Positions 1 to 64,000 of a stretch of DNA of 64,000 bases are shown piece after piece. The notes beneath the pieces were generated by a model. It was not told the origin of the DNA, made no database searches, and saw only the letters and a program-made list of their open reading frames with translations. A program made the translations under genes and the position numbers. The stretch covers positions 27,776,001 through 27,840,000 of the forward strand of contig NC_090349.1 of the NCBI RefSeq assembly GCF_035084215.1, in the 5' to 3' direction. The stretch's first letter is position 1. Each line of letters starts with the position of its first letter. This DNA comes from Heptranchias perlo. Its lineage: Eukaryota.

Positions 1-1344
1 TAACTAAAGGCAGAGCAGGGGTTTCTGATTATTGCCTGAACACATTACAGAACATTTTACTTAAATAGTAAGGCTACTAAGATGCTCCCAAAGGCAGAGA
101 GAGTAATCGAAGATATGAGAACCAAAGAAATCTAGAGTAAAAACATAAGGAAATGAAGGCCACACTCATCCACACGACCCTAAGTTTACTGTTTGGTTGC
201 ATACAAATGTTTTCAATAGGGGAGAACGTGGGAAAAATCTGACAGCACAATTTCACATGGCTAAATCACGAAAGAGGAAGAGAATTTATATTAAAAATAG
301 TTTTTAAAGGACTATTGGCTATAAATGGCTGTAAGAGTAAAGGCATTCAGGGTATATCTGGCACCAATGGAATCTGCTGCAATCTTCACAATTATGATTT
401 TTTAAGTTTCAGACATTACTGCCAGACCATTCTGAACAAAATCTTCAAATCATCAATTTAGGCTTGGAACACAGATATTGTCGACAACACCCTTTAGGAA
501 AATCGGAACATCTAAAGACAATTTAAAGACATTCCACATTCAAATTAAAAACAGGTACACAATGTCATCAAAGGGATGCTTTGCTGTAAATAATCAGTAT
601 GCAGGGACCTTAGATAATTTATTTGAATGACCCTCAAGGGCATTGACTCATGAGGGTACAGTTCCACAAAGGCTGGTACCTGCCAATACCTCATTCAAGT
701 AGCCATTCTTCATTTGTGAGCATAGACAGCAAGTATCAGTAGGCTAATCAACCATTTGGGGGGGGGGGGGGGGGTGTGGAGGGAGGAAATGATAGGAGGG
801 TGGGCCAAGCCTAATTCTGCCCTTATCCAATGCCCACACTCACATTCAGCAGCAGTCAGGAGCACGTCCAAGAACAGACTTTTTGACTGAACTTTCCATC
901 CCTGACCAGTCAAGGCTAATTGTAGTTTTCCTCCAGCCAACAGTGCCTAACACAGTAGGGATCCAACCTGGGATCTTCCTAGTCTGAACCACACACTGGA
1001 TAAATGCATTAAACCATCAGGAGCACACATCAGATATTTACAAATCATGTTAACATTTTCTATTCTTTTAGCCCAGCTAAGAGGCTTGGCTGGCAACTTC
1101 CTCCGAAACCTCCACTTTTGCTGCTAGAGTTGGACATGCACATGAACAATTTGGAGTGGCTCTCATCAAATTTCCATCCTATGCAGCATGCCTGGCTTTC
1201 ATGAGAAAGTCACTGCCAGGCTATTTGGATTAGATATAGTGTTTCATTCAATATTTGTCATTTTCTGTTGCTACCATGCAGAAACAGGCTTTAATATGAA
1301 TCTGGGAAAGTCCCTTGGATCTAGATCACGGCACACAAGTTCTC

Positions 1345-3505
1345 ATCATAGAAGTTTACAACATGGAAACAGGCCCTTCGGCCCAACATGTCCATGTCGC
1401 CCAGTTTATACCACTAAGCTAGTCCCAATTGCCTGCACTTGGCCCATATCCCTCTATACCCATCTTACCCATGTAACTGTCCAAATGCTTTTTAAAAGAC
1501 AAAATTGTACCCGCCTCTACTACTGCCTCTGGCAGCTCGTTCCAGACACTCACCACCCTTTGAGTGAAAAAATTGCCCCTCTGGACCCTTTTGTATCTCT
1601 CCCCTCTCACCTTAAATCTATGCCCCCTCGTTACAGACTCCCCTACCTTTGGGAAAAGATTTTGACTATCTACCTTATCTATGCCCCTCATTATTTTATA
1701 GACTTCTATAAGATCACCCCTAAACCTCCTACTCTCCAGGGAAAAAAGTCCCAGTCTGTCTAACCTCTCCCTATAAGTCAAACCATCAAGTCCCGGTAGC
1801 ATCCTAGTAAATCTTTTCTGCACTCTTTCTAGTTTAATAATATCCTTTCTATAATAGGGTGACCAGAACTGTACACAGTATTCCAAGTGTGGCCTTACTA
1901 ATGTCTTGTACAACTTCAACAAGACATCCCAACTCCTGTATTCAATGTTCTGACCAATGAAACCAAGCATGCTGAATGCCTTCTTCACCACCCTATCCAC
2001 CTGTGACTCCACTTTCAAGGAGCTATGAACCTGTACTCCTAGATCTCTTTGTTCTATAACTCTCCCCAACGCCCTACCATTAACGGAGTAGGTCCTGGCC
2101 CAATTCGATCTACCAAAATGCATCACCTCACATTTATCTAAATTAAACTCCATCTGCCATTCATCGGCCCACTGGCCCAATTTATCAAGATCCCGTTGCA
2201 ATCCTAGATAACCTTCTTCACTGTCCACAATGCCACCAATCTTGGTGTCATCTGCAAACTTACTAACCATGCCTCCTAAATTCTCATCCAAATCATTAAT
2301 ATAAATAACAAATAACAGAGGACCCAGCACCGATCCCTGAGGCACACCGCTGGTCACAGGCCACCAATTTGAAAAACAACCCTCTACAACCACCCTCTGT
2401 CTTCTGTCGACAATCCAATTGGCTACCTCACCTTGGATCCCGTGAGATTTAACCTTATGTAACAACCTACCATGCGGTACCTTGTCAAAGGCTTTGCTAA
2501 AGTCCATGTAGACCACGTCTACTGCACAGCCCTCATCTATCTCCTTGGTTACCCCTTCAAAAAACTCAATCAAATTCGTGAGACATGATTTTCCTCTCAC
2601 AAAACCATGCTGACTGTTCCTAATCAGTCCCTGCCTCTCCAAATGCCCGTAGATCCTGTCTCAGAATACCCTCTAACAACTTACCCACTACAGATGTCAG
2701 GCTCACCGGTCTGTAGTTCCCAGGCTTTTCCCTGCCGCCCTTCTTAAACAAAGGCACAACATTTGCTACCCTCCAATCTTCAGGCACCTCACCTGTAGCT
2801 GTCGATGATTCAAATATCTCTGCTAGGGGACCCGCAATTTCCTCCCTGACCTCCCATAACATCCTGGGATACATTTCATCAGGTCCCGGAGATTTATCTA
2901 CCTTGATGCGCGTTAAGACTTCCAGCACTTCCCTCTCTGTAATATGTACACTCCTCAAGACATTACTATTTATTTCCCCAAGTTCCCTAACATCCATGCC
3001 TTTCTCAACCATATATACCGATGCGAAATATTCATTTAGGATCTCACCCATCTCTTGTGGTTCCGCACATAGATGACCTTGTTGATCCTTAAGAGGCCCT
3101 ACTCTCTCCCTAGTTACTCTTTTGCCCTTTATGTATTTGTAGAAGCTCTTTGGATTCACCTTTGCCTTATCTGCCAAAGCAATCTCATGTCCCCTTTTTG
3201 CCCTCCTGATTTCTCTCTTAACTCTACTCTGGCAATCTCTATACTCTTCAAGGGATCCACTTGATCCCAGCTGCCAATGCAGGTCATATGCCTCCTTCTT
3301 CTTTCTGACTGGAGCCTCAATCTCCTGAGTCATCCAAGGTTCCCTACTTCTACCAGCCTTGCCCTTCACTTTATAAGGAATGTGCTTACCCTGAACCCTG
3401 GTTAACACACTTTTGAAGGCTTCCCACTTACCAGACGTCCCTTTGCCTGCCAACAGACTCTCCCAATCAACTTCTGAAAGTTCCTGTCTAATACCATCAA
3501 AATTA
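1345..3505 (-). mobile_element. CR1 LINE, 5'-truncated, young (ORF2 RT split by one frameshift near 2650)
   Basis: ORFs 2620-3453 and 1419-2642: PGNYRPVSLTS, DFSKAFDKV, GVPQGSVLGP, FADD, RPHLEY. Confidence 0.95.
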
Positions 3506-5946
3506 GACTTATTTTTTTAATATATTATCCTCATGTAAATAATGCAAAAAGGAAACAGCTCAAGAATGAAAATAGTTATCTGGGCTTAACATTCAAAAGG
3601 TTTTAGTCCGTTACTAAAGATCAGACAAAATCTTGCACAAGCAATTGAAATCAAGTGGAAAAGTCTGCATACTGTTTCAGTAAATACCGCAACCTTACTG
3701 TAAGGACACATTAAACAAGCCTAAATTAAATGACGTGACTGATGTGTGTATGCTCGCAAAAAAATGAAAAGTTATTTAAAGGAGTGTGTTAATATTTCAG
3801 GTTTATGGGGCTCTTAACATACAGTGCACACAGTATAATTAGAATTTTTAACTTTTTATATCAAAACCAACAATTTCTTCATAACGCTTTCTCTGGTCTC
3901 AATCTGGCCAAAAGAAGCTGCAATTCAACCAGTCATTCCTTCTTCCTGAGGTGGAACGCCTTGTTTCCTTCTGGCGCTCCACTCAGCAACCAGATTTTGA
4001 ACAGATCAAACTTTTAGTCGAGACTAGTGAGTTTCAGTTACAATTAGCTCTCAGACTAAAACACATGACCTGTTTAGGAATTAAGCATTAATCCATCTGA
4101 ACCGTCAGGAATAATTAACTGCTTACTGAACTGCAGCTTAAGAGTCTCAAAACCTACTACAATGCCAAATAAAAACAGATAAAAGAGGCATCTATTTATA
4201 CACTGCAACCTAAGTAAGCCACCTCAAAAGGTGGATGTACCCAGAAACAAATTTTACTGCCCATTTTTATGAACTCTTCAAAAAAAAAAATTTCATCTGG
4301 AGGTGTCAAAGGTATGGATGAGGGTTTCAGCGACAGATGGCAGAGGTGGAAGTATTTGTTATGAAGAGCATATGGGGTCAGAAGCTCAGCTCAGGGTCAA
4401 GTAGGATGCCGAGACTGCGAACAGTCTGGTTCAGCCCAAGACAATGGCCAGGAAGGGGGACGAAATGGATGGCAAGGGTACGGAGCCACAGACGATGGCT
4501 TCAGTCTTCCTAGTGTTCAACTGGAGGAAGCTGCGGCTCATTCACAACTGGATATCAGAACTGCCGATGTTAGTCTCTTCGGGCTGCTCTCATGTATATC
4601 TCAGGAACGTTAAGACTGAAAGCAGCACAATACTCAGCCAGGAAATGGTAAGTGGCCTGTGGAAACAAATTGCAGTGGTCTGGGGAGGGGCAGGAGCAAA
4701 GGGCAAAGAAAGGGGAAAAAAGATGCAATCAAGTGCCTATGTTCCCAATTTAGAAAGCAAGCATATATTTGAATTCTAGCTCAAAGAGTGAACAACTTCC
4801 CCAAGCAAATTGGCAAGCATCACTATCTCCCCAATTGGTTTCCTACTGGCAATGTGAATTCCAAAGCAAGTGAACAGAAATTTGCATAAGGACAGAAACA
4901 GTGTTTGTTCTGTCAAGCATGTTTCAGTCACTTAGCGATCATAACAGACTACATGACCTACACATCCTACATTTTTATTTAAAAAGCATATTCATTTCCA
5001 AATGTTTGTAGGAAAAATACGAGTTTCAGAAGTTAACATTCCAAAATGTCTTAGGGAAACAACAAAGAAAAATGGTTTACACAACACAACTTGCTTCCAA
5101 CCATTTCACTTGCTTTAAGTGGTGTGAAGAACAGAAATTTCCCAATCTAACATAAAACATGAAAGTCCCAGGGACATCACAAAGAATTACAATTGGTCTT
5201 CAAGACCATAATGGATCAAATAGCATTCATTTACCTTAACTAACCTTAGCCCAGGGCTTCAGCCGTTTTATCCAATGGTGCATTCACACAGGGTTTAGTA
5301 GCGGCACAAAGCGGCTTTGTACCGATACTAAAATTGGAGTGTAAATTGTTGAAGCCCGAACTCACACTGAAGTAAAGTGGGAGCAAGACCACCTCCTCCA
5401 GGGCACCTCACTCTGCTTCACACCAATGTTGGGTAGGATCCTGACACTGGATTCCAGCTATATTTACATTTTAATCGCAGCATTGGTGCAAAGTAAAACT
5501 ACTCCACACCAACACTGCAGTTGTACAACGAATGAACCCTAATGAAAAGGCTCCAACTAAATAACAAATGTAACTGCCTTGGTGATGTAGAATGGGCTCA
5601 CATAAAGCAAACATGATAATGGGAAAAAAATCCTCAATATTCAAATTTACTTATGATATAATTCAGGGGTACTTACTTTTACACTCTCAGACCCACCATT
5701 AAGATTACTTTCAACAATATAGCCAAATCCTTCAGCTTCTTCACATTCATTATAATTATTTGAATAGAAAACAACCACCTTCTTTGCTAAATGGTAGGAA
5801 TAATTTAATTCAGGTTTTTTTCTGTTTTCGTGGGAAATGTGACCAAACTGCCTATTTCCCACCACAACACAGACCAGAGGGAAATAAGCAGTGCTTGAAT
5901 TCTCTTCTCTTAATAAACGTTTCTAATTAACCCAAACTGGAAAAAG

Positions 5947-6115
5947 AAAATGCTGGAAATGCATAGGTCAATCCGCATCTGTGACGAGAGAGAGACAAGT
6001 TACAACAGTGTGTAACACATCATTAGTTCTAATGAAGGGTTACACACCCAAAACATCATATCCTGTCTTTTCTCTCCATAGATGTTGACTGATCTGCTAT
6101 GTATTTCTAGGATTT
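5947..6115. repeat. Degenerate palindromic PLE-terminus-like element with decayed hammerhead core
   Basis: AAATGCTGGAAAT...GCATCTGTG..GAGAGA pairs with TCTCTCCATAGATGTTG...ATTTCTAGGATTT; centre CTAATGA-AGGGT-TACAC-ACCC-AAAA. Confidence 0.6.
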
Positions 6116-6509
6116 ATTTTACTGCAATTGACCAATTTTTTTCAGCTCAGGTTCAGAGTTTGATTGGGCTTTCAACTTAACACAGCACACTGTAGTTATC
6201 AGAATTCCAAACTGCTTAGTTTTTGCAATTTAACAATGATGTCACACACAGCTGTTTTGCACATTGTTTCAGACCATCAGGCTAGACAGGGTTTCTTTTA
6301 AAAACACACTTCGCCTGCTGTGAAAAAACATGAAGCCTCCCTATTCTTGCTCCACTAAGCAAATCAAGGAAATGTGAAAATACTTCATTGTAAAATTATG
6401 GTGTCTGCTGTGCTTTTATAAATGATGTGGAGATGCCGGTGATGGACTGGGGTTGACAATTGTAAACAATTTTACAACACCAAGTTATAGTCCAGCAATT
6501 TTATTTTAA

Positions 6510-6550
6510 ATTCACAAGCTTTCGGAGATTTTCTCCTTCCTCAGGCAAAT
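6510..6550 (-). ncRNA. Minimal type I hammerhead ribozyme in the PLE 3' region
   Basis: AUUUGC-CUGAGGA-A-GGAG(AAAAU)CUCC-GAAA-GC-UU-GUGAAU. Confidence 0.8.
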
Positions 6551-6800
6551 GTTTCAAGATCTCCTTGAAGCCTACGCATTTATACATATTGAACAATAAT
6601 AAATGGTGTTTACAGACTGCCCCTGCAACTGCCCGTTGCCAAGGCAATCACCGTGTTCAGACAGAGAGGTGTTACCTGCAGAACCTCCGAATACACATTC
6701 AATAAAAAAACAAACAGGGAAAAAAAAACAGAGAAAAAAAAACACAGAGAGAGGCAGAAACATCCGGAAGGCAGAGAGAGCCAGCAAATGACCCATTATA

Positions 6801-8102
6801 TTAAAAACAGATAACATTTGTTCGCTGGTGGGGTAACGTGTAGCGTGACATGAACCCAAGATCCCGGTTGAGGCCGTCCTCATGGGTGCGGAACTTGGCT
6901 ATCAATTTCTGCTCGACGATTTTGCGTTGTCGTGTGTCTCGAAGGCCGCCTTGGAGTACGCTTACCCGAAGGTCGGTGGATGAATGTCCATGACTGCTGA
7001 AGTGTTCCCCGACTGGGAGGGAACCCTCCTGTTTGGCGATTGTTGCGCGGTGTCCGTTCATCCGTTGTCGCAGCGTCTGCATGGTCTCGCCAATGTACCA
7101 TGCTCTGGGGCATCCTTTCCTGCAACGTATGAGGTAGACAACGTTGGCTGAGTCACAGGAGTATGAACCATGCACCTGGTGGGTGGTGTCATCTCGTGTG
7201 ATGGTGGTATCTGTGTCGATGATCTGGCATGTCTTGCAGAGGTTACCGTGGCAGGGTTGTGTGGCGTCGTGGACGCTGTTCTCTTGAAAGCTAGGTAGTT
7301 TGCTGCGAACGATGGTCTGTTTGAGGTTGGGTGGCTGTTTAAAGGCGAGTAGTGGAGGTGTGGGGATGGCCATAGCGAGGTGTTTGTCCTCATTGATGAC
7401 ATGTTGAAGGCTGCGGAGAACATGGCGTAGTTTCTCCGCTCCGGGGAAGTACTGGACGACAAAGGGTACTCTGTTGGTTGCGTCCCGTGTTAGTCTCCTG
7501 AGGAGGTCTATGCGATTTTTTGCTGTGGCCCGTCGGAACTGTCGATCGATGAGTCGAGCGTCATATCCCGTTCTTACTAGGGCGTCTTTCAGCGTCTGTA
7601 GGTGTCCATCGCGTTCCTCCTCGTCTGAGCAGACCCTGTGTATTCGCAGGGCCTGTCCATAGGGGATGGCCTCTTTGACGTGGTTAGGGTGGAAGCTGGA
7701 AAAGTGGAGCATCGTGAGGTTGTCCGTGGGCTTGCGGTAGAGTGAGGTGCTGAGGTGCCCGTCTTTGATGGAGATTCGTGTGTCCAAGAAAGAAACTGAT
7801 TCTGAGGAGTAGTCCATGGTGAGCTTGATGGTGGGATGGAACTTGTTGATGTTATCGTGTAGTCTCTTTAGTGATTCCTTGCCGTGGGTCCATAGAAAGA
7901 AAATGTCGTCGATGTATCTGGTGTATAGTGTTGGTTGGAGGTCTTGTGCAGTGAAGAAGTCCTGCTCGAACTTGTGCATGAAAATGTTGGCGTATTGGGG
8001 TGCGAATTTGGTCCCCATGGCTGTTCCGTGTGTTTGGGTAAAGAACTGGTTATCGAAGGTGAAGACATTGTGATCCAGGATGAAGCGGATGAAATAAACC
8101 AT
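6801..8102 (-). CDS. PLE partial reverse transcriptase + GIY-YIG endonuclease ORF (433 aa, N-truncated)
   Basis: ORF track; motifs as for the element above; the first codons come from the junction filler. Confidence 0.75.
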   Translation of the reverse strand: MVYFIRFILDHNVFTFDNQFFTQTHGTAMGTKFAPQYANIFMHKFEQDFFTAQDLQPTLYTRYIDDIFFLWTHGKESLKRLHDNINKFHPTIKLTMDYSSESVSFLDTRISIKDGHLSTSLYRKPTDNLTMLHFSSFHPNHVKEAIPYGQALRIHRVCSDEEERDGHLQTLKDALVRTGYDARLIDRQFRRATAKNRIDLLRRLTRDATNRVPFVVQYFPGAEKLRHVLRSLQHVINEDKHLAMAIPTPPLLAFKQPPNLKQTIVRSKLPSFQENSVHDATQPCHGNLCKTCQIIDTDTTITRDDTTHQVHGSYSCDSANVVYLIRCRKGCPRAWYIGETMQTLRQRMNGHRATIAKQEGSLPVGEHFSSHGHSSTDLRVSVLQGGLRDTRQRKIVEQKLIAKFRTHEDGLNRDLGFMSRYTLPHQRTNVICF

Positions 8103-8581
8103 TTACTTTTATAAATGGTTTATTTCATATAGTGACAATTGATATAGGGGATAATAACTAGCACTACCACGATGCAGTTGTAGCTTATGAAGATTACTTA
8201 CATACATACATCTCTTCAAAATTCAAGTGTTGCATTCACACACACAGTCTCTCATGCACACGCATAATTCTCAAATCAAGTCTTTGGTTTGATATGATTG
8301 GAATCTCAGCTAGCACAGATGTAACTGTCCATTTGAAGAGGGCTGTTCAAAGAGATCCATGTAAAGGAAAACTGAAATATTATCAAAATCTGCATTTAAA
8401 TGAAATTACTCTGTTGGAAACACCCAGTATAGCTATTGACTGACAGTTCTGCCTCTGGTATCGACATGTTATGGCAATGTTTCTTAAAAGCTTTAAGACG
8501 TCCCCATTCCACTTTTGAAAATCACTGTCGTTATAAGTAAAACCAAAGCACTTAGGTTGTTTGCAATTTATTGAATTGGGA

Positions 8582-8822
8582 CATAGATTTTCAAACCGGT
8601 GGTCAGCATAGGAATTCTAAGGGTTTCCAAAGTCAGATCCTTGTCTATTCACTTTCGGGTTTCAGGCATTTTCTTAATTTCTTATTAGTAGATTATTTCT
8701 GTTGCTGTATACTAATTAACAAAACAAATTTCTGCAATAATGGTATTAAATTTTGGGTAGCTGACACACCCCACCTGAAGTTTGGGCAGGGGTCCCTCGC
8801 TCAGCAAAGTTTGAAACCACTG
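8582..8822. mobile_element. Degenerate hAT-type MITE
   Basis: Ends CATAGATTTTCAAAC and GTTTGAAACCACTG; possible 8-bp TSD AATTGGGA/AATTAAGA. Confidence 0.5.
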
Positions 8823-10444
8823 AATTAAGACAATGGTTAAGCAGAATTCAAAGCTGTGCTCTAAATCATTTTTCAAAATTTTTGTTGGTTTACCTCACCT
8901 GCTATCTTAACTGGAAAAAAGTTCAAGCGTCATCCAAGATGCTCGAGCATCGGTCAGATACACCAATCTTATGCTTCAGTGTGTGCGTGCAATTTTTTAA
9001 TGTCCCTGCTTGTCGCTCCCCATTGGGACAGACCCACACTTCACCAGTAAGGTGTGCCTCACACTTTAGGCTAGAAATGATACCCTCTGCCTCACTATAG
9101 AGCAAACAGACATAGAATTTCACACCTGGAGAGCAGGCATGTGTGGAATTTCACATCTGACAGCAACAGCACGAAAGGATGCAAAAAATGAACTGACTAA
9201 ACTTCAAACACAGCAGCCATGTCAACTGAATGTAAACTGTTATTCACCAGAAGTTTAGTCATCTGGCTGTTTTATTTTTTCCTCAGAACCCTTGCATTTA
9301 AATTGGGCTCAACTAAATAGAGTCAAAAATCACACGTCGGTGGGGGTAAGAAGAGGGACTGGCTTAAATTCAAATTTGGAGAGAGGTCTAATAATACACA
9401 CCTGACACAACTGAATGAACAAAATCTCTTACAACCAACAAGTACAGCTGCAAGAATCTGCAAAGTACAGACAGTTTCAAGTCTGGCTTATGATTCAAAG
9501 CAGCAGACACAGCACACAATACATTCTATGGATTATATTTTAATTACATTTTTAAAGTACTCCTTTCTACCCCACCATCACCTTTTCAGATTGTGCCATG
9601 GCATGTAGCACTGAAGAAAAGCAGCCAGTTTCAATGTTTGTAAACAAGATGTTCAACATTAGGTGAATATATTTTGGTAAACATGCTAAAGTGATGAAAA
9701 TATGTGTAATGATGAACAGCCAGCTTTACAGGAGCTCATGGAAACAAATTGTAAAAGATACTGTGAACTCAAACTTTACAGAAACTAAAACCAATTTTTA
9801 ATACTGACAATTTCCCCACCCAAAGCAAAGAATCAGAGAGAATTTAGCTTTGATTCTAAATCTTCTCATTCAATGCAAGACACCCCGGGAATAACACTGG
9901 TAATATTACTTCATAAAATAATTCCTCAATCTTAGTTAGCAACATTTATTCCGGGGGGGGCGGAGAAAGAGAAGGGAAAGAGAGAGAAAGAAAGGCAGTA
10001 CCTTGGTTGCGACTTAGAAACAGCCATAATTTCACTGAAATGTTTATTAATGTTGATCAAATACACAAATGTCAAGGAAATTCAAATGCACGCTAATTTT
10101 GTTGACTGCAGCAGCTAATTATAAGGTGGGGAATTCACATCTGTCTGACATAGGTAGTTCTGTAAAGCAACATAATGGAATTCAAGAACATGAGCTGGAA
10201 ATAACTGATGCACAACATCAGTTGAAGCCTGGAAACTAGGATTTTAAAAGTCTTGCTCACTTAATTTTTTTTCTTTCCATCAATGTCAACATTTCTGTCA
10301 TGTTAAATCCCACACAACTCCTGAGCAGCATTAATGACTAAAAGAAAAGCTATATTTTGAAAGGGGTGTGGGGGGAATTCATATGTCCAGAGTAGCCTTG
10401 GTTCTGCTTTGAATTCACACCCCTACAATCAGATAGATACACAA

Positions 10445-11115
10445 ATCTCTAAAAACTAGCGACACAGGTTAATAAGGCCATAACAAAAACAAACCAAGCA
10501 CTGGGGATCACTTCTAGGAGGGATGGAATTGAAAAGCAGAGACGTTATGTTAAACTTGTATAGAACCTTGGTGAGACCACACTTGGAGTACTGTCTCCAT
10601 ATTATAAAAAGGATGCAGAGACATTGGAGAAGGTGCAAAGATGATTCACAATGATGATATCAGAACTGAGAGGATATACTTATCAGGAAAGGCTGAACAG
10701 GCTGGGGCTCTTTTCTCTAGAAAAGAAAAGGCCGAGGAGTGACCAGATATAGGTCTTTAAGATAACAAAAGGCTTTGATAGAGTAGACGTAGAGAAAACG
10801 TTTCCATTTGTGGGGGAATCCAAAACTAGGGGTCATAAGTATAAGATAGTCACTAATAAATCCAATAGGAAATTCAGGAGAAACTTCTTTACCCAAAGAG
10901 TGGTAAGAATGTGGAATGCGCTAACACTTAGTTGAGGCAAATAGCATAGATGCATTTAAGGGGAAGCTAGATAAGCACGAGGGAGAAAGGAGAAGGATAT
11001 GCTGTTCGGGTTAGATGAAGAGGGGTGGGAGGGGGCTCATGGAGCATAAACAGCAGCACAGACAAGTTGGACCGAATGGCCTGTTTCTGTGCTGTAGACT
11101 CGATGTAACGCTATG
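10445..11115 (+). mobile_element. CR1 LINE 3' fragment
   Basis: Degenerate RPHLEY/LFSLEKRR coding sequence and CR1-type 3' end (GAATGGCCTGTTTCTGTGCTGTA). Confidence 0.85.
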
Positions 11116-13367
11116 CAAAATGCAAATAACTACTGAAAACAGAAACCGAGCTATCAACGTCTTGACACTTTCTCTTTCAAGCACACTTTTGTAAAAAAAT
11201 TGGAATGTTCAGAAAACCTACTTTCACTTTTGTCAGGCTGTAGAATTGGGGAAGCTCAGAGTTTCTCTACATAAACTGTATAAGCTCTAAATGTACATCT
11301 TCACAACTACCTATACCACAAGCTGCCAAGCATAGATTATGCAAAGTTTATTTTTCACAAAAGTGTAACAAAGAGGAAGTACCAACATGAATTGGTCCAG
11401 ACTCAGTTCTGCTATTAATCTATAATTTGCTGAAGTATGAACAATGTTTCGGCTGGATTAAAAATAATCAAGACATTGTTTTTGACTTGTTATATTAGCG
11501 ATATTGGACTGTAAGTGACCTGGAGATCCTAATCTAAGAACACTCGGGTACTCACATACTTTTAGCTTTATTTTAAACTTAATTCCCAAGAGGTCTTTTA
11601 ATTAAAAACTTAAAATCAAAATGCTCATGACTGTTTCATTAAGTGCATGCCAGTCACATTGACAGCCTACTCACAACTTACATCCTTTTAAGATTAAAGC
11701 TACTTCAATGGTGCAGTATCCAACATCCATTAGAAATCTCATATGCCATGTCAATGGGCAAGAATGGAGAGATCTGGATTTAATCTGTAATATGTAAAAC
11801 ATTAACCTGTAAAAGGATTTATGATTTGTGTACTGGATGTTCTGGCTGACATCTCTTGTCCCAAACTTTCTGGGCAACTGAATACCTTATATTGTGTTGG
11901 AAATAGATCATACCAAAGAACATAAGTAACAATTTACATTTATATGGTACCTTTAACGTGGCAAAATGTTCTAAAACACTTCACAATTGAGGGTCAGATC
12001 TGAGCAAGAACAGCAGTGAAATTAAGGGGTGGTAGCCAAAAGTACTATTGAACAGCTAAGCTTTAAGAAGTGATGTGGCAAGATGGAATGGCTTATGGAG
12101 AAAGTTCCAGAGTGTGAAGGCAGGATGATTGAACGCTTTTCCAGTGACGATAGGAAAGAGAGCAAAACGCACAGCAGACCAGAGCTGGAAAAGTGGAGGG
12201 GTCATGCAGGAATACAAGGCTGGAGGAAGTAATGTAGGTAGGGAAGAGCTAGGCCAGGGAGAGATTTGTACACTACAGCTTTGAAATTGATGCGCTAGGG
12301 ATGGACGCCAATGGAGATCAGCAATGATATGGGTGGTAAGTGAGCGGGACTTTGTGCAGGATAGAATGTGGATGGCAGCACTCTGGAGCAGTTGGTTTTA
12401 TGGGGGTGGAGCTTGGAAGGCTGGCAAAAGAGTGGTGGGAAAAGTTGAGTCTGGAGGTGGAAAAAGGTATGAATGAGGATTTCAGCAACAGCAAAGACAA
12501 GTAGCAATGGAACCCTAAGAGGGCAGCACCATGGAAGAAGGGCAGTGGAGAAAGTGGTCCGACACACAGGTCTTTGACCAGGGTGGGCTGAATGCTGTGG
12601 GAGGGATGCAAACCAGACCAAAGGGATTAGAATAGGGAGATGTGACTCAGAATTGAATGATGACATGTTCCAGAATCTTAGGAGAGGAAAAGGAGGTTGG
12701 AGATTGGATGGTAGTTGGAGAGCAAGCTTCTTAAATTAGGTAAAACAAGACAAATTGTAAAATAATGAAAGTGCTCATCTGTTCATACTTAGATAAAAGT
12801 TTTTAGTGGGCTTAACACCATTCTCTGATACATACTTATCAACTACCAACTTAATGTGTTCTATCAAAGAGAATACCACCCTTGCTGTTGACCTAGTTAA
12901 ATCAATCTTCAGAACTACTAGATATGGTGATTTAACATTTACAGAAAGTTCCTGGTATTTTTATTAACATGTCCCAGAAATAATCCTATGGAGCTACAAA
13001 TAAGAATCTGCCACATTTTTCAGATCACTAAAACATCTTACTTTAAAAAAAAATTATATCAACTGTTTGAAAAGTTCACACTTTCTAATGCAATTTAATT
13101 TTCATGTTGTTGAACTGGCCTATTCAATACATCTAGTTCAGTTTTTTGTCCCATCAAGTCAGAAATGTGATGTAATTACCTTACTAGTGACAAGAAAAAG
13201 TGCATAATGACAATACAGGCTACCTATATAAAACATATGAAATGTACCTGTGGCCCATGTTCATTATGTGCACATTACATAATTGGCAACCACATCAAAT
13301 GGCCACTTATCCAAAGTTACAATATTTAAAAAAAGGAGTGATTGGAGAGTTAAAATATCACATCGAA

Positions 13368-13712
13368 CAAGACTGTCCAATAGAAATTGCTGATTAGCCA
13401 CAGGTGTGGTTATGGTGAGACATACTTCACATGTATATTTACTTAACAAACATCTACCACTATTCAGTAACCAAGGAAGTAAAGAACTCACAACAATCAA
13501 AAAACACCTGCACTGTTTTTCGTCTTACTACTTTACTAAGAAACACACAAAAAGGATAAAGTAACATGCATACTCGGTATGAATAGGAGTATTGAGGTCA
13601 CATGTCCAATGATAGTGCCTATTACTTATTTATTAATCAGAAATGCAATTAGCCACATCTGGATTCTCAATTAGCCACATGTGGCTAGTGGTTAATGTAT
13701 TGGTCACGACTG
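13368..13712. mobile_element. Second copy of the hAT-Charlie element, opposite orientation
   Basis: Aligns by eye with the reverse complement of 43499-43916; begins CAAGACTGTCCAATAGAAA; contains TAGCCACATGTGGCTAG. Confidence 0.75.
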
Positions 13713-13825
13713 ACAGAAGCTTTGCACAATTCACTTTGCCACTTAAGGGTTATCAGGACTTCTACACACATATATGTATCTAATCAGTCCTTATTGAGTA
13801 CCTTCAGAAAGCAGTACATAAATGG

Positions 13826-14272
13826 CCAATTTGACTCAGTTGGCTCCACTCAAGCCACTGAGTCAGAAGGCTATGAGTTCAAGTTCCAGTCCAGGACTTG
13901 AGCACATAAACTAGTCTGACACTTCAGTGGAGTATGAGGCAGTGCTGCATCGTCAGAGGGGCTGTCCTTTGGATGAAATGCTCTCAAATGCCTGTTCCGG
14001 TGGTCATTAAAGCTCCTAGGGTATTATTCAGAGAGAAGGGAGATCTCCCACTATAAGACCCAACACTATCCCCACAACTTGCACCTCCAAAAACAGATAA
14101 ACTGGTCTTTCATGGGATTGCTGCTTCTGAGACCTGGCTGTGTGCAAAATGACTGCCACATTCAGCAACACAGCAAAACTGATTGCACTTCAAAGTAATT
14201 CATTGTATGAGAAACACTTTGGACATCCACAGAAACTTGATAAGTCACTATATAAATGCAAGATCTTTTTCT
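13826..14272 (+). mobile_element. Deu-type SINE copy
   Basis: Same family, more diverged. Confidence 0.7.
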
Positions 14273-14799
14273 TATTACATGCAAAAGCTGCATTGTCTGG
14301 CTACAATCATTCCATTTAGCAGGTTTTGACAATGAAGAAAATGTGAAGCATCATGTCAGCGCTCAAAGGTATACAACCCTAGTCTGTGTGTCTTCTTCCC
14401 CAAGATTCAGAAATAGTAATTTTTCAGACCCAGGCAAAGAATGCTATGGTGAGGCACCAAGAGGGTTGAGGAAAAATAAACAAGCAGTGAGTGAGGATGA
14501 TTTCCAAATATAATTGACAGAGACAAAAAAAATCTGTCCACTTAGAAAGATAGGGTAAATATTAATGGAGTGAGCAAAAAAGATGTGTGTTGAAATATTA
14601 CATTTTTAGCATTAATTTCCTGCACTATAGGCTAACTGTTACTTCTCTGAGCACTGATAATCTTTTTCAAATTGCAAAATGTGCACTCATTTTTCTACCT
14701 TACAGCATCTTCAGAAATGCATCTGCAGTGATGTTTACTGTAGAATGAAAGATGTACAAAACCATACAGCATTTTGTAATTCAGTATTAAACATTCGGA

Positions 14800-16615
14800 T
14801 GATAGAACCATAGAAGGTTATGGCACAGGAGGCCATTCAGCCCATCGTGTCCATGCCAGCCGAAGAGCTATCCAGCTTAATCCCACTTTGGTCCGTAGCC
14901 CTGTAGGTTACGGCACTTCAAGTGCACATCCAAGTACTTTTAAAATGAGTTGAGGGTTTCTGTCTCCACCACCCTTTCAGGCAGTGAGTTCCAGACCCCC
15001 ACCACACTCGGTGAAAACATTTCTCCTCAGCTCCCCTCTAATCCTTCTACCAATTACTTTAAATCTATGCCCCCTGGTCAGTGACCCATCTGCTAAGGGA
15101 AATAGGTCCTCCCTATCCACTCTATCTAGTCCCGTCATAATTTTATATACCTCAATTAAATCTCCTCTCAGCCTCCTTTGTTTCAAAGAAAACAATCCCA
15201 GCCTATCCAATCTTTTCTCATAGCTAAAATTCTCCAGCCCTGGCAACATCCTCGTAAATCTCCTCCGTATCCTCTCTAGTGCAATCACATCTTTCCTGTA
15301 ATGTGGTGACCAGAACTATATGCAACCAATGTTTTATATAGTTCTAGCATAATCTCCCTGCTCTTATATTCTGTGCCTCGGCTAATAAAAAAAGTATCCT
15401 GTATGCCTTTTTAACCACCTTGTCTACCTGTCCTGCTACCTTCAGGGATCTGTGGACATGCACTCCAAGGTCCCTTTGTTCCTCTACACCTCTCAGTATC
15501 CTCATTTACTGTGTACTCCCTTGCCTTGTTTGCCCTCCCCAAATGCATTACCTTACACTTCTCTGGATTGAATTCCATTTGCCACTTTTCTGCCCACTGA
15601 CTAGTCCATTGATATCTTCCTGCAGTCTACAACTTTCCTCCTCTCTATCAACCACACTGTCAATTTTTGTATCATCTGCAGACTTCTTGATTAAGCCTCC
15701 CACATTCACGTCCAAATTATACCACATTAACATATACCACAAAAAGCAAGGGACCTAGTATTGAGCCTTGCGGGACCCCACTGGAAACAACCTTCCAGTC
15801 GCAAAAACACCAGTCAACCATTACCCTTTGCTTCCTGCCACTGAGCCAATTTTTTTCTTCCAACTAGCCACTTTCCCTTGGATTCCATGGGCTTTTACTT
15901 TTTTGACCAGTCTGCCATGTGGGACCTTGTCAAAAGCCTTGCTAAAATCCATGTACCCTATATCAAATGCATTACCCTCATTGAATTTTTTGAGCAGGTA
16001 ACAAGAAGGGTCAATCAAGTTAGTCAGACACGACTTTCCCTTAACAAATCCATGCTGATTGCCCTCGATTAACCCATGCCTTTCTAAATGACGATTTGTG
16101 CTGTCCCTCAGAATCGATTCCAATAATTTTCCCACCACCGAGGTTAGACTGACTGGCCTATAATTACTTGGTCTAAGTCTTTCTCCCTTTTAAATAACGG
16201 TACAACGGTAGCAGTCCTCCAATCCTCCGGCACCACGCCTGTAGCCAGGGAAGTTTAGAAAACGATGATCAGAGCCTCCGCTATTTCCTCCCTTGCTTCT
16301 CAACAGCCTGGGATACATTTCATCCAGGCCTGGCAATTTATCTTCTTTCAAAGATGCTAAACCCCTTAATACTTCCTCCCTCACTATGTTTATCCCAGCC
16401 AATATTTCTCACTCCTCCTCAGCTACAATCTCTGCATCGTCCCCCCTCTTTTGCGAAGACAGACGCAAAGTATTCATTAAGAACCATACCCACATCTTCC
16501 GCCTCCACACATAGGTTACTTTTTTGGTCTCTAATAGGCCCTGCTCTTTCCTTAGTTATCCTCTTGCTCTTTATGTATTTATAAAACATTTTGGGGTTTT
16601 CCTTAATTTTACTTG
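14800..16615 (-). mobile_element. CR1 LINE fragment (degraded ORF2)
   Basis: ORF fragments QHGFVKGKSCLTNL, DFSKAFDKVPH, ADDTK, LFSLKQRRLRGDL. Confidence 0.92.
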
Positions 16616-18649
16616 GATCACAATAACATGGTTGTCTTTAATAAAGCTCTGCACTGTACGGTAGCATTTCTGTAAATCCTTTGAGAATTCCTATTCTCAA
16701 TGATGGAACAAGGGCGGACAATTGTGTTCTTTTTCATTCCTGCTGCTTCTAAATTCACCGTGAAAATAATCTAACACTTTCTCTAGGTGACCTGGTGGAG
16801 CAGCATGGTGTAGACACAAATCTGTATTCATTATCTCTGACCCCACAAGTTTCAGACGTCAGGTATGGCTTCAGTGGTTTATCCAGAACAAAGGGCGCAA
16901 AGACCACGAGGTCACCTTTCATTTGCAACCTCAACAGCAGCACTGGCAAAGGTCTTGGAGCAGGTTACCTGCTAACCCTCCAAATCCTCATGAAAAGACA
17001 GGAGTGGAAAAAAAACTTCCTTCAATTCTGAAGCAAACTAATATGGAAAAAAGTCCCTTTACTAGCATTTCGTTAGCTCTCCCGACAGCCCAGTTGGTAA
17101 AGGCCCAGGTTCAATTCCAGGTGAGTGCAATGTTAAGATCTCTCAACCAAGGTGACATTAAGGGTGTTATAATAAGCCTCAATATCCCTACGTTAGGGAA
17201 AGCTTTCGAGTCTGATTAATATTTAGTAACCCCTACTGAAAATTGCACGAGAGATGTGTGGGCTTACGCGGTGATCTTTCCTCTTTTCCCACCAAAAGGG
17301 GCAAGTAGCCAATTAGCACATTATCTTGGCTCACATGGAGAATGGCCACTTGGGCAAAGACTGGAAAGCAACAAGCATCTGAGAAACTGTAACAGAAGTC
17401 AATGCTTATCCTTGGGGGGGTTGAAAGGCATAGGAGAGAGGGAGAAAAAAGGAACCAAACCAGAAACAATGTTTTGTTAACAAGTTCTTAATCTGCTTTA
17501 GTAACTGACAAATTGGTTCAGAATAAATCTCCTTGATTATTCCTGCTAATCTGCTTATTTTCCAACATCATTAGAGCAGTAATTATAATTGGTTAAATTG
17601 GCTGTATTATTAAAAATATTTACAGACCTTGATGCAATAATTTGCTTTTAAATGTTTGCACCATAAAGAACAAAGCCTCAATCAAATAAACTGTAATTTT
17701 TGGACCCTAGCAGTGTATGCCTCAAATCATATTACAATAATTCTACAAGACTAAAATGTCAAAAAGTATGTTAAGATTTCAATCATTTTGGCAAATTTTA
17801 GAATTTTCCAAAATAGAAGCATCAAGGTCAGGTAAAAAATACATTTCTCAGATTTTTTTAAACTGGGGTAGCATTGTCATAATAAATTAGGTCTTACCAC
17901 CTATATACCACTTCCCAATTCACATGTTCTACTCTTCAACTTTGTTGCTGTAGCCCATCACCCAGGTTTCTCAACAAAAACAGGTGCATAAACCTTATAG
18001 CAACCGTTTTAAATCCCTTCCTAGAAAGGTCCTTTTACAAAGCCAGAACCATCAATTAATTTCTTACAATAAAAGCACATTTCAGGCAGGTACCTATCAC
18101 TTATATACCTCAATGGCTTGCTACCACCATAAGCAAAAACAGGGCTCGAACTTGCATTTTCTACAGAACCCTTGGCGTAAAGCTCCAATTATCCCACGTC
18201 ATCACTAAAACTACTGAGAGAAACATTGCTTTATTTTCACTCCCAGTCAAAAGCTTAGATGTTTCATTATTTTGCCCCTGGTACTTTTTGCTTGGAATTT
18301 TCCATGTGGCTTAGATTTGGGCTTTTTATTTTGTGAAAAGCCCCTGTTTTTTCTCCCTGACATTACTAATGACATTGTTGATATCGCCGATGGTTTAACT
18401 GATATCCGTAATGTCGATCCCAGTTTCATGGGGGGGGGGGGGGGAATGTTGATAGTTATTTTACCATTCGGTCATTTATCATACTTTGGACTCTGTTACA
18501 TGTATTCCTGCATTTAGTTCGGGAAAATAACGTGTCACATCAAAAAGTGAGACATCATTCCCTCAGGAAGTACTGCAGTCTGGGGATAGTTAACAGATTG
18601 AAAAAAAAAACACAACTTGAATTTGCATCATTAACATTGGACCACACAA

Positions 18650-19460
18650 GAGAGCGAGTGAATCGAGGAAAGTTATGTGAACTTCATGACATCGGTGCCG
18701 CCGCTGTGATTTGTTTTTAAAAGCAGAACCTGAATTTTCGCCGAGAATTAATGGGCTGCGAAGCTCCCCGGGGTGGGGGGGGGGGGGGGAAGTCAGCTCA
18801 GCCCGAATTGGGGGGTGAAAAAGAGTCCTTTTACTTACGGATCGCCCGTGTACTGCGCCCCGCCGACGAAGCCGTACTTGTCGATCTTCTGGTCCCCGTT
18901 GACGAAGCCGTTGATCTCGGAGTCGGAGCCGACGGAACTGACGTCTCCCCGGAGGCCGAAGTCGGGATCCGCCAGGCTCTCGGTGGTGCCCCTCGGATAT
19001 GCCGCCTCAGGCACCGCGTTCATATCGTCCTCCCGGCTCTTCTTCATGACTACTGGCCCGGTCCTGGGCCTGGGCCTGTGCCAGTGCGGAACTAATCTGT
19101 CCTCCCCTCACCGTCCTCGGACTCGCTGCCTGCGTTGCCGAGTTTCAGACTCTCCCGGGGCCGCTCCGCTTTTCCCGGGTCCCCCCTCGTCGGTCTCGAG
19201 ACTCCGGTTGCATCGCTCGCCTGTTCAAAGGCGGGCGGGCGGCGACGACGACGACAGTGGCTCCTGCCGCTGAGAATCGCCGCAGGCCGATCCCCCGAAC
19301 GAGGTGGTACTCGTCAGCCCGAGGACAGGTTCCCTTTCGCGGGTCGCGCTCACAAACTCGGCCGACTCGTCTCCAAGCCTCAAAAAAAACACCCTCCCGC
19401 CGTCTGAGGAAATGCGCATGCGCGACCTGGCTCCAGGCCCCGCCCCAATCTCTGAGCAAA
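18650..19460 (-). promoter_or_regulatory. CpG-island promoter/5'UTR of TBC1D10A with NRF1-type site (TGCGCATGCGC, 19413-19423), GC box (GGCCCCGCCCC, 19436-19446) and overlapping CCAAT
   Basis: Sharp local rise in GC and CpG content; motifs read directly, about 370-400 nt upstream of the ATG. Confidence 0.75.
18839..19047 (-). CDS. TBC1D10A: TBC1 domain family member 10A (EPI64, Rab-GAP), coding exon 1
   Basis: MKKSRE...SSVGSDSEINGF...KIDKYGFVGG resembles the TBC1D10 N-terminal motif (SSLGSDSE.NGF...RIDKFGF). Ends at donor CC|GTAAGT (phase 2) inside a CpG island. The paralogue call rests on adjacency to SF3A1. No exon 2 was recognised in 1-18838. Confidence 0.85.
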
Positions 19461-19821
19461 AGGAAAAGTGCTTCAGGGCATAATAGTGAAAAAAAAACAT
19501 ATCAGATAAGATTATCTCCACTTTATACCAACAAAAAAAAACACAAAGGATCTGATGCAGAAAATGGCATCCTGGCTGACGGGTGAAAGTTAAATAGACA
19601 ACTAATTATTGCTCCTCGCGATAAAAAGAAAAACTGCGATTGCTGGGATTCTTCCCACTCTTTGTTTTGCAGAAGAATTATGAATGATTTTTGTAGCTTC
19701 TTAAACAATCTTTTAAATTTCCAATTGCTTTGGACTGTTCGCCATTATTGTTTTATATATAAAGCATGGCATGTTGCACACAGTTCCAGCTCAACCTCGT
19801 CTCAAACAAAGTAGGTTCAAC

Positions 19822-20265
19822 CATAAAATCATGCAGCGCAGGAGGAAGCCATTCGGCCCATCGAGCCTGTTCCGGCTCTTTGAGAGAGCTATTCATTAAG
19901 TCCCACTCCCCTGCTCTTTCCCCATAGCCCCGCAAAATTTTCATTTTTAAGTATATATCCAATTCTCTTTTGAAAGTTACTATTGAAACTGCTTCCACCA
20001 CTCTTTCAGGTAGTCTAATCCAGATCGTAACAATTCGCTGTGTAAAAAAAATTCCCCTAATCTCCCCTCTGGTTCTTTCTCCAATTACCTTAAATCTGTG
20101 TCATCTGGTTACTGACCCTCCTGCCAGTGGAAACACTTTCTAGTAAAACCCTTATAATTTTGAACATCTCTATTAAATCTCCCCTTAATCTTCTCTGCTC
20201 TAAAGAGAACAATTCCAGCTTCTCTAGTCTCTCCACATAACTGAAGTCCCTCATGCCTGGTACCA
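19822..20265 (-). mobile_element. CR1 LINE 3' fragment
   Basis: LFSLEQRRLRGDLIEMFKI plus 3' UTR. Confidence 0.85.
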
Positions 20266-20694
20266 GGATAAGGGACAATATGGGCAAAGATAAATTCTTA
20301 CAAAAACTAAAGTCCATGCTTCAAAATTCTCATCCTTATGTTTAAATCCTTCAATGGCCTCATCCTCCCTATCTCTGTAACCTTTTCCTGTGGTAAAACC
20401 CCTTCCAGTTCTTTCCATTCCTCTAACCCCAGCCTCTTTGTCTCACCATTGGTGGGGCCACCTAGTGCCTGCTCTCTGGAATTTCCACCCGAAACCCCTC
20501 CACCTCTCGTCCTTTAAGACTCTTCTTAAAAACCACCTCTTTGACCAAGCTTTTGCTCACCCCACCTAATCTTTTTGTCTTGGCCTTCATTTTCTTTATG
20601 CCTCTGTGAAGCACCGTGGGATATTTTTCTATGTTAAAGGTACTATATAAATATAAGATGCAATTGTGTAAAATCACTTCATATTATTTTGTAT

Positions 20695-21295
20695 GGGGAT
20701 TATTTGGAGACGGAAACAGGGCAGAAGCACCTCAAAAATGGCGGGGTATGACTCACTGTCCCGTTCCCACCAACAGTGTGGCCAACGCTATCCTCCCAAG
20801 GGCCTACCGCTGGATGGCCAGTGCGCCATCAGGCCCTTTTAATATGCAAATCGGGGTCCTATGACGTACATAGAAACTCGATTCCCATTTTAGAACGCAA
20901 CTGGCGAAGTGTGCGTCGTGCTAGCTCTACACAGATTTTATTTATTTTTCCAGGGCCAGGAGGTGCAGGAGCGCTCCTCCGGGATCCAGAAAAAACAACC
21001 TGGGACATTGTCATAACGGTTCCTCCCCTCCAGACAATGGACCCCCCTTTTCCCGGGACCTATCCTTATCCAGGCCCGGAGACTGGCTGGGCTGCCCAAT
21101 TTTGTGGTGGCCTGGAGCTGTTGGGCTACTATCACAAGCAAAACCAGGGTTCAGAACTTGTATTTTCTACAGAACCCTTGCAGCCAGCCAGCCGTATGTT
21201 AACAAAGCCCAGCTCGGAAAATGGATTGGGCCTCACATGAGCACCATCGCAATTGACTGGCCACCCAAAAGCTGCATGGAAGGAAAATCTACCCC
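20695..21295. mobile_element. Possible GC-rich non-autonomous DNA transposon
   Basis: GC/CpG-richer block with degenerate ends GGGGATTATTT and AAAATCTACCCC. Confidence 0.35.
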
Positions 21296-21872
21296 TATGT
21301 CTCAAGTCTCATTTTTTAGTACTCACCAGTAATTATTGAGATTGAGCAAAGACCAAGGGCACCGCAATAAAAAGAACACCACCAACAAAAATAGCAAATC
21401 CAAACCAAAATCCTAAGTAATTTTTTTCTGAATAATATAAAATCTAGTTGAAGGAAGTCTTATTTTACATACAACAACAACAACCACACACTTGCATTTA
21501 TATAACACCTTTAACGTAATAAAATGTCCCAAGGCGCTTCACAGAAATGGCACTGGCATGCCAAATGCCACCAAATATTCTCCAAGCATTCTCCTGGGAG
21601 GAAGTCACTAATAAATATTGTGCATCCTATCTATTTCCAAGTCAAATCAGCGTCCTCCGGGTTGGGTCCACTATACAAATAATGCCTAGCAATGTCCACC
21701 AATTACGGATGGTTCTTTTAATTGGTGGACACTACATTGCCTGTACTGCAGAGTCACCTGCGCTTGTAGCAAAGCTCGAAATATGGGATGCATCAGTGTA
21801 GAGCATCAGAGAGAATTCAAATTGTGTACATGTACCATTTCTGTGAAGTGGAGATCTGTGAAGTATTACTTC

Positions 21873-22300
21873 AGGCTTGGCTCAGCAGTAGCACACTGAA
21901 CTCTGAGTGAGAAGATTATTGGTTCAAGCCCCACTCCAGCGACAAGCACGGAATCTAGGTTGATACTCCAGAGGTGCTGTCTTTCAGATGAGAGTTTAAA
22001 CTAAGGCCCTGTCTGCCCTGTCAGGTAGATGTAAAAGATCACATAGCAGTATTTGAAGAAGAGCAGGAGAGCTCTTCTGGTGTCCTAACTAACATTTATC
22101 CCTCAACCAACATCACTAAAACAAATTATCTGGTTATTTATCTCATTGTTGTTTGTGGGGCCTTGCTGTGCTCAAATTGGCCGCTGCGTCCCCCTGCATT
22201 GCAACAGTGACTACACTTCAAAAGTATTTTGTTAGCCGTGAAGAGGCTTAGGACATCCTGAAGATGTAAATGGTGCTATATAAACAAGTTCTTTCTTTAT
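21873..22300 (+). mobile_element. Deu-type SINE copy
   Basis: Same head, core and tail as 61866-62298. Confidence 0.75.
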
Positions 22301-22989
22301 TTCAAGGAGTACTTGTTCATCTTTTTTGTACTTTTATTGTATTTTCAAGATTCATATTTACATATATACTTTATGAAACCATTGTAATCCACTGATGAGG
22401 CTTGCACCAATAAAGAGCACAGCTCCATTGGAAAACCTAGGGCTAACGCAAATCAGCACAAAACAAAAGCAGGACCAAAGACCCCAGTTTTGTACCTACA
22501 CCACCAGTACCCTGTAGCGGAATTTCAGCCCCATAATTTACCCTTTAGTCCCTGTCATTGGTTTTTCTTTAAATGATTTATAGCACATGCGTAAACATAA
22601 GAGCCATGGGCGCATTAATTTTATCATACATACGATGTAAGGATTATAACACAAATTATAACCACAATAATGGATCTCTGGATTCAGTTGATGTTCAACC
22701 ATTACAAGAAGTGAATGAAACAACTGCTTTGGAATCACCTTCCCCCTCTCCACATATCCATTTTTGAAATAATATACTGTGGGGCGGAAGGAGGCAATTT
22801 TATTTATTTTAATCTGGTTAATTTCCTGTGGGAAGGTGTCAATGGTAGACATCAAGAGCCAGGCCTCTCCATGCAGCTAATGAACAGTGACATCAGCACT
22901 GAAGAGTTGACAATTAGTTGTGACATAATCAGTATATTTATCAAGTAATTTAGAGTTGATGACCGGCAATAATTCAGTTATTTTACATT

Positions 22990-23290
22990 CTTTTTATTTG
23001 TTCTTGGCATGTGAGTGACACTATCAAAGCTGCACTTATTGCCCATTCCTAGTTGCTCTGAGGAGATGGTGTTGAGCTTTTTCCTTGAACTACTGCAATC
23101 CTTGTGGTGATGGTGCTCCCATGATGGTATTGGGTTGGGAATTCCAGGATATTGGCCCAGTGACGATGAAGGAACAGCAATATATGGCAAAGTCAGGACG
23201 TGTGTGATGTGGAAGGGAATGGTGGTAGAGGTTGTAATGGAGGGAGGTGCTGTCAAAGTAACCTTGGTGAGTTGCTGAAGTGTATCCTGT
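22990..23290 (-). mobile_element. Older 3' fragment of the same LINE family
   Basis: YIAVPSSSLGQYPG peptide shared with ORF 40638-41165. Confidence 0.75.
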
Positions 23291-26200
23291 TTTGTTTGTG
23301 AAGCACAACAATCTTACTATGGGCTGCCTTGTTTAGCTCATGAGATAATGCTCATCGTTGCAACAATTTAGAAAGCACTATTTTCAAACTATGTGTGGCG
23401 TGCAAATTGCTCTAGCATTTGAACTCTAACAGCTATTTTAAAGGCACTCAAGTTTTCGGAAAATTGCATGCATCGGACAAAATATTCTGCACAAGTGTTA
23501 TAAATTATGGTCTCAAATACAAAAAACTGTTAATGGCAGTTGGAAGCTGTGCTGGAATCATGGCAACAACAATCACATTTATGTAACACCTTTAATGTAA
23601 AAAATGTTACAAGGCGCTTCAAGAATACATATGGAAAATGGGCACTGAGCCAGGAAATGACAGATTAGGAGGGGTGACCTAAAGCTTGGTTGAAGAAATA
23701 GGTTTTGAGAAGATTTTTAAAGTAGAACAGAGAGGAGGAGAGGCGGAGGAGTTTAGGGAGGATATTCCAGCGATAAGCACCCAGGCAGCTGAATGGTCTA
23801 CCACATTGGTGGGACGAAAGGATGCACATGAGGCTGGAGTCAGAAGAATGGACATCTCAGAAGGTTAATAGGGCTGGAAGAGAGTTTAGTGATAGGATGG
23901 GGTGAAATCATGGAGGGAGTTAAAAACGAGAAGGAAGATTTTAAAGTTGAGGTTTTGGGAACTGGGGGCCAATGTAGATCAGTGAGTATGGGGATGAAGA
24001 GCCGGTGGGACTTAATGTAGGACAGAATACATCCAGCAAAAATTTGATCAAGTTAGAGTTCATGCAGGGTGGAGAATGGGAGGCCAGCAAGGGGAGTGTT
24101 AAAGTCGTTGAGTGAAGGTGATTTTTTCAGGATTACATCACTCAATGATTTCTTCCAAACCACAGAAATAATTGCCTTACTATACCTGTCTGTGAATTAT
24201 ATGATGCAATCACTACAGAATAATACTGTTACGTGATAAATAAGACAATTAAACCATAGAAGATATGTAGAGAATACCTACAAGGTGTTGACAGTGCATA
24301 TGTTTGCTGTCACTCAATGATATATTTTCCATACACCGTTGCTAACTAATCTGTTTGCTTTCGATATAACATGCCATTTTGTTCTGATATAAAACTTTAT
24401 GGTTACTGTTTTCAATACAAACGCCAATTATTTGTGTATGTGTCACATCTTAAAGTCATCAGAGTAACATTTCCATATATCCTACTTAATCATATAATTT
24501 TAGATCTAAATTGTTTCTAAATATGTTTTTGCATCACCTCTCAAAATTATGTAAAGGATACAGTAAATAATGAAGTGTCACACAATAATGTATAAAATAG
24601 ATCTGCACTGCACTTTCTGTTTTGTAATTTTCCCTATTTTATTTCCCTACATTGAATTCTGTGTCCACATTGTCTTCTTCACCTGGGAGACTGGATGGTT
24701 CTGTTTGATGATATTCCCAATGAACACCATCGGTCCTGTTTCTTAACCGTTCCATTGAAGGGATAATTGAGCAGTGCAGGAAAGAATTCCGCCATTGGTT
24801 TTCCTTTCCTCTCTAAAACTGGCAAATCAGTGGAGAAAGAGCAGAACTGTTTTATATTCAGCAGCTAATCCTTAAAAAGGTAGCCAAGTTCTAATATTTA
24901 TTAACAACCTATCAATAAGTTAAAATCAGATGCTGAAAATATTGCATCATGACAGAATTATTTTAACTATATGGTATGGGTAAAATAGAACTCACCACAT
25001 ATGCACTTATGAAAAGACATAACAGCATTGGAAAATGTTCCAGCAGAGGAAACAAGGACAGTCAACTCCTAAATTAGTGACCTATGAAGAGTCTAAGGCA
25101 TCTAAATCTTTTCTTTTGAAATAATGAAAGGCATCAGAGGGTTGGCCATAGGAGAATTATTTGTGGAGTATCTGGTTTAGCCTCGGCTGTATTGCCCCCA
25201 CAGTTGAATAGCCTACTAATAATCCCTGGTGTAGGCTCACATGTGAGAAATTGCCACTTGGGCATGGTATTTGAAAAAAAAACTTGTTAAAATATGGATG
25301 GGATAGCTAAAGACTCTGCCACTATTGGTGGAGCAATGGGAGCATTGCATTCGATTCAACATAGGTTAGTGAGGATGGGGGTTATTGAGCAAGCAAGGAT
25401 ATGGATGGCAAAGTTTTGGACAAGTTGGAAGTTTGTGGAAGGTTGGAATTCTGGTAAGTAGGGCTGTGGAGAATTGAGTCTAAAGATGACAAAAGCGTGA
25501 ATGAGGGTTTACGTAGTAGTTGGGTAAGGAAAGGGTACAGGTGGTAAATGCTGAGAAGGTGGAAGTAAGCAGTTTTTGTTCAGATGAACAAATAGATAGG
25601 GAAGGGAATGGATTCAGTGACAGGGGAGTGCAGTTTTTTATGGGGCCTGAAAATAATAACTTCAGATTTCCCAATAATCAACTGGAGGAAATTCTGGCTC
25701 ATCCATGACATAATGGCAGACAGGCAGTGTGGCAGCATAATGGTGTTTGTAGTGGTGGAGAGGTAGTGGTGGGTGTCATCAGCAAATATTGGAGCTAATC
25801 CTATGCTCACTGATGATGTCACTGATCGAGGGGCAGCATGTAGACAAAAAAGAGAAAGCCGAGGATGGAGCCTAAATAAAGTGAATTAGATTTATCTATA
25901 TAACTTCTACAGATAAATACTTCTCATTACATGGACTATTTTCTTTCTAATAAGTTATTCATTGGGATAATAAGTGATGAGTTTTTTTATAGATTATTAC
26001 TGAAATAATTAGCATAGTTTGGCAAATTATATTTTAGTTTTGGTTTAGACTTTTGGCTCCTCCTACAGGAGGTTCCAACAACAACAGCCACAAAGATATA
26101 TTTAACATTATAAAAATACACAGTCTATTTCAGGAAAGGAAGAATATGTATAATTGGCACCAGACTCTTCTGTCTGCTTCCTTATCCATTGCTAACTGCA

Positions 26201-28309
26201 AATACTAGCTCTATTCTTGCCAAAAAGATCAGGGAAAACAATGGGAACGTTCTTTCCTTCTTTTCTTCTGTTCTGTTCTTTTTTTCTTCATAATGCCAGA
26301 GAACTGCAGGATCTGCCTAATGTTTTTAAATATCTCACTATGATATGTTCAGGAGTTTTACACAGCTGCGTTTCCTCAATGAAACCAATTCTTCCCATCA
26401 GCAGTTCCCATTATATGCCTGGCCTAGTGTCACTGTTCTAAATGAATCTCTCTTAAATTGCATAATGCAAAGCTACGCAGAAAAGCTTGGCATTCATAAC
26501 GGAAAATATGAACTGTACTCATAAAACTCCAGCAGGAAAACTTCAAAAAGGTATTACATATAAAATTATGAAACAAGATTTGGGACTGCATTCAAAGCAG
26601 TTACATTCTCTTCGTGTTCAGATGTCTTTTGTAAACTTCGCTCTCATGGTATATAACATCACTTCAACCTTTTGTGCGTATTACTTGCTTCTAATACATT
26701 CATAGGTGTTGTACTTAATGCATACAAAACTTGCTAACCAAAATGTAATGTGCAATTATTGTCATAACTAGTAAACATATTGACTTGTTTTTACACAGGA
26801 TGTGCCATTTCACACAAGTGCAGTCTTTAACACATATACTCTATCTGCCGGTTACTAAGGCAAGCAAGATCAGTGTGAGAATAAAATAGGTTTCCCCATT
26901 TAATATTTGCAATGACTTTTTCTCTCACATCAAAGATCAGAAGAAAATGTAGCCCGTAGAAATTAGTTCCACATTGCCACAGAACTAGGACTGCTTTCCC
27001 AACTGCCCCTCACTTCAAACAACAGCTCACTTCATTTTCCAAATTAATGAAGTTGCTGTGGAAGTGACCTGCTTGCATAGTTTATTGGTGCCCACAAGAT
27101 GCTGATATTTTGGCTGTGCTATCAAGGGAGGTGCTGAGTAAAAGGCAAATACTTGGAGGGAGACACAAGTCACTTGGTCTGGTCCTACACATCTCCAAGT
27201 AGTTATTTATTAAACATGGGCAAAGGGCTGAGTATAGGTCACTTGCTTATCTTTGCTGCCTGGAAAATACTGAGAGGGTGTCAATTAGTTTTATTGTTTT
27301 AAATAAAGTTGAAAACTATCACTAGTTTCTACTTTGGTGAGTTCCTGTTCAATTATTTTGTTTATTATTGAAAAAATAAAGTTGGAAGACTTGATTTTAC
27401 TCATTACAGGAATTGATGCAGCTCCTCAGTCATACAGCTCATGGAAAACCACTTTGTATATAATCGAAAGTTTGTATGCACACAGCAAACTTTCACCAAA
27501 CCACTGAGTTGAGACAGAAAACAATACATTATTTTGCAGAGGTACAACATCCCCTTTTTTTTTGTTAATTTCTCCACTTCCCTTCCTATCTCTTCTCCTG
27601 AAGGCACTGAGATTTATTGGGGTATAGTCCTATGGAGCCCATTGGTTCTTCACATACGTGACCATACTTCATGTGTGAACCTAGATAGGGAGAGTTGGCA
27701 ATTATTCAACATTTTTCTTCCATTCTGTCTCTGTCTCTCTGCATATCTGCTTCTCTCTTTCAATGTCTCACATGTTTCTTTACAGATTTACTCAGTTTGT
27801 ATTTTTTCACATTTTTAAAAGACACAGGATATGCAGCAAGATGGAAGCCAACATTACTGGATGCTGGGCCAGACAAGAGGGTGGGGCTGAGACCAGGCAT
27901 AGATACTGTCCAGGAGTTATTGCAACATACATGACTAAGACAAACTATGGGTTGTGCCCTTGTTTGGCAGGAAGCATGGGACACAAGTGGAACAAGGGAT
28001 TTGGGGAACAGAGCCTGGAGATGGAGGTAGCAGACACAAACTCTTGGATTTTGTAACATATAAGGAAGCCATTCAGCCTGTTGTGCCTTAAACATCTATC
28101 TACTTCATCCCATTCCTCTGCCCTTTTCCCCTTATCTATTTAAATTTTATTTCTTTAAATGTTTACCAACTTCTCTTTATTTTGTATTAGTCCTATAAAA
28201 CTTTATTTTTGGAGCTACTGTAGTTATAGGATAAAGGAAGCCTGGAATGTACTTATTTCTCTCCATGCTGCACATTGACACCTCAATATATTTTAAGGTG
28301 TTTGTATAT

Positions 28310-29122
28310 AGTTAGGAACATAGGGACATAGGAACAGGAGTAGGCCATTCAGCCCCTCGTGCCTGCTCCGCCATTTGATAAGATCATGGCTGATCTGTGA
28401 TCTAACTCCATGTACCCGCCTTTGGCCCATATCCCTTAATACCTTTGATTGCCAAAAAGCTATCTATTTCAGACTTAAATTTAGCAATTGAGCTAGTATC
28501 AATTGCCGTTTGCGGAAGAGAGTTCCAAACTTCTACCACCCTTTGTGTGTAGAAATGTTTTCTAATCTCGCTCCTGAAAGGTCTGGCTCTAATTTTTAGA
28601 CTGTGCCCCCCTAGAATCCCCAATCAGCGGAAACAGTTTCTCTCTATCCACCCTATCCCCTTAATATCTTAAAAACTTTGATCAGATCACCCCTTAACCT
28701 TCGAAACTCTAGAGAATACAACCCCAATTTGTGTAATCTCTCCTCGTAACTTAACCCTTGAAGTCCGGGTATCATTCTAGTAAACCTACGCTGCACTCCC
28801 TCCAAGGCCAATATGTCCTTCCGAAGGTGCGGTGCCCAGAACTGCTCACAGTACTCCAGGTGCGGTCTAACCAGGGTTTTGTATAGCTGCAGCATAACTT
28901 CTGCCCCCTTGTACTCTAGTCCTCTAGATATAAAGGCCAGCATTCCATTAGCCTTTTTGATTATTTTCTGCACCTGTTCATGACACTTCAATGATCTATG
29001 TACCTGAACCCCTAGGTCCCTTTGGACATCCACTGTTTTTAACTTTTTACCATTTAGAAAGTATCCTGTTCTATCCTTTTTTGATCCAAAGTGGATGACC
29101 TCACATTTGTCTACATTGAATT
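28310..29122 (-). mobile_element. CR1 LINE 3' fragment, young
   Basis: ORFs 28653-29033 and 28402-28623; tail of TTCCTATG-like repeats. Confidence 0.9.
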
Positions 29123-29401
29123 TAGTTGAAGACTAAAGCAATGTATCTATATGTAAAAAATTCCAACTCAAACTTTTAACTAATGTGGAAGGTACTGTAT
29201 ATTGACAGATAGTCCTGCACCTCTCAAAACAAAATTTCAAAGGTTTGAGTTGAGGAAAGACTGAAGAGACTTGAGCTTTTCAGTCTGGAAGGAGGCAACT
29301 GAGAGGTGAACTTATAGAACGGTCCCCACCCCATATAGCAGGCGCATTGGTGCTAATGCAATTTGCCCACTGTATGCGGTGGACAGTAAATCCATCTGAA
29401 T

Positions 29402-29667
29402 GAACCAAGACATTGTAGTAGAGGTTGACCTGATCTCATGTTAAACACATCAGCTGATTGAAGCTGCCCAGAATCTCCACATTTCGACCGCCCCCCGTAA
29501 TTGTTAACAGTACGAATAGCTGATTGAAGCTGCCTGAAGTCTCCATCAGCTATTATCAATGTTAACAACTAGGGGAGGCAGTCAGAACGTGGAGATTTCA
29601 GACATCTTCAATCAGCTGATATGTTTAACATGAGTCCAGGTCATCCTCTGCTACAATGTCTTGGTTC
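29402..29667. repeat. Long imperfect palindrome (~120-bp arms)
   Basis: GAACCAAGACATTGTAGTAGAGG... pairs with ...CCTCTGCTACAATGTCTTGGTTC. Confidence 0.9.
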
Positions 29668-31067
29668 TATTTATGTCTCTGTGGTTCTAACATCTGCCTT
29701 TTTGTTACAAAGTGAGATGTTGATTGGATGCAGCCATTAAAAAAAATCATCTTTTACAAAGTTGGTAAGTACTGAACTGCACAAAATAGCTCTACGTTTA
29801 CATTTTAATCCAAACCTTTGTAATTGACACCTATGGTGATGGCAAATGGTTAGCACTATTTGCCTAACATAGATGGCTGTCTGTGATAAGCCGTGAGGAT
29901 TGTATATAAGATTGTTTCGGGGATAGAAAAAGTGAATCCAGACTATTACTTTAAATTAAACTACAGAAGAACTCAGGGACACAGGTTCAAACTAATAAAT
30001 GATAATTTTAGGACTGATATCAGGAACTTCTTCACACAGTGATCAATGTGTGGAATAAAGTTCCAGATAGAGAAGTGGAGGCAAAAACTCTGGAATCTTT
30101 TAAGGAACAATTGGTTTCCACAATGGGAGGACATTATCTCTTTGAACGGATGAATTAAGATGAGTCAAATGGCCACCTTCATCCATAATTATGTTGCGAT
30201 CACTTGGCTAGCATAATGTGTGGTTAGAGCTAATTGAGTCGGAAGATGTCAGGTTTTCTAGTCTGAGATGAAATGCGTTGCCTCCATGTAATCTTTTGTC
30301 TGGTGGCCTAGTCAAAAATGAACAAATTCACCCAATAGAGGGAAGTAACTTTGAGTAAGACAAGACAGATTTGGATCTTGTTTATAGTGCAAGAGATGAG
30401 CAACCACTGGGGTACCCAATTATAGTTTCTTAAATTGTTGTAGGTTCTTTGATGGGTCAGTTGGTGAAGGTTGTGTGTAACTAAACTATACAGACCAGGT
30501 TTGATTTTTATTCTTTGCTGATTTAGCTGATCTCAGCAAGAAAACTAATAGCTATGCATAGTTGCCCTCAGTACCCCATATCTCTGAATTAACAAATCAA
30601 CCATAATTCCATTCCTGAGTACTATCCAGTGTTCCTCACTGAATAATAAGTGTGCACATTTCTGGATGTCATGTGACCGCAGGATAGGATTGTCCATATT
30701 CACCATATTCATACAGCATTTCTCAGGACGTCCCCAAGTGCTTTACTGATACTGAATTACTTTGAAGTGCAGTCTCATCCAAAGGGCAGGCACCTTCAAC
30801 AATGAGGCACTCCCTTAGTTCTACATTGAAGTGTCAGTCAGATTATATGTTTAAATCCTGGAATGGGGCTTGAATCCATAACTTACTAACTCAAGAATGC
30901 CACCAATTAAGCAGAGCTGATGCTTGTGAGGTTTAAGAGCCCCAGCGCCTGTGGAGCTGTACCCAAAGCACACACCCCTGCCTTCAGGAGAACAGTGAAG
31001 AAAAGGACATTTGCTAAAAATGTAGTCTTCACAAATTATAGATCACAGACACAAGAATTGATACAAT

Positions 31068-31073
31068 TTTATT
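31068..31073 (-). terminator. Candidate SF3A1 polyadenylation signal
   Basis: AATAAA on the minus strand about 445 nt after the stop, followed by a GU-rich tract (TTCTTGTGTCTGTG). Confidence 0.6.
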
Positions 31074-31255
31074 AAAAATATTCAACAGAAAGCTAAACGC
31101 AATGCAATAATCTCATACAGGAGCAGGGATGATAATTTAACCAAAGTGGGCTTTATGAATGCAGATCAACTAGAAGTCAAACAAAATTTAGTTTAATCTC
31201 TCCATCTTTGCAGACCTTTTGATAGGAGTCTAACATAATGAAGGAACTACGTGTA

Positions 31256-31306
31256 ACAAAAGATGAAAAGTACTGAACTTTACAAAAGATGAAAAGTACT
31301 GAACTT
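31256..31306. repeat. Tandem duplication (26-nt period) in the SF3A1 3'UTR
   Basis: ACAAAAGATGAAAAGTACTGAACTT occurs twice. Confidence 0.9.
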
Positions 31307-31517
31307 CTAAAATCAATTTTTTTAAAAAAACCTTTTAACTTGTATACAGAATTATTTTCACATATGCTACAGTTCCATTCTTCTAAATAAAGATGTTGCA
31401 AGTCTGAATTGTCTGTTAAATGAGTTAACAATCTTAATGTTTTGAATCTTAAGAATGTATAGTTCGATTCACATTCCCATATATGTGTAGAAAGACAGTG
31501 CCAACTACAGCAACATG

Positions 31518-31619
31518 CTACTTTTTTCGGCCTCCTCGTTCTTTGAAGGCGAGGTGGATAACTGAACCACTGGTCACGTTGTAGTAGGCTAGAGAGTTTG
31601 AATCTTTAATAAAGATGCC
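31518..31619 (-). CDS. SF3A1: SF3A1 exon 16 (last coding exon)
   Basis: GIFIKDSNSLAYYNVTSGSVIHLAFKERGGRKK then TAG; all 16 exon phases are compatible and sum to 2337 nt. Confidence 0.96.
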   Translation of the reverse strand, partial: GIFIKDSNSLAYYNVTSGSVIHLAFKERGGRKK

Positions 31620-32157
31620 CTAAAAAACAAAAACATAGTAGTCAGACTGCAAGTACAGTTTAACAAACTAGAATTTAGTTTCTTTCTCAATTGGACAGAA
31701 GAGTTATTTAATCTTCAGCTGCACTATCTTAATAGCAGCACTAAACATTAATTCCAGGAAAACTGCAAGATCACCAGCAATTCAAATGGGAGGCAGTAAA
31801 CACAGTAGTAACATTTCAACCTACTAATCACCGTAACGTGTAGAGTCACACTAAAACCTTAATGTTATGCATTGAAATCCAAGTAAAGGTTGTGCAACAT
31901 TATGTACTAACTCAATGGACTATCGATTAGTTCCTTACTCTTGGATCGCAGTATATGCATATCCACATATTTCTGTATACACAGATTTCAAGGTTCATTA
32001 CCTGAAGACCAACAGTTATTAAGTTTCAAACTTAATATATAAAGCTAAAGACTTTCCAAAAGTATTAGTAACAACAGAAGCATGTATATGAATGTAACTA
32101 GAACCATTCTGTCTGAATTACAGCTGGATATTGTACATTGAGGTATGCCATATATAC

Positions 32158-32229
32158 CTCATATTGAAGCTTCTGTTTACCAGCAGGCATTCCTGTAGCC
32201 TCATGGATTTTCACCTTGACAACAGACAC
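32158..32229 (-). CDS. SF3A1: SF3A1 exon 15
   Basis: VSVVKVKIHEATGMPAGKQKLQYE; 72 nt. Confidence 0.96.
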
Positions 32230-32674
32230 CTAGAAAAAAATAAACAAACTGATGTAATCTAGTGTCCTCGAGATACATAAATCGAAACAAGATATTGGAA
32301 CCGCATGTAAGTGACTGATGAAGGCAACTTTGGAATAGTGTATGCAATTTTAAGCATCCTACATTCAAAAAAGAAACAGGTATATTAAGACAGTTCTGAG
32401 AACAGAAATGATTCCCAAAGCTGAGGGTTCTTTGTTTTGAAGAGGATGAGAAAACTGATCTTATTTATATTAGTGAAAATACCAAGGAAGACATGATCTA
32501 GATCTTTAAAAGGATAATTAGAAAATAGACATCATGAATACTCTATGGAATATGATGGTTTCTGAACTGATGGCATCATGCAAAGCAACCAAGGAGGAAT
32601 AGTACAAGTTAACAGATATTTAGAATTTTGTTTTATTATTCTTCAGGGCACAGGGAAAAAAATTCTGCAGAATC

Positions 32675-33675
32675 TGACCGTAGGAGTGGGTGTTGAGAAG
32701 TGGTATTCCACAGGGATCGGTGCTGAAACCACTGTTGTTCACCATTTACATAAACGATTTGGACTCGGGAATCAGAAGTACAATTTCAAAAGTTGCAGAT
32801 GACACTAAATTGGGGGATAGAGTTAATACTGAAGACGACTGCGACAAAAAACAAGATGACGTTAATAAACTTGCAGAATGGGTGTGTAAATGGCAAATTA
32901 ATTTCAATATAGATAAGTGTGAGGTGGTGCATTTTGGTAGGAGGAATAAAGAAGGTCATATACTCCTTAGGAAACAAGAGTCTAAATGGGGTAGAGGAGC
33001 AAAGGGATCTAGGGGTGCAGATTCACAAATCATTAAAAGGTAGCAATGCGGGTTAACACGTCATAAAAAATGTAAACAAAGCACTGGGGTTCATTTCTAG
33101 AGAAACATTTAAAAGCAGAGAGGTTATGTTAGATGTGTATAGAGCCTTGGTTAGACTACACTAAAGGAGTCCACATTACAAAAAAGATATAGAGGCACTG
33201 GAGACGGTGCAAAAAATATTTATAAGGATGATACCAGAACTGAGAGGTTATAACTATCAGGAAAGACTGAACAGGCTGGGGCTCTTTTCTTTAGAAAAGC
33301 GAAGGCTGCGGGGTGATCTAAGAGGTCATTAAAATTATGAAGAGATTTGTAGGGAAGATGTTTCCCCTTGTGGGAAGTCCAAAACTAGAGAACACAAATG
33401 TAAGATAGTCACTAATAAATCCAAGAAGGAATTCAAGAGAAACTTCTTTACCCAGAGAATAGTTATAATGTGGAACTTGCTACCACATGGAGTTGAGGTG
33501 AATAGCACAAAGGCAGCTAGATAAGTACATGAGGGAGAAAGGAATAGAAGGATATGCTGATGGAGTTAGATGAAGTAGGGAAGGAGGAGGCTCGCATGGA
33601 GCATAAACACCGGCACAAACCAGATGGGCTGAATGGCCTGTTTCTGTGCTGTACATTCTATGTAATTCTATGTAA
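32675..33675 (+). mobile_element. CR1 LINE fragment in SF3A1 intron 14
   Basis: GIPQGSVL, YINDLD, ADDTK; tail ATTCTATGTA repeats. Confidence 0.9.
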
Positions 33676-33852
33676 ATAAGCTGGGTAGTATGCATGATGG
33701 GGCAAATGACACATGGAAGTGATAGACTTGAAAGGTTCAAATGTTTTTTTTCTTGTTCTATGCATTTTTAATGTATTATTTTGCTACATGAAAGCAATTA
33801 GAATCCATATTGTCTTGCATATATATTTCACATTTTCATAGGGTATCCATAC

Positions 33853-33954
33853 CTGATCTGTTAGAGGGAGGGTGAAAACCAGGACCTGGCCATTCAGCTT
33901 CCATTCAGACTTATCCTGCATGTTCGGTACCTGTATCTTGACTGTGACTGGACC
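33853..33954 (-). CDS. SF3A1: SF3A1 exon 14 (ubiquitin-like domain)
   Basis: GPVTVKIQVPNMQDKSEWKLNGQVLVFTLPLTDQ; 102 nt. Confidence 0.96.
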
Positions 33955-34419
33955 CTTAAAAAAAAATTGAGCACAGTTGAGAGTTGTAAATTTACTTTCT
34001 TGAATAAAAATGTAAATGCAGTTACTTTCTCAAATGCATACGTACGATTCAAAAAAACATAACAGTGCCAAAAGCATAAATGTAATGTGCTCTTCAAATT
34101 ACTTTTGAGGAATTGAGAATTCTAAGTGCTAACTTTGAAATACGATGCAGGATTATTTGAAAGCAAGTCCCAAGATAATATTAAACTGTTGGTAGAAAGC
34201 ACGGTAAATCAAAGCCATGAAAAGTGCACAGATATGTAATGTTGAAATAAACTAAAAATAGAAAAAGTTTGCATTATAAAAAACATTTAGTCTGTGCTAA
34301 CATAAGCTATTTGGTCATTTTCATATGGTGCATATTTAGCATTATAGTGCAATCACTAATGCACAACAGAAACTTAATTTTGGGAGGAAAAACAAGAAAT
34401 ATGAGTATACATTCAATTG

Positions 34420-35135
34420 AAAGACCCAGGACGTGGATGAATAGACACTTAGGGGTTCAAATAAATAATTCCGAGTGTGCCAGTAGATAAAGCCATCAAA
34501 AAGACAAACAGCATTCTAACAGAAGTTTAGATTACTACAGTAAAGAAAATGAAAAATTTGTACAAAACTCTGGTTAGGCCACAGTTACAGTAATGTGTGG
34601 AGTTTTGGGTGCTTCATTATAGAAGGGACATTTAATCCAAAGAACAGTAAAAGTGTAGATTGACAAGAATGATGCCAGGGATGGGAAACTAGTTATGAGG
34701 AGGGATTTGAGATACTAGGTCTATTTCCACTGAAACAGAGAAGACAAAAAGGGTATTTAATAGAGGTTTTTAAAATTATGAACGGTTTTGATAGAGTGAA
34801 TAGTGAAAGTCTACTTCCTTCAGTTCGGGAGTCATTTAGGAAGGTCAACAATTTAAAATTTTCATTACGTTATCACGAAAGAGAGTTTAGGAGAAATTTA
34901 TTTATGCAGAGTGTTGTTGGAGCATGGACTGCTTTGTCACAAAGAGTGGTTGAAATAAAGATCATTACATCTTTTAACGGAAAATTGGATGGATATTTGA
35001 AGCAGAACAAGATACAGGGCTATGGGGAGAGATCGGAGCGGTAGATTAGTTTTGGATTTCTCTGGCAAAGAGTCAGCACAGACACAATAGGCTGAATTCC
35101 ATCCTTCTGTACTGTAAATTTCTACGGTTCTATAT
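34420..35135 (+). mobile_element. Older CR1 LINE fragment
   Basis: Degenerate ORF2 C-terminus (FRRNLFMQSVVGAW). Confidence 0.75.
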
Positions 35136-35305
35136 TACTATTTTTTTAAAAACAAGGCCGGGTGAGAGAAAATCACATTTAAGTTTGATTAAAAACTAAA
35201 GTCTAAATTATTGAAGTAAGAAGTTATTATTTATGGGCTCATAAATGTATTCAGGTACTGCACGTTCCTCCCTTAATATAAGGGAGGAACGTGCAGTACC
35301 TGAAA

Positions 35306-35573
35306 CTTCTTTTGAAACATAATACCCATTCTAATATTAAAATAAAAATATTTTAAAAACCTTGTATGCGGCTCACATTTTGTGCAATACACTTTAAGGT
35401 GTCACATGTTTCCATGTCAATTTTGTGCCATATTTATTAAAAAGTATTAAAAAGCATCATGAAACCCAATCACCTGCAACCCAAGACTCAGAATGTGTCT
35501 CATCTCTAATGAACCTTGGTAATTACAATGATTGACCCAAGCATCAATTTCAAGAATGCAGAGCAATTACATC
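35306..35573 (+). repeat. 268-bp direct duplicate of 36272-36539
   Basis: Read-through comparison; one mismatch seen (gtatgCggct vs gtatgTggct). Confidence 0.95.
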
Positions 35574-35614
35574 GTTCACCTGACGAAGGAGGAAGCCTCC
35601 GAAAGCTTGTGAAT
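35574..35614 (+). ncRNA. Minimal type I hammerhead ribozyme in a solo PLE 3' terminus
   Basis: GUUCAC-CUGACGA-A-GGAGG(AAG)CCUCC-GAAA-GC-UU-GUGAAU. Confidence 0.82.
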
Positions 35615-35678
35615 TTAAAATAAAATTGCTGGACTATAACTTGGTGTTGTAAAATTGTTTACAATTGTCAACCCCAGT
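35574..35678 (+). mobile_element. ~105-bp PLE 3'-terminal fragment, same family as 6425-8105
   Basis: From CTCCGAAAGCTTG through GTCAACCCCAGT it matches the reverse complement of ~6446-6527. Confidence 0.9.
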
Positions 35679-36075
35679 AAGAAAGTGAGTGTGGGGAGGA
35701 AAAATGCCTAAATTTGGTGAAAATTCAGTACAATATTTTGTTACTAACTAGTGACAACTTAAGTGAACAAAAACATTTGCCAGCAGACTCATTTTAACAA
35801 AAATCCCTCAGAAAATAAGTTTGGTTTAAAAGTCCAAAAAAACATGTTGTCAGATTAAGATACAACAGATAGAAACATGAATATTACCAAAATATTACAT
35901 TTTCAAAGGAACCTAGCATTTAATAAAGGGTGGTCACAGAAGATTCAATTAAAGACTAGTGACTGTGCAATAGACTGAGGTTAGACAAGCACGTTCATGG
36001 ACACTGTCCTAACACGTCCTTAAATTTGAATTTAACATTACTTGGCTTGATTTTCAAGCAATGGGTATAATATAC

Positions 36076-36224
36076 CTTGCTTCTTCGAAGAAACTCTTCC
36101 TCCGGGATAAGATTATCCTCGGTTTTCATCTTTTTGGATGTCGGCTCATCATCTAGTGGTGGAGGAGGACGAGGAAGTGAAGAAGGAAGCGGCGCAGGAA
36201 CCACTGGAGGTGCAGGTACAAATG
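36076..36224 (-). CDS. SF3A1: SF3A1 exon 13
   Basis: FVPAPPVVPAP...DEPTSKKMKTEDNLIPEEEFLRRSK; 149 nt. Confidence 0.95.
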
Positions 36225-36659
36225 CTGTATGCAAAAGTGTGAGAAAGGAGGCATTTTGGAAATTCAAAGTGCTTCTTTTGAAACATAATACCCATTCTAA
36301 TATTAAAATAAAAATATTTTAAAAACCTTGTATGTGGCTCACATTTTGTGCAATACACTTTAAGGTGTCACATGTTTCCATGTCAATTTTGTGCCATATT
36401 TATTAAAAAGTATTAAAAAGCATCATGAAACCCAATCACCTGCAACCCAAGACTCAGAATGTGTCTCATCTCTAATGAACCTTGGTAATTACAATGATTG
36501 ACCCAAGCATCAATTTCAAGAATGCAGAGCAATTACATCTGATCACCTTAAAAGGGACAGAAAATGACATTTAAACACCAACATATGTTGTGCGTTACAT
36601 AATATAATGTCCCTGTCCTCATAAAACAGTGCATTCTCTAACTTACTGTGAGCAACATT

Positions 36660-37104
36660 AGAAAGAACAAATTTGCATTTGTATAGCACCTTTCAAAACC
36701 TCAGGATGTCCCAAAGCATTTCACAGTCAATTAAGTACTTTTGAAGTGTAGTTACTGTTGTAATGTAGGAAATGCGGCAGCCAATTTGTGCACAGCAAGC
36801 ACATAACTGATCCGATAATTTGTTTCTGATAGCTGGTTGAGACATAAAATGTTGGCTAGAACACCAAGTGAACTCTCCAGCTGTTCTTTTGAAAAGTACG
36901 ATGGGATCTTTTACGTCCAGCTGAGAGGGCAGGCGCATTATCCAGTTTATCGTATCATCCAAAAGATGGCATGTCTGACAGTGCAGCACTCTCTCAGTAC
37001 TGCTCTGAAGTGTCAGCTTGGATAATGTGGTCAAGTCTCTGCAGTGGGGCTTCTAACCTTCCAACTCAAGAGGATAGAGTGCCACCACTGACCCAAGGCT
37101 GACA
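36660..37104 (-). mobile_element. Deu-type SINE copy; further copies at ~30700-30925, ~43245-43985 (interrupted) and ~47450-47740
   Basis: Reverse complement of the 61866 family. Confidence 0.75.
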
Positions 37105-38331
37105 CCTTACTAGGACCACTTGGCTCCAGACCTCATTACAGCCTTGGTCCAAACATGGACAAAAGAGCTGAATTCCAGGCTGCCCTTGACAGCAAGGCAG
37201 CATTTGACCAAGTGTGGCACCAAGGATCCCTAGTAAAATTGAAGTCAATGGGAATCAGGGGGAAAACTCTCCAGTGCCTGGATTCATACCGAGCACAAAG
37301 GAAGATGGTAGTGGTTGTTGGAGGCCAATCATCTCAGCCCCAGGACATTGCTGCAGGAGTTCTTCAAGGCAGTGTCCTAGGCCCAACCATCTTCAGCTGC
37401 TTCATCAATGACTTTCCCTCCATCATAAGGTCAGAAATGGGGATGTTCGCTGATGATTGCACAGTGTTCAGTTCCATTCGCAACCCCTCAAAGCAGTCCG
37501 AGCCCGCATGCAGCAAGACCTGGACAACATCCAGGCTTGGGCTCATAAGTGGCAAGTAACATTCGCGCCAGACAAGGACCATCTCCAACAAGAGAGTCTA
37601 ACCACCTCCCCTTGACATTCAACGGCATTACCATTGCTGAATCCCCCACCATCAACATCCTGGGGGTCACCATTGACCAGAAACGTAACTGGACCAGCCA
37701 TATAAATACTGTGGCTGCAAGAGCAGGTCAAAGGCTGGGTATTCTGCGGTGAGTGACTCACCTCCTGACTCCCCAAAGCCTTTCCACCATCTACAAGGCA
37801 CAAGTTAGGAGTGTGATGGAATACTCTCCACTTTCCTGGATGAGTGCAGCTCCAACAACACTCAAGAAGCTCGACACTATCCAGGACAAAGCAGCTCGCT
37901 TGATTGGCACCCCATCCACCACCCTAAACATTCACTCCCTTCACCACCGGCGCACTGTGGCTGCAGTGTGTACCATCCACAGGATGCACTGCAGCAACTC
38001 GCCAAGGCTTCTTCGACAGCACCTCCCAAACCCGCGACCTCTACCACCTAGAAGGCCAAGAGCAGCAGGTACATGGGAACAACACCACCTGCACGTTCCC
38101 CTCCAAGTCACACACCATCCCGACTTGGAAATATATCGCTGTTCCTTCATCGTCGCTGGGTCAAAATCCTGGAACTCCCTTCCTAACAGCACTGTGGGAG
38201 AACCTTCACCACACGGACTGCAGCGGTTCAAGAAGGGGGCTCACCACCACCTTCTCGAGGGCAATTAGGGATGGGCAATAAATGCCAGCCTCGCCCGCGA
38301 CGCCCACATCCCATGAACGAATAAAAAAAAA
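37105..38331 (+). mobile_element. CR1/Jockey-superclade LINE (second family) in SF3A1 intron 12, with A-rich tail
   Basis: AAFDQVWH, QGSVLGP, FADD, YKAQVRSVMEY; ends ACGAATAAAAAAAA. Confidence 0.9.
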
Positions 38332-38648
38332 CTTCAGATTGTTAGTTTCTCTTTAAAGAAAAAATCCCAATCTTTATTAGCAAGCAATAGTTAATTTCCC
38401 TTGCCGCTGCTCAAGGGCAAAAAAAAAGTATCTCTCTCATTCCATAATTCTCAACAGATATGCAATGAGGACCATTTTTCCATGTCAAACATACTACTCA
38501 TGTTGTGAAGTTCCTTACATGGACATGTTGTGCAAGTGCTATTGGAAACTGTGGCTGAGAAACAAATAAAAAAAAAATTCGGATTCACATTCACAAACTC
38601 CCAAATGGATTTAGAATAGGAATTGCGAAGTCTTTTAAATAACTTTAC

Positions 38649-38856
38649 CTGCTGGTACCACCATTGGCGGTGGGCGGGGAGCTAAAACTGGCGGTGCCGA
38701 TGGAGGCATTGGTACTACGTTAATTCGAGGTCCAGGGATCATTGGTGGCATGGGAGCTGTTAAAACAGGTCCAGGAGCTAAACGGATAACAGGAGCCATT
38801 GGTGGCCTGGGCATAACGGGCATTGATGACATAACATTCCGCACAGGTGGAGGCAT
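38649..38856 (-). CDS. SF3A1: SF3A1 exon 12 (Pro-rich)
   Basis: MPPPVRNV...PRINVVPMPPSAPPVLAPRPPPMVVPA; 208 nt. Confidence 0.95.
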
Positions 38857-39948
38857 CTGAATAATAAAAAAGAGCAACATTGCAATTCTGTGTGAATATA
38901 TCTCTACGAATCCATAATTCATGTCTTTGATAACTTTTCCCATTCTAAATTTCTATGCCTGCATTTATAATGAAAAATGCCAATGCAAATTTATCAAGCT
39001 GTAATCACATCCTGTCAATGATGGTGCTGTAGCACGTCAATTTTGGATTTCCAGGCTCCGGAGTCTGTACTGCAAAGAAACTCCTGTACACCAATCTACA
39101 CTACTTTGCCATAAGTTTTGCTATTTAACTGTAAATAATAATATAAAATCAAAGTGTTATATTAAAAATAAGCATTGAAAGAACAACTTTAGAACAGGGT
39201 CCAAATTACGTCCTGATCCAATTACCCAGTGTCTTCTAACCCCACCTCAACCCAATCGAGACTTCCCCATGTGTAATTTCACGCAAGGTCAACTATACTA
39301 TATAAAGTGTTGAAAGACTAACTTCTAGCTGCGTTATTAAAACTTTACAAGTCAAAATATGCAACTGTCACATTTTATACATTTAGGAGGGTAGCTGGGT
39401 AGTGGATTTTCAACAACTATTATTAAACATTTTCTGCTTGTGAGATTGTCTCCTGTATAATTTATAATTTATTATAAAAAAGATAGAAAATCTAAGTGAA
39501 TCCAGATAGCTTTCTTAATGGCTCCTTCTCATGGATTTCCTCTGCAGATGCTGGTAGAGGGAATCAATAAAACTTTACTTACATTGTATTATGCAGCTCA
39601 TTTACAAAGTAGGTACTGCAATACAAACTTGGATCAGAAACAGTCCTATGTTCGAAACCTCAACAAGACAGAAAGTTCATTGTTATGAAATAGGTGAACA
39701 ATTCTGGAAAGTGGTACTGATCCACAGTTATTCAGTATTGAAAAACAAAACAGCTAATAATTAAACAGGCCTGTGGCCAATTTGGTTTAAGTGTAAACTC
39801 CTGACTGTGGCACAAGAGCTATACATTAGTAAGGTAACAACATTTTTGTGTATATTATTGTTGCACAGAATCCTGAGCACCTCAACATAACATAACTATA
39901 AATAGAAATGCTTGTTGTAACCATTTTCAAAATATTTGCTAAACTTAC

Positions 39949-40182
39949 AGAAGGTGGTCGGGGCATTGATGTGATTGGTGGAACATTCATTGATCCAGAT
40001 GTAGGAGGTGGGGGTTGTGGTAAATCAGCAGGTTTGCTGGGTCCAATTTTCTCTTTGGTGTCATCCTCTGGAACCAATCCCTTGGCCTTGTGGATAGCTT
40101 CAATCTGCTCCTGCAGAGTGATGTTGGCTTGTGCAGCCTGTTGTGTACGTGCCATACTGCCAGAATGACCATCCCAAGTAAC
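39949..40182 (-). CDS. SF3A1: SF3A1 exon 11
   Basis: VTWDGHSGSMARTQQAAQANITLQEQ...MPRPPS; 234 nt. Confidence 0.95.
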
Positions 40183-40589
40183 CTTTGCCATAAGAGAGAA
40201 CAATTAATATAATCATAGTTTATTGGCTTGTTTATGTATTTTAGTTACAACCAATGAACAGCATGTCTGCAATATTGAATAATTACTTCAGAGCAGAATA
40301 GTTTTATATTAATTTACTCTGCTGTCAGTTTTTGAATTAATCTAGACAAACCAATATTCCCGTCTACTTTAACTGAAGCAATAGACAATTACTATTTCAT
40401 TTTTGAATGTTTTCCCAGACTGAATGAACAAACTACATCCATTATCAGTGCTCTGTACTGTACTGTCACAGCACTTTCCATAGTTTAATTTCCTTTACAC
40501 ACTGTGCTTTGAATACAGTATGCCATCCTATAATTTGGAAAAGATGTTCAATTACAGCATAGTTACCCATTCCTATATCATTACTGTTT

Positions 40590-41357
40590 TTTAAAAATTC
40601 ATTCATGGGATGTGGGCGTCGCTGGCAAGGCCAGTATTTATTGCCCATCCCTAATTGCCCTTGAGAAGGTGGTGGTGAGCAGTCTTCTAGAACTGCTGCA
40701 GTCCGTGTGGTGAAGGTTCTCCCACAGTGCTGTTAGGAAGGAAGTTCCAGGATATTGACCCAGTGACGATGAAGGAACAGCGATATATTTCCAAGTCGGG
40801 ATGGTGTGAGACTTGGAGGGGAATGTGCAGGTGGTGGTGTTCCCATGTACCTGCTGCCCCTGTCCTTCTAGGTAGTAGAGGTCGCTGGTTTGGGAGGTGC
40901 TGTCGAAGAAGCCTTGGCGAGTTGCTGCAGTGCATCCTGTGGATGGTACACACTGCAGCCACTGTGCACAGTGGTGGAGGGAGTGAATGTTTAGGGTGGT
41001 GGATAGGGTGCCAATCAAGCAGGCTGCTTTGTCCTGGATAGTATCGAGCTTCTTGAGTGTTGTTGGAGCTGCAATCATCCAGGCAAGTGGAGAGTATTCC
41101 ACCACACTCCTGACTTGTGTCTTGTAGATGGTGGAAAGGCTTTGGGGAGTCAGGAGGTGAGTCACTCACCGCAGAATACCCAGCCTCTGACCTGCTCTTG
41201 TAGCCACAGTATTTATGTGGCTGGTCCAGTTAAGTTTCTGGTCAATGCTGACCCCCCAGGATGTTGATGGTGGGGAATTCAGCGATGGTAATGCCACTGA
41301 ATGACAAGAGGAGGTGGTTAGATTCTCTCTTGTTGGAGATGGTCATTGCCTGGCGCT
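40590..41357 (-). mobile_element. Same LINE family, inverted copy in SF3A1 intron 10
   Basis: ORF 40638-41165 is nearly identical to 37753-38268 over the first 65 aa. Confidence 0.9.
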
Positions 41358-41559
41358 TGTTTCAGTGCGAGAAGAGTTGCCCAGTGAATGTGTGTGTGTG
41401 TAAACTGCCAAGTGTTTATTTGTGTGTAGTTTATGCAAGGGAAAGGTTATGGTTACTGTTGTGATTGCAGTACTAAGAAGCAATAGGAAATCTGCTCCAA
41501 AACATCATTTAAGCAACAAGTTAGTTATCCGAGACTTGCCCAGTAATGGGTGTTCATAC

Positions 41560-41681
41560 CTTCTCTTCTGGTTTCTGAATTTCTTCTTCACCAATCTTCT
41601 TACCGATAGCTGTTTCTTCCACACCAAAGATATCAGTACGTCGTTCAGCCAGCTGCTTCAAACTACTTTCAATATCCAGAC
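41560..41681 (-). CDS. SF3A1: SF3A1 exon 10
   Basis: LDIESSLKQLAERRTDIFGVEETAIGKKIGEEEIQKPEEK; 122 nt. Confidence 0.96.
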
Positions 41682-42504
41682 CTGATGGAAAAAACAGCTC
41701 AAATCAAAAGATGGTTAGGTATTCTATCCTAAAAATTAATGTAAATAAGATACTCACAAAACTTTCAGAATTTTTCACTAAAATTATTGTTGTTGGGTCT
41801 GACAACTAGTAGAAAGTTTTGCTCCAGTGACATCAGAGCGGGCAATATTCCCCATTAATAAATCAATGGAACAAAACTTAATGACATCACATCAGGCTAC
41901 ATAAAACTTCTGTTCCTACGCTGCCATTAATTGGCCATTTTAAAGCCCTAAAACACAGTAACAAGAGGCAACGAACAGCTAGAGGGTGGAAATATTTAGG
42001 ATTATTCAGTAGGATACACTTTATCTTTAAGAGGATTATTTGAAAGATCAAAGTGCTTGCGATCCCCCAAATGTTGAGTTCCTGATCTCAGCTGGGATGT
42101 TGTGAGGTCAGGTGCTTCTCCATAGGAAAGGACAGAAAACGTTAAAAAGATGCTCTTGCATACCCTATCTGGCCTGGTTACAAAGCAGCACTGGCAGAGA
42201 TGTGGGGTAGTTTGCATATGTGAACTCTCAACCAGGTGTGACAGTGGAAGACCAAGAGGAAAAACTGGATGTTGTACCCACAAAAAAAATAATTTTGTTT
42301 TTTAAAACAGTATAACAGATGGTAACAAGTATGTACTCAACCGTAAGTGTGTATGAGGGGAAGGATTTACTGGAAAACAATAATTATAGTCACAATCTAG
42401 AAACAAAACACAAGTTTTTATGTTGATGAATAAATCAGAACTATTATGGAAACAAAGTTCCCATTTTGGCCAGTGCTTCTTTCAACATCACTAGTAATAT
42501 TTAC

Positions 42505-42690
42505 CTGGAGCATACACTTCATCTTCACTCTGCTTCTCTCTAATGGAGCGCTCACGTTGCTCCAACCAGCGTGGATCCAACAGCCCAATACGCATGTGCT
42601 CTTGCATTTTGCTGGCAGGAATTTTTTCCCCAGTGATTGGAGAGATGAGATATTCGTCAGGTGCGGGAGTACCAGCCACAGGTTTTGAAG
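42505..42690 (-). CDS. SF3A1: SF3A1 exon 9
   Basis: SKPVAGTPAPDEYLISPITGEKIPASKMQEHMRIGLLDPRW...EVYAP; 186 nt. Confidence 0.96.
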
Positions 42691-43498
42691 CTAAAAGAAT
42701 ACAAGGAAAACTCTTACTTTAAACTATTCAGTAACTGAGTAAAAGATATAGAAATGGGTACACATATTAAAGTACAAATTCACAAGACAGTAAATAGATT
42801 TGTTTCTATACATTGCAAAAGGGAAAATATAGAAACTGTGAGCTGCCAGCTCAAGCACGGGTCAGAAGTCCTGATTTTGCACTGCACAATTTTTACACTG
42901 TCATCTTATTTGTCTTTGCATCTATAAAGTACAAACGATGCCTCAAGCATTAAACAGAAATTAAGCAACATATGCCTCTCTGTTACAAGTTATTCACTAT
43001 TAAAGTAACTTCGTGGTTGTGCAGCTGCTTTATCCAGCATATGAAATAGTAAAATACGTATACAAGTATAATGCTACAAAAACAGATCTGGTACAGAAAT
43101 TCTGAATTTGAGATTTACTTTAAGAAGCAACAGTGAAGTTGTTGTATAGTGTCCTTACACACTAAGCACTTTCTGAATAACCTAAATGATAACCTGTCAA
43201 CTGTACAACTGGTGAACATACCACACAGCACTAGACCTGCACTAGTGAAATAAATACTTTGAACTTATATAAGCGCCTCATCTCATCTCTGATAAACATC
43301 TTATACCGTTTCACATATTCTTAATTACCGAGGTCTAGTTACTGTTGTTATGTAGATGTTATGCGGATTGTCGTTAAAAACCCAATTGGATCACTAACGT
43401 CTTTCAGTTAAGTTTTAGTGTCCACCTGAAGAAGCAGATGGGACCTCAGTTGGCTCAGTGACAATGCAGCACTCCCTCACTTGGGTGTCAGCCTAGAT

Positions 43499-43916
43499 CA
43501 GTGTTGACCAATACATTAGACACTATTCCCATGTGGCTAATTAGGAATCCAGATGTGGATAATTGCATTTCTGATTAGTAAATTTAAAAAATGAGTAAGA
43601 CACTACTGTTGAGCATGTGACTGCAATACTCATTCGCATGGTGTATACTTGTGTACTTTAATCTTTTTGTGCATTTGTTGGGAAAATGGAAAGATGAAAA
43701 GCAGAACGTGCAAGTGTTTTTTGATCTTTGTCAGTGCTTTACGTTCTTGGTTACTGAATGGCGGTAGATATTAGGTAAATATACAAGTCAAGTACATTTA
43801 CCTACATTGTGTGCATGCAGGTAAGGCATTTTCTACTAAAATTAGTGCATGTGGCTATAACGGTGTTGCCGTAGCCATTCCTGTGGCTAGTCAACAATTT
43901 CCCTTGGCCAACACTG
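43499..43916. mobile_element. Non-autonomous hAT-Charlie (MER3/MER33-like) DNA transposon nested in a SINE
   Basis: 13-bp TIR CAGTGTTGRCCAA; 8-bp TSD GCCTAGAT/GCCTATAT; repeated subterminal GTGGCTA. Confidence 0.85.
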
Positions 43917-45403
43917 GCCTATATTATCAAATTCTGTAATGGGGCTTGAACCCATAACTTTCTGACTCAGTTAAGTTGACACAAGTGCTGTTATTCCATA
44001 TAAAACCCAGCTTTGCTAGAACGGGGGGTTGGATTGAAGGAATGTCTTTTAGTGCACTGTAATGGCATTCAATCACTTGGAGCAGTGGAGTGGCAGCAGA
44101 CAGGAACTGGCAGTGGTGCTGAAGGTTGGGGGAGGCAGGATAAGCTGGGAGCTGTACCAAGAGGGGAAGGAGCCTCGAGCCATGCCGAGGACAGAATACA
44201 ATTTGGGGGTGGGGGGAAGGCGGAGCAAAGACAACAATGCCAGCGTGAACTTGAAGAGGAGGGGAGGCAAGGAGAAGAGTGCCAGCCTAATCAGTGGAAA
44301 TCAGGATTTGTTATGTGATGTTGCTCTGTGACAAATCATTTGCTCCTACATTGGGAGAACTTCACAACCAAACTTCTGGAAAGGTTTCATTCTCATGAAC
44401 GGATTCGCACAGTTCCTTTGATCTCTGCCACAGAAAATATACAGTTACGGATTAGTAGTTTACTGAAAATAAACCAGCATGGTGTCAGCTTTGTAACTCA
44501 TAAGTATGCAAGGTCCAAGTGTGTTTTATTGGCCGTGACAATAGTGGCTTATTCTCCATAAGCTAATAGTTTTTGATTCCTGCACTATTTATATAAACAG
44601 AATTTGTTTAGAAAATGTCAGTTTCATTCATTTCTCTCCTCATTAACTTTGGCCAAATTTACCATTGCGAATGTTGCAAGTGGCTGCACTGACCCATGCT
44701 GGTTTCAAGGAAGATGGCCCAGAATTGGTGGCAGTGGGAGAAAATTATTGAATTATAAAAGAAAAAAAATACAATAAAGATATCAAAACAAACAGGACAC
44801 ATCTCATCATAATTAAGTAGCATAAAAAACAAATCAAATCACTCCTACTCTGATAGGTTTTTTTGCTTCAGAGGTGTTCTGGTTGTAGCTTACTGCCAAG
44901 TGTAAAGTATTGGTCTTCATCAAAAGAGCATTGTATAAAATACTTTATACACAAGACATTGTTTTTGATCTTTCAGAGTTTCTACCGTGTATGCTGATAA
45001 ATCTCAATGATCACCGATTTCTCAATTTTTCTACTTTAATTTTACGCTAGACAGGTCAAATGAATAGGGAACAGTAGGTATGATACAAGACAGTCAAGGA
45101 AAAAATTGGCATTCAATGAGCAGTTATAATACCAAGGCAGCACTAGATTCAAGAGAAAGAGAGAGTGTGGGTAATTTAATAATGTTAGTTTTACATTAGA
45201 AACTCGACTACACTGCAAACTAATTCAGGAAAATGGCCAGTTTTGTAGGACAAATAAATTTTGTCCTATGCTCCTTTCTATTAATTTCTTCCAAGCTAAC
45301 AATGCACCCTAGTGAACATAACCGCATCAGATGAATCACTGGCTTTCAGACCAATCATGACCACACATACAACTTAAACCTCCCCCAGCTTTTGTAGACT
45401 CAC

Positions 45404-45521
45404 CTTTGGGATCATAGTCCTTCCTAATGATAACCTGGTCTGGAGTAGGAGGAAGAGGTGGAGGCATTGGATTCTCAGGAGGAGGTGGTACTTTCTGACC
45501 TTCGTCTTCTTCATCTGATCC
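45404..45521 (-). CDS. SF3A1: SF3A1 exon 8
   Basis: GSDEEDEGQKVPPPPENPMPPPLPPTPDQVIIRKDYDPK; 118 nt. Confidence 0.96.
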
Positions 45522-47033
45522 CTAAGAGAAACAATTATACATATAGATGTGTAAAAATATAAATTTCAGAGAAAATAAGTTAAACTAGAAAGTTGGCATT
45601 TTTTCCCCTTTGTTTTTCTGTTCTGTTCCTACTTTGGGGAAAGACAAATCACTTACAGCTCCCACATATCTACCAGTACCATTCCTGATCTGGTTACTGG
45701 GATATGGATAACCCACACCCTAATATATTTTCCACTGCTCCTGGGGAAGTGCTTTGTACCTTTGTCCAAAGACACAGCTAAACTGAAGAACTCACTATAT
45801 GGCGATCCATATGCACAAAAGATGATGTGCCACCTTGTTTATTTTAAATTATGTGTGCTGATGTTGTGTCGTGCAATGTTCAAACAAAAAACTAGAGTTA
45901 TCCTAAGGAACTTTAGGTCTGAGCTCTCCCTGAAGCAAACTAACACCTAATCACACGGAGGATACCAATTCACTAATGCTATTCCCTCTACTAGCTTTCT
46001 CATTCTTTGGATAGGGATTCTGAAGTGGTTCCAAGCATACAGTTGCTTGGTGGTACCTCCAGAGTCAGCATGGAGTCAAACATCCAGCTAAGAAAAATTT
46101 TAAACCTACAATGAATCCAGTCATTTTTAAAAATACTTGATACTGAATCTATGAACAGAAACCTAGACCAAAAACAAAACTCACCTTTGTTCTGCATTTG
46201 GATGAGCTTGTTTTCCCTAACTTACATAGCATAGTAAGAGTGTAACAGGAAGGTCAAGTTTGCTTAGAAACATTAAACCACTTAATTAAAATCTTAAAAC
46301 TCTGAATGATGATTTGATGTAAACATTTGGTGCCATTGGTACCATTATCAAAAGTAATCTATATTTTGAAACACAAAAATCAGGTCAGTCCCTTTGATCC
46401 ACACTATATATGGTTTATATTATGAGGTACATTTTAAAAAGGAAACATGAGTTCATCATGACACCATAAAGATCAAATGTCTAAAATTTCTATGGAATTT
46501 GTTTGTTACAAGTAAAATTCAGCATTAAGTTAATGCCAGGTTTTCATAAAGACATATTCATTTTAAAAATATAATATTCATCCCGTTGGCAGACTAGCTC
46601 CTTGAGTTGATTGGCTCACTTGTCATGACTTGAATGAAAGAGACGTATCAGCTCTATTATGACAGCAACCTGCTAATAATGTGAATGAACACCAGAGTTG
46701 AATACTATCACTGTCATTACTTATTTCACAATTCACAAGGCAATTTTTTTCCCAGACTGAACTAAACTTGGCATCATAGTAGCTACCACCTTTCTTCTTT
46801 TTCCAGCTTTACCGACGGACACCAATACCATTGCATGCTACTCAATGATTCCTATTTTATAATCTGTTATCAATTAGATTTTCAACAGTTAGGTCAGTTA
46901 TTTTGGAAAGGGATTGCAAAGTTGGTAGCTAACTAGCTCGCATCCCCTTCTTGGGTAATCAAACTGAGCTAGAAAATACTCAATCATGAAGTATCTTTAC
47001 ATCAATCACCAGGATCATTTTGTAGTATTATAC

Positions 47034-47230
47034 CTCATCCATATCCTGTACTTGTGTATCTTGATCTAACTGTGATGGAGCCTCTTCTGGTTTATCCTCT
47101 GTTTCTTCAACATCATCATCAGATTCCACCTCCATTTCAACCTCCTCACTCTCCCCAAACTTCTCATATCTCTCCTGCATCAAAATACGAGCTCCAAGCT
47201 CTTCCGGGGTAGTTGGTGGAGGGAAATGCC
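47034..47230 (-). CDS. SF3A1: SF3A1 exon 7
   Basis: HFPPPTTPEELGARILMQERYEKFGE...QVQDMDE; 197 nt. Confidence 0.96.
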
Positions 47231-47829
47231 CTGTAATTAGAAAGGTAAATTGCCTGGTGAATTTAATTACCATTACATTTCTAGTTTTTCCTACCTCTCC
47301 TATCCACTTCTCTCTCAACAAAAGTGTCTGACTCCCTTTACAGTATTTTCTTCTTCAACCAGAATAGACTTCTCCATGGTTGACATTAATTCTGATCCAT
47401 AAATGGCAAACAGGAGTGCACTTCTGGAGATCAGAACTCAGTCATCCAAATTTACCTACGAAAAGCATCACACACTATGAATTACTTTGAAATGCAGTAA
47501 CTGTTGTTATATAGGCAAATTTGTCAGTCACTGCGTGCACAGCAAGATCCCTGGTTGAGAGAAAAATATATACCAGAACTCCCACTATCCTTTGAATAGT
47601 GCCATGGGATCTTCAACAACCAGAACAGGCAGTTTAACATCTCATCTGAAGGACAATATCGCAGCATGCACTCAATACTACATGTGATGTCAATGTAGAT
47701 TATGCACACAAGTCCTGGAGCAACTTTCTGACTCACAAAATCTCAGATGACAAAGCAGCTCCAATAAAATATAGCTTTTGCTGTCAGAACTATATTGACA
47801 GATGCAATATATTCTGTGGCTTATGTCAA

Positions 47830-49940
47830 CTACAACAACAACAAAACAACTTGTATTTATCTAGCACAATGCAGAAAAACATCTCAAGTGTCACAAGAGG
47901 CGCAAGGAAAAAATGGAATCAGTAAAATAGGTTAGGAAGGCTGACCAAAAGCTTGTTTAAAGAGGTGGGTTTTAAAGATGGTCTTAGAAGGAGGAGGAAA
48001 GTGAAGGTGTTTAGGGAGGCAATTGCATAGCGTAGGATCTGGGTGGCTGAAGATATGGCCAAAATTGGTGGGGTGAAGGGGCAGGGTGCACAAGAGGCCA
48101 GAATCAGAGGAACAGAGTCTGGAGGAGGGAGGGGGATTGTATGGCTGGAGGTGGTTATAGAGATAGTGGCAAGATTTAAACACAAGGATGAATATTTTCA
48201 ATGTGTGGTGTTAGCCACATTGGTTGGCGGGCAATAGAGATTTGGATGGGCTGAAGTTTATACAGGGTGCAGATGGGAGGTTGCTTGGAAGAGCATTTGA
48301 GAAATCGTCCTAAATAATGGATTCACTGGCCGATGGGCTGAGGTAGTAGGCAGTCTTTGTGATGGAGTCAATAGTTCAGCTTGGGGTTGAACAGGACACA
48401 GAGTGTGAACAATAGGCATGGAGGGGGGGGGGGGGGTGGTGGAGTTACTGTCGAGGATACAGAGCTTGTGCTGGCGCCAGGATGCTGGTTTGGGTCTACC
48501 CAAAATTTAGCTGGAGGAAAGCACTGCTCATCCAAGACAGATGTTGAAAAAGCAGTCTGATAGCATAGAGGCAGCAGAGGGGTCGAGAGAGGTGGTGGAG
48601 TCAAAGACCTGAGTGTCATTAGTGTACACGGGGAAGCTGTTCCCATATTTGGGATGATATCAGTAAGGTTAACATGTAGATGAGGAAGAGAAGGGGTCCA
48701 TGGATGGATCTTCGACGGACTCCCGCGGTGACGGTACAAGGGTGAGAAGAGAAGAGAAGCCATTCCTAGAGATAGTCTGGCAACAACTGGATAGGTAAGA
48801 GTGGAACCAAGCAAGGGCAGTTGCATGAAATTGGACAATGATGGAGGATGAAGTCATTGACTGCGTTGAGGTCTGCAGACAGGTCCAGGAGTGATAATGC
48901 ATCACAATCACAGAGAATGACATTACATTGTATTGGTTAAGACTGTGCTATTGGAGAAATCAAACAGTAAGTTGTGGGAGAAATGAGCACAAATCTGGGA
49001 GGCAAAAACATATTCAAGGACCTTGGAGAGGAAAGGGAGGTGGGAGATGGGCAGTAGTTAATGAGGACATACAGTTGAGGATGGGTTTCTCTGCTCCATT
49101 GTCCAATTTGTTGCAGCTGCTTGGTTCCACTCACCCTTGGGAGTCCATCAAAGATCCATCCTTGGCCCCCTTCTCGTCCTCATCTACATGCTAACCTTGC
49201 TGATATCATCCCAGACACGGGAACAGCTAAGCGAGGTTGGTGACAGCAATTTTGAAGAGTGGAACAGTACTTGAGGAGAGGGAACCATTTACAATGTTAG
49301 CCAGCATGGGGGCCAGGAAGGTCAGGATTTCAGTGGGAATAGGGTTGAGTGAGGAGTGGGTCAGTCTCGTGGATGAGATGAGCTTGGAGAGGCCATGGAA
49401 AATGAAGGGGAGAAATTAGAGACATGGTGGGGGGAGTCATGGCTAGGATAGAAGGGGAAATCAGGGAAGGTTTAGTTTAGTGTGGAAGGGGGAAAAGCAG
49501 CGAAGATAGCTGAACGGATGGTTTCCATCCTAATGATGAAGAAATTCATGAGCTCCTTGTACTGTTGGAGGTGAGGTTGGAAGTGGTAGGGGAAAGGGGT
49601 TTAATAAAGGTGCTTGGTAGTACAGAAAAGGAACCTAGTCCATCTATGCCCTCCAGGATGATCCTAGAGTAGTGGACTGTTTTGGCAGAGGACAACGAAG
49701 CCCAGTAGAGCTTCATGTGATTGAGACAGATCTGACAATTCAGGGTTAAGTCATTTGTGCCAGATACGCTCAAGTTTGCGTCCTTGGACATGAGGGAGTG
49801 AAGGTAGAGGTTGTATTGGAAAAATCACTGGGATGCGAGACAGTGAGGGTTTTGCTGGACATAAAGGGCATTGAATGTGGAAGTGAGATGCTGGTTCAAA
49901 ACATCAACAGTTGCAGAGGTATCGTGCAAATAGAGAGGCG
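47830..49940 (-). mobile_element. L2-like LINE remnant in SF3A1 intron 6
   Basis: ALAWFHSYLS, LKTHLFKQAF-like coding and an L2-type 3' end with (GTT)n tail; related remnants at ~4295-4560, 11925-12725, 20300-20665, 23565-24120 and 25330-25875. Confidence 0.7.
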
Positions 49941-50838
49941 AAGGTTTAGCTGATTAAACTTTTTCATCATAAATCTAATACGAGCAACTGCACATGAAAT
50001 TTATGCGCAGATATTCAAGTAATGCAGGGTTGACTATATTTTGTTAATGCCTTAGATTGCTTGCCAACTAAAAACTGTTTATTTTAGTAAGAACGACTAC
50101 CTTTGCTCCTTTTCATCTCCTTTCAAAATATCAGTTTTCCTGAGACCACTGGCTCCTACTTCCTTATTCAATGTCAGGACCGTCAATATCAAGCTGTCTG
50201 GCTTATCGCTCCTTCATATTTCTCAGCAAGAATCAGTCTCCTCTTTGAAGCCAACTCACTTTTCCCTACTCTCTCCAAGCTCTTCAGCTGTATATGCAGT
50301 ATAAAGTACTCAAGTTGTATCATGATTTGGCTTGCATATAACATTATGAATGGGTAATCGGTTATGTGATTGGTTCTGTCATAGACTTACATGGAATTCA
50401 AGTTGGGACATTTGAAAATGCTTGTTGTAAATGGGGATCCATTCTAACCATATAAATTATACACAGGGCCCACTGCATATTAGTAATTTCAAACATTCTA
50501 AAAGTTAAATAAATATTGCCATATACTCTGAATTTTTTTTAATAATCAGTTTTCTTCCTTATTTGAACCATCTTCTCTGGTTACAACAATAACTTGTATT
50601 TAAAAGCTTAAAACGAGCAACCTCAAAGCTACAGGAACTCAATTGTTACTTTTCATTAACATTTCAAACCAATTTACTATAATTGCAAATGTAAGTTTAA
50701 ACAAAAATATTCAAAGCAAAGGATGTTGGAAATACTATAACTGTACAGTGGAGAATGGTTAATTTTAGAATGATGTGTGTTTATCAAGTGTTTAAACCTA
50801 AATCAAAATTATATCCTATAGTATGGTAATAACATTAC

Positions 50839-50989
50839 CTTGTTCATTAGGCTGGAAATCAACAGTTTCCACCACCACAAAGTCATGCCAGTCAATCTGT
50901 GCATAGGCTACTCTCTCCCTTTCCCGCTCTTCCTCTTCCTTCCTCCTCTCACGCTCCTGAAACTTGGCCCATTCAACTCGGTATCTAAC
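50839..50989 (-). CDS. SF3A1: SF3A1 exon 6
   Basis: VRYRVEWAKFQERER...AYAQIDWHDFVVVETVDFQPNEQ; 151 nt. Confidence 0.96.
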
Positions 50990-51209
50990 CTATGTCATAC
51001 AAACCAAAGTTATTTGCATGCATAGACACATATTTATAGACATTGATCCACATTTCTTTTGTGCACAAGTAACAGACCTCCTAATCTTCTGCACTCATGA
51101 AAATTCAAAAATTTTATATCACAGAAAAAAAAATCACTTCAACAGATAACACAGAGGGGTTGAGACAGGTGGTGGAGTGGTAGAGCTGGGTGTCATGTGG
51201 AAGCTGATC

Positions 51210-52128
51210 GCACGAAGGAATAACTGTGGCAGACGGAGTTTAATGTGGGGAATTGTGAGGTCATCCACTTTGGACCCAAGAAAGATAGATCAGAGTATTT
51301 TCTAAATGGTGAGAAGCTAGGAACTGTGGGTGAGCAGAGAGATTTAAGGGTCCAAGTACAGAAATCACAAAGCTAGTGGACAGGTACAAAAATATAATTT
51401 AAAAGACTAATGGAATGTTGGCCTTTATCTCAAGGGGGCTGGAATACAAAGGGGTGGACGTTATGTTACAGTTATAAAAAGTTCTGGTTAGACCCCATTT
51501 AGAGTACTGCGTTCAGTTCTGGGCACCGCACCTCAGGAAGGATATATTGGCCTTGGAGGGGGTACAGCGCAGATTCACCAGAATGATATCTGGGCTAAAC
51601 GGGTTAAATTATGAGGACAAGTTGCATAGACTAGGCTTGTATTTCTGAGTATAGAAGATTAAGGGGTGATCTAATTGAGGTGTTTAAGATGATTAAAGGC
51701 ATTGATAGTTCTGGGAACCCCACCTTAGGATCGATATAGTGGCCTTGGAGGGAGTGCAGCGTAGATTTACTAGAATGATACCTGGACTCCAAGTGTTAAA
51801 TTACGAGGCACAACCACACAAACTAGGGTTGTATTCCCTGAAATTTAGAAGATTAAGATTAGAGCTAGGTGGTTCAGGGGTGATGTCAGGAAGCACTTCT
51901 TCACACAAAGGGTAGTAGAAATCTGGAACTCTCTTTCCCCCAAAAAGCTGTTGATGCTAGGTCAATTGAAAATTTCAAAACTGAGATTGATAGATTTTTG
52001 ATAGGCAAGGGTATAAAGGGTTACGGAACCAAGGCGGGTAAATAAAGATAAGATACAGATCAGCCATGATCTAATTGAATGGTGGAACAGGCTCGCCAGG
52101 CTGAATGGCCTATTCTGATGTTCCATGT
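51210..52128 (+). mobile_element. Composite CR1 fragments
   Basis: ORF2 C-terminal coding present twice (~51515-51700 and ~51708-51860), then a 3' UTR. Confidence 0.8.
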
Positions 52129-52501
52129 CCGGGATATCATGAAAGAACAGCACATAGATGAGGAAGAGGAAGAGGCCAAGGAAGAATCTTTGGGGACTCC
52201 CGAGGGGGTGGCAGGGTGCTGGATAAAAACAACAAATTATTTAGGAAACTTTTTCAATGTAATAACATTCCAGAACCTAAAAGGACATTAATTGCCCAAA
52301 CTTGTGATTTCTGGTGTCATTGCCTTGTAATATGCCATTATACATACCCTATATAAATTTCAATTATTTAAGCAATTAGTGCAGCTAGTTAAGTTTTGTT
52401 TACAAATGAAGATATAAGAACATAAGTAGTAGGAGCAGGACTAGGACATACGGCACCTCGAGCCTGCTCCGCCATTCAATTGGCTGATCTTATTATCTCA
52501 C

Positions 52502-52576
52502 CTGATCTAAAACTTCTTTAGGATTTTCTGCCTCTTTTTTCAATTTCTGAAGCAATCCCTTTGGAGGTATTAAGAT
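52502..52576 (-). CDS. SF3A1: SF3A1 exon 5
   Basis: ILIPPKGLLQKLKKEAENPKEVLDQ; ttcag| acceptor and |GTGAGA donor; 75 nt. Confidence 0.95.
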
Positions 52577-54300
52577 CTGAAAAAAATAAAATTGTTAAGC
52601 TTTTCCCCTTGTGAAAAGATCGCGATTAAAATCAGTATACATCTGAATTTAATACCACAACTCTGGCATATCTGGCTAGGTCTAGAAGTTGTCCATCAGT
52701 CATGTACATCATCAACGAGTCCTCCTCAAATCAAAATCCAGTACTGGCCCTACATCTTCCCAATTAAAAGCCACAAAAATAGAAAATTTAAGGTAAACTA
52801 AATTTTGCTGCAACAACTTCGCTCTTATGTGGTGAATCACATACCTTGAAATTACTTCTGTATAAAACTACAAATTCAACTAAATGTTATATTATCCAGT
52901 TTTCCACTTACAACTCTTCAATATTGCATTGCTGTCTCTGTGACACTGGAATTTTATCAAGAGTTTTACTTTTTAACCATCTGAGGTTTGCTATAACTAT
53001 GTACTCCCTACTACTACCTTTTCTGGAACACAGGCTCATTGCCCTCAACTGAGGACAAAAGTAAATGTCCATGACATTTGAAAAAAATATGAAAGCTAGA
53101 TTCTTAAATAGCTAATGTCTGCAATGGTGGCAAATATAATTTTTTTAAAAACCCATTATGTGTTGAAGCTTCAACCAGATATTTCTCATGTGACTTTATA
53201 TGCACGAAATCTGCCTTGTAGTATTGCTCACAGGTTAAACAAAAGCCCATGTTACTGTAATAGCTTACTGGAATTGATACAAGCCCTTTTGTGTTCTTGT
53301 AGTCTTCAGATTGCAAAAGAATAAATGTTCTATTGAACTGTATGACTATGTTACAAATTACAAATCCGGTTTATCAAATGTGAAGGTTAAACAGTGGCTT
53401 GAAGTCAATATAGCAGATTGGACCTGGTTAAAGAATTTCAAAACTTATACCTTGTGTATAAAAGGTCAACACATTGGTAATTCTCTTAGTAAATACTACA
53501 GTCCAAATAGTAGCCTAACAAATGTATACTTGAAGTTTTGCCTAACCACTATAGAGCTGTGGTATTGTGACACAAGAACTCAAGAGCATACTGCCCAAGA
53601 TATATCTCATATATCCCACTTGAAGTTCAAAACTGGGACTGTAAGGTCAAAAGGAGTCTGCCATGATTGAAAAAGGTTATCAAGTTAAAGTGTTGGCTCC
53701 CGGAACACCACAGAGATGCTAGACCCAAGTCCATCTGCATGTGTTACCAAGTCCTTCACCTTAAACTGACAAAGCAAAAGTCTCTAGTAATTTCTACATG
53801 TTTTTCTATAAAAATGTATATGTATAGGACTTTGAAGTGACATTTTGCATGCCAGTGATGTGTATTCAATCCAACATGTAGAAAACAGTTCAGAGAAACA
53901 CTGAAGCTGGGAGATTTTTTTTTCTCTCAGCATGCAGTAATCGAATTTAAAGTAGCCAGTCACATCTCATAAATAAATATGAAAAATACATGGACTCTCT
54001 TATTCTTTGAGATATAATATTTACAATGGTAAGGAGGAGAAAGTTTTGGATTACGAAACGCATTATATATGTTAAACTTCCATTTCCAACCTTCTGCATC
54101 TGCCTCGTCTCTATAAGATTTGTTTCCCTTATTAAGAACTACTCCACAATTGTAGACACATTGCTCCAGCTCCTTCAAACTGTAATCACTGAACTTCAAA
54201 AGCCAATCCTGTCGTGCAAGTATATTACTTTGGCTTGATCCACAGTACTTAACAATTACACATTTACATGTAATAGATTGTATTTGTAACTTTTACATAC

Positions 54301-54558
54301 CTTTGTGTACTGCTCCACTAGTTTGGTGAAATAGTTGAACAGACTGTGCTGCGGTCGCAGAAAGTCAAACTGATAGTTACGTTGTTCTTTCTGCATCAGC
54401 TGAGTTAAAAACTGTCGACCATTTCTTGCAACAAATTGAGCGGTCAGCTTCACAACATCCAGATCAAAGGCTGAGATGGATGGGGGATCAGCAATGAATT
54501 CAAATTCAGGTGGGGGTTCTTTTGGGACAATTGTTTCCTGAATCACCTGTGCTTGCAC
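54301..54558 (-). CDS. SF3A1: SF3A1 exon 4 (SURP2)
   Basis: VQAQVIQETIVPKEPPPEFEF...LVEQYTK; 258 nt. Confidence 0.97.
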
Positions 54559-54807
54559 CTGTTTAATGTACATGGGAGAAAAAAACACATTTCAGAATTT
54601 ATAAGTTCTCAAATATGATTTAAATTATAAATTGCTTACTAGAAAACTTGAAACTGCTATAAAAATATGATTTATTCAATAATTTATAAACATTACAAAA
54701 AAAGAGGATCTTTAAATGTTCACAATAAACGTTTATTAACAGCATTTGTCTGCATTAAATAAGATAGTTGTGCATTTTCCTCTGTTACTGATAGCAAGGT
54801 TACTTAC

Positions 54808-55006
54808 TTTCTGTGGCAGCTGCTGCTGTTGCTGTTGCTGCATAACCTTTGGTATAGCAGCTGAAGGTTCTTGTCCTTTCCCCTCCTTGAACTCATTAAC
54901 TTTGTGCCGGTAATATGCATGGTAAGGATCATTAGGATTCAAGAAGTTAAACTTGGAGTTGTTTATTTCATTCTGACGAATACGGGCTTCAAATTCTGGG
55001 CCATTT
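54808..55006 (-). CDS. SF3A1: SF3A1 exon 3
   Basis: NGPEFEARIRQNE...QQLPQK; preceded by a 96-nt intron; 199 nt. Confidence 0.96.
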
Positions 55007-55102
55007 CTAATCAACACAAAATAATTTACACATTTAAACTCCTCAGATGATCACTGCAATACAGCAAATACAAGCACACATCTGACTGAATGAGGTACTC
55101 AC

Positions 55103-55215
55103 CTGGCTACAAAACTAGCAGTCTTGTCAACAATGTTCCTGACCTCAGGAGGAGGGTAGATAATGCCAACGATGGGTTTGGAAGTTGGGATTTCATCTTT
55201 TGTTTCTTCTGGCAC
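55103..55215 (-). CDS. SF3A1: SF3A1 exon 2 (start of SURP1)
   Basis: VPEETKDEIPTSKPIVGIIYPPPEVRNIVDKTASFVAR; AG/GT boundaries; 113 nt. Confidence 0.95.
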
Positions 55216-55307
55216 CTTTAAAATAAAAACAAACAATTGTCACTAATCTTTTTAAAGCACCTCAAAAATTCTTATAATTTGAAGCAGATCTCACTCAAAA
55301 TTCATGT

Positions 55308-55445
55308 TTTTTTTTATTCGTTCATGGGATGTGGGCGTCGCTGGCGAGGCCAGCATTTATTGCCCGTCCCTAATTGCCCTTGAGAAGGTTCTCCCACAGT
55401 GCTGTTAGGAAGGGAGTTCCAGGATTTTGACCCAGCGACGATGAC
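55308..55445 (-). mobile_element. Short, internally deleted 3' end of the same LINE family
   Basis: TTTATTCGTTCATGGGATGTGGGCGTCGCTGGC matches ~40600-40770 with a deletion. Confidence 0.8.
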
Positions 55446-57269
55446 TGCCAATGAACAATGAGATGGCTTGCTCCCATGCCTATGTCACCCTGTAAAGAAG
55501 CATTCTAGAGTGGCCCAGTGACTCCTGTTGATTGTTTTCCTCTTTGAAGCACCTAGCCTCCACTCACCACTTCCTTTTGACAGAGAATCAGAAACACCAT
55601 GTGGAAAATGGTACTTTTGTTCCATCACATCGACCTGCGAATACCCTTTGATGGAGTGTTCATGCTACAGTATGATAGTAGCAATACACTCAAATTTTAT
55701 GGCGACCTATGCTGTTCACCAAGTAGTTTGGAAGAAATTACTGGTAGCTGCTATCCACCTGAGAGCTCAAACCTATGTATGTCAGTTGTCTAATCATTAT
55801 TGTTGGGGGCAGGATTGGTGTACAGAGATAAGCAGATCATTTTGGCTCCAAGATCACACATCTGGCAATGGGAGGATTGGAACCTAGTTGATTCTCTGTG
55901 GCAGACTAAGTAATTCGATATCTGCTCTAGGTAGGCCTACAATACTCCAGAGTACTGATTGATTGACCTGCCAACCTGAATCACTGGTGCAAACTAGAGG
56001 GCTAGGTCTGTCACTGGGGTATGGGATTGTTCCCAGTCAGCTGCAGAAAATCCTACAAGCCAACATTCTAAATTGTAGGATGACCCAGCTGGAAAAGCAG
56101 CAGGAAGTATATCAGTGCTTTGTAGTAGTAAGCTCCGTGATTTTAGCCAATTAAAATTCAGCAGTACCGCTACACACTGGAGAGTCTTAAGCCTTAACTT
56201 TTGCTAACTTATGCCTAAATTCTTTGTTTTTAAGAGTAGGTCCATTCTTTAGGGAGATTATATGTATCCCATATCAGGCAAATGGAAACCCTACTTATGT
56301 GGGTTTTCTGGTAGTTTCGTTTAGTTTAGAGACTCTTAAGCACAGAGATGGATTTTCACACATGTCAAACACCCAGACTGATTAGAAGTAAATACTTACT
56401 GAAGTATTACTTACTGAAATGGGTACAGCACATCTAAACCATGTGAACACCAAAATATCTAATTCCACTGCAATTTAGTTTCCTTGTACTGAATTCTCTT
56501 CAGCTCCCTCTTCCCCAGATAAGATTAATGGACAGTATTTTCTGACAACTTGTAACAGCATTTCTATCAATTCTGTTCTCAATATGGTTGATGCCAAGTG
56601 CAGGACAACATGCCCTCCAATTTTCCTTCCCTCTTCATTGGAAGGCAGCTAGCCTCTAATGGCAATGTCATAATACTGTACCACTACTCATCACAGAAGC
56701 TACACTACAATCTACTATTCTCAATTATTATTTTACAATATTCTGTAACTCGCGTTTAATTTTACCTCATTTATTTTAAACTATCCCACCCCAAAACATG
56801 TATTTAATAATGAATCTCCCATATCGTTGCTCACAGATTTACACTGACTGGGTCTAGGAGCAAAGGTGTTGGTATAAATGTAGCCGTACTCATTCTAGTC
56901 TGACAATGTGGCCTATTTTAATACATCCCGCTCTGCAAAATAAACACAGCTCCATTGAGTTTCTGATCGGCCTCACATTGTGATAAACCAGACTGAGATT
57001 ATCCTGGTGCGTGTATGTTACTTCAGCATGTGTCCTTCGGATTATTCCCAGGCTCAGTTCACATGACCAGCGGGAACTACAACTCACAACCTGCACGGCA
57101 GAATAATTAATATCAATCACGGGCTTCGAGCGTCATTTGGGGATCAGTGCGTGTCACAGCCACTCGGGGCCTAGTGTGTCCTGGAGGCCTCGGACTGGCG
57201 GGAGGCCGAGACTCTACATGCGCTTGTTTGAATGGCGACGGTACCAATTTTTTTTTGTTTTAAACTCAC

Positions 57270-57320
57270 CTGATTTTCGGGCTGGGGTGGCGGCACCACC
57301 TGCACCGGTCCGGCCGGCAT
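57270..57320 (-). CDS. SF3A1: Splicing factor 3A subunit 1, exon 1 (MPAGPVQVVPPPQPENQ)
   Basis: ATG at 57320; N-terminus MPAGPVQ as in SF3A1; donor CAG|GTGAGT; 51 nt. Confidence 0.93.
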
Positions 57321-57639
57321 CGCTCCTGCACCTCGGGCGCCTCAAACCGACACAATTCCGCGAGAAACCTCCGTGTACACAAGATGGCGACCGCGGACTG
57401 CGCCACCCGCGTTCTGAATATAGGGGGGGGGGGGGGGCAAAGCACATCCACAATGAGATTCTTCACGCACATTTAGTTAGATGCATGCCTCCAGTCACGG
57501 TTTCAGGAATTAATATGTCTGAGGATTCGGTTTGTTTTTTCTCGTAGTAATATTTTTGTTATGAATTCAAGTTTGAATGGTACAGCCCATACGTAATTGC
57601 GACGATTTTACGCACGTTGAATGCGCAAACTCACGTTAC

Positions 57640-57704
57640 GCACCTACGTGCGTCCATGACAGCACGCAATAAACATTGAGAAAGAAGACAACGGACGGCC
57701 GCAG
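57640..57704 (+). other. CCDC157: Probable non-coding exon 1 of CCDC157 (start approximate)
   Basis: Donor CAG|GTAACA at 57704/57705 at the island edge; candidate acceptor ttttctatttcttacag ends at 58829. Confidence 0.4.
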
Positions 57705-58910
57705 GTAACATGGAGGGGTTGACCTAATAACTATTCAACGATTCATTGCTTCTCTAGTTTGGAGGAAAGAGCATTATAATGGCGGCCCAGTGGGGGAAAC
57801 AGCGACTAGAGGCTCTACTGAAGATTACAAGAGTCAGTGTATCTCTTCCCCTCCCCCCCCCACTTTAATTTCCTCTCCTCTCCTGAAGGTGCTGACTCCT
57901 TGCTGGCACCGTTTGATGCTTCACCCAAACAACCATGCTTCATGTGGCATTGAATGTCAGCAGCTTATTTAACTATGAGAGCACTGCAACCAAACGGAAT
58001 CCTGTCCTCAAATGGCATCGAAACACAATCACTTGAAATCAAGGGGCTTAATGGATAGCAATAAGGAGCCGGAGCTCGTCTGATTCCTTTCTTCACCGCT
58101 CCTTCCTACCCAGTTCCTCTAGAAAAATGTCTTTTAAGTACAGGACATAGACATTACCAAGCTACTTTTCGTTTATTTTGTTCTATTTTCAATGAAGGAG
58201 GTAGAGCTATGTGTGTGTGTTTATTATCCTGTTACAACACTCTGCTAAAGAGGTATTTACAGAAAGCAGTTATAATGGTTGGAATTTCTGTACATAAACC
58301 ATGGTTTGAATTATTTATTTATCCATGCATCCATTCGTTTTATTATATCATGTTCTGTTGTTCAAACATATCTAGTAACATTGGGCACTCATTTCAAAGT
58401 AACATGTGAAAATGTCCTAAAAACAACCCCTGTACATTATTTTTCTATTTCTGAAACAGAAATGTTAATACTAGTGTATGCTGTGAAGGTGTCTGTACTG
58501 TCACATATGGTACTGGTCTGAGCTATGAACATACTGACACTATCACTATGGTTTAGACAAAATTCTGTTGGAAAATTTTTGGAAGCAACTGTCAACACAT
58601 TGAATATCGTTATACTATGTATGTGGACTGATGCCTACACAGAGAATCTGTAGATTATTTTGTTCATTAAGTACAGTGAAAAACATTTCTAATCTGGTTG
58701 TGGATATTTTATAAGTGTAGGACAAGGTAAGCAAAATGCCACTCTCGTTAATTTAGGATTCAAAGATGGTATTTGTTTATAAACTGTTGAAACAGCATCC
58801 TTAATCTAATTATTTTCTATTTCTTACAGATTGATTGTGCTTGTGGACCTATTAAATTTATTGCAGTGGCAGTTAATTTTTGATGAAATAGCAGTTTGAA
58901 ATTGCAATGA

Positions 58911-59210
<300 letters not shown>

Positions 59211-59639
59211 TAATATACAAGTTATTCTTTGATTGTTCTCTCCAGAAAGCACTGACCCATGCAGGTTAGAATTCACTGGGCATGAACCATTAAACACTCA
59301 GTGGCCACTCTTCATGGACATCGGGTGTCAGCAGATATTTACATCCTTCTAACCAGTTCATGCCAATTTCTTTTGTGCCTCAGTTTTGCACTAATAATAG
59401 TGACTTATTTTTCACTAATTGAGGTAACACGCAATAAAGACATGCCAAATGCCCACGATTACTTGCATTGCTCTGTTGATGTTTTCAGTAACAGTTGATT
59501 TTTTCAGATTTGATTTTCTTTTCTTCTTTAGAGTAATGTTTTTAAACAGCACTCAAACTATTCTAGAAGTGCTAAGATTGTTACTGAAATCTTTCTTTTA
59601 ATGTTGCAGTATCTCTGTTCACAAGCCCTTGTTAACCCA

Positions 59640-59862
59640 TAGGAACGTAGGAACAGGAGTAGGCTATTCAACCTCTCAAGCCTGTTCTGTCATTCAGTGA
59701 AATCATGGCTGATCTGTATCCTAACTCCATTTATCCGCCTTGGCTCCATATCCCTTAATACTCTTGGCTAGCAAAAATCTATCGATCTCAGATTTAAAAT
59801 TAATAATTAAGCTTGCATCTACTGCGTTTTGTGGGGGAGTGTCACACTTCTACCACCCTTAC
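59640..59862 (-). mobile_element. CR1 3' end
   Basis: Similar to 28310-28545. Confidence 0.8.
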
Positions 59863-60039
59863 TACATTAAAACAAATACTTGAGATTTTCTAAATTCCTA
59901 AGATTATTTTTGGGGTATTGATTAAAAGTTATAGGATTTTATTTAATAATCCAAAAATATTTGAATAATGAGGTAACTATGTTCAAGAAGGTGATAAAAC
60001 AAACTCGGTAACTACAGACCTATTCATCTTACATTAATA

Positions 60040-61810
60040 ACTTTTCAGAATAGATACTGCCTGACAAGCCTCCTTAACTTTTTTGTGACATCCCAAGTAG
60101 ATATTGGAAAGGCCTGTGCTATAGAATACCTAAGCTTCCAGAAAGCCTTCAATAAAGTCATACATGACAAACTGCTACACAGCTTAAGGGAATAGGTTTC
60201 CTAGGGAAAACTTAGAAGTGGATAAGAATTTAATGGAAAGAAAGGAAGTGGGGGAGTGATGTCAGGATGGGGGGGTGTACTCACTGGAGTGCTCCATGGT
60301 TTGCTATTGGAACCCCTGCTGTTTCTAATCTGCAGAAACCCAATGCTGTCAAATTTGCAAATGATACTCAATGTGGGAAGGAGGAAAGGTGCAGTCGAGT
60401 CCAATGAAGAACGTAGAAAATATTTGAAAGTGGGTACTTCTATGGTAGATTGTTGAATGCTTTGCCTCCTCATTTGAAAGGGAATTTAATAAATATTTGA
60501 AAAGGTACAATATATAGGAATGAAGAGAAAGGGCAAGGGAATGATATTAGATAACTCTAGTTGAAGAGCTAGCATGTATAGGTGCATTGGATTGAATGAC
60601 CTATTTCTGTGCTATAATTTCTTTAAAGTAGTGTAATACTTAAACTAGCTGGGAGAGAGACTGAATAAGATCCGGTAGTGATATTAGACTCAACATTTAC
60701 CATATCCAGTCACTTGCAGAGCAGCAATCAAGAAGGCAAACAAAATACTGAGCAAAATACTGCCAAATTAATAGTGTAAATCTGAAGCCAAGATGCTTGC
60801 ATAACACTCTGATCAAGCCACACATCGAATACTGTGTTCAGCTCTGATCACTGAAGTAAAACAGAAACATCCAAGCAGGGAAGAGCCACAGGACTGATCC
60901 CTAAGGGGTGATTTTAACCCCCATGAACGGGTGGGTTAGGGGCAGGTGGGAGTTGAAAATAGTTGTTTTTTTAGGTTGCAACTGCAAAATTTTCAGGCTT
61001 TGCATTCCCAGTGGGAAGCCTGTACTTTTATCCACCCAAGTTAAACCCGGAAATAAAGCCGGGTTGCGGTCCCGATCCAAAAAAAAACTTTTTTCAACTC
61101 ACACCCGCCCCCAACCCTCTTGTTCTTGGGGGTTAAAATCACCCCCCTAGTGTCAGTGGACTGAGTTCCGAAGAAAGTTTAGAAATTTTATTTATTTTTT
61201 GGTTAGCCAGGTGTATTGACACATCACAGGATACAAATCAGGAAGGCCATTCAGCGGATCTTAGTTCATCCATCTAGAAAGACCCTACACTTCTCCCATT
61301 ACAGCAACTCATTTTTTCTTAAATTATTCCAGAGATTTTGCCTCTATTACTCATAAAGTCCAATCCATGTATTGATAAGTCTTTGAAGAACTTCCTGACA
61401 TCAGTCCTAAATTTGTCTGTTACTAGTTTGAACCCATGTCCCATTATCCTGCTCTTGCAATTTGTTTGAAGTAATTTTCCAGATTTACTTTTCCAGGCGA
61501 TTTACTGTCTTATACACCTCTAAGATTGCCTCTCCATTTTCTCGATTCAAGGTTGAAAAACCCAAGCTTCTCCAGTCTTTCCTCATAACTCGACCACCAA
61601 CACTAGGGATCGGCTTTGTGGCAATTCTCTGAACTGCCTTCAGCACTCAAATATCATCTTTGTGTCTTGGTGACCAGAAACGCAAGGTGTAGTCTGACTG
61701 GTGCACTTTACAATTTCAGCATGACTTATTTTTATTTGTACACAACTGTTTTTTCCCCCAAATAGTTCAGCATTCTATTTACTTTGTTGAATTTTTTTGC
61801 AGTGGTTGCA
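60040..61810. mobile_element. Cluster of old CR1 remnants (+ ~60040-61200, - ~61220-61810)
   Basis: Degenerate KAFDKV, GVLHGLLLEP and PHIEY-like coding. Confidence 0.6.
60905..61145. mobile_element. MITE with TIR GGGGTGATTTTAACCCCCAWGAAC
   Basis: 24-bp TIR with one mismatch, extending imperfectly to ~70 bp; inserted in a CR1 remnant. Confidence 0.85.
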
Positions 61811-61865
61811 CACGGAAATCCAACATCACGTTTAAAAGTCGTCAAAGCAAGCTACTGAGTTGGTG

Positions 61866-62298
61866 TCAGCCTTGGCTCAATAGTAGCACTCTCGCCTCTG
61901 TGTCAGAGATGAAGTCCCGCTCCAGAGACTTGAGTACGTTATCTAGGCTGGCACTTCAGTGCAATACTGAGGGAGTGCTGCACTGACAGAGGTGCCATCT
62001 TTCAGATGAGGCATTAAACTAAGGCCTCGTCTGCTCTCTCAGGTAGACATAAAAGATCGCCCTATTCGAAGAAGAGAAGGGGGGTTCTCCAAGCTAACAT
62101 TTATCCCTCAACCATCATCACTAAAACAGATTATCTGGTCATTTATCTCATTGCTGTTTGTGAGACCTTGTTATGTGCAAATTGGTTGCCACATTTCCCT
62201 ACATCACAATAGTGATTACATTTTAAAATAAATACTTAATTGAAACACTCTGGGATGTTCTGAAAGGTGCTATATAAATGCAAGTTCTTTCTTTCTTT
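61866..62298 (+). mobile_element. tRNA-derived SINE, Deu-domain type (SacSINE1/AmnSINE1-like)
   Basis: tRNA-like head (GCCTTGGCTCA..TAGCACTCTCGCCTCTG), conserved core (TACTGAGGGAGTGCTGCACTG..AGAGGTGCC.TCTTTCAGATGAG), tail TATATAAATGCAAGTTCTTTCTTT. Confidence 0.75.
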
Positions 62299-63706
62299 TC
62301 CTATTGAGAATTCTACACATGTAGAGTTTCTATTTCCCTGATAGAGAACACACTCTCTTCCCATAAGGACAGACTCCCACTTACCTAAGTGCAGAAAGCT
62401 ATTGTGCAGATTGGCAGAGCTAAGGCTATGGACACCCAATTTGCATAGTGGTAGTGCTAGAATTTAGCCAGCTTACCAGTATAGAAGGCCAGTGCTGAAA
62501 CTTTCTGAGTCCCAGCTACTGATTCTGAAGAGCTGGCAGAGTTTTTATTTAAAAAAACTTGTTGATAAACCTTGCGCAGTAGAGGAACTGCTCGCTCTAT
62601 GTTTGATAAGGAATGAGGATAACCACTAAATTAACAGTGACAAAGTCATGAGTTAACCTAGTCAGCAGTGCAAGTGGAATAAAATGGCATCAAATTATAG
62701 ATCACAGATACCACTGTCGATATAATGTGGTCCTAAATTCAAATTCAAAGTGCTGATCCCATGTAACCATGCACAGTATTTTCTCAAATGATTGTTTCTC
62801 AGTTTTATTTTGATAAGAAAATGTAAGCTCTCTTAAAAAATGTTCTAATTTTTAAAATGCCCTCAGTGGGTGTTTTATTACTCTATTTATGGCAGAAAAT
62901 TTTCTTTGTGTGATATGGGCACTGAAATAGTAAACACCTTTATAAAGAATGGATTTATGATTTCATTACACAACACACAGAGGAATTCTCTCCACATGTG
63001 GGTTTATTGCTGTGCATTTTTTTGCTTTTCTTTGCAAAAGGTTTTAAATTTGTGTTGGGGCCCATTACCTGGTCGTGCTGAGCTCCAGTGTTGAGTCAGC
63101 TAATGATGGAATTAAGGCAATGGGTAGATTGATTTTTGATTCAGTGGAACAGGAACATTCTGGATCCAGCTGTGACATTCTCAAACGCGTGTGAAATAAA
63201 TTGTGTCACACTTGCATTTGCTAACATCGGTGATTACACAACGTTTATGGTCACACATGAAGCTCTGTCAAGGGCTCGTAGCAGGATATGATCAACATCA
63301 CAAGTTGAACTATTTATCATATTTGACTGGTGGTGATGAGAAATTTTATCTATAGTGTTAAAATGTCTTTAAAAATGATTTTCCACATCATCACACTTGT
63401 AATATTTATCTCCACAGTTCCAGAATATATGTACTACAGTATAAATAATTATAGCCTCGACTTACCTCTTTCCACATGGTGTGATTTAAAAAAAAGTATT
63501 CTGAAAAAGTCAAGAGTACACTTTCATATTTTGATTAAGTAGATTTCCATTGGGAATAGTTCTTGACAGATTGGCAGCTTAATTAGTTGTGTTATAATAA
63601 ACCTCCAAGCTATAAATATTTATAAGACCATGTAGATGGCAGTTGACTCCTGACACATCTGTTCAAAGGTTATTATTTTAATATGTTATTAAGCATATCC
63701 CTAGCA

Positions 63707-63945
63707 GTGGCTCCCTTGATGGCTCAGCTGTTAAAGCAATCAGTAGATGGTAGGTGAGCCAAGTGGACCAGGAAGGTCCCAGATTTGATCCCTATTCTGT
63801 GCTGAATTAGCAGATCTCAGCCGCGACAATGGCAAGTGTGCTGCAATAGGCCTCATCAGTCATGGTAATGGTAGTGGAAAATTGACAAGAGTTGCTGTTC
63901 TGTTTGCTAATCAGCAACCCTGTCTAGAATGGTGGTCAAGATTTT
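63707..63945 (+). mobile_element. Second, older tRNA-headed SINE family; related copies at ~620-1025(-), 17075-17480(+), 27590-27710(-), 30450-30700(+) and 57845-58110(-)
   Basis: Shared GATGGCTCAG.TG.TAAAG head and GACCAGG..GGTCCCAG.TTTGATCCC B-box-like segment; family name not determined. Confidence 0.5.
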
Positions 63946-64000
63946 GATATTTCTTGGTTGATGTTTTCAAACATAAAGAACCTGAGAAGTATTTTCACTG

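Follow-up and report, generated by a model that had tools for sequence, protein, structure and literature searches.

An insertion in an intron of the splicing-factor gene SF3A1 of Heptranchias perlo is probably a young Penelope-like element (PLE) insertion in which both broken ends were patched by ordinary break repair. It lies in a window of 64,000 nt (NC_090349.1 of assembly GCF_035084215.1, positions 27,776,001–27,840,000 of the forward strand), in which SF3A1 is encoded on the minus strand. From left to right the insertion consists of a hairpin of host DNA, a single extra A, a filler copied from nearby intron DNA and a tailless PLE piece, followed by the downstream copy of a 4-nt target duplication (Table 1). 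It represents a known kind of retrotransposon junction in unusually complete form, apparently unreported for PLEs. Three further SF3A1 coding exons come after the exon that separates the insertion from the source of the filler. The gene name given in the initial annotation is confirmed by the exon match; its numbering of the introns as 13 and 12 fits if SF3A1 has 16 exons, which we take to be the case.

Table 1. Features of the SF3A1 insertion and its surroundings, in window coordinates.
Feature	Position	Strand	Evidence
Left hairpin arm; single-copy host intron DNA, putative fold-back template	35250..35275	+	26/26 inverted repeat
Hairpin loop, 3 nt	35276..35278	+	sequence
TAAG, upstream copy of the 4-nt target duplication, putative fold-back priming arm	35279..35282	+	repeated at 35678-35681
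Putative fold-back synthesis, 22 nt, inverted copy of 35250-35271	35283..35304	+	putative origin
Single A, neither hairpin continuation nor source; no microhomology, likely final join	35305..35305	+	
Filler, direct copy of local intron DNA, 267/268	35306..35573	+	alignment; collapsed 268-nt contig
ACATC microhomology, present in the copied intron and in the natural upstream sequence of the element	35569..35573	+	sister copies
Tailless young PLE pseudo-LTR piece; minimal type I hammerhead motif at ~35574-35613	35569..35678	+	1,681 exact matches; fold
Downstream TAAG, first T common to the element	35678..35681	+	
SF3A1 coding exon, between insertion and source	36076..36224	-	match to SF3A1 residues 652-702, E 3.9e-14; splice sites
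Source of the filler, next intron upstream in SF3A1	36272..36539	+	alignment to 35306-35573

The inverted repeat is perfect, as first described: its arms at 35250-35275 and 35279-35304 are complementary at 26 of 26 positions around a loop of 3 nt, far beyond what 10 shuffled versions of the window gave, where the longest arm with a short loop measured 8–12 bp. TAAG is indeed present at both 35279-35282 and 35678-35681, a match with a chance of about 0.007 for one register. The immediate 5' flank is inverted, the loop is small and the 4-nt stem is common to the downstream flank, as in L1-type fold-backs. The earlier proposal that the cut host end folded on a CTTA/TAAG mini-hairpin is well supported and agrees with published L1 and yeast models. 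By DNA folding the 4-bp stem has a predicted free energy of 0.0 kcal/mol and is not stable alone, so enzyme help would be needed.

The filler had been described as a near-perfect 268-bp copy of 36272-36539, and the alignment bears this out at 267 of 268 positions, the sole mismatch being C at 35369 versus T at 36335. The latter is a CpG site at which the assembly reads T, versus C in the copy and in the contigs of run X1, and the source base may be heterozygous. The spacing of 966 bp also holds from start to start with the insert included, but not as the distance before insertion, when the source lay ~0.59–0.86 kb from the break. In sister copies of the element, TTTTCACATC precedes helix I of the hammerhead, which implies that ACATC at 35569-35573 belongs to the copied intron and to the element alike. 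This 5-nt match at the filler–element junction has a chance of about 0.001. A genome-wide search of the assembly with 35140-35568 found no copy outside the locus, no paralogue and no second-haplotype contig.

The 105-nt PLE piece at 35574-35678 has 1,681 exact matches genome-wide, and its 51-nt core has 21,693. The sister copy L169 has the tandem organization pLTR-ORF-pLTR, with the ORF starting in the pLTR and the core repeats 3,086 bp apart. Its ORF matches RVT_1 (E 3.3e-10) and, at the C terminus, GIY-YIG (E 3.3e-4; 21.3 bits, just below the cut-off of 22.6). L128, which has the exact 105-mer, is 95.8% identical to L169 across 2.6 kb and has an open RT frame. Judged by domain order, the family of the piece at 35569-35678 can be placed among the EN+ Penelope-like elements. 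The predicted hammerhead core comprises CUGA-GA, a 6-bp helix I, a 5-bp helix II, GAAA and a palindromic AGCU, and this modelled fold would be consistent with the minimal type I hammerhead of PLEs as described in the available text of PMC4209133. No hammerhead or other relevant Rfam family matches the piece at E values up to 1.

To define the norms of the family we sampled 250 young PLE copies on contig C1 in position order, using four exact patterns (100 of 1,681, 60 of 1,504, 60 of 2,087 and 30 of 1,230 exact matches) and 1.5–3 kb of flank. As 26 of the 250 ran off the fetched DNA, 5' junctions were analysed in 224. A tail past CCCCAGT is present in all 250 copies (at least 16 nt in 249, broken by a 1-nt deletion in one), compared to 0 nt at the insertion, and the 100 sisters with the exact 105-mer all run on into the tail, mostly for 19–29 nt. 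The piece is therefore not, as had been claimed, the last ~105 nt of a PLE. Departures from the tail at two tested positions, a pattern that catches only part of such copies, occur at 18 places genome-wide, five of which are tailless, the SF3A1 insertion included. Target duplications of 10–16 bp adjoin the element in 174 of 224 copies (12 bp in 96), compared to 4 bp here, and an inverted element arm, absent here, is found at the 5' side in 167 of 224. Being tailless and having a shortened target duplication, the copy in SF3A1 is an atypical insertion.

The statement that the piece starts exactly at helix I has to be revised, as the piece is joined via the 5-nt ACATC and forward arms stopping at most 30 nt upstream of helix I are common in the family (147/250). 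A start set by the ribozyme was considered and rejected: cleavage would be expected at ~35608, and an end shortly before helix I is seen in most sisters anyway. In sister copies a TATA-like box precedes helix I by ~40 nt, and 125 of the 250 forward arms end 6–30 nt upstream of the helix; together this suggests that many short PLE copies represent complete transcripts initiated in the pLTR. Separately, 129 of 148 duplication-bounded inverted arms (L061-L428) stop at the window equivalent of 35659-35665, ~38 nt before the forward-arm ends. These stops may be a genomic trace of two RT start points, one per target strand, and match the known tail.

The target of the family is roughly palindromic about the 12-bp stagger in 99 copies with 12-bp duplications (L061-L428), with TG at -4/-3 in 33 and CA at +14/+15 in 31, where ~6 are expected for each. 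This palindromic target is consistent with a dimeric enzyme that cuts both strands; columns -1, 0, 11 and 12 of the target matrix are biased by duplication calling. The predicted empty site of the SF3A1 insertion would resemble the family target weakly, with p 0.017–0.061 against background for the best of 15 registers, the cut register not being fixed by the matrix. Register 35279, implied by the 4-nt duplication, falls at the 4th–16th percentile of true sites.

It is unlikely that a break not made by the element's own endonuclease was mended with a fragment of PLE RNA or cDNA together with local DNA. 3' truncation, the lack of a family-length duplication and extra non-element DNA are hallmarks of non-classical, endonuclease-independent L1 insertions, which carry extra DNA at 15 of 21 loci (PMC1920257, available text), and tailless copies are very rare in the PLE family. 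However, a short duplication remains in SF3A1, which the criteria given in that text exclude, and the predicted empty site resembles the family target, if weakly. Highly improbable is a two-step history, in which a normal insertion with tail, 12-bp duplication and fold-back in the overhang later lost ~30 bp across the 3' junction. The 11-nt stem-loop would fit a 12-nt overhang ending at 35282, leaving the top strand untrimmed, and one T is shared at the 3' junction; but register 35271 scores poorly, and a second event would have to fall in a very young insertion, the piece being identical to 1,681 copies and the filler to its source at 267 of 268 positions.

In the repair mechanism that we favour, the PLE endonuclease would probably make its usual staggered cut of ~12 bp, and the overhangs would be trimmed after the cut. 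The start of reverse transcription would lie ~23 nt internal to the normal one, so that no tail is made and, with the trimmed overhangs, the duplication is 4 nt. The left host top strand would then likely fold on the 4-bp stem and copy 22 nt of its own flank, while the cDNA end likely invades at ACATC and copies ~263 nt of the intron 0.6–0.9 kb downstream, with DNA rather than RNA as the presumed template and the enzymes of ordinary break repair presumably at work. The two new ends would likely be joined without homology and with the addition of one A. The order of these steps is our inference. Homology of 4 nt is observed at the hairpin and of 5 nt where the cDNA joins, and none at 35304-35306; its presence at both priming steps and absence at ligation favours the cDNA end as primer. 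The initial annotation had the host end switch template and then join the cDNA, which would place priming at the junction without homology (35304-35306) and ignores the 5-nt match of the cDNA, and we regard this order as less likely. L411 shows the same polarity as our scheme: its target duplication is followed by a few extra letters, then by a local copy of 229 bp and a 6-nt match into the element, and the cDNA-side match at L194 is 6 nt. Uniform polarity is contradicted by L144 (4 nt on the far side versus 2 nt on the cDNA side), L276 (3 nt and 2 nt, respectively) and L121, which is without an exact match on either side. An identical product is expected if the host end primed and the cDNA annealed at ACATC. 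The missing tail is an extra assumption of the favoured mechanism, as tailless copies are very rare.

An alternative that we regard as unlikely but not negligible is that the element's reverse transcriptase (RT) builds the filler from the host side, by fold-back, extension of the top strand without homology on nascent SF3A1 pre-mRNA or local DNA, and annealing to the cDNA at ACATC. The order of events is then that of the initial annotation, with RNA added as a possible template. With SF3A1 on the minus strand, its pre-mRNA is the right template for a direct copy on the top strand, but the prior for this strand agreement is one half. The source of the filler lies wholly in one intron. PLE protein in vitro extends both target strands and starts without homology (PMC11167929, available text), and the top strand is usually extended in the family, as the inverted element arms attest (167/224). 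In addition, a nearby pre-mRNA was co-inserted once with L1 (PMC10191854, in the part available). Against this reading, PLE fillers run both ways, three direct and three inverted, and a CR1 copy shows the same product; moreover, the cDNA could not copy SF3A1 pre-mRNA, so the 5-nt match must be the final anneal. In general terms it is quite unlikely that the Penelope RT itself connects its two ends with a copy of host DNA from the vicinity or of nascent pre-mRNA. Were the fillers made by the RT, one young family would have produced several hundred local micro-duplications (2.7% of ~21,700 copies, an extrapolation), and the fillers would document in the genome how the 5' end is joined during PLE transposition.

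The assembly of the locus was assessed with contigs from four DNA runs, all of one sample, from which the assembly itself may have been made. Artefacts of assembly typically take the form of hairpins and near-perfect duplications, and among the contigs listed for these runs none bridges the filler–PLE junction; nevertheless an artefact is barely credible here. One contig spans the hairpin at flank depth in 4/4 runs, and in 3/4 runs the duplicate has collapsed to a contig of exactly 268 nt at ~1.8 times the flank depth, the mark of a segment that is entered by two paths and left by two. Contigs of the four runs extend 19 letters into the filler, below the 31-letter standard for a bridge, and 98% of sampled words are present in the runs. 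At the predicted empty junction the contigs of this sample are without a break and the flank depths are equal, which is consistent with a homozygous insertion, although contigs show presence and not absence. With the same reservation, no empty allele or orthologue was seen in the contigs of eight runs, nor elsewhere in the assembly. Cover in two runs from other samples is restricted to the PLE and exon pieces. Two runs guessed to be RNA do not cover the insert, which says nothing on expression.

Local host copies recur at the 5' junctions of other PLE copies. A BLAST search for local copies ending at these junctions flagged 8 of the 224, from which two were dropped: L094, where an older repeat beyond the target duplication gave a 94% match, and L258, a tandem array. 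The remaining 6/224 (2.7%, 95% interval 1.0–5.7%) give a lower bound, as do all our filler rates, since sources outside the fetched flanks are missed. Three fillers are direct (L144, 156 bp; L148, 35 bp; L194, 130 bp) and three inverted (L276, 176 bp; L411, 229 bp; L121, 171 bp). The source lies downstream in all except L121, where it lies upstream, with a 250-nt loop and the duplication cut to 6 nt. Local copies of at least 100 bp and at least 99% identity end at 5 of 224 PLE junctions compared to 0 of 2,257 flank positions, so they arrive with the insertion. An exact-match junction test (11/190 versus a background of 57/3,644) mixed in old repeats and satellites and was set aside for the BLAST test.

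The control comprised 90 copies from the 4,185 that match a CR1-like 3' end exactly, and the 5' end is in view in 84 of them. The junction of L351 carries a 176-bp local copy of 100% identity, and L290 an ambiguous 95.6% copy inside an older CR1 copy, which was counted both ways. The resulting rate of 1–2 in 84 is similar to that of the PLE (6/224; Fisher p 0.68 or 1.0), in a comparison with a single control family and low power. Copying of local host DNA at 5' junctions, for which a PLE route had been proposed, does recur in the family but shows no sign of being a PLE signature, and the contrast envisaged between PLE and CR1 junctions does not appear at this low power. At the PLE 5' junctions of L066, L085, L138, L148, L194 and L411, the target duplication or the cDNA end shows short slippage repeats or has snapped back repeatedly, with similar slips at the CR1 junctions L310, L341 and L368. 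At L118, ~200 bp of satellite sit between element arms, ~275–75 nt upstream of the PLE piece; this satellite resembles the array at 3.9–4.0 Mb of C1 (L050-L058) and ends in a 13-bp hairpin, and can be read as a filler from a non-local template.

Short-loop host fold-backs were found at none of the 224 sampled C1 junctions (upper bound 1.6%). The window contains a second young PLE copy at 6413-8128 on the minus strand (1,671 bp, 99.9% identical to L169), which has a full 12-bp target duplication and a host fold-back at its 5' junction, with perfect 17-bp arms (8128-8112 and 8105-8089) and a 6-nt loop. The added sequence begins with TAAA, which is also how the inverted element arm usually starts, and these letters could have seeded the fold-back. 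That the window contains two short-loop fold-backs, versus 0/224 on C1, may be due to chance or to a regional effect.

Each step of the favoured mechanism has been described for L1, R2 or yeast breaks, and the scars are likely the break repair known from human LINE-1 and not a Penelope-specific trick. The following comparisons draw on the available parts of the cited sources. At L1 insertions, inverted duplications with a small hairpin have been described and modelled for the reciprocal, non-RT end (bioRxiv 10.1101/2024.12.14.628481), and L1 fold-back inverted duplications make up 0.3–0.4% of events (Nam 2023, PMC10191854). The SF3A1 insertion shares with these the small hairpin, few-base homology at the 5' flank, extra synthesis and joining to the cDNA side, and also the low frequency, with 0/224 in the PLE sample and one unselected case in the window. 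In contrast to L1, the PLE has a GIY-YIG endonuclease, the copied length is 22 nt versus 52–220 bp (PMC10191854), a separate 268-bp filler follows the hairpin, and the event is not somatic as far as one sample shows. In R2 snap-back 5' junctions, synthesis is primed by the 3' end of the cDNA, which uses its own strand as template or, more rarely, target DNA close by (PMC11371274). Priming by the cDNA 3' end before the 5' join is what we propose for the PLE as well, although R2 was engineered, site-specific and studied in human cells, whereas the PLE copies are natural and genomic with sources up to ~0.9 kb away. Yeast double-strand breaks give templated inverted insertions with 5–34-bp fold-back duplications (PMC11724301), likewise by microhomology-primed fold-back beside the break and capture of the other end by end joining, but without a retrotransposon.

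PLEs themselves are known to carry tails and inverted arms, to extend both strands without homology (PMC11167929, PMC8557442) and to capture unrelated sequence between solo pLTRs (PMC3846280). The family resembles EN+ PLEs in its RT and C-terminal GIY-YIG, minimal-hammerhead pseudo-LTR, optional tail and inverted 5' arm (PMC11167929, PMC8557442, PMC3846280, PMC4209133), whereas the SF3A1-intron copy lacks both the tail and the inverted element arm, and its duplication is 4 nt. The available text of these EN+ PLE papers does not mention a local origin of captured DNA or host-flank fold-back. No report of PLE host fold-backs or local fillers was found in the literature searched, whose scope leaves out most subscription papers and supplements, where single examples are possible. 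The available parts of PMC12016303, PMC9977147 and bioRxiv 10.64898/2026.07.22.740005 hold nothing further on the subject.

Natural PLE and CR1 insertions thus also give rise, in a few per cent of cases, to fold-back and locally templated fillers, for which the documentation so far comes mainly from L1 and engineered R2. With thousands of identical young PLE copies, the 5'-joining step of PLE transposition is accessible from junction statistics alone. The SF3A1 insertion itself shows no sign of function; it is a repair scar in an intron, and its value is as a marker.

Elsewhere in the window, two imperfect palindromes at 29402-29667 (80% self-complementary) and 60905-61145 (70%) are possibly old inverted-repeat elements, and the former has a weak, sub-threshold match to mir-34. 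Two LINE 3' ends of 760 bp at 37565-38322 and 40597-41356 lie in opposite orientation ~2.3 kb apart and are 93% identical.
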